A DNA stretch of 30,402 nt from IMG/VR virus record IMGVR_UViG_3300017912_001693, positions 1-30,402 of that record, one strand, 5' to 3'. This document shows, in pieces, positions 1-30,402 of this stretch (its first letter is position 1; each line of letters starts with the position of its first letter). Made by a program: the position numbers and the translations under genes. The notes under the pieces are model-generated. The model had not been told where the DNA came from, did no database searches, and saw nothing but the letters and a program-made list of their open reading frames with translations. The DNA is from a virus (Duplodnaviria; Caudoviricetes).

Positions 1-393
1 AAAGATTTCTTGGTCGTACTGGTCACGCAGACGATAGCCAGCGCGGTCAGTAGCCAAGGATTCAAAGTTAATGTGGCTATGGGCTTCTTCGATGTCGTCA
101 ATCTTGAACGCAAAGTAGTTAGCCTGATCGACAACGAGGGTAAAGTCCTCGTCATCCAGTTCTTGCGGAACAATCTGAGTACCGCGAGAATATTCTTGCA
201 CCGAGATTTCCGGTTCTTTAATGATACGAACGGTATCACCAAAGTTGGCGATTTCGCCAAAGTAGTCATTGTTGGTAATATCTTCTACCACCGAGGCTTT
301 ACGAAAGGCCGTCTGGACTTTCTTAGAGTAAATAATCGGGGAGAAATTACCGTTGGGGAGGTTAGCGTACCCCGCCGCTGCACGGAATGCCAT
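1..393 (-). CDS. Major capsid protein, N-terminal 131 codons (continues beyond the window)
   Basis: Not in the ORF track. Manual translation from ATG 393: MAFRAAAGYANLPNGNFSPIIYSKKVQTAFRKASVVEDITNNDYFGEIANFGDTVRIIKEPEISVQEYSRGTQIVPQELDDEDFTLVVDQANYFAFKIDDIEE. This matches my recollection of HMO-2011/SIO1-like capsid N-termini. SD AGAAAGGAG at 409-401; lies downstream of scaffold and portal. Confidence 0.9.
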   Translation of the reverse strand, partial: MAFRAAAGYANLPNGNFSPIIYSKKVQTAFRKASVVEDITNNDYFGEIANFGDTVRIIKEPEISVQEYSRGTQIVPQELDDEDFTLVVDQANYFAFKIDDIEEAHSHINFESLATDRAGYRLRDQYDQEIF

Positions 394-440
394 TGGTTTT
401 CTCCTTTCTGGCAATGCTGGAAAAGAGCTAACGCGATAGC

Positions 441-579
441 TTCAAGGCTGACGGGATAGGGTGAGGTTAGAACCGGCCTACGGAATCAGGTGGTTGAAGG
501 CTTGATGTTAGCCTTTTATTAGAGGAGATCTATGTCTCTACTCTATTATATGCGGTGGTAGTCCCAGACGGGAGGCACC
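441..579 (-). promoter_or_regulatory. Structured 5' leader of the capsid mRNA (four hairpins, three YYAC/CC internal loops)
   Basis: Minus-strand hairpins: GGTG-CC-TCCC-GTCT-GGGA-CTAC-CACC (579-554); TAGAG..GAGA..TCTC-CTCTA (545-520); AAGGCT..AGCCTT (515-497); TTCAA-CCAC-CTGA..TAGG-CC-GGTT-CT-AACC-TCAC-CCTA..TCAG-CC-TTGAA (498-441). Confidence 0.6.
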
Positions 580-598
580 TTTTTAGTATTCTTTGGGC

Positions 599-627
599 AT
601 TATAACATAGTAAATTTCATTTGTCAA
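599..627 (-). promoter_or_regulatory. Sigma70-type promoter for the major capsid gene
   Basis: Perfect TTGACA-17 nt-TATAAT on the minus strand, about 200 nt upstream of the capsid ATG. Confidence 0.85.
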
Positions 628-635
628 GTAAAAAA

Positions 636-1469
636 TTAACGTGCGCCCGCAGAAAGATCGTAATCAAAGTTACCGCTCTTGCGAGCTTTTTCGATTTCGT
701 CTTCGTATCTTTCGTATTCTCTAGCAGACAACTGCATCACCTTAGACTCTGACCACACATTTTTGCCGTCAGTAGGCTCTTCTGCTCTCTTGCTAGTTTT
801 GACAGACTTAGCAGCATTCGTATCCTGCTTAGTTTCTTTTTTATTGTTTTCAGATTTGTAAAGATCAATAGCTTTAGCAGCACCTAAAAAATCTGTGTCA
901 TTTTCATATAAGGCGCTCTGAATCCATTTTGGTTGATCGGCCACCCACTCATGAAAATTTTTATCTTGTCTCAAGTCATCATAGTCGGGGTGTAAGCGAG
1001 CAAGTTCTTTTTCCGCTTTCTCTCTTTCAATCTTAAACTCTAGTTCTTCTACCCGACGTAACTTACTCTCTACCTCGCCGCTGGCTTCCATCGCCTTTTT
1101 AGTGGCAATAGTTTCAACAATCTTAGCTACGTCTGGATATTTTTCGGCCCACTGATCTAGCTCCTCGTCACTTTTCGGCAGCTTTACTTGTTTTTTGGTA
1201 AGAGCCTCAATCTGCTCTTGCATCTGCCTGATGGTGCGATCAGTGTCCTCTTTGATACGTTGTTGATGACGGCGTAAATCACCGTACCGTTTTTTGAAAG
1301 TTTGCTCCTCAGCGTCTAAATTTTGATCTTCTTGCTCTGCCTGTTCCTCAACGGGTTGTGGGTTTCTTTCTGCCTCTAGCCTGGCAATCTCTTGTTCGTC
1401 CTCCGCAACATGATCTCTTTTATACTTAATGGTTGCAACTTGATCTTCTTGTACTTCCGCCATAGTCAT
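636..1469 (-). CDS. Probable capsid scaffolding protein
   Basis: 277 aa acidic coiled-coil protein (EEQTFKKRYGDLRRH, WAEKYPDVAKIVETIA) immediately upstream of the capsid gene; SD AAGGAG. Confidence 0.75.
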   Translation of the reverse strand: MTMAEVQEDQVATIKYKRDHVAEDEQEIARLEAERNPQPVEEQAEQEDQNLDAEEQTFKKRYGDLRRHQQRIKEDTDRTIRQMQEQIEALTKKQVKLPKSDEELDQWAEKYPDVAKIVETIATKKAMEASGEVESKLRRVEELEFKIEREKAEKELARLHPDYDDLRQDKNFHEWVADQPKWIQSALYENDTDFLGAAKAIDLYKSENNKKETKQDTNAAKSVKTSKRAEEPTDGKNVWSESKVMQLSAREYERYEDEIEKARKSGNFDYDLSAGAR

Positions 1470-1475
1470 AGTATT

Positions 1476-1539
1476 CTCCTTTTTGGGGGTCTTTAGTAGC
1501 CTGACACCATGTCAGGGGTAAAAAGTAGCCCGAAAAAAA
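1476..1539 (-). promoter_or_regulatory. RBS-overlapping hairpin with two CTAC/CC internal loops upstream of the scaffold gene
   Basis: Minus strand: TTTTTTTC-GGG-CTAC-TTTTTA-CC-CCTGACA-TGG-TGTCAGG-CTAC-TAAAGA-CC-CCC-AAAAAGGAG; the basal stem can pair with the SD. Confidence 0.7.
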
Positions 1540-1541
1540 TT

Positions 1542-3272
1542 TTACTCGTAAAACATCAGACCGCCACGAGCAGCGGTTTTTACGTCCCTAAAACCGTAAC
1601 CAGGGACAAAAACTTTGTTTTCAAAAACAGGATCGGCTTTTACAATCGCCTCTTCAACAACGTCTTTAATGATTTTTACTTTGGTATCGTCTGCTTCACC
1701 GCGATCATCCTCGCCTAGCTCTTGCATGGTCGGTTCATCAACGTCGATACCGATCATGTCCTCCAAGCTAGTTTCCCCGCCTGGTACACCCGCACCACCG
1801 TCTTTACCTGGGGTGATGTCAAACGTAGCAGCTTCTACTAGCGCCCTGCCAGCGATGTCAGCCATAAGCCCTGCACCACCAGGTAATTTGCCTCCAATTT
1901 CTTGCAACGCTTGCCCGGTTTTTTCTACAAAACTTTTTTCGCGGGGCGGCTCGTAGCTTGTATCGAAAGGGGTTGCGCGACCTTCTCCCATTGCTAGTTG
2001 CGCCGGGGTAAGATCTTCCTCTTCGTCCTCACCACCTTCATCCAAACCAGAGCCAAATCCTTGATCGCCCATGCTAGGCCCAGCAAAACCAGTGTTATCG
2101 GGGTCCATCTCATCAGTAGCATCTGGATCTTCTTCAGACCCAACTTCCCCGCCGCCATTAAACATCGGGGCCATCATGCCACTAGGATGACGCTTGGCTA
2201 CTATAAGCGTGGCTTTTACTTCTTTATCCGGCTCAAGGTATTTAGTTTCTTCATCGTCCTGTTCTACTAGACCGTTTTCATCTACGTTTTCGATTAGGTC
2301 GAGATCTTCCATCTGCTGTAACTGAGCCAGGGCATCTTTGTGAAACTGCACAATCTGAGCCAGCCCATAATATCTTACGACGTTTGCTGGCAGCACATAT
2401 TCACCTGTTGAGAGGTAAGCTGGAATATCATCAGCCACTTCCTCTGGAGTCGCGCCGGGAGGTGGGTCAGCCGGCTCTTCGTCATCATCTTTGACAAAAT
2501 CGACCTCTTTCTCTACAGAGCCTCCAGCGGCTTTCTCTGGGCGCGGTTTTGGTTTAGGCGGCTCTGCTGGGATCAAACTATCGCTGGCCGAATCGTACAC
2601 GATGCCGCGTTGTTTCAGTTCACTCGGTTTGTAAACAACACCAGTGCTTAACACCGGGGACAAAGTTTGATCTGAAGTGCCAAAAAGAGACGAAGTTTCA
2701 TCTTTTACCGTTGGCGTTTCCCCGCGGTTCAGCGCCTTCACCATTTCCACAGCAGCTTTAGTAAACTCTTCTTTCGTATCATACTGCTCTGCCAGTGCGG
2801 CCCCAACTTTATAATTAACAATATCTCTATCCGCTTCCTCTAAAAGCTGGTTGTAATAACTAGCGCGATAGGGGTCATCTGCGTCTGGATCTAAAAATCT
2901 TTCGCCTTTAGCGATTAGCTGGTCCATGACCTCAGTGGCCTCTAACAAAGGCTGAAACTGATCTTTTTCAATATATTTAAGATAACCCGCACCGAGGATA
3001 TGTCTTAGCGTGTCACCACCTTTCAGACCCAACTGTTCGCTTTCAGTAAACCGTTTAGCATCTTGGCGGGCAACTTCGGACTCTTCATAAGTGCCTAATT
3101 TTTTAGCGACTAAATTTCTTAGGTCAGTAGATGATTCAATATCATAATCTTCATCCTTAACTGCCGTACCACCCTCGGCCATAGTCACCGGATCAACCTC
3201 TTCCGACAACATCAACTCTTGGATGAAGTCTTTGATCTTGGTTTCTTTGTTGCCTTCTTCAGCCATAATCAA
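1542..3272 (-). CDS. Putative virion (internal/head-associated) protein
   Basis: 576 aa, very acidic. Contains PPPGATPEEVADDIPAYLSTGEYVLPANVVRYYG, a block I recognise from structural modules of related podoviruses; lies between portal and scaffold; four xxGG motifs. Confidence 0.6.
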   Translation of the reverse strand: MIMAEEGNKETKIKDFIQELMLSEEVDPVTMAEGGTAVKDEDYDIESSTDLRNLVAKKLGTYEESEVARQDAKRFTESEQLGLKGGDTLRHILGAGYLKYIEKDQFQPLLEATEVMDQLIAKGERFLDPDADDPYRASYYNQLLEEADRDIVNYKVGAALAEQYDTKEEFTKAAVEMVKALNRGETPTVKDETSSLFGTSDQTLSPVLSTGVVYKPSELKQRGIVYDSASDSLIPAEPPKPKPRPEKAAGGSVEKEVDFVKDDDEEPADPPPGATPEEVADDIPAYLSTGEYVLPANVVRYYGLAQIVQFHKDALAQLQQMEDLDLIENVDENGLVEQDDEETKYLEPDKEVKATLIVAKRHPSGMMAPMFNGGGEVGSEEDPDATDEMDPDNTGFAGPSMGDQGFGSGLDEGGEDEEEDLTPAQLAMGEGRATPFDTSYEPPREKSFVEKTGQALQEIGGKLPGGAGLMADIAGRALVEAATFDITPGKDGGAGVPGGETSLEDMIGIDVDEPTMQELGEDDRGEADDTKVKIIKDVVEEAIVKADPVFENKVFVPGYGFRDVKTAARGGLMFYE

Positions 3273-3490
3273 TCCCTCTTTGATGACCCCTGCACGTCCT
3301 CTTTCATCTGGCCAACTTTTTTCAGTGCAGTAATAGCGCCCTGCGCCCTGTGTATGGTAGCAAAGTCATCCGACTGCTCCAGCACACGATAATGTTCTTG
3401 TATCTTTTCGTTAACGTATATTTGTAAAGTTTCTTTAAAATGTGGAGTGTTTACTAACGGTAAAAGTTTTTTAGCTACTGTGATGTTCAC
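3269..3490 (-). CDS. Small conserved protein downstream of portal
   Basis: 73 aa with IHRAQGAITALKK; starts directly after the portal stop and overlaps the next gene start. Confidence 0.75.
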   Translation of the reverse strand: MNITVAKKLLPLVNTPHFKETLQIYVNEKIQEHYRVLEQSDDFATIHRAQGAITALKKVGQMKEDVQGSSKRD

Positions 3491-5644
3491 TTATCCACCT
3501 ACTTGTTGTAGAGCCTGTAATAATTCTGGAGGTAGTTGTTGTTGCTGTTGGGGCTGTGGCTGGGGCTGCGCCCCACCACCTGTAGGCGCACCTTGCTCAC
3601 CCGGTGCCGGTGCTTGCCCAGTGCCTATCGTGCCACCACCTGTACCCATCGGGTCTTGACCAACCGCCGCTTCAGATTGCTCTGCTGCCATCTGTTGTTG
3701 CATTTGCTGTAGCAGCATAGCCTGACGGAAAGCCTCCTCGGGTGAGTTGGCAACCTTATCTACATCCAAATCCATCGTTGCAGCGATCTCGCGCATGATG
3801 TATGGGAACTTCGCGAACGGTGCTAACACAGGGTTACTAGCAATCTGCAAGAAGCTGATTAGACGCTGTGAGCGGACTTCGTTTTGCATGAAACTTTCAG
3901 TGCCACGAGCGCGGATTTCTAGGTCGCCTTTGATCTCTGGATCAAAATCAAATTGCATGTTAAATGCAAACATCGCCTCGCCTAGCGGACGCAACAGATA
4001 GTCATCGAAGTTTTTGATGACGGTTCTGATAGAGCCACTAGCTGCACCCATTAACATAGAAATGCCTGATGCAGTTCGACCAGTGCCGGTCACGCCTGTT
4101 TGACCATAAGAAAAAGAGGGCAGACCCGAAGACTCGTCAGCTAAAACTCGCGCCTTATCAAACAGCATCATGTTTTCGCTAGACACATTCGGGAACTTTG
4201 TGCCAAATATAGCCTGACCCGGTGCGCCACCTTGACGGCGAAAAACTTTACCAGGATACACAGTTAGATCTTGACCTGGTGTTAGGTTAGACTCATCAAC
4301 TTCAATCAGCAGGTTGCCTGATAGGACAGCGTTGTCCACCGCCAACCGCATGAAACCATTCATCAGGGTTTGCGTGTCGTCCATGTTTTCAGCCAACCCG
4401 ACACCGAAGAACGAATACGGGTTAACTTCATAAGGAGTCGCGAAGTAAGGGATTCTTTTAGGCGTGAAAGGGTTAATAACAAGCCGGAGAACTTCTCCGT
4501 TACAGACCCAGCAATTGATTTGAACTTCGTCTTCATCTTTGTAATCATCAGGAATCTCCAAGTTATTATCGCGAGCGATCTGTGCGTCGATGGTCCCCCA
4601 GAACTCTAGTACCTCAAATCTTTCAATATCTGTGCCGGAGTAAGCAGCATTACCCTCTGCCGTCTGGTTATCATCCAGATCGTTCTCCCACCACTCACGG
4701 GTGTAGTCGGGACCATATTTGATTGCTTCTTCGATAGCACTGGATCTAAAGTACGGACGCTTCTTAAGGTAACGCATCTGAGATCTAGTCATGCGATGAC
4801 GCTCCACAACGTAATCACAATCGTACATGCTATAAGCGTCAGGGTCTGGGTAGAAGTTCCAGAGAGAGGTGTACTCAACTTGCGGAACTGTTTTTAGTGT
4901 AGGGTCATATTCTCCGTTTTCATTCCAGTTGGAATATTCTTTGTCGAAAGCAAACGGCCCTTTCATGATACCGGTGCCAAACGCCACGCACTCAAAACAA
5001 CTGAAGCGTAAATGCCGGGTAGCAGCAGACTCTTCTAACTGATCCTTAATTTTCTTTTCCATCTTTTTAGCGGCAACCATAGCCGGATGGAATGTGATAG
5101 CGGATGGTGTAACCCCTGGCCCCTCTTTCAAACCTTCGATATTCTCAAGGTCATCTTGCAGCGGACCTAAACGATCTCGTAAAGTGTCTACAGTATCGCC
5201 AGGTTGTAGATCCTTACCGTCACCAGGGAACCCGTAAACATTAGAGAACTGCTCCATAGCGGCATTGTCTTGCACTTCTTTGGGGTCGAAGTGAACTGTG
5301 TCTGCTACACCTTCTGGTAAAGTGGTAGGCTCAACACCGATAGGAAATCTATTTTGACTGAACAGAACGTCGATTAGCTGACCGTAAGCAGCCAGCACTT
5401 TCGTTTTCGTAACCTTAATAAAAACACGCGACTTTTCAGTATCAGTGAACTGAACATCAGGGCCATAAATGCCACGATAGTTTCTGTACGCTTGAAGCCA
5501 CCGCGACTCATCGTGATATCTCGCGTCCTTTGCTCTCTCAAATCTATCTTCAATATAGCTAACTATATTGCTATATTCACCGCGCCCCTCGTCTCCGGTA
5601 TCGTCTAAAACATTGATCGTTTCGTTTTCGTATTGTTCTGCCAT
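3491..5644 (-). CDS. Portal protein
   Basis: 717 aa directly after TerL; motifs SRVFIKVTKTKVLAAYGQ, PYEVNPYSFFGVG, GRTASGISMLM; Gln/Gly/Pro-rich tail. Confidence 0.9.
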   Translation of the reverse strand: MAEQYENETINVLDDTGDEGRGEYSNIVSYIEDRFERAKDARYHDESRWLQAYRNYRGIYGPDVQFTDTEKSRVFIKVTKTKVLAAYGQLIDVLFSQNRFPIGVEPTTLPEGVADTVHFDPKEVQDNAAMEQFSNVYGFPGDGKDLQPGDTVDTLRDRLGPLQDDLENIEGLKEGPGVTPSAITFHPAMVAAKKMEKKIKDQLEESAATRHLRFSCFECVAFGTGIMKGPFAFDKEYSNWNENGEYDPTLKTVPQVEYTSLWNFYPDPDAYSMYDCDYVVERHRMTRSQMRYLKKRPYFRSSAIEEAIKYGPDYTREWWENDLDDNQTAEGNAAYSGTDIERFEVLEFWGTIDAQIARDNNLEIPDDYKDEDEVQINCWVCNGEVLRLVINPFTPKRIPYFATPYEVNPYSFFGVGLAENMDDTQTLMNGFMRLAVDNAVLSGNLLIEVDESNLTPGQDLTVYPGKVFRRQGGAPGQAIFGTKFPNVSSENMMLFDKARVLADESSGLPSFSYGQTGVTGTGRTASGISMLMGAASGSIRTVIKNFDDYLLRPLGEAMFAFNMQFDFDPEIKGDLEIRARGTESFMQNEVRSQRLISFLQIASNPVLAPFAKFPYIMREIAATMDLDVDKVANSPEEAFRQAMLLQQMQQQMAAEQSEAAVGQDPMGTGGGTIGTGQAPAPGEQGAPTGGGAQPQPQPQQQQQLPPELLQALQQVGG

Positions 5645-5653
5645 TGTAAATCC

Positions 5654-7474
5654 TTAATATCCAAACCTAGAATCAGAGGGCGCCCATCTTGTTTTTGGCA
5701 TATTATCAAACGCGGTTCGCAGGTTTGTAGGGCGAGATGAAACCATGTAACGCAAAGCATCGTAGGCGTGATCCTCGGCGTTGGTATCTACGTCTTCAGC
5801 ATTGCGCTTGTCTAAAGGAATAGACGAAATCTGGTCGATGATATTTCTACAGTTAGAAAAAAATCTGAGGCCGGGTTCACCAGTATCCTCGTCTTGCATC
5901 AGCCTTTTATGGATTTCGATTTTACCGCTGACGCGCGAGCCTGGTGATCTATCAGAGGGTCGGAACCTACAGCCTTCCGCATTAAGCATCTCTGCGATGG
6001 ACGGGCCGCGATCACCTCGTCTTGCCCAGCAACTGCTATCTAAGACAGCATCGTAGATACGGCCATCACCTAACTCTAAATCGACTATCTGGCGACCTAG
6101 CTGGTCGGCTGTCAATCGGTTGACATATAGCTCTCTATAAATCCATATATTATCGTCGTAATCAACAGCGCCCCAAAGGACGGCAGAATGAGAAGCAAAA
6201 CCAAAGTCAGCAGCACGAATTTTAGTCCAGCCGCTAGGAATCTCAAACGGATCGACAACATGGATTGATTTGTTAAACTCAGGGAACGCGCCATCTGCTA
6301 CGATATCCCAATCACCGTAAAGATACTGTTGCTTCATTACATCAGGTAACTGAGCCAGCATCGTAACATAGCTATCGTCTTGGGTAAGATATGGATTATC
6401 CCACACAGACGCCGGAATAAATTTACGGGTCAACTCTGCGGTGAGTGTCTTGCCGTCTAGTTCATACTCTACTTTTTCAGAGAACCGCGTGTTTGGTTTA
6501 GCCGGAGAGATGAATAGTTCTTTTACCCAGCCTGACCCCCTGTTGCCGGGGTTGCCGGTGGCCCGCATATGTAGCGGGATGGTAGGGTCCGCAGAACGCA
6601 AAGAGGATCGTAAGAAATACCAAATATCTGGGGTTGGGTATTGTGGTAACTCGTCAACCCCTATCCACGAATACGACTGACCTTGATAACGCAGAACGTC
6701 CTGCAAGTTTTCGCAATACCCAAACTCGATTCTTGCACCGCTGGGAAAGTGCCAAGTATTTTCTTGAGTTTTAAACTTCGCACCTGGGACCGCTTTCGGA
6801 TAAATTTGCTGAGTCTGAAAAATAACATCTCTCAGTTCCGGCATCGTGCGTCGAATTAATAATGCACGAGAGGTAGGCTTATCCACAAACCGTAAAGGAG
6901 CAATAAGCAAGCTATAAGTTTTGCCACCCCCACGAGCGCCACCATAAAATACTTCCCTCTCGTTTGATCTGAGGAAATCAGTTTGAGGGCCAGGGTTAGG
7001 GCGGAACGCAACTTCTCTATTATCTTCAACAGGCAAATCCTCAAAAGAAATGATGTTGGATGGAGAGGTCGTTTTCTTTTTAGCTCTATCTAGGCGGCGC
7101 TTCGCCTGGTCTGCTTTAATCCTAGTTTGTTTCTCAGTTTGTTTAAGATCCTCCAGCTTACGCTGAGTAGGAGTGAGTTTCTTACGGCGTTTTTTTCGCC
7201 GGTCTTCAAGCTCTTCTTCTGTCCATGAAAGTTTATGTAATCTAGTTCCCGATAGTTTTCGACCTGTTTCTGTTTCCAACCACGCTGCAACAGATCTAAC
7301 CGAACGTCCTGCTCGAACATGTTCAATCGCCTCACCCAAAAGTTCTAACGCCTTTGGATCTGGAACGTGCCAACCTACGCCGTCCTCATCTACCTCTCTA
7401 TCAAAACCAAACGGCAGTTTACCTCTGGCTTTGTATTTTTCAGACCGGAGATGATTAATCTTCGGGTGAGCCAT
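5654..7474 (-). CDS. terL: Terminase large subunit with an N-terminal HTH-like extension
   Basis: Walker A YGGARGGGKT, Walker B IGVDE, ATGNPG, nuclease DFG and EDHAYDALRY. Start 7474 preferred over 7480 because of SD (GAGG) spacing. Confidence 0.93.
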   Translation of the reverse strand: MAHPKINHLRSEKYKARGKLPFGFDREVDEDGVGWHVPDPKALELLGEAIEHVRAGRSVRSVAAWLETETGRKLSGTRLHKLSWTEEELEDRRKKRRKKLTPTQRKLEDLKQTEKQTRIKADQAKRRLDRAKKKTTSPSNIISFEDLPVEDNREVAFRPNPGPQTDFLRSNEREVFYGGARGGGKTYSLLIAPLRFVDKPTSRALLIRRTMPELRDVIFQTQQIYPKAVPGAKFKTQENTWHFPSGARIEFGYCENLQDVLRYQGQSYSWIGVDELPQYPTPDIWYFLRSSLRSADPTIPLHMRATGNPGNRGSGWVKELFISPAKPNTRFSEKVEYELDGKTLTAELTRKFIPASVWDNPYLTQDDSYVTMLAQLPDVMKQQYLYGDWDIVADGAFPEFNKSIHVVDPFEIPSGWTKIRAADFGFASHSAVLWGAVDYDDNIWIYRELYVNRLTADQLGRQIVDLELGDGRIYDAVLDSSCWARRGDRGPSIAEMLNAEGCRFRPSDRSPGSRVSGKIEIHKRLMQDEDTGEPGLRFFSNCRNIIDQISSIPLDKRNAEDVDTNAEDHAYDALRYMVSSRPTNLRTAFDNMPKTRWAPSDSRFGY

Positions 7475-7826
7475 CCGCATCCTCTAGCGGCGGCAAAAAT
7501 ACGATAGCCGCCCCATTTGTTTTATGTTCTACTTTCTCAGTCTTAACGATGCCGGTGCGATCTAAAATCTCTTTCGCAGCAGCTAAACGGTCTTTGTTGC
7601 CAAGGGCCGTAGGATCATCCAAGATACCAGACATGGACAACACAGCCTTCGGAGCATTCGCAGCAAGCATATATTCAGCACGTTCAATGATTTCGCTTTT
7701 GAGATTACGGATCAACCGAGCCGGATATTCAGACTTGGCGTACCCCGCCATGTCCATAGCTTGTCGGAAGTTACCTTGCGCATCACCAAACAACGCATTC
7801 AAAAATTTTTCCTGCTGCTCTGTCAT
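7455..7826 (-). CDS. Probable terminase small subunit
   Basis: 123 aa; TEQQEKFLNALF...MAGY N-terminus and RLAAAKEILDRTG; immediately upstream of and overlapping terL. Confidence 0.7.
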   Translation of the reverse strand: MTEQQEKFLNALFGDAQGNFRQAMDMAGYAKSEYPARLIRNLKSEIIERAEYMLAANAPKAVLSMSGILDDPTALGNKDRLAAAKEILDRTGIVKTEKVEHKTNGAAIVFLPPLEDADGSPED

Positions 7827-7827
7827 T

Positions 7828-7998
7828 TTAATACTTTGCTGTTTTGCTGGCCTTTAGGACGCCACGCTGAGTAAAGCCGCCCTGCTTCATTTTAGCCATA
7901 GAGTCTGCGTGTTTCATAATCGTCTTGGCTTGCTTGCCGTGCAACTTAGAGGCTTTTGCCAGTTGACCAGCAACCTTTTTGATACCTTTTACACTCAT
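7828..7998 (-). CDS. Small basic protein (56 aa)
   Basis: Not in the track. MSVKGIKKVAGQLAKASKLHGKQAKTIMKHADSMAKMKQGGFTQRGVLKASKTAKY; ATGA overlap with the upstream gene and fills the gap to terS. Confidence 0.8.
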   Translation of the reverse strand: MSVKGIKKVAGQLAKASKLHGKQAKTIMKHADSMAKMKQGGFTQRGVLKASKTAKY

Positions 7999-8834
7999 GA
8001 CTTTGCCTTTTTACCCTTGGTGTACAGCGGACCACGCCGGGTAAACATGCCACCTTTCCGTCTATTGCCACGCATCATCTCTTCATAATCTTGCAACGGA
8101 TCAGGCGAGTCAGGGAAAAGACGGCGAGCCTCTTCTTCTCTCATCTCCATCGCACTTTTACCGGTCAAACGGATACCGGTCGCGCGTTCAATAGCGCCCC
8201 TAATATCGTCCTCGCCAGCGCGACGACTTCTCGTTTGGATGGTTCTAGGACCTTTCTTCTCCGCTGCGCGACGATCAGCAGCCCTCTTTTTAGCAGCAGC
8301 CTCTTTTTTCCGCGCCAGACTAATTTCGTTTTCTCGCAACTCGCTGCCTGGTGTGGGTTTCAACTCTCTCTTTTTAGTGATAGGGGCGGCGCGTTTTTTA
8401 GCAACAGCAGTTTTGGTCGGTGCTGACTTCGGTTTGTCTTCAGTCTTTTTTCTACGACCCATTTGGCCTCGTCCTGCGGTGCCAGGTTTTTTAGCAGCAG
8501 CAGTGTCGGGTTTTTTAGCCCGTACTTTTTCGCTAATATTTTGCAAAGCTCGTTCGCCAGGAGGGGTGCCACCTCCTAGAATGGACTCAGTAGATTTAGG
8601 GGCAGCCGGTGGCGGCGGTGGTGTTTTAGTGCCTTTAAAGGCATCAGGGTTATTTTTTTTGAGGGCGCGGATTTTTTCTAGGGCATTGTTCATACGCAAT
8701 CGTTGCACATCTTTAATATAAGGACTGTCCGTTTTGCCAAACTTTTCTTTAGCCGCATCGTATTGTTTTTGTAGCTTTTCCATTCTAGCTTTCAGAGTGG
8801 TGCTACCTTTTCTCTTCCTGTTCATCTGTGACAT
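7995..8834 (-). CDS. Lys/Arg/Ala/Pro-rich low-complexity protein
   Basis: 279 aa, histone-H1-like composition, C-terminal RRKGGMFTRRG; fits the operon tiling. Confidence 0.75.
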   Translation of the reverse strand: MSQMNRKRKGSTTLKARMEKLQKQYDAAKEKFGKTDSPYIKDVQRLRMNNALEKIRALKKNNPDAFKGTKTPPPPPAAPKSTESILGGGTPPGERALQNISEKVRAKKPDTAAAKKPGTAGRGQMGRRKKTEDKPKSAPTKTAVAKKRAAPITKKRELKPTPGSELRENEISLARKKEAAAKKRAADRRAAEKKGPRTIQTRSRRAGEDDIRGAIERATGIRLTGKSAMEMREEEARRLFPDSPDPLQDYEEMMRGNRRKGGMFTRRGPLYTKGKKAKS

Positions 8835-8842
8835 TAGAACCC

Positions 8843-9082
8843 CTACCTATATTTTCTAGTCTTCGCTGCAATCCGTTTAGGCTGTTTAACAAATTGCTTA
8901 CCAGCTTTGGTTCCCTTGCGTTTAGCACGAGTAGTAGCAGCGTACTCAGCAGGGCTAAGTGCCTTGATGGCTTTTTCTGGTAGATATCGCTCACCAGTCT
9001 TTGACGATTTTTTGCCCGACTTGGTGCGCCATTTTTGTTTCGTCCAATCCTTCAGACTTTGCTGTGATTTTTTAAGTGCCAT
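8843..9082 (-). CDS. Small basic conserved phage protein (DUF5872-like)
   Basis: 79 aa, SLKDWTKQKWRTKSGK...GERYLPEKAIKALS; family name from recall. Confidence 0.75.
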   Translation of the reverse strand: MALKKSQQSLKDWTKQKWRTKSGKKSSKTGERYLPEKAIKALSPAEYAATTRAKRKGTKAGKQFVKQPKRIAAKTRKYR

Positions 9083-9459
9083 TAACGGCCCCGTTCATCT
9101 ACACGATGACGGTCCTCATGCTCTTCAAACGCTTCCCAAAGCTCGTCAAGGTCATCAGACATCCGCTCTACGTCTTTAGCCATCAGAGCAGTCTTTTGCA
9201 TCATCTTAGACATCATCTGACCCATGCGCTTATGCTCGGCCAACTCTTCTAAAATTCCTTCAAGTTTACGCTGATGCTCTGCAACGTCACGACGAAGATT
9301 AACATTTTGCTCGATAGCCATTTTAGAAGATAGACCGCCTACATCTTCTTTTAGACTCTCAACGGTGTGTGCTTGTTGAGACACCCACCAGATAATACCT
9401 GCTGCCTGTAAGATGACCGTAATGATAACTGCAATCGGGATTTTGTTGTCAAAATTCAT
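9082..9459 (-). CDS. Membrane-anchored coiled-coil protein
   Basis: N-terminal hydrophobic segment IPIAVIITVILQAAGIIWWV followed by a heptad-rich region; coupled to both neighbours. Confidence 0.75.
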   Translation of the reverse strand: MNFDNKIPIAVIITVILQAAGIIWWVSQQAHTVESLKEDVGGLSSKMAIEQNVNLRRDVAEHQRKLEGILEELAEHKRMGQMMSKMMQKTALMAKDVERMSDDLDELWEAFEEHEDRHRVDERGR

Positions 9460-9749
9460 TTCTTACGAGCCTCCGTTTTCTTCTTCATCGCGTTGATGTA
9501 CTTACGATACACCGCCGCTGCGCCAGTCTTTTTTGCAACCCTGGCTCGCTGTTCCATTGCTATGGCAGCTTGAATCTTATGCGCGTGAGATCTCCCTGAT
9601 CGTTTGATCTTAGATACAGATGCCTCGGCATCCTTGGTGGTAGCAAACTTCAATCCGGTAATGGTGCCTTTCGGGTTCTCATCCGTGTAGAGATCCGAGT
9701 GTTTCTTAGACTTGGCTGGTTGCCCTGGCTTACGAGGTACACGCCTCAT
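9456..9749 (-). CDS. Small basic hypothetical protein
   Basis: 97 aa, HSDLYTDENPKGTITGLKF...AMEQRA; ATGA overlaps on both sides. Confidence 0.8.
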   Translation of the reverse strand: MRRVPRKPGQPAKSKKHSDLYTDENPKGTITGLKFATTKDAEASVSKIKRSGRSHAHKIQAAIAMEQRARVAKKTGAAAVYRKYINAMKKKTEARKK

Positions 9750-10015
9750 TTCTTAACCAGACCACCCTTCTTCATGAAACCCATCTTATTACGCACAGCG
9801 GTAGGCAGTTTCTTCAGACCCTTGCCCTTGGCTCCGGTTGGCACCGGCTTCAGCGACCCGCCGGCAGCTTTAGCCGCGTACTTCTTAGATTTGCGTTTAG
9901 TGCCGTCTGCTCTCTTTACCATGCCTCTTGCCCTCGCTGATGCTAACTCAGTAGCACCTAGTTTTTTCCCGGCTCTGAGTTTTTTTCTAATGTTTGCTGC
10001 GCTAGGGGCAGTCAT
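9746..10015 (-). CDS. Small basic hypothetical protein
   Basis: 89 aa with KAAGGSL and terminal FMKKGGLVKK; ATGA overlaps. Confidence 0.8.
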   Translation of the reverse strand: MTAPSAANIRKKLRAGKKLGATELASARARGMVKRADGTKRKSKKYAAKAAGGSLKPVPTGAKGKGLKKLPTAVRNKMGFMKKGGLVKK

Positions 10016-10215
10016 GACCTATACCCACCACCAGCTTTCTTATATGCTGCGGCCAGCATCTGAGCTTTCCTAGCAGACCACTGACCTGGCTTGCCACCCT
10101 TTGACCCAGCTTTAATTCTGTTAAATTGACGCTTACGCATTTCAGGTTTGGTATAGTTACCAGCCTCGTTAACTCGGCTCTTCGTCTTCTTCTTCCTCGT
10201 CGTCTTCGCTGGCAT
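10012..10215 (-). CDS. Small basic conserved phage protein
   Basis: NYTKPEMRKR...GGKPGQWSARKAQMLAAAYKKAGGGY; alternative ATGs at 10218 and 10227. Confidence 0.75.
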   Translation of the reverse strand: MPAKTTRKKKTKSRVNEAGNYTKPEMRKRQFNRIKAGSKGGKPGQWSARKAQMLAAAYKKAGGGYRS

Positions 10216-10828
10216 CATACCCCCCATGAAAATTATCGTAGATCGTATCTAGCTCTCTAAAGTCCTCTGACTCTGAAGAGAACTGCCGGTGAATAGGCTC
10301 GAAATCAGGTCGCTCACCACCAAGCTCGAAAAAAGCAGGGTCGTAAAACTGACTACGATTATTAGGAACGCCGACAACGCGACCACAATTAAGTTTGCAT
10401 AGATGAGTAATTTTATTTTGTCGATGATCGTCAGCGTACTGGCTATTAAAGTAGTCAAGCGAGAACCAGTACCTTCCTTCATGCTTTTCACCATTAATCA
10501 ACGCGAACATCGGTAGATCGCGAAACATGTCAAAACGCACCACGGAGAAATTAAACGAGGCGCAGTCCCAAGGCTGGATCTCATAGTCAGACCAATCGTC
10601 ATCACACTCTTTGGTCACTATGGCCCGTAAAGGCATTCGACTCCAACCATACCCACCGTAACCAGGTTCAGTAAAGCAAACCTGGAAACTTAACTGCCTT
10701 CCCATGTAACTCGTTACAGCATGGACAAAACCACTAAGGTATTCTCCGTGTCCTCTCTTATCCCCCGTAGTATACTCACGGCGAATAAGCACCCGTTCAA
10801 ACGGGATGTTCTCTGTGAGAAGAGACAT
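10169..10828 (-). CDS. Conserved hypothetical phage protein
   Basis: 219 aa, globular composition (WSRMPLRAIV, QPWDC, PNNR) with an acidic tail; TAATG coupling to the upstream gene. Confidence 0.8.
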   Translation of the reverse strand: MSLLTENIPFERVLIRREYTTGDKRGHGEYLSGFVHAVTSYMGRQLSFQVCFTEPGYGGYGWSRMPLRAIVTKECDDDWSDYEIQPWDCASFNFSVVRFDMFRDLPMFALINGEKHEGRYWFSLDYFNSQYADDHRQNKITHLCKLNCGRVVGVPNNRSQFYDPAFFELGGERPDFEPIHRQFSSESEDFRELDTIYDNFHGGYDASEDDEEEEDEEPS

Positions 10829-11010
10829 TAGTATTTAGCCATTTTACCTTTTCTGGCAGTCATGGTTTTTTTCTTCTTCATCGCAGTACCACCACCCATT
10901 TTTTTCATGGTGGTTTTCTTGGTCATCATTTTTTTACCTGAATGTACTGGCATTTTCTTCATTCCCCCTTTTCTAGCGCCCACTCTATTGGGCAGGTTAA
11001 TCACTGGCAT
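10828..11010 (-). CDS. Lys/Met-rich small protein (60 aa)
   Basis: MPVINLPNRVGARKGGMKK...; start moved from track position 11058 to ATG 11010 (GAGG upstream) because the upstream part belongs to the Cys-rich ORF. Confidence 0.7.
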   Translation of the reverse strand: MPVINLPNRVGARKGGMKKMPVHSGKKMMTKKTTMKKMGGGTAMKKKKTMTARKGKMAKY

Positions 11011-11095
11011 CTTCTGCCTCTCTACTGTGACACTCACATTTGCACACAGATTCATCACAGTTAACTTCTACGCAGCTATCACACCTATCTGTCAT
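10997..11095 (-). CDS. Cys-rich metallothionein-like peptide (32 aa)
   Basis: Not in the track. MTDRCDSCVEVNCDESVCKCECHSREAEDASD; ATGA overlap with the upstream gene, GGAGG SD. Confidence 0.6.
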   Translation of the reverse strand: MTDRCDSCVEVNCDESVCKCECHSREAEDASD

Positions 11096-11382
11096 AGCAC
11101 AGGGCCTCCCTCGTTCCATTTGGTTCGATGCGCCCAGTATTTAGCAGACAACTTAGTTTTTGGTGCAGCGCCGTGCCGAGCATAGTAAGATTTCTTTCTA
11201 GCCTTATCCTTGGCTGTTTTAGGGTTTTTACCAGCACCACGCACACCCTGTTGTCCGAAACGGATCAGCTTGACCTTATCACCTTCTTTTGCTAGAACAG
11301 CATGACTCTTAGTTTTATGCTTTGGGGTACGTTTAGGTTTGTTATATCCAGAAAACGTCTCACCCCTTACAGTGATAGCCAT
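11092..11382 (-). CDS. Small basic conserved protein, first gene of the leftward operon
   Basis: 96 aa, GYNKPKRTPKH...KLIRFGQQG...ARKKSYYARH...SAKYWA, ending WNEGGPVL. Confidence 0.8.
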   Translation of the reverse strand: MAITVRGETFSGYNKPKRTPKHKTKSHAVLAKEGDKVKLIRFGQQGVRGAGKNPKTAKDKARKKSYYARHGAAPKTKLSAKYWAHRTKWNEGGPVL

Positions 11383-11391
11383 GCGTCCCTC

Positions 11392-11430
11392 AAAAAAAGT
11401 AGGGGCTACCCGTCGATATGAAACGCCCCT
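11392..11430 (-). terminator. Intrinsic-terminator-like hairpin directly upstream of the first late RBS
   Basis: Minus strand AGGGGC-GTTTCATATCGACGGGTA-GCCCCT-AC-TTTTTTT, then GAGGGACGC-ATG. Confidence 0.5.
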
Positions 11431-11531
11431 TTAAAAATAGTTTCTGCAATCACCAAACCAGAATAGGTTAAACTTGCACACCCAAGCCCCGCAAGACAGA
11501 GATACACAAGCCAACGGGTAATTTACGAAGC

Positions 11532-11560
11532 ATTATACACTATATAATTTTAAATGTCAA
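11532..11560 (-). promoter_or_regulatory. Sigma70-type leftward promoter
   Basis: Perfect TTGACA-17-TATAAT; shares TTTTTACTTGACA with the capsid promoter. Confidence 0.85.
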
Positions 11561-11708
11561 GTAAAAAGTTTATATATTAGCAAAATATCTGTATCTGTAC
11601 AAGAGTTTTATGCCGTAGTTGGCTGAGAATAACTTTATATTATATATAATCTTATATTTAATATAATTTATTAATAAATACAATTCCCCTCGTAAATCAT
11701 ATATCAGA

Positions 11709-11760
11709 TTTGATACTTCGTTTTGATACTTCGTATCAATCTAATACAAAGATTGTATCA
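11709..11760. repeat. TGATAC repeat cluster (13-bp tandem repeat plus inverted repeat)
   Basis: TTTGATACTTCGT at 11709-11721 and 11722-11734; TTGATAC-TTC-GTATCAA at 11723-11739; another GTATCA at 11755-11760. Confidence 0.8.
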
Positions 11761-11780
11761 TATATAAATTAAAAAGTCAA
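11752..11780 (-). promoter_or_regulatory. Second leftward sigma70-type promoter
   Basis: TTGACT-17-TACAAT with an extended -10 TG. Confidence 0.65.
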
Positions 11781-12108
11781 GCAAAAAACACATATATGAG
11801 ATAACTTTTTTGGTAAACATAATTCTGTACAGATAAATACCGGGTTACCCGCCCCATGTGTTGACATTGATTTTTTAGAATTTTGCATAATGACGTAACG
11901 CATACCACCCAGGGGCCAGGTGGCGACCGCCCCGGCCTAGGCATTTTGAAGGTTTGAGGGTTTTAGGGCCAGGCCGGCGACCCTTTTTTTATTATTAGGG
12001 CCGGCCGGGGTCTCCGAGGCTATTCCAGGGCCAGGAATTAGGGTTTTTTTCGACACAAAACAGGCCGACCCCGTCTCTTGCTAGATAGTACACCCACAAC
12101 CCTATTTG

Positions 12109-12148
12109 CCGACCAGGTAACCGACCAGGTAACCGACCAGGTAACCGA
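12109..12148 (+). repeat. Tandem 12-bp repeat CCGACCAGGTAA x3
   Basis: Three exact copies at 12109-12144 plus CCGA; a degenerate copy (CACCAGGTAGCCG) near 12157-12169. Confidence 0.9.
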
Positions 12149-12319
12149 AAACGGCTCACCAGGTAGCCGCGTCCTTTGGTTGTATTTCTAACTAACTTAT
12201 TGAAAACAAACAAAACCGAAAATTTTTTTCCAAAAAACTAAAAAAAAATCTTGACAGGTTTTCGGATGGTAGAATATCAAATCCTTAGTTTCGTCAATCT
12301 AACCAAATGGAGAGAGATC

Positions 12320-13219
12320 ATGACCAAGAAAGCATTCAAAACCACCAAAGAGCTTCAAGCCGACGTTGCCAATGCGGTGATCGCCCAAATGCAAACCCAC
12401 GGCACAGACTGGTTGAAGTCATGGCAAGGCGTTGCCGGTATGAACCCTCTGAGCATGTCCACCGGTAAGAATTACCAGGGCATCAACTGGGTCATTCTCA
12501 ACATGTACCGCACTGCGCGAGGCTATTCTTCTCACCAATGGGCTACGTTCAAACAGTGGAAGACCCGTGGCGCCTCAGTCAGGAAAGGTGAGAAAGGCGT
12601 TGGCGTGGTTTTCTATAAGTCAATCACGATTGAAGACAAAGAGACCGGCGAGGAAAAATCTATTCCAATGCTCAAGTTTTACACCGTGTTTAACTCCGAG
12701 CAAGTTGACGGATACACAGACGAAACCCCGGCGTTTGTTCCGCGTAATGATGTTAGCGTCGCGGATGAGTTTACCGCGCAGTGTGGCGCCAAGGTTCAAA
12801 ACGTAGACTTAGCCTCCGCCCATTACGCTCCAGGGCCGGACCATATCAATATGCCCTATCTCCAACAATTCGACACACCGGAAGATTACCAGGCAACATT
12901 GTTGCATGAGTTGACCCATTGGACCGGTCACAAGTCTCGCCTGGATCGCTTCTATAAAAACGAAGACCGCACCAAAGACTACGCGATGGAAGAATTGGTG
13001 GCTGAATTAGGTTCCGCCATGTTGTGCGGGTCTTTGGAAATATCTTCCACGCCTCGCGTCGACCATGCCAAATATCTTAATAATTGGATGCAGGCGCTCA
13101 AGAATGACCCCGGCGTCATCTTCAAGGCCGCCGCCGCCGCCGCCAAAGCCACCGACTATCTGGTGGCCCTGGCCAACGAAACTAAGGCCGACGCCGCCAA
13201 GGTTCAGCAAATCGCTTGA
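12320..13219 (+). CDS. ardC: ArdC-family antirestriction protein (ssDNA-binding domain + zincin-like metallopeptidase)
   Basis: TGKNYQGIN, WATFKQWK..GASVRKGEKG, YTVFNSEQVDG, LLHELTHWTGHKSRLDR, YAMEELVAELGSA. Start ATG 12320 after GGAGAG, not the track TTG at 12251. Confidence 0.9.
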   Translation: MTKKAFKTTKELQADVANAVIAQMQTHGTDWLKSWQGVAGMNPLSMSTGKNYQGINWVILNMYRTARGYSSHQWATFKQWKTRGASVRKGEKGVGVVFYKSITIEDKETGEEKSIPMLKFYTVFNSEQVDGYTDETPAFVPRNDVSVADEFTAQCGAKVQNVDLASAHYAPGPDHINMPYLQQFDTPEDYQATLLHELTHWTGHKSRLDRFYKNEDRTKDYAMEELVAELGSAMLCGSLEISSTPRVDHAKYLNNWMQALKNDPGVIFKAAAAAAKATDYLVALANETKADAAKVQQIA

Positions 13220-13304
13220 GGTTCTTACAATGGGCCGGGGTTGTATCAGACCTCGGCCTATGATAAGACCCTTAACCAACCAACCAACCAAACGGAGAGA
13301 CACC
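13217..13304 (+). repeat. Intergenic hairpin-RBS element, copy 1
   Basis: TGA-GGTTCTTA-caa-TGGGCCGGGG-ttgtatcaga-CCTCGGCCTA-tga-TAAGACC-ctt-(AACC)n-AAACGGAGAGA-cacc-ATG. Confidence 0.9.
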
Positions 13305-13562
13305 ATGAAAATCACCCAAGAAAAATACGGCGACCGCATCATGTTGTACGCGGGGGACTACACTATCCCGTGCTATGGCGAGCTTGACCAAACCGCCTCT
13401 ATCTCGGTTGAGTTCTATGAATATTTCGGGCCTTTGCATGACACCGTGCATAAGCAAAAGATTAAGAAACCTAGCGGCGCGGCTACATGGTCCGATGTTT
13501 TGAAACACCTTGTCGAAAAACGTCTTTTTGATCTGTGCGATATTGGTGCCTTATCAGCTTAG
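13305..13562 (+). CDS. Hypothetical early protein (85 aa)
   Basis: MKITQEKYGDRIML...; SD comes from repeat 1, and its stop TAG is the first triplet of repeat 2. Confidence 0.85.
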   Translation: MKITQEKYGDRIMLYAGDYTIPCYGELDQTASISVEFYEYFGPLHDTVHKQKIKKPSGAATWSDVLKHLVEKRLFDLCDIGALSA

Positions 13563-13641
13563 GTTCTTGAGGCTGGGGCAGGGTTGTCATATCCTGCCTC
13601 AGAACAAGACCCTTAACCAACCAACCAAACGGAGAGAGACC
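13560..13641 (+). repeat. Intergenic hairpin-RBS element, copy 2
   Basis: TAG-GTTCTTG-agg-CTGGGGCAGGG-ttgtcata-TCCTGCCTCAG-aa-CAAGACC-ctt-(AACC)n-AAACGGAGAGAG-acc-ATG. Confidence 0.9.
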
Positions 13642-13863
13642 ATGATTGAAGAGTTCAAAAAGGGTGATGAGGTCATTGTTAAAATTGGAAAGTCCTCTGA
13701 TAGAGAACTACAACAACTATCTAAAAAATTCGGTGATACTGCCAGCGGTGTAGTTATAGGACAAACTGGTAAAATCGTTATGATAAAAACTAATAAAGGA
13801 CAAATAAATCCTTTTATAAAAGATGTTATGAAAGAAGAAATTGGCCCGGCTTCCGGTGACTAG
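13642..13863 (+). CDS. Hypothetical early protein (73 aa, AT-rich, possibly SH3/KOW-like beta fold)
   Basis: MIEEFKKGDEVIVKIG...GVVIGQTGKIVMIKT; bounded exactly by repeats 2 and 3. Confidence 0.85.
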   Translation: MIEEFKKGDEVIVKIGKSSDRELQQLSKKFGDTASGVVIGQTGKIVMIKTNKGQINPFIKDVMKEEIGPASGD

Positions 13864-13942
13864 GTTCTTGATGATGGGCCGGGGTTGTCTTACTCTGGCC
13901 CATAACAAGACCCTAGAAACCAACCAACCAACGGAGAGAGAC
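13861..13942 (+). repeat. Intergenic hairpin-RBS element, copy 3
   Basis: TAG-GTTCTTG-atg-ATGGGCCGGGGT-tgtctt-ACTCTGGCCCAT-aa-CAAGACCCTA-ga-(AACC)n-AACGGAGAGAG-ac-ATG. Confidence 0.9.
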
Positions 13943-14296
13943 ATGGACAAGATCACCACCGACAACCAACTTGACGCCTACTGCTTGGACCTTGCCAAGA
14001 GTATCGTTGAGGAAACTAAGGATCAGGAGCGCCGCCGAGATTTGGCCCACGAATTTGCCGATCAATCAGAGCATGTGATCTATTATGGCAATGCCCATTC
14101 AATCTGCCAGCATTGCGATATTAGTAACGGCGAGGATTTTTTCGACGAGTGTTACGATCACGGGCCGATCAAGAGCTATGACGAGATCGCGACCATCATG
14201 GCCTATGGTGAAATGCAGTCCCGAATTTTATCGGCGTTAGATAAGATCGAGGAAGAGGCCGACGATGACCTTGAGGAGGAGGCCGACAATGACTGA
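13943..14296 (+). CDS. Ocr-like (T7 gp0.3-like) acidic DNA-mimic antirestriction protein
   Basis: 117 aa with about 33 D/E against 9 K/R; DLAHEFADQSEHVIYY resembles T7 Ocr DAIHMAADNAVPHYY (recalled); acidic C-terminal tail; early position. Confidence 0.65.
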   Translation: MDKITTDNQLDAYCLDLAKSIVEETKDQERRRDLAHEFADQSEHVIYYGNAHSICQHCDISNGEDFFDECYDHGPIKSYDEIATIMAYGEMQSRILSALDKIEEEADDDLEEEADND

Positions 14297-14423
14297 GGCG
14301 GTGTGGACGACACTGCTCGCGGGTTTGGTAGGGTTTATGCTCTACCTAGCCGCCGCCTGGGTTGCCCAAGATATGTTTCCGGCGGATGTTTTAATTCTGC
14401 AACAATCGGAAACCTTGTCATGA
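14289..14423 (+). CDS. Small membrane protein (44 aa)
   Basis: Not in the track. MTEAVWTTLLAGLVGFMLYLAAAWVAQDMFPADVLILQQSETLS; GGAGG SD; overlaps both neighbours. Confidence 0.7.
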   Translation: MTEAVWTTLLAGLVGFMLYLAAAWVAQDMFPADVLILQQSETLS

Positions 14424-14527
14424 CTGAGGCGCTTGGAGTAATCTTAGTCATTGGGTTGACTGCTTCCGTAATTTGGTTAGCCGTTGACCAACTGCAATCT
14501 ATCATCAGAGGAGAGTTCAACCAATGA
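14420..14527 (+). CDS. Small membrane protein (35 aa)
   Basis: MTEALGVILVIGLTASVIWLAVDQLQSIIRGEFNQ; ATGA coupling at both ends. Confidence 0.7.
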   Translation: MTEALGVILVIGLTASVIWLAVDQLQSIIRGEFNQ

Positions 14528-14640
14528 AAACGCCAACCTATAACAAGAAGGCCGTGGATGCGGCAATCAAACGCGACCCCCGTATCAAACCGAAAGAGGC
14601 TAAGGCTATTCACGCCTTGTTAAAAGGCCGCCGGGGCTAG
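14524..14640 (+). CDS. Small basic early protein (38 aa)
   Basis: Not in the track. MKTPTYNKKAVDAAIKRDPRIKPKEAKAIHALLKGRRG; GAGGAG SD; its stop TAG begins repeat 4. Confidence 0.75.
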   Translation: MKTPTYNKKAVDAAIKRDPRIKPKEAKAIHALLKGRRG

Positions 14641-14714
14641 GTTCTTGAAGCTGGGGCGGGGTTAATATACTCTGCCCCAGAACAAGACCCTACAACCAAA
14701 AACGGAGAGAGAAG
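14638..14714 (+). repeat. Intergenic hairpin-RBS element, copy 4
   Basis: TAG-GTTCTTG-aag-CTGGGGCGGGGT-taatat-ACTCTGCCCCAG-aa-CAAGACCCTA-caaccaaa-AACGGAGAGAG-aag-ATG. Confidence 0.9.
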
Positions 14715-15008
14715 ATGACGGAAGATAATGTGGCAAACCCCGACAAAAAAACCGTGGGTGACCTAGCCTTTGATGACATGGTGACCAAAGTTTTACAGAC
14801 CAATTGGTCATTCGTTCAACGGTTAGTGCGTAATGCGATGAGCGACGTTGAGGGTGATGCGGACTGCACTCAGGAAATAGGTTACCTTTCGAGGTCTGCG
14901 CTTTGGTGTGTGCTAGAGGACCTGATGGACGCAGAACAGGCGCTTGAAAAGATTGAAAAGTTCCAACAGAAGTTTGACATGACCCAGACGGAGAGTGGAG
15001 ATGAATAA
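14715..15008 (+). CDS. Hypothetical early protein (97 aa)
   Basis: Starts at the RBS of repeat 4; acidic, helical composition. Confidence 0.8.
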   Translation: MTEDNVANPDKKTVGDLAFDDMVTKVLQTNWSFVQRLVRNAMSDVEGDADCTQEIGYLSRSALWCVLEDLMDAEQALEKIEKFQQKFDMTQTESGDE

Positions 15009-15300
15009 ATATAAATCGTACCTAATCTTCCCCAAGGCTATCCAACAATTCAAATCGAAGTGGCCGGCCAATGGGTTTGACGAGGAATTGCACACCATTC
15101 GCTTTGAACTGGATGCCGGCGACAATCTGGTTGACATTGAGTTTCAAGACTACGATACCAACCCTCTTGATGATGAGGCGTTTGACGACTACGCCATTGG
15201 CGCACTGATCGAAGACGCTATCATCTATGGCTTAAACGTAGGCGAGAACCGGTTCAATAGGTTCTATGTGTTCAACCGGTATCATGTGGGAGATAAATAA
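15001..15300 (+). CDS. Hypothetical acidic early protein (99 aa)
   Basis: ATG 15001 after ACGGAGAG; TAATG coupling to the next gene. Confidence 0.75.
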   Translation: MNKYKSYLIFPKAIQQFKSKWPANGFDEELHTIRFELDAGDNLVDIEFQDYDTNPLDDEAFDDYAIGALIEDAIIYGLNVGENRFNRFYVFNRYHVGDK

Positions 15301-15539
15301 TGCAGATCGCTTTCGTTGGATATATGGACATTACGCGCGACGACCTTAAAACCTTAGCGAGGGAACATGAATTGCCAGTGATGGAGAAAGAGTCGCCGGA
15401 TGACTATGCAGTCCGCCTTTGCAATACAATCTTGGATCGCGCTATTCAAACATCTTGGACCGTTGTCGAGATATCAAACCATGAGGTAGATGAGACAAGC
15501 GATTTCGACGATGAGCGCACGGAGGGTGCGCGATGGTGA
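15300..15539 (+). CDS. Hypothetical protein (79 aa)
   Basis: GGAG SD; coupled to its neighbours. Confidence 0.7.
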   Translation: MQIAFVGYMDITRDDLKTLAREHELPVMEKESPDDYAVRLCNTILDRAIQTSWTVVEISNHEVDETSDFDDERTEGARW

Positions 15540-15721
15540 CCGATCTTTTCATCTATTTGTTTCTGTTCGTGATGCTGTTCGTTGTCGCAATCGTAATGGT
15601 GGAGCAGTACTACATCATTCGAGAGATCATGGACGACATCAAACTTGCGAACAGGGTCATCGAAGAAGCGGACAACAAGAATAGGTGCGACAGTTTGTCG
15701 CAGGCTAAACCGATTGAATAA
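15533..15721 (+). CDS. Small membrane protein (62 aa)
   Basis: N-terminal hydrophobic run LFIYLFLFVMLFVVAIVMV; GGAGG SD. Confidence 0.65.
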   Translation: MVTDLFIYLFLFVMLFVVAIVMVEQYYIIREIMDDIKLANRVIEEADNKNRCDSLSQAKPIE

Positions 15722-15754
15722 GCTGGACAGCTTCCTAAAAGACCCCCAACCTTT

Positions 15755-15782
15755 AGAGACGTTTCGGCGTCTCTTTTTTTTT
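15755..15782 (+). terminator. Rho-independent terminator closing the early region
   Basis: AGAGACG-TTTCGG-CGTCTCT followed by a run of T. Confidence 0.85.
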
Positions 15783-15795
15783 GTTGAGGTGCGAA

Positions 15796-16023
15796 TTGAC
15801 CCGAGTAAACGATGGATACTTTGAATGGGCGAAGGCGGTCATCGAAGCTAACGACCGTCGAGACACACCGTGTAAGGGAGTTTGTAACTATTCTAATGAA
15901 CAGGACAAATGCCTAACATGTCACCGAAATTTATCTGAGATTACCGCGTGGCCAAACCTAACCAGGTCAGAGCGACGCGAGATGATGCAAGCGATCAGAG
16001 CGAGGCGAGATGAAACAACCTAA
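15796..16023 (+). CDS. DUF1289-like small Cys protein
   Basis: TPCKGVC...CLTCHRNLSEITAW...SERREMM pattern; start uncertain (TTG 15796 after GAGGTG). Confidence 0.7.
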   Translation: MTRVNDGYFEWAKAVIEANDRRDTPCKGVCNYSNEQDKCLTCHRNLSEITAWPNLTRSERREMMQAIRARRDETT

Positions 16024-17314
16024 CAGACAGGCATTCGGGGATGCAGAGCAAGCCGCCGTGGCTGAGGTCATGAAATACTATAGCAGCAAAGGCGAAGACC
16101 CACCGTATCAGGGCAGGTTTGAGCGACGGTTTGCACTCCGGTTTGAGATGCAGATGGATGGCGGGTTTGCTGTCCCGGTAGCGACGGGAACTGGAGCTTG
16201 CTATCTAGCGTTAGCCGCACTCAAGACCTTCTATAATCTACCGGACGGGTCCGAGGTTATCTTGTCCCCGGTCACCGACAGCGGGCCATTAGCGGCAATC
16301 GTTGCGCTAGGCTTTGTTCCGGTCATCGCTGATGCAGCGCCCGGTTCTTACAATGTCAACCGGCAATCCATTATAGACTGCGTGACGGATCAAACGGCGG
16401 CGGCCTTTGTTGTCCATGCAGCCGGTGCGCCGGTCGAGGATATCCCGCAGATTGCTGAGGATTGCGCCAGCAGTGGTATATATCTTGTTGAGGATTGCAG
16501 CCAAGCCCCGTTCGCCATGCCTAAAAGCGTGGCTTATAGTTTTGTTGGTCAGTTTGGAGACATCGCCGCCTTCTCTACCATGTACCGCAAGACAATCCAA
16601 AGCGGGGCATCCGGCGGGTTGGTGTATATCAAAGAGGGTGGTCAAGCTGGGCTGGGCAATCATGTTCTGGCACACAAAGATCGCGGCAAACAAACCTGGC
16701 GGTCAGACTTAAATCAAAATGACCCAAGCAATGCGCTTTTTCCTGCGCTGAACTGGAACACAGATGAGTTTTCTTGCGCGATAGGTGAGGCAAGTGTAAA
16801 GCGAGCGCATGAAACTATAATAAAACGCAACGAATTTGTCGCTCAACTAAAGAAATTACTTGACAAATGCAGCGAGGTATGCTCTATACCAGAGGGCTAT
16901 CACGATGGACACTCGCCATTTTATTTGCCAATTATTGTTGACGAGAAAAAAATCAACGTCACCAAGACAGAGTTTGCTGAAGCCGTACAAGCCGAAGGTG
17001 TAGGCTTATTACCACACTACGGTTGCTTAGTGAGCGACTGGGAGTGGGCGGCTGATTATATTAATTGGCAACCAACTCAAAAATATTCAGAGGGTTACGC
17101 GCCTCACGCGGTCAGGACCCCAAACGCCAGAGCGATGCGAGACAGCACGTTTAACCTGTTTCTAAATGAGAACTATACCAAACAGGATGCTGTGGAAATC
17201 TTGCTGGCGATAACAAACGTCGAGGAGAGAGTTGTTAAAACTCAACCACAGGGGGGTAAAGGTGTTGAGCAAGTTAGAGCAACTCGTATGGAAAGAGATA
17301 CAGAAGACGGCTGA
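16010..17314 (+). CDS. DegT/DnrJ/EryC1/StrS-family PLP-dependent sugar aminotransferase
   Basis: VATGTGACYLAL, GSEVILSPVT, VHAAG, LVEDCSQA, and GDIAAFSTMYRKT.SG.SGG with the PLP lysine. Confidence 0.9.
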   Translation: MKQPNRQAFGDAEQAAVAEVMKYYSSKGEDPPYQGRFERRFALRFEMQMDGGFAVPVATGTGACYLALAALKTFYNLPDGSEVILSPVTDSGPLAAIVALGFVPVIADAAPGSYNVNRQSIIDCVTDQTAAAFVVHAAGAPVEDIPQIAEDCASSGIYLVEDCSQAPFAMPKSVAYSFVGQFGDIAAFSTMYRKTIQSGASGGLVYIKEGGQAGLGNHVLAHKDRGKQTWRSDLNQNDPSNALFPALNWNTDEFSCAIGEASVKRAHETIIKRNEFVAQLKKLLDKCSEVCSIPEGYHDGHSPFYLPIIVDEKKINVTKTEFAEAVQAEGVGLLPHYGCLVSDWEWAADYINWQPTQKYSEGYAPHAVRTPNARAMRDSTFNLFLNENYTKQDAVEILLAITNVEERVVKTQPQGGKGVEQVRATRMERDTEDG

Positions 17315-17411
17315 ACAGTCTGAAGACCCGAAACAATTTTGGGAATACTTTTATCGGTTCCGCTACGCAATCCGCAGTAAGGTAGAAAGATACTGGGAGG
17401 ACAAACTCTAA
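17262..17411 (+). CDS. Possible small protein (49 aa)
   Basis: GTG start; LSKLEQLVWKEIQKTAEQSEDPKQFWEYFYRFRYAIRSKVERYWEDKL; TAATG coupling to the next gene, but it overlaps the aminotransferase tail. Confidence 0.5.
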   Translation: MLSKLEQLVWKEIQKTAEQSEDPKQFWEYFYRFRYAIRSKVERYWEDKL

Positions 17412-18421
17412 TGTTCCGATCACCAAACGAAACTTTGTTTTGTGTCTATGACCTAGCCATTGCGCCGATCACGTTTGACTTCATGCACTTTGCTGTGAAT
17501 TGTGAGATGGCGCGGGCAGCTAACAACGCAAAGTATATCCACTTTGTATTTGTGTTAGGTCCAGACCGGACATGGCGAATGCAGACACCGAAGGATGGGT
17601 CACTCACCACTGAAGAAAAGATGTGGCGGCTGAAGCATATACTAGAACCAATCGCCCGCATGACACCAGAATACGCTGGTCACTCGGTCTACCTTGATAG
17701 AAACGAGGCAGCTAAAGAACTCGCAGCTTTGCCAGGTAGTCTGATCTGGCCACCGTCCTATCATATCAACCAACCAAACAGCGCGTTTATGTTGACACAG
17801 GTGGTTGATATTTATGGGCAGGTGAAAGAGAAGGACCAAGGCATCACCCCGGTTTGTCTTAAGCCTTGTCCAGAGGCCGTGAGGTTGGCAAGGCTATGGT
17901 GTGACAAGCAAGATGTCGATACCGAGCATATGGTCACAATCACTGTGCGCCAATCTAATATTGAGAAAGAACGCAACAGCAACCTGCAATCGTGGCTACG
18001 GTTTGCAAGAGAGATTTTAAAAGAAGGCTGGCATCCCGTAGTCATGCCCGACACCGAGCAGGTTGTTGTCCATGATGCGGATGACTTGCATGATCTTAAG
18101 GTCTATTGGCCTGGGCCAGTAAACTTAGACCTACGCGTGGCGATGTATCATTTGGCAGCTTACAACCTCAGTCACAACGGTGGGCCGGCTGCGTTAAACT
18201 TCTTCTTGCCGGGTTCTAAATACCTTCAGTGGTTACCCGTCGATGCGTTACCAAAGGTAATCGAAGCTGAGGGAGAACAAGGACAAGAGAGATTATTGGG
18301 GTTGAAGAAAGGCGAGGACTATGACTTCGCAGAAGGAATCAAAAAATACGTGTGGGACAAAGCGACCTACACAAAAATCTACAAGCGGTTCAACGAGTTC
18401 GTGGAAGAAACGAAAGATTGA
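17411..18421 (+). CDS. Putative glycosyltransferase-like (GT-B fold) protein
   Basis: 336 aa. The C-terminal half VTITVR...RNSNLQSWLRFAREI..EGWHPVVM...LRVAMYHLAAYNLSHNGGPAAL resembles the donor-binding domain layout of GT-B (GT9-like) enzymes; adjacent to a sugar aminotransferase. The ORF is solid, the function is inferred. Confidence 0.55.
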   Translation: MFRSPNETLFCVYDLAIAPITFDFMHFAVNCEMARAANNAKYIHFVFVLGPDRTWRMQTPKDGSLTTEEKMWRLKHILEPIARMTPEYAGHSVYLDRNEAAKELAALPGSLIWPPSYHINQPNSAFMLTQVVDIYGQVKEKDQGITPVCLKPCPEAVRLARLWCDKQDVDTEHMVTITVRQSNIEKERNSNLQSWLRFAREILKEGWHPVVMPDTEQVVVHDADDLHDLKVYWPGPVNLDLRVAMYHLAAYNLSHNGGPAALNFFLPGSKYLQWLPVDALPKVIEAEGEQGQERLLGLKKGEDYDFAEGIKKYVWDKATYTKIYKRFNEFVEETKD

Positions 18422-18481
18422 TTGGGACTGGGAAGACGAGTGGTTGAGGGTCTATATGATTGCAAGACTGAGGAGCAAAAA

Positions 18482-18949
18482 ATGACTGTTGGTGAAAGAT
18501 TAAAACAGGCACGGAAAGCTGCTGGGTTTAAAACTGCCAAAGCATTTGCTGAGAAAATGTTAGAGCCAAAACAAAAGGCAACTTATTACACTCACGAATC
18601 GGGTCAGCGCAGTGTTCGTGTGCAAACAGCAACCCTCTACGCGCAGTTGATGGGGACAACACCGGAGGCCATTTTGTTTGGCAAGGAGAAACAAGTGACG
18701 ATGGACACGAAGAGATATATTTTAGATTCGCTGGAGCGATACTATCAAGGCCAGATTGCAAAGCATAAAGCGAACATTAGCGTGTTGTTCAATAATCATG
18801 TTGGTCTGGCTGAACATCCTGACATTATAGAAACATTAGATAGTCAGCTTGGATTGTTAGCTGACTATGATGAAAAGTTAGAGATGCTTTACAAGCATTT
18901 CTATAGGCAGAAAGTAGACACTGCCGGTCCTCCAGATAATACTGGGTGA
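18482..18949 (+). CDS. XRE-family HTH protein fused to a small conserved phage domain
   Basis: MTVGERLKQARKAAGF...YYTHESGQR...TTPEAILFG is an XRE HTH; start 18482 after GAGGAG; second domain from Met 18701. Confidence 0.8.
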   Translation: MTVGERLKQARKAAGFKTAKAFAEKMLEPKQKATYYTHESGQRSVRVQTATLYAQLMGTTPEAILFGKEKQVTMDTKRYILDSLERYYQGQIAKHKANISVLFNNHVGLAEHPDIIETLDSQLGLLADYDEKLEMLYKHFYRQKVDTAGPPDNTG

Positions 18950-18961
18950 CGCAAAGACCGC

Positions 18962-19037
18962 GCTCCCTTAGCTCAATGGATAGAGCAACAGCCTTCTAAG
19001 CTGTGGGTTGCAAGTTCGAGTCTTGCAGGGAGCGCCA
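18962..19037 (+). tRNA. tRNA-Arg (anticodon TCT)
   Basis: Acceptor GCTCCCT/AGGGAGC, D arm GCTC/GAGC, anticodon arm ACAGC-CTTCTAA-GCTGT, T arm GCAAG-TTCGAGT-CTTGC, encoded CCA; 76 nt. Confidence 0.96.
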
Positions 19038-19052
19038 CTCAAAGGAAATAAC

Positions 19053-19298
19053 ATGGGAAAAAATTATGAAGTTGGAAGTGAAGCGCCCGATATAATTTAC
19101 TGTACTGCGGACGATTTATTCTGGGAATGGGAAGAGGAGTTTGCCCAACTTGATCTCCCACTAGAATTTAATTTAAGTGATATAGAAATTGTCGAAGATC
19201 ATATAAACCTGCGAACATGGGAAGATTTCGATAGTGAAGAACAAACCCAAAAAGAAATCGAATCGTTTCGCAAAAGACTTGATGAACCCGAAATATAA
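19053..19298 (+). CDS. Small highly acidic protein (81 aa)
   Basis: ATG 19053 after AAGGA; about 25 D/E. The track start at 19008 lies inside the tRNA. Confidence 0.75.
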   Translation: MGKNYEVGSEAPDIIYCTADDLFWEWEEEFAQLDLPLEFNLSDIEIVEDHINLRTWEDFDSEEQTQKEIESFRKRLDEPEI

Positions 19299-19336
19299 AC
19301 CCAGGGTCATACCGAATAAACGTAGGGGGGACAGGA

Positions 19337-20074
19337 ATGATCGAAGAGCTAATAAACGATTTGATGTTGAAGATCGGTGAGACTAAGCGGTTTGACTGTC
19401 CCTTCTGCGGCGGTGTTAATACATTTACTATAACGAAAGAGCGCGATAGCACAGTTTGGAACTGTTACAAAGCAAGCTGTCCAGCCAAAGGTGGCATTGG
19501 AACAAAGCTATCTCGTGCTGATTTAGCACATAGAAAACAACAGCCTAAACCACCACCACCGTTTGTTATACCATCTTCTTTCACGTTAGATTTCCCAGTC
19601 CGAATGGTCAGGTATCTCGAAAAAAACAACGTTTTAGAAGCCTGGAAAGCAAACCGGCTACAGTTGTACTACGACGTGGCTGCTAATCGTGTTGTTTTTA
19701 TCATCAAGGCAGATAACAAACCCGTCGATGCTGTAGGCAGAGCCTTGCACAAAGGTGTTAAATGGTTGCGGTATGGTAACAGCAAAGAGCCATTCATTGT
19801 GCCAACAGATACTTACCATGCGATTGTAGTCGAGGACGCAGCATCAGCCGCCGCCGTCTCTGAGTACGGCACAGGCATTGCCTTGTTAGGAACACAATTA
19901 ACAGACCGTTCACTAGAAATAATTTCACAGTATAGGTCAGTGACCGTTGCCCTAGATAGAGACGCAACAAATAAGGCGTTACACTTGACCAAGAGAATTA
20001 AACAGTTTACCACTGCTACTATGAAGATTTTAAAAGAAGACCCGAAAGTTTATCCCAGGGGGGTAGTAGAATGA
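19337..20074 (+). CDS. DNA primase (zinc finger + TOPRIM)
   Basis: CPFCGG...WNCYKASC zinc finger; IVVED, ALLGT and VALDRDA TOPRIM motifs. Confidence 0.9.
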   Translation: MIEELINDLMLKIGETKRFDCPFCGGVNTFTITKERDSTVWNCYKASCPAKGGIGTKLSRADLAHRKQQPKPPPPFVIPSSFTLDFPVRMVRYLEKNNVLEAWKANRLQLYYDVAANRVVFIIKADNKPVDAVGRALHKGVKWLRYGNSKEPFIVPTDTYHAIVVEDAASAAAVSEYGTGIALLGTQLTDRSLEIISQYRSVTVALDRDATNKALHLTKRIKQFTTATMKILKEDPKVYPRGVVE

Positions 20075-20241
20075 AGAGGCGATTAAATCAAAAGCTGCAA
20101 CAACAACTAGATGCAGCCGGGCAAGAACGGTTAGATTACCATCCGTTTGCTCACCTAAGAGGTCGGGATGATGAAGATGCGTGGCAAGAGATACACGAGA
20201 CTTTATCTTTTTTAGAGGAGATTAAAGATCATGACGGATAA
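20071..20241 (+). CDS. Hypothetical protein (56 aa)
   Basis: Not in the track. MKRRLNQKLQQQLDAAGQERLDYHPFAHLRG...; ATGA overlap with primase and fills the gap to the helicase. Confidence 0.65.
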   Translation: MKRRLNQKLQQQLDAAGQERLDYHPFAHLRGRDDEDAWQEIHETLSFLEEIKDHDG

Positions 20242-21445
20242 CACCAGCAATTTGTTACTGGGTTTATTTTTACGTTATGATTTTTGGGAGCAAAACAATT
20301 TACTACTTGGCGAAAACTATTTCGAGGAGGAGAGCAAAAAGATTTATCAGGTGATCGAACAGGCTCACCTAAAATACAAACGTGATCTAACCATTGCCGA
20401 GGTCGAGGCACTCCTACATGCTAACAACCCTCTGCTCACGGCTGCACAGAAGGCTATGTATGACAAGCTGCTGCACACCATCGACCCGGTGATCGGGGAA
20501 GACGTGGCCGGGGAGGTTTTAAAGGCATCTTTCAGAGAGTATATGGGGCAGACCGTTGCGCATATTGGCATGAGTTTGATAGACGGTAAGGATGTCGATC
20601 TGACAACACTTAGAGAACTTGCTGACAAATACGAAGGCGGGTTTATTCCAGACAAACAGCTAGAGGTTTTGTCAACCGACTTCGATGAAATCCTAGAGTA
20701 CAATAACGTAAAGCTACCCTGGCAATTTAACCTGGGGGGGTTGACCAACTTAATCCCTGGTATCGGACCAGGCAACTTCGGTATCGTGTTCGCTTTGGTA
20801 GAGTCTGGCAAGTCCGCCTTTGGTATCAGTCTTTGCTTTGGACCGGAAGGGTTTGCGGCTCAGGGTGCCAGGGTGTTGTATATCGCAAACGAGGAGCCAG
20901 CAGAAGCAACCAGGTTCCGCGCTGTAATGAGCCACACCGGATACAACGAGCAACGGATATTAACTAACCGGCACTGCGCGGCTGACCAGTGGCGACAAAT
21001 TAGAGACAAGGTGTTGTTCCATGAGACAACCGACATACGACAGTTAGAAGCTCTGGTGAAAAAACACAAACCCGATATCGTTGTCATCGACCAGATGGAC
21101 AAGCTCAATATTCGCGGTGAGTTTCATAGAGATGATCTAAAACTTGGCGAGGTCTATCGCCGGGGCCGTGAGATCGCGAAGAAAAATAACTGTTCTGTTA
21201 TTGCAGTCACACAAGCCGACGCAAGCGCCGACGGTCGAACAAATTTACGCTTCACACAAATGTCTGGCAGTAAGATTGGCAAACCTGCTGAGGCTGATTA
21301 TGTGATCGGCCTTGGTAAAGAAACAACTGGTGATGGGTCTGATAATTTTTTACGCTATCTTACCGTGTCTAAAAACAAGGTTGGTGGCAGGCATGGCAGA
21401 TGCATTGTAAAAATCGTCCCAGAAATTTCTAGGTATCATGACTAA
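20231..21445 (+). CDS. DnaB-like (SF4) replicative helicase
   Basis: Walker A variant ALVESGKS, YIANEE, IVVIDQMD, IAVTQA, SKIGKPAEAD, VSKNK. Confidence 0.9.
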   Translation: MTDNTSNLLLGLFLRYDFWEQNNLLLGENYFEEESKKIYQVIEQAHLKYKRDLTIAEVEALLHANNPLLTAAQKAMYDKLLHTIDPVIGEDVAGEVLKASFREYMGQTVAHIGMSLIDGKDVDLTTLRELADKYEGGFIPDKQLEVLSTDFDEILEYNNVKLPWQFNLGGLTNLIPGIGPGNFGIVFALVESGKSAFGISLCFGPEGFAAQGARVLYIANEEPAEATRFRAVMSHTGYNEQRILTNRHCAADQWRQIRDKVLFHETTDIRQLEALVKKHKPDIVVIDQMDKLNIRGEFHRDDLKLGEVYRRGREIAKKNNCSVIAVTQADASADGRTNLRFTQMSGSKIGKPAEADYVIGLGKETTGDGSDNFLRYLTVSKNKVGGRHGRCIVKIVPEISRYHD

Positions 21446-21452
21446 AAAATGC

Positions 21453-21481
21453 TTGACAAAGCTGAAAAAGCATGTTATCTG
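21453..21481 (+). promoter_or_regulatory. Probable sigma70-type promoter for formyltransferase-polA
   Basis: TTGACA-17-TATCTG with an extended TG. Confidence 0.55.
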
Positions 21482-21504
21482 GACTGATAAGGACCTGGAA
21501 GTTC

Positions 21505-21571
21505 TATATCTATATATAATATATATTATTAATATAGTATTATATAAACATATATTAATATATATATTATA
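21505..21571. other. Extremely AT-rich tract (candidate DNA-unwinding element/origin)
   Basis: About 67 nt with only three G/C bases, between the helicase and formyltransferase genes. Confidence 0.5.
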
Positions 21572-21582
21572 GGAGAGGTGTG

Positions 21583-22224
21583 ATGAATATAATTATATGT
21601 GGACCAAGATGGCGTAACGACAATATAGCTATCTATCTTAGACAGCGTGGTCACACTGTCATGATTGATAACGAGAGACGGCTTTTGACAGACCTAGACA
21701 ACGGTTTGACGGCTGATCTGATTATCAGCAACGGGTTTGGACCTATCTTCAAGCCCCATCATGTTGAGAAACATAATATCATTAACATCCACCCAGCTAG
21801 TTTGCCTCACGGACGAGGCATCTATCCTAATGTGTGGGCCTTATACAACGGCACTGCGATAGGTGTGTCTATCCACCAGATCGACGAAGGCATTGACACC
21901 GGCGACATGCTGGCAAGTGACTACATGCAGCACTGGGAGCTTGAGTGTAGGCTTAACAACCCTGCCGAAACGCTACAAACCTTTTATGACCACCTGCTGC
22001 GTCGAGCAGAGTATCTTTTCTATGCAACCTGGCCTCGGATAGAAGACGGCACCATCGTGCCATATCAACAGGCCCCCGGTGGGTTTCAGCATTACAAAAA
22101 CAGAGAGCAATCTGAAAAGCTCATGGGCCTGTTCGCGGATCGGTGGGCAACCCCAATCAAGATTGTTCACTTAGCAGGTCAGATGGCGCGGGAGGCTACC
22201 AATGCCCCAATATACAGTGATTGA
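21583..22224 (+). CDS. N10-formyl-THF-dependent formyltransferase (Fmt-like/sugar N-formyltransferase-type N-terminal domain)
   Basis: IINIHPASLPHGRG.YPN.W and GVSIHQIDEGIDTGD catalytic motifs; lacks the Fmt C-terminal tRNA-binding domain; overlaps the polA start. Confidence 0.88.
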   Translation: MNIIICGPRWRNDNIAIYLRQRGHTVMIDNERRLLTDLDNGLTADLIISNGFGPIFKPHHVEKHNIINIHPASLPHGRGIYPNVWALYNGTAIGVSIHQIDEGIDTGDMLASDYMQHWELECRLNNPAETLQTFYDHLLRRAEYLFYATWPRIEDGTIVPYQQAPGGFQHYKNREQSEKLMGLFADRWATPIKIVHLAGQMAREATNAPIYSD

Positions 22225-24253
22225 TTTAGAGGTTGACCTTAATGGTGATCGCTCAGACCCGACGCCTTACAACGCTAATAACAGTCTAGCTGCTATCGGC
22301 TATATGAGACTTGGTGTAGATGATGAGCCGGTTGTGATCTACCCAGACGATCTACAAGGTCTGTCAACCTTCCGCGACATATTATCACAGTCTGATTATA
22401 TCATTGCACATAACGCGAAGTTTGACTTATCCTGGTTGCGTGAAAGTGGTTTCGACTTTGAGGGCAAGGTGATTGATACAATGATTAATCAGTACGTCCT
22501 CAATCGTGCGGTCCGAGGTCCCCTAGCCTTGGCCGCACTGTCCTCAAGCTACGGGGTTACTGAGAAATTAGCCTCCCTCGGTGAAGCCCTGAGTGCAGGA
22601 CAAAACTTCTCTGATATACACAGAGAGGAAGGAACTAGATATCTGTCTCACGATGTCAAGGCGACTGCTGAGATTTATGTGAAACAGACGGAGCAAATGA
22701 CCAGTGCCGAGGGCATGTCACTCATTCCCGTTAGAGATTTGATGTGCCAATTTTGCTCTGTTCTGACAGATATCGAACGGTCAGGAATGGCAATTGATCT
22801 TGATGTGCTTGACAAGGTGGATCAGGATTACGCACAGGAGCAGGAGGAGCTTTCAACATTCTTGACTGCGACTACCCATAAGCTGATGGGCGACACGCCG
22901 GTTAACTTGTCCTCCCCAGAGCAAATGTCTGAGGTTCTGTATTCTATGAAGCTGGTTGATAAAGCTGCATGGAAAGAAATTATGAACATCGGGACAGATG
23001 TAAACGGTAAGCCGAAGCGTCGCCCACGGCTATCTCTGACAGAGTTTAAGGATGCTTTGTCAAGATGCTTCAAACGCTCCTTCAAAACCCGTTCTCTTCA
23101 ATGCCCCGGCTGTCATGGCCGGGGTTCTTTTTTTAAGATGAAGAAAAATGGAGAGCGGTTCAAGAAAGCCACTAAATGTCAGATGTGTGATAGGCGAGGC
23201 TTTCTATTAGAAGATACGAAAGAGCGAGCGGGCTTAAATATCAAACCGTCTGTCGCCTTGGCTGCGTCTGGAGGCTTCAAGACAGATAAGATTACTTTGA
23301 ACAACCTCATGAATCAGGTGCAAGACCCAGACGCTAAAAAGTTTTTAGAGTCAATCGTCCGATTGTCTGCGATAGAAACTTACAGAGCGTCTTTCATCGA
23401 AGGCATCAAGAAAGGAATTAAGTCTGATGGTTTACTCCATGCTAATTTTAACCAATGTATCACTTCTACAGGTCGTCTAAGTAGCAGCAACCCCAACCTA
23501 CAAAACATGCCAAAGGGGAAGTTGTTTCCTGTTCGCCGTGCTTTTGTAAGCCGGTTTGATAACGGTGAGTTGATTGAGATTGACTACTCACAGTTAGAGT
23601 TTCGCGTGGCCGGTACGCTGGCCCGAGATAACAAAATCAAAGAGGAGGTAGAGAATGGTTTTGATGTCCATGCCTACACTGCGAAAGTCCTTACAGATCA
23701 TGGGGAACCCACTGAACGAGGCCCAGCTAAAGCAAGTACTTTTAGACCCTTGTACGGCGGCACAAGTGGCACTCCAGCACAGATGGCTTACTTCAAAGAG
23801 TTCTTCGCCAAATACCAAGGCATCTTCGCCTGGCACACAGAGCTACAAGAGCGAGCGATCAGGACAAAGCGGATCATTACCGCCACCGGAAGACAGTTCG
23901 ATTTTCCAGATTGCTTCCGTAATAGCCAGGGAAACGCCAGCGCCAAAACCCAAATAGTGAACTACCCTGTTCAATCAGTTGCCACGGCAGAGATCGTGCC
24001 ACTCGGTGTGATCCTGCTGTGCAACAAACTAAAAGAACTAGACTTGAGAAGTCGTGTTATCAACACCGTGCATGACAGTGTGTTGATTGACTGCCATCCA
24101 GATGAAATAAATATCATAAAAGATATTGGCCCATCCTGTTTGCTTGCCGCACAAGATGAAGCACAGCGACGCTTCGGTCTTGATACTTTCATTCCTTTGG
24201 CTGTTGAGATGTCAAAGGGTAAAAACTGGATGGAGCAGTACGATTTTACTTGA
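22202..24253 (+). CDS. polA: Family A DNA polymerase with 3'-5' exonuclease and DnaJ-like zinc-finger insert
   Basis: Exo I IDLE, Exo II AHNAKFD; insert CPGCHGRG...CQMCDRRG; TGRLSSSNPNLQN; motif A DYSQLEFR, motif B RGPAKASTFRPLYG, motif C VHDS. Confidence 0.95.
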   Translation: MPQYTVIDLEVDLNGDRSDPTPYNANNSLAAIGYMRLGVDDEPVVIYPDDLQGLSTFRDILSQSDYIIAHNAKFDLSWLRESGFDFEGKVIDTMINQYVLNRAVRGPLALAALSSSYGVTEKLASLGEALSAGQNFSDIHREEGTRYLSHDVKATAEIYVKQTEQMTSAEGMSLIPVRDLMCQFCSVLTDIERSGMAIDLDVLDKVDQDYAQEQEELSTFLTATTHKLMGDTPVNLSSPEQMSEVLYSMKLVDKAAWKEIMNIGTDVNGKPKRRPRLSLTEFKDALSRCFKRSFKTRSLQCPGCHGRGSFFKMKKNGERFKKATKCQMCDRRGFLLEDTKERAGLNIKPSVALAASGGFKTDKITLNNLMNQVQDPDAKKFLESIVRLSAIETYRASFIEGIKKGIKSDGLLHANFNQCITSTGRLSSSNPNLQNMPKGKLFPVRRAFVSRFDNGELIEIDYSQLEFRVAGTLARDNKIKEEVENGFDVHAYTAKVLTDHGEPTERGPAKASTFRPLYGGTSGTPAQMAYFKEFFAKYQGIFAWHTELQERAIRTKRIITATGRQFDFPDCFRNSQGNASAKTQIVNYPVQSVATAEIVPLGVILLCNKLKELDLRSRVINTVHDSVLIDCHPDEINIIKDIGPSCLLAAQDEAQRRFGLDTFIPLAVEMSKGKNWMEQYDFT

Positions 24254-24278
24254 CTTTTCAAAAAGACTGTGCTAGAAC
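24250..24278 (+). promoter_or_regulatory. Probable sigma70-type promoter
   Basis: TTGACT-17-TAGAAC with an extended TG; preceded by TTTTAC like the late promoters. Confidence 0.55.
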
Positions 24279-24304
24279 ATAACTCTTTAAATTGGGGAAC
24301 ACTA

Positions 24305-25123
24305 ATGAATCAACTCTCTACATTACAAGATACGCCAGACTTCGCGGCTATGTATTCAGTTCCGTCTACCGGAGCGCCTAATATCGCACGAGCTAGGATC
24401 AATCGAGACTCTAATATTAAATTCAACGATAAATTGGTCACAGTTCCCGCCCCGTCTATCTGCCTTAAGGATACGGACGGTCTGGAATACTATTCAACTG
24501 AGGTTTACATCAGAGTGTATATGGATACCATGCAGACTATGGTATTCGATGCAGAGAAAGAGCAATACACGAATATCTCATCCCACTTCCATAACTTCAA
24601 AAGCGTTGCTTTAGATTGGTTTGGTGGTGATAAATGTGGCTGGGTGCCATATAAACAGAAAGAAAAGCTGCGGCTGGAGGACCCAATCGCCTACGCAAAT
24701 GCAAGTAAGGTGAAGCTGTATCGCCATTTGTATGGAACAATGAGGATGGTAGACCCGGTGTCTCCAGGCACAGATACAGCTAAAGAAATCAATGATGTTC
24801 CTTTCCGCATGAGACTTGGCCCATCTAATTTTAAAGAGATTGGCGATGTTCTAGGTGGCTTGATGTCACACAAACCAGCGATCAATCCTGCGTCTGTAGA
24901 GATGAGGTTGGATTACGACATGGATTCTCGCGGATCAAATAAGTGGTTTGTACTAAAATACAAACCGATGCTTGATAACATCATCGAATTAGACAGCGAC
25001 GACGAGATTCTTCGCCAAGATTTTTTAGCGTTGAAGGAATATGAGAACGCGCAAGTTGAAGCACGTATGCGCGATAACAGCAGTGGTGTGGTCGATGCGT
25101 TCGACGACATCTTAGAGCCGTGA
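24305..25123 (+). CDS. Probable single-stranded DNA-binding protein
   Basis: Position after polA, beta-rich composition, acidic tail DAFDDILEP; ATG 24305 after GGGGA. Function inferred from synteny. Confidence 0.6.
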   Translation: MNQLSTLQDTPDFAAMYSVPSTGAPNIARARINRDSNIKFNDKLVTVPAPSICLKDTDGLEYYSTEVYIRVYMDTMQTMVFDAEKEQYTNISSHFHNFKSVALDWFGGDKCGWVPYKQKEKLRLEDPIAYANASKVKLYRHLYGTMRMVDPVSPGTDTAKEINDVPFRMRLGPSNFKEIGDVLGGLMSHKPAINPASVEMRLDYDMDSRGSNKWFVLKYKPMLDNIIELDSDDEILRQDFLALKEYENAQVEARMRDNSSGVVDAFDDILEP

Positions 25124-25124
25124 C

Positions 25125-26036
25125 ATGCACAGTGATGTGCATTGGCTTCAAGAAAAGTTAGATGACTTTCTTCAAAGCAAGCCGGCGTTGCCTCCTAACG
25201 TAATACAGGAGGCAACGCAAAGTTTTAATGATAAACTACAGAGGTTTAACGAACTACCCAGAGAAAAGTCAACACTCCCGTCACTATCCCAGGTTGGCAA
25301 GCCATTCTGCATTCTTCACGCAGAGAAACTAAACTGGAAGCCCTTACCAAAGACACCATCGTTTAAAGTAAAAATGACGTATGGTGACATGACAGAAGTT
25401 CTAGCTGTTGCCATATTAAAAGCAGCAGGTATTAATATTTTTGCCACTAATCAGCGCACTGTATTGCATACAGATGAAGGTCAATTGAACGGTGAGTTTG
25501 ATATAATTATTCAAGACGAGGCAGGTCAGCTAACCTTGTGGGATATCAAATCTGCCTCACGCTATGCTTTCGATAGTAAATTTAAATCGTATGAAGCATT
25601 AAAAGAAACTGATAGCTTCGGGTACGTCAGTCAATTGTTTGGTTATACTAGGGCCGAAAGAGTTAAGTATCATGATCTTGAGGCCGGCGGTTGGATTGTC
25701 ATTAGTAAAGAGACAGGCGATATTAAAATTTGCCCAGCCGACCCAGCAGATGAAGATTTGTATTATCATAAAATTGTAGACACAATTAAACGATACAAAA
25801 CTGCTGACAAAGATAACTTTAAACGTGATTTTTCAGACGTTGAAGAAACCTTTTACAAGAAGCTAACAGGTAACCGCAAGTTGGCTACCACCTGTTCTTA
25901 TTGTGATTATAAATATACATGCTGGCCTGACTTGCAATATCGCAAACGAGCTAGGTCTAAGTCAGCAAATGCCTTTGAATACTACACGTTCTTCCAAGAA
26001 GAGCCGAAAGATATCAGTAGCGTCAGCGAAAGCTAA
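25125..26036 (+). CDS. PD-(D/E)XK Cas4-like exonuclease
   Basis: SLSQVGKPFC, GEFDII...WDIKSAS, GYVSQLFGY, CSYCDYKYTCW. Confidence 0.85.
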   Translation: MHSDVHWLQEKLDDFLQSKPALPPNVIQEATQSFNDKLQRFNELPREKSTLPSLSQVGKPFCILHAEKLNWKPLPKTPSFKVKMTYGDMTEVLAVAILKAAGINIFATNQRTVLHTDEGQLNGEFDIIIQDEAGQLTLWDIKSASRYAFDSKFKSYEALKETDSFGYVSQLFGYTRAERVKYHDLEAGGWIVISKETGDIKICPADPADEDLYYHKIVDTIKRYKTADKDNFKRDFSDVEETFYKKLTGNRKLATTCSYCDYKYTCWPDLQYRKRARSKSANAFEYYTFFQEEPKDISSVSES

Positions 26037-26364
26037 GGGTCGCCGTCTTCAGCAGTGGGTGCGAGATTGGTTACGCCAGACTTTACCCGGTGTGGAGGAC
26101 GATGACATTCAGTCTACCCCCGGCGGTGTGAATGGGCCTGATATCGGTCTTAGCCCTCTTGCTCGGCGTAAGTTTCCCTGGACTGTGGAGTGTAAAGCCA
26201 GAGCCAGAGTGACTTTATACGACGCGCTTGAGCAAGCCGAATCTAATTTAATTAAAGATACTAAACCCGTCGCCATTGTTAAGGGGGATCGAAAAGAACC
26301 TATAGCTATCCTTTATGCAAAAGATTTTTTAGAAATGAGCCAATGGATAAAAAAGCGCCACTAG
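25969..26364 (+). CDS. Holliday-junction-resolvase-like PD-(D/E)XK endonuclease
   Basis: SAKAKGRRLQQWVRD, GPDI, WTVECK, EQA; start uncertain. Confidence 0.8.
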   Translation: MPLNTTRSSKKSRKISVASAKAKGRRLQQWVRDWLRQTLPGVEDDDIQSTPGGVNGPDIGLSPLARRKFPWTVECKARARVTLYDALEQAESNLIKDTKPVAIVKGDRKEPIAILYAKDFLEMSQWIKKRH

Positions 26365-26657
26365 AACTTAGTCACAAAGTGATGATCCCGAACAACACGT
26401 TTGGTATCTTTGTGCATCTGGACACAGAAAACCAAATGTTGCAAGTCGAGGTTGGTGATTTTGTCACTAAATCCTTGGAAGGTACTAAAGAATATGACGC
26501 GATGGCTTGCATTATCACGATTTTAACTGAGGCTGTCGATAATTCTCTTTCTGAGTTTATGGATATTGATCCGGAGTATGAGCTTAAAAATCAATGCGAA
26601 GTAAAATTTGACGGCGACAATGTTATTCCCTTCCCCGGTCTAAATAGGAAAAACTGA
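26343..26657 (+). CDS. Hypothetical protein
   Basis: 104 aa ending NVIPFP; coupled to its neighbours. Confidence 0.75.
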   Translation: MDKKAPLELSHKVMIPNNTFGIFVHLDTENQMLQVEVGDFVTKSLEGTKEYDAMACIITILTEAVDNSLSEFMDIDPEYELKNQCEVKFDGDNVIPFPGLNRKN

Positions 26658-26959
26658 TGAATGAATATTACCTCAAAAGAAATTTAATTCTAACAAGGGC
26701 GCAAGACCTGATTAACAACGACAGGCAGGAGGAATATGGACCGCCAAATAAAAACTTCAAAGATATCTCTGCTGGGTGGTCAATAATTTTTGACAAAGAG
26801 GTGCAGCCATTTGAGGTCGCTCTAGCGATGGACTGGGTGAAGACCTGTAGAGCGTTGAAGAGTCCCGAGCTTGAAGATAGCTGGATTGACAAGGCCGGTT
26901 ATAGTGCAATCGGAGGAGAATTAGTAGGAGAATTAGTAGGAGAATATGACGATGAATGA
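26657..26959 (+). CDS. DUF6378-like phage protein
   Basis: DRQEEYGPPNKNFKDISAGWS...VK..R...DSWIDKAGYSAIGGE. Confidence 0.75.
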   Translation: MNEYYLKRNLILTRAQDLINNDRQEEYGPPNKNFKDISAGWSIIFDKEVQPFEVALAMDWVKTCRALKSPELEDSWIDKAGYSAIGGELVGELVGEYDDE

Positions 26960-27206
26960 TTTTAATCAGACCACTGAAGCTGACATCAAAGAGCTTGAAT
27001 TGGAGATCAAAGCTAAACAAGATCAGCTTAACAGTATCAAGTATGCTGACTATGAGGCTGCTAAACAAGAATACACTCTAGCACAAGAAAACTATCAAGA
27101 GGCGTATAAGCATCTCATCGTGTGCAAGAATAAGTATCTGTCTGAGATGAACAAAAAGATTCGTGAGAAAAGCACAACTTATTTCTTTGGTGGTCGCGCT
27201 TTCTAA
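26946..27206 (+). CDS. Coiled-coil hypothetical protein
   Basis: 86 aa, heptad-rich; GGAG SD. Confidence 0.75.
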   Translation: MTMNDFNQTTEADIKELELEIKAKQDQLNSIKYADYEAAKQEYTLAQENYQEAYKHLIVCKNKYLSEMNKKIREKSTTYFFGGRAF

Positions 27207-27376
27207 TGAAGCTCAAAGTACGCCTAGATATAAATGTTGAAGACGATGCGTCGTGGATTCCTGCTGATGGAGTTCACGGCGTTATCAATGAAGCTGAAGA
27301 ATTAATTATTGAAGCCGTTGAGAACTGTATTGACGGGGCGTTAGTTACTGTGATTGGTGTGAAAGTAGATGAGTAA
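27206..27376 (+). CDS. Hypothetical protein (56 aa)
   Basis: Not in the track. MKLKVRLDINVEDDASWIPADG...; TAATG coupling upstream, overlaps the nrdJ start. Confidence 0.7.
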   Translation: MKLKVRLDINVEDDASWIPADGVHGVINEAEELIIEAVENCIDGALVTVIGVKVDE

Positions 27377-29075
27377 TTTTAAGTCAAATAAAAATCCAAT
27401 GTTCCGCTCTAAGTTTAGCGAGGACATCTTTAATTTGAAATACTCCCATACTGGGTGTGAAACTTGGGAACAGTTGGCCTGTGTATTGGTTGACGACGTT
27501 TGCGGTGACTATCGTTACGGGGAGGACAAACTTCTAACTGACGATGAATTGTTTCAGTTGAAGGAGTATATCACGGACCTTAAGTTCGTACCAGGCGGTA
27601 GATACCTTTACTATGCTGGGCGCAAGAACAGGTTCTACAATAACTGTTTCCTGTTGAAAGCTGAAGAGGACACGAGAGAAGACTGGGCTAATCTTAGTTG
27701 GAAGTCCGAATCGTGTCTGATGACCGGCGGTGGAATTGGCATTGACTACAGTGTGTATCGCCAGTCAGGCCGAGTGTTGAACGGCACTGGTGGAACTGCC
27801 AGTGGTCCGGTTCCTAAGATGCAAATGATTAACGAAATCGGACGACGAGTGATGCAAGGTGGATCTCGTCGCTCTGCAATCTACGCCTCCTTGAACTGGC
27901 AGCATGGTGATATTGATGCTTTCTTGAAGGCTAAAGATTGGGACACGATGCCTGTGGGTAAAACGGGCCTCACCCTAAAACAAATCAAAGAGCAGGACTT
28001 CAACTTCCCTGCTCCTCTTGACATGACCAATATCAGTGTGAACTACGACACTGATTGGTTGCTACAATATTGGGAGACCGGCAAAGTAGGTAGCGTGTTC
28101 ATTGACAATATCAAACAGGCATTGCGAACTGCGGAGCCTGGGTTCTCCTTTAACTTTATGGAGGATGAGAATGATACGTTACGGAATGCCTGTACTGAAG
28201 TCGTTAGTGCTGATGACAGCGATGTCTGCAACTTGGGCAGCATCAACATGGGCCGTATTGCATCGGTATCAGAATTTGCTGACATCGTAGAACTTGCGAC
28301 CAAGTTTCTTATCTGCGGAACTTTAAGGGCGCACCTGCCCTATGCCAAAGTGTATGAAACCAGGGAAAAGAACCGTCGTCTTGGGTTGGGCTTGATGGGT
28401 ATGCACGAATGGCTCATCAAGCGCAACTCTAAATATCAGGTGACTCCTGAGCTACACCGGTGGCTGGCTATCTACAAAGGTGTATCTGATAAAGTATCTA
28501 AGGATTTTGCAGATGAGTTGTCTGTCTCTCGGCCAGTCGCTAATCGTGCTATCGCGCCCACGGGTTCGATTGGTATTCTTGCTGGTACTACTACTGGAGT
28601 TGAACCTCTCTTTGCTGTAGCCTACAAACGTCGTTATCTGACGCAAGGCACCCGCTGGAAATATCAGTATGTGGTGGACAGTGCAGCACAAGAACTAATC
28701 GACATCTACGGTGTTGAGCCGGATAGCATTGAAAGCGCCTTGGATCTTGCGGACGACTATGAACGCCGCATGATGTTCCAAGCTGACGTGCAAGACTACG
28801 TTGATATGTCTATTAGTTCAACCATCAACCTACCACAGTGGGGGTCTAAACTAAACAATGAAGATACAGTGGAGGACTTTGCTAATACCTTGGCTAAGTA
28901 TGCCCACAGACTCCGTGGCTTTACTTGCTATCCTGATGGCGCACGAGGTGGGCAGCCCCTTTCTGTGGTTCCTTACAGCGAGGCTGTAGATAAACTGGGG
29001 ACGGAATTTGAGGAACACGTCGAAGCTCATGACATTTGCGATATCGCTCAAACTGGAGGGACTTGTGGCTCCTAA
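27369..29075 (+). CDS. nrdJ: Class II (adenosylcobalamin-dependent) ribonucleotide reductase
   Basis: PGGR, NNCF, GGSRRSA, active-site NACTE, CNLGS, IAPTGS, SISSTINLP, C-terminal Cys pair; no small (beta) subunit nearby. Confidence 0.88.
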   Translation: MSNFKSNKNPMFRSKFSEDIFNLKYSHTGCETWEQLACVLVDDVCGDYRYGEDKLLTDDELFQLKEYITDLKFVPGGRYLYYAGRKNRFYNNCFLLKAEEDTREDWANLSWKSESCLMTGGGIGIDYSVYRQSGRVLNGTGGTASGPVPKMQMINEIGRRVMQGGSRRSAIYASLNWQHGDIDAFLKAKDWDTMPVGKTGLTLKQIKEQDFNFPAPLDMTNISVNYDTDWLLQYWETGKVGSVFIDNIKQALRTAEPGFSFNFMEDENDTLRNACTEVVSADDSDVCNLGSINMGRIASVSEFADIVELATKFLICGTLRAHLPYAKVYETREKNRRLGLGLMGMHEWLIKRNSKYQVTPELHRWLAIYKGVSDKVSKDFADELSVSRPVANRAIAPTGSIGILAGTTTGVEPLFAVAYKRRYLTQGTRWKYQYVVDSAAQELIDIYGVEPDSIESALDLADDYERRMMFQADVQDYVDMSISSTINLPQWGSKLNNEDTVEDFANTLAKYAHRLRGFTCYPDGARGGQPLSVVPYSEAVDKLGTEFEEHVEAHDICDIAQTGGTCGS

Positions 29076-29091
29076 GCGATATCCTTTTCCT

Positions 29092-29250
29092 ATGCGAGAT
29101 ATTTTCTCAGAAGGGCGGAGAGGGTTTAGAAATTATTCTGCTAACCCTTTTCGACCCCACTCCGACAGATATAGGGAGTGGGAACGGGGGTTCAATTATG
29201 AATATTTCAAGGCTCAAAAAAGAGCAACTAACTTTATTTATAGAACATGA
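29092..29250 (+). CDS. Small conserved phage protein (52 aa)
   Basis: MRDIFSEGRRGF...NPF...REWERGFNYEYF; start uncertain. Confidence 0.6.
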   Translation: MRDIFSEGRRGFRNYSANPFRPHSDRYREWERGFNYEYFKAQKRATNFIYRT

Positions 29251-29695
29251 AGATTTAGGCGGGGGTGAGGGTAAGGTTTGTAGCAAGTGCAATATGTTTC
29301 TTCCTTTATCCTCTTACTCTTTTACTAGCGGTGGTAATTATCTCAGACCCGAATGTCGTAAGTGCAATCAGGAACTATCCAAAACCAGAGAGGAGTTACG
29401 ATACAAACATGGCCCGCCTCCAGAAAATTATATCTGCCCTATCTGTCTGGCTGACGAGGAGTCGGTCAAAGGCAAAGGGAACACCCGCAACGGAAGCTGG
29501 GTGCTTGACCATAACCACCAAACAAAAAGTTTTCGAGGCTGGCTGTGCCACAAATGTAACCGGGCGTTGGGCGGCTTTGATGACAACATCCAAATATTAA
29601 ATAGAGCTATCAATTATTTAGAGTGTACTGATGGAAGCGAAACTAATCGACGTGATGGGAACCGACCTGAGTGTGGTGAACGCCGCGCGGGTTAG
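29198..29695 (+). CDS. Endonuclease VII-family (His-Me finger) nuclease
   Basis: CSKC/CRKC zinc ribbon, CPIC, VLDHNHQTKSFRGWLCHKCNRALG; start uncertain (ATG 29198). Confidence 0.85.
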   Translation: MNISRLKKEQLTLFIEHEDLGGGEGKVCSKCNMFLPLSSYSFTSGGNYLRPECRKCNQELSKTREELRYKHGPPPENYICPICLADEESVKGKGNTRNGSWVLDHNHQTKSFRGWLCHKCNRALGGFDDNIQILNRAINYLECTDGSETNRRDGNRPECGERRAG

Positions 29696-30299
29696 TTTCA
29701 ATAAAGAATCTTTTTATAACTTTAGTGAGGGCTTCGCTGATCTCGAAGAGCGAGATTCAAAACTAATCAAGTATCTTGCTAACCATAATCACTTCACTCC
29801 GTTTACTCACTGCACTATCACCATGCGTGAGCGTGTGCCTATCTTTGTTGCAAGACAACGCTTTAAACATGTGATTGGGTTCAGTTACAACGAGATCAGT
29901 CGCAGGTATGTTAGTTACGAGGCTGAGACGTACACACCTACCGAGTGGCGTAAGGCCGCTTCCGACAAGAAGCAAGGTTCCTCAGACGAAACGGTAGATA
30001 TCAACCCAAACAATCAGATTGTAGATATCTATCAGCAAGCTATCGACAGTGCTTTATGGACATACGATAGGCTGATTCAGAAAGGCGTCTGTCCAGAACA
30101 GGCTCGCATGGTTTTACCTCAGTCTGCTTACACAGAATACTACGTTACTGGGTCGTTATATGCTTGGGCCAGGGCGTTTAATCTGAGAAGTTCCTCAGAT
30201 GCACAGAAAGAAATCCAAGACCTTGCTTGGCGGTGGGACGAAATCCTTATGGAGAAGTTTCCGTATAGCTGGGTCGCTCTAACAGAGGCGGGTGTTTAG
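29631..30299 (+). CDS. thyX: FAD-dependent thymidylate synthase
   Basis: DLSVVNAARVSF, HFTPF, ARQRFKH...NEISRRY, EQARMVLP, AQKEI. Confidence 0.95.
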   Translation: MEAKLIDVMGTDLSVVNAARVSFNKESFYNFSEGFADLEERDSKLIKYLANHNHFTPFTHCTITMRERVPIFVARQRFKHVIGFSYNEISRRYVSYEAETYTPTEWRKAASDKKQGSSDETVDINPNNQIVDIYQQAIDSALWTYDRLIQKGVCPEQARMVLPQSAYTEYYVTGSLYAWARAFNLRSSSDAQKEIQDLAWRWDEILMEKFPYSWVALTEAGV

Positions 30300-30301
30300 A
30301 T

Positions 30302-30402
30302 ATGTTGACGATTTTAGGCAGTTTGCTAGGTTTTGGTAGTTCTATGCTACCGAAGGTGTTTGAGTTTTTTCAAGATCGGGCTGATAGAGCGCACGAGTTG
30401 GC
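30302..30402 (+). CDS. Membrane-associated (possibly holin-like) protein, truncated by the window end
   Basis: MLTILGSLLGFGSSMLPKVFEFFQDRADRAHEL; open to the end of the window. Confidence 0.55.
   Translation, partial: MLTILGSLLGFGSSMLPKVFEFFQDRADRAHEL

Follow-up and report, generated by a model that had tools for sequence, protein, structure and literature searches.

The window (the whole 30,402-nt stretch of viral DNA analysed here) holds an early operon that runs from a promoter-like site at 12251 to a terminator at 15755, and four related intergenic elements lie inside it. The phage is a marine, HMO-2011-like podophage relative. Its best matches are HMO-2011-type (37-41%); a DnaJ match at E 0.0046 and one exact plus one degenerate occurrence of the HMO-2011-type motif make full membership of that group tentative. 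The features of the operon are as follows; the analysis used the covered parts of the stretch.

12251..12280, + strand: promoter-like site (TTGACA, 18 nt, TATCAA; 10/12 consensus matches), the putative head of the early operon
12293..12322, + strand: leader and RBS resembling those of the elements, hairpin absent (the element model scores 19 bits only)
12320..13219, + strand: ArdC anti-restriction protein (ArdcN + MPTase), 299 aa
13217..13304, + strand: element E1, 88 nt, 2x2 internal loop subtype; predicted cut 13263/13264
13305..13562, + strand: cassette gene A2, 85 aa; absent from the array of a close relative
13560..13641, + strand: element E2; predicted cut 13604/13605
13642..13863, + strand: cassette gene A3, 73 aa, GC 0.35
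13861..13942, + strand: element E3; predicted cut 13905/13906
13943..14296, + strand: cassette gene A4, 117 aa, acidic (33 D/E, 9 K/R), predicted Ocr fold
14289..14640, + strand: three short overlapping ORFs (44, 35 and 38 aa), common to the close relative at 86-100% identity
14638..14714, + strand: element E4, 77 nt; predicted cut 14682/14683
14715..15721, + strand: last early ORFs (97, 99, 79 and 62 aa)
15755..15783, + strand: intrinsic-terminator-like hairpin and T run, identical in the close relative

A real terminator occurs in the operon only at its end, and the hairpin at 15755..15783 is likely where the early transcript stops.

Genes of the early operon

An earlier note on this DNA, made from the letters and open reading frames, described the genes here as anti-defence genes. 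The label is supported for two of the six ORFs between 12320 and 14640. One is the ArdC protein, for which the call holds with both its ArdcN and MPTase domains; the allele in the close relative is only 51% identical. The other is A4, whose Ocr-like designation is borne out by a predicted Ocr fold. In a fold search the A4 model (pLDDT 75, from 5 sequences) matched T7 Ocr (gp0.3) with an rmsd of 3.5 over 101 aligned residues and a Z of 8.4, near the level where helical folds can match by chance; the top six rows were all Ocr and the next row scored 5.5. Sequence searches of Pfam, PHROG and PDB with A4 returned no match. A4 is predicted, from its modelled fold, to be an Ocr-type anti-defence protein, with type I R-M or BREX as the expected targets of its DNA mimicry.

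A2 has a single homolog, 4 aa longer at the C-terminus, and searches of isolate phages with A2 and with a 139-aa gene of the relative found no homolog. A3 has a likely source. At 176/197 nt, positions 13647-13843 match a single module, bounded by motifs, in the polyprotein of a T4-like phage, and A3 was likely captured from such a polyprotein. DNA would thus have passed recently between this phage and a T4-like one, and the match covers exactly one repeat-bounded module, which hints that these polyproteins are strings of independent functional domains. No literature linking the prohead protease/internal-protein polyproteins of T4-like phages with anti-defence was found.

Hairpin structure and predicted RNase III cleavage

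All four elements are present where the note had placed them, at 77-88 nt, each opening on the stop codon of the upstream gene (TGA in E1, TAG in E2-E4) and closing on the next ATG. They share an outer stem with a U.C mismatch, a small internal loop (2x2 in E1, 3x2 in E2-E4), a GC-rich inner stem and a terminal loop of 6 nt, and the stem pairs quoted earlier are found in the sequence; the inner stem, described as 10-12 bp, measures 12-13 bp. Folding energies for E1-E4 are -36.0, -29.9, -35.2 and -34.7 kcal/mol, with z-scores of -5.2, -2.6, -4.5 and -5.6 against 200 shuffles. The proposed (AACC)n leader is slightly overstated, E4 having a single AACC.

The close relative, whose flanks are 91-96% identical to those of the window, carries six further copies with different genes between them. 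There a stop codon overlaps four of the six copies and lies 1-10 nt before the other two. Across the ten copies from these two genotypes the hairpins are 64-98% similar, the internal loop is 2x2 in three and 3x2 in seven, and the leaders are almost free of G (0-2 G). A covariation check gave pairing in 96.3% of cells and changes on both sides in 5/19 pairs, a level reached by 0/500 shuffles; this figure is not a probability, because it comes from related copies that also served to derive the structure. Dependence on G-U pairs and the + strand was claimed for every inner stem. It stands for the window copies (two G-U pairs per inner stem; + strand folding better by 6.5-10.9 kcal/mol) and is weaker in the relative, where the gap between strands is only 0.6-7.8 kcal/mol and one copy has no G-U within the first 12 inner-stem pairs.

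The elements are repeated stop-to-start RNA hairpins that are probably cut once by host RNase III and probably double as recombination seams for gene exchange. Cleavage is predicted from the 3' arm, which past the internal loop reads Y-A-A-G-A-c-C-C-T in 10/10 copies of both genotypes. This fits the proximal-box preference of E. coli RNase III (PMC1540722) as well as the N-A-W-G-N-N-C included in a published consensus (PMC4357697), the conserved mismatch falling on an unspecified N. Positions 2-4 of this arm are paired A-U, A-U and G-C in every copy. The chance probability of A-W-G-N-N-C in one register is 0.008, the copies counting as one event. Proximal-box positions 1-3 (G-C, A-U/U-A, A-U) are found in the outer stem of 10/10 copies and not in the inner stem, in a register that we placed on the hairpin from the wording of the paper. 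RNase III requires at least 11 bp next to its cut; the inner stem has 12-13 bp and the outer stem 8-11 bp, in agreement with the rule of about two turns. All ten copies have an internal loop at the putative target site, which would confine the cut to one strand. One cut per element is predicted, 32-41 nt upstream of each ATG.

The fit to further RNase III rules is poor. The pair adjoining the scissile bond (proximal-box position 4) is U-A in 3/10 copies and C-G in 7/10, including three of the four in the window, and in E. coli C-G here is a catalytic antideterminant (7-fold) that suppresses cleavage and leaves binding unaffected (PMC1540722). A canonical distal box (UA/UG) was found in 0/10 copies, this box being, according to a review, not conserved among substrates or species; consensus positions 8-10 match in the ten copies only if a 1-nt gap is allowed. 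The rules from E. coli need not hold in the host of this phage, whether they speak for or against cleavage.

Such a pattern of C-G pairs is what would be expected of uncut structural insulators, hairpins that are bound and not cleaved, or that simply stop exonucleases and hold the end of the upstream coding sequence fixed, while the RBS stays open and translation is uncoupled from the preceding gene. The nearly G-free leaders suit this idea, and other phages commonly have AC-rich leaders with no hairpin of this kind in front of their Ocr-like genes. It leaves unexplained, however, why the outer-stem sequence at the box is near-invariant whereas the inner stem covaries, and we regard it as improbable.

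The promoter reading of the same bases was overlooked in the earlier note, as was its published precedent, the PeSL cassettes. Seven of the ten copies read TTGA(G/T/A)G, 17 nt, TAYYYY (7-8 of 12 consensus matches), and six keep the last T though its pairing partner alternates between A and G. The copies, or their 3x2-loop subtype, could thus be weak sigma70 promoters with an overlapping stem-loop that attenuates upstream transcription, recombination between copies shuffling the genes. Published PeSLs have the same order of stop codon, promoter with an overlapping G-T-containing stem-loop, SD and ATG (PMC2839356), and the predicted start and the expected RNase III cut would be no more than about 3 nt apart. 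However, the TTG appears because the CAA of the stem forces it, no window copy passes a 9/12 threshold, and perfect TTGACA-17-TATAAT sites exist in the same phage at 627 and 11560. The three 2x2-loop copies give no promoter reading (<=5/12), and there is neither a U-tract nor an AT-rich upstream stretch. A PeSL-type origin of these features seems rather unlikely, yet its precedent lowers the novelty of the array.

As the note had said, no U-tract follows the hairpins (1-3 T per 10 nt downstream in 10/10 copies), and on this ground they are probably not terminators; they were also rejected as hammerheads, having no hammerhead core.

Under RNase III processing, host polymerase would produce one message of ~3.5 kb that begins near 12280 and ends at the terminator (15755-15783). 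RNase III would bind each irregular hairpin of ~21 pairs, read the proximal box (YAAG) in the outer stem and nick the 3' side of the internal loop, a G-C pair at the equivalent inner-stem place suppressing a second cut. A hairpin would remain at the 3' end of the upstream piece and protect it. The downstream piece would begin 32-41 nt before its ATG and carry its own RBS behind a leader with almost no G, so that any gene between two copies would be expressed alike. This reading makes predictions at the level of single bases, namely the four cut sites.

Gene content and probable gene exchange at the elements

Gene content between the elements differs between the two genotypes, as a comparison of relatives was expected to reveal if the genes are exchangeable. 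The relative's two extra cassettes are inserted within the position of E4. Upstream, E4 matches copy 4 of the relative at 27/30 bases; downstream, it matches copy 6 at 20/30; all other pairs share 2-16/30. The E2 hairpin equals the relative's fifth copy at 54/55 nt, between unrelated genes. The cassette reading thus gains from gene gain, loss and replacement bounded by elements, but it is weakened by boundaries elsewhere: in these two assembled genotypes content changes at 4/4 element junctions and also at 4/8 element-free junctions of the same region. Indels also occur at places that carry no element, and the 79-aa ORF among the last early ORFs, neither end of which has one, is missing from the relative. 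Different gene sets between homologous copies are observed; crossovers in the 55-nt repeats, via ordinary phage recombination with no integrase, may drive the exchange.

A cassette layout with a stop codon inside the repeat, strand-asymmetric pairing and captured foreign DNA would also describe integron-like single-stranded DNA sites used by a site-specific recombinase. Against this, the boxes RYYYAAC and GTTRRRY, which we take to be attC R'' and R', occur in 0/10 copies on both strands, and the junctions vary with no single fixed base. A tyrosine integrase was found in neither the window nor the 3/3 records searched (all incomplete, one 90% complete), and DNA folding is weak and near-equal on both strands (-12 to -14 kcal/mol). 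This explanation is largely refuted and very improbable.

Taking the elements as RNase III-cut seams, one may tentatively go further. The array could be an integrase-free platform for gene capture, in which the cut linkers supply start, stop, leader and message ends and so let pieces of foreign DNA become early genes in their own right, the piece here being a single module, delimited by a protease, from the head polyprotein of a T4-like phage; the genes between linkers would then be a catalogue of anti-defence domains traded across unrelated phage families. As probable seams, the elements mark the ends of exchangeable early genes, two of them recognisably anti-defence, and the other cassettes are therefore candidates for counter-defence proteins of new kinds, in a group of marine phages that is abundant.

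Distribution and comparison with known systems

The elements are absent from Rfam, where a match would have removed their novelty: in Rfam 15 the window's array matches no family at the gathering threshold, hammerheads included, and positions 11000-17500 give nothing at E<=5 except a chance microRNA match. A pattern scan of 30/64 parts of the viral contigs recovered, among the matches listed, only the two genotypes, as did a second, complete scan of these contigs (101 stretches) and scans of metagenomes (28 stretches) and GTDB genomes (10 stretches). The other matches were single ones that gained no support from the element model, to which six such loci from the viral-contig scans were given. 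Searches with the model gave no match in HMO-2011, CRP-1 or CRP-345 (first 12-14 kb of each), in 32/33 loci of polymerase relatives, many of which end before the early region, in 4/5 whole records, or at 77 loci that carry an Ocr-like gene (best E 0.3). Elsewhere, Ocr-like genes are preceded by long hairpins no more often than control starts are (14/50 against 70/261), and homolog searches with B5 and P0015 yielded no further array. Literature searches found no report of RNase III with phage early-region cassettes, and the words "RNase" and "hairpin" do not occur in the HMO-2011 group paper.

A more distant relative, G001, has a DNA polymerase 73% identical to that of the window and the same left-hand genes. 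A type II hammerhead begins there at the stop codon of the first early ORF (RF02276, 37.3 bits against a cut-off of 37). It lies in an equivalent gap, at a score on the cut-off and in a genome other than the window's, and together with the proximal box it supports the RNA-hairpin reading. Two unrelated long stop-hairpin-RBS gaps occur in G001 besides. Clustered hammerhead ribozymes are known to flank variable prophage genes, ardA included (PMC3088659). Those ribozymes are proposed to divide long phage messages into pieces the size of a gene where gene content is not constant. Like them, the elements would be RNA-cutting devices; unlike them, they lack a hammerhead core and would require a host enzyme.

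The early transcript of T7 carries five RNase III signals in ~7000 nt, R1.1 and four companions, according to one account (PMC3867540). Signals and elements alike are irregular hairpins, about two helical turns long and interrupted by an internal loop, that stand between early genes on one polycistronic message; the proximal-box match is a further likeness. The elements differ in that they begin on a stop codon, carry a fixed leader and RBS, are 64-98% alike and border variable gene sets; their distal box is mismatched and cleavage here is a prediction. An Ocr-type gene in the operon and one terminator at its end also recall what we take to be the T7 early gene order. A4 resembles T7 Ocr (gp0.3) in predicted fold, size and acidity, with only 14-19% identity.

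The PeSL cassettes of the T4-like phages RB49/phi1, PST/T4 and nt-1/KVP40 (PMC2839356, PMC4122927) are likewise intergenic repeats of ~80-100 nt that begin with the stop codon, contain a G-T-containing stem-loop and extend to SD and ATG; 4/4 window copies have the same span. In both systems, genes are inserted, deleted or replaced at the repeats when close relatives are compared. PeSLs are also marked by mini-circles that arise when adjacent repeats cross over. Their sigma70 promoters are strong, their upstream part is AT-rich and their stem-loops terminate transcription, whereas the elements have a weak or absent promoter match, a long two-part helix and no U-tract, and the phage that carries them is an HMO-2011-like podophage relative. 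The elements would thus combine T7-style message processing with PeSL-style gene shuffling, minus the PeSL promoter-terminator core.

Repeated elements as candidate RNase III sites

The four elements described in the earlier note (E1–E4, starting at 13217, 13560, 13861 and 14638) exist as claimed, well beyond chance expectation. Each has a pyrimidine mismatch in the outer stem, a small internal loop and an inner stem of 12–13 bp, followed by a leader with no more than one G and then GGAGAGA ahead of the ATG. None matched an Rfam family. Among the matches listed, the pattern scans turned up a single further array type, that of a close second genotype (L057, L223, L279 and L267, 99.99–100% identical in their common parts; hereafter the relative), while L222 belongs to the window's own type (99.2%). 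Across the 10 copies of the two genotypes the inner stem covaries, both sides changing in 5 of 12 pairs, and the outer stem is nearly invariant. The sequence family appears confined to a narrow lineage among the matches listed.

Immediately after the internal loop the 3′ arm reads Y-A-A-G-A-c-C-C-T in 10/10 copies. E. coli RNase III prefers, outward from the cut, W-W', A-U, A-U/U-A and G-C, and a single such box set is reported to be enough to fix the cut (PMC1540722); an older consensus after the cut is NAWGNNCWCUNW (PMC4357697). Box positions 2, 3, 4 and 7 fit in all 10 copies, the consensus being that of E. coli and perhaps not that of the host, and the stem mismatch coincides with a free N. 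Consensus positions 8–10 fit only if a 1-nt gap is allowed, position 1 is an unfavourable C-G in seven of the 10, and the distal box is non-canonical. The sensitive position of the inner stem is G-C, which would block a second cut; a single cut would leave the upstream piece with a 3′ hairpin, as is known for other single RNase III cuts (PMC3867540).

Could the copies instead be promoters with the outline of the promoter-early stem-loop linkers (PeSLs)? TTGAxG-17-TAYYYY can be read in seven copies (7–8 of 12 matches, the last T in six), and the PeSLs of T4-like phages share this outline and shuffle genes via recombination (PMC2839356, PMC4122927). However, this match is poor beside the phage's own perfect promoters, the TTG is imposed by the stem, and the three 2x2-loop copies, situated beside ArdC and carrying the more favourable RNase III pair, allow no promoter reading. 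The promoter explanation is the less likely one; the two readings may each be true of different subtypes. With moderate confidence, we consider the elements most likely to be RNase III processing sites that double as exchange seams.

The early operon in its genome

The window is an entire 30.4-kb phage contig, with terminase, portal and other late genes leftward from ~11.4 kb and replication genes rightward. At 37–41%, the isolate sequences that match its DNA polymerase best come from HMO-2011-type phages infecting Roseobacter, SAR116 and SAR11. A DnaJ-domain match is weak, with one exact and one degenerate CXXCXGXG motif. Sequencing runs holding the stretch are seawater metagenomes, with at least half of its words in 2 of 20. 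The elements sit in the first rightward operon, which would be a single early transcript running from a promoter-like site at 12251 to the following feature:

15755–15783, + strand: terminator-like hairpin with a T run, same sequence in the relative

Perfect TTGACA-17-TATAAT promoters at 597–633 and 11530–11566 (− strand), with flanking sequence in common, drive the leftward genes, and a third promoter, TTGACT-17-TACAAT, lies at 11752–11780. Directly before the early promoter, positions 12106–12160 hold a 12-nt repeat three times in tandem plus a degenerate copy; identity with the relative ends at these repeats, which together with the AT-rich stretch on their left may be a genome-end region. 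A tRNA-Arg(TCT) at 18962–19037, between the HTH gene and primase, occupies the place of the integrase of HMO-2011-type isolates; the relative has this tRNA too. DegT/DnrJ aminotransferase and formyltransferase-like genes (16010–17314, 21580–22224) adjoin the replication genes and perhaps form a DNA or sugar modification pathway. In the related phages L237 (767–1400, 3769–4300 and further) and L252 (3–260), early-region ORFs consist of tandem repeats with 12-nt (V-R/W-D-Q tetrapeptide) and 6-nt units. The early regions of CRP-1 and CRP-345 (L225, L226) each carry four copies of an operator-like palindromic ~19-nt repeat, one in or near the integrase gene.

Gene exchange and cargo

Identity between window and relative is 83–96% outside the array and 91–94% in its flanking blocks. 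The arrays are ordered as follows:

Window: ArdC – E1 – 85 aa – E2 – 73 aa – E3 – 117, 44, 35, 38 aa – E4 – 97 aa
Relative: 92 aa – E – ArdC – E – 108 aa – E – 136, 44, 35, 38 aa – E – 139 aa – E – 96 aa – E – 103 aa

Neither the 85- nor the 73-aa gene of the window has a counterpart in the array of the relative, and the relative's 92-, 108-, 139- and 96-aa genes are likewise missing from the window; identity is 51% between the two ArdC alleles and 26% within the 117/136-aa pair. Because the upstream flank of E4 matches the relative's fourth copy (27/30) and the downstream flank its sixth (20/30), two cassettes were gained or lost inside the element. The E2 hairpin is identical to the relative's fifth at 54 of 55 positions, with unrelated neighbouring genes. 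Logan contigs of other studies hold further arrangements, among the 24 loose ends listed (49 others). In X4, an E1-like copy follows the end of an unfamiliar gene and one precedes the relative's ArdC start; in X9, the E4 position has unfamiliar ends on either side (both judged by eye against the array flanks, the paired ends presumably being one contig in each case).

The proposal that genes are gained, lost or swapped at element boundaries holds in part. All four element junctions are boundaries, but so are 4 of 8 other junctions, a difference inseparable from chance with n=2 genomes. The left exchange boundary lies 140 nt ahead of the promoter with no element, the 117/136-aa swap ends on the right at a plain RBS (14271), and a 79-aa ORF and the relative's 57-aa ORF are element-free indels; such boundaries count against a special role of the elements in exchange. 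Between window and L222 over 12100–16200, 12 of 13 differences fall in 90 nt of ardC (12991–13081), a cluster that may be the sign of a recombined patch.

Among the cargo, the ArdC assignment is clear, and the Ocr-like claim for the 117-aa product (A4) is borne out by a predicted fold resembling T7 Ocr, which came first in the Foldseek output with a probability of 0.77 and E 1.1 (structural alignment Z 8.4, rmsd 3.5, 101 residues); 78 viral loci hold A4 relatives. The 85-aa product (A2) and the relative's 96-aa product have one homolog each, diverging only in the last 2–4 residues, where the element starts. The 73-aa gene (A3) is foreign, since its GC (0.35) and GC3 (0.26) are low (neighbours 0.44–0.53 and 0.47–0.64) and 176/197 nt are identical to the interior of a 782-aa ORF on a separate viral contig, for which the matches among isolates are Melnitz (Kyanoviridae) and HTVC008M. 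The direction of transfer would follow from base composition. All nine longer homologs span the same 89% of A3, and in these and the 782-aa ORF EEVELxE follows the A3-like segment in 10/10 and precedes it in full in 9/10. The T4 prohead protease motif is L/I-X-E. Because T4 and giant-phage prohead proteases cleave after glutamate (PMC5694885) and EEVELxE bounds the segment, A3 is likely one released polyprotein module, to which E2 would have given a start and E3 a 7-residue tail and stop. In a T4-like phage locus (L296:1881-8158), several long ORFs have modules parted by EEV(E/D)LDE-type motifs, and their homologs P0005–P0013 hold the same module in differing orders; the long ORFs are possibly head-packaged polyproteins cut by prohead protease.

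Related systems

G001 (L389) is a more distant relative (polymerase identity 73%, left-hand genes homologous). A hammerhead fills the gap between its first two early ORFs. Two gaps further along contain unrelated stop-hairpin-RBS structures (z −4.6, −2.3):

L389:4598-4664: type II hammerhead, starting at the stop codon; score of 37.3 bits against a cut-off of 37
L389 5448–5532 and 6161–6233, truncated copy 6421–6472: separate small stop-hairpin-RBS gap family, 3′ of the hammerhead

Together these lend independent support to the RNA-processing reading. Hammerheads also flank variable prophage genes, including ardA, and have been suggested to divide transcripts there into gene-sized pieces (PMC3088659).

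The element array is a real feature. In the main texts of open papers, no account of a combined T7- and PeSL-type element in the HMO-2011 phage group was found; the present case contributes the box-level prediction, the insertion within an element and the captured polyprotein module. The kind itself is already known, from processing hairpins of T7 type and linkers of PeSL type; the PeSLs of T4-like phages, with their gene shuffling by recombination, have an outline like that of the copies that allow a promoter reading.
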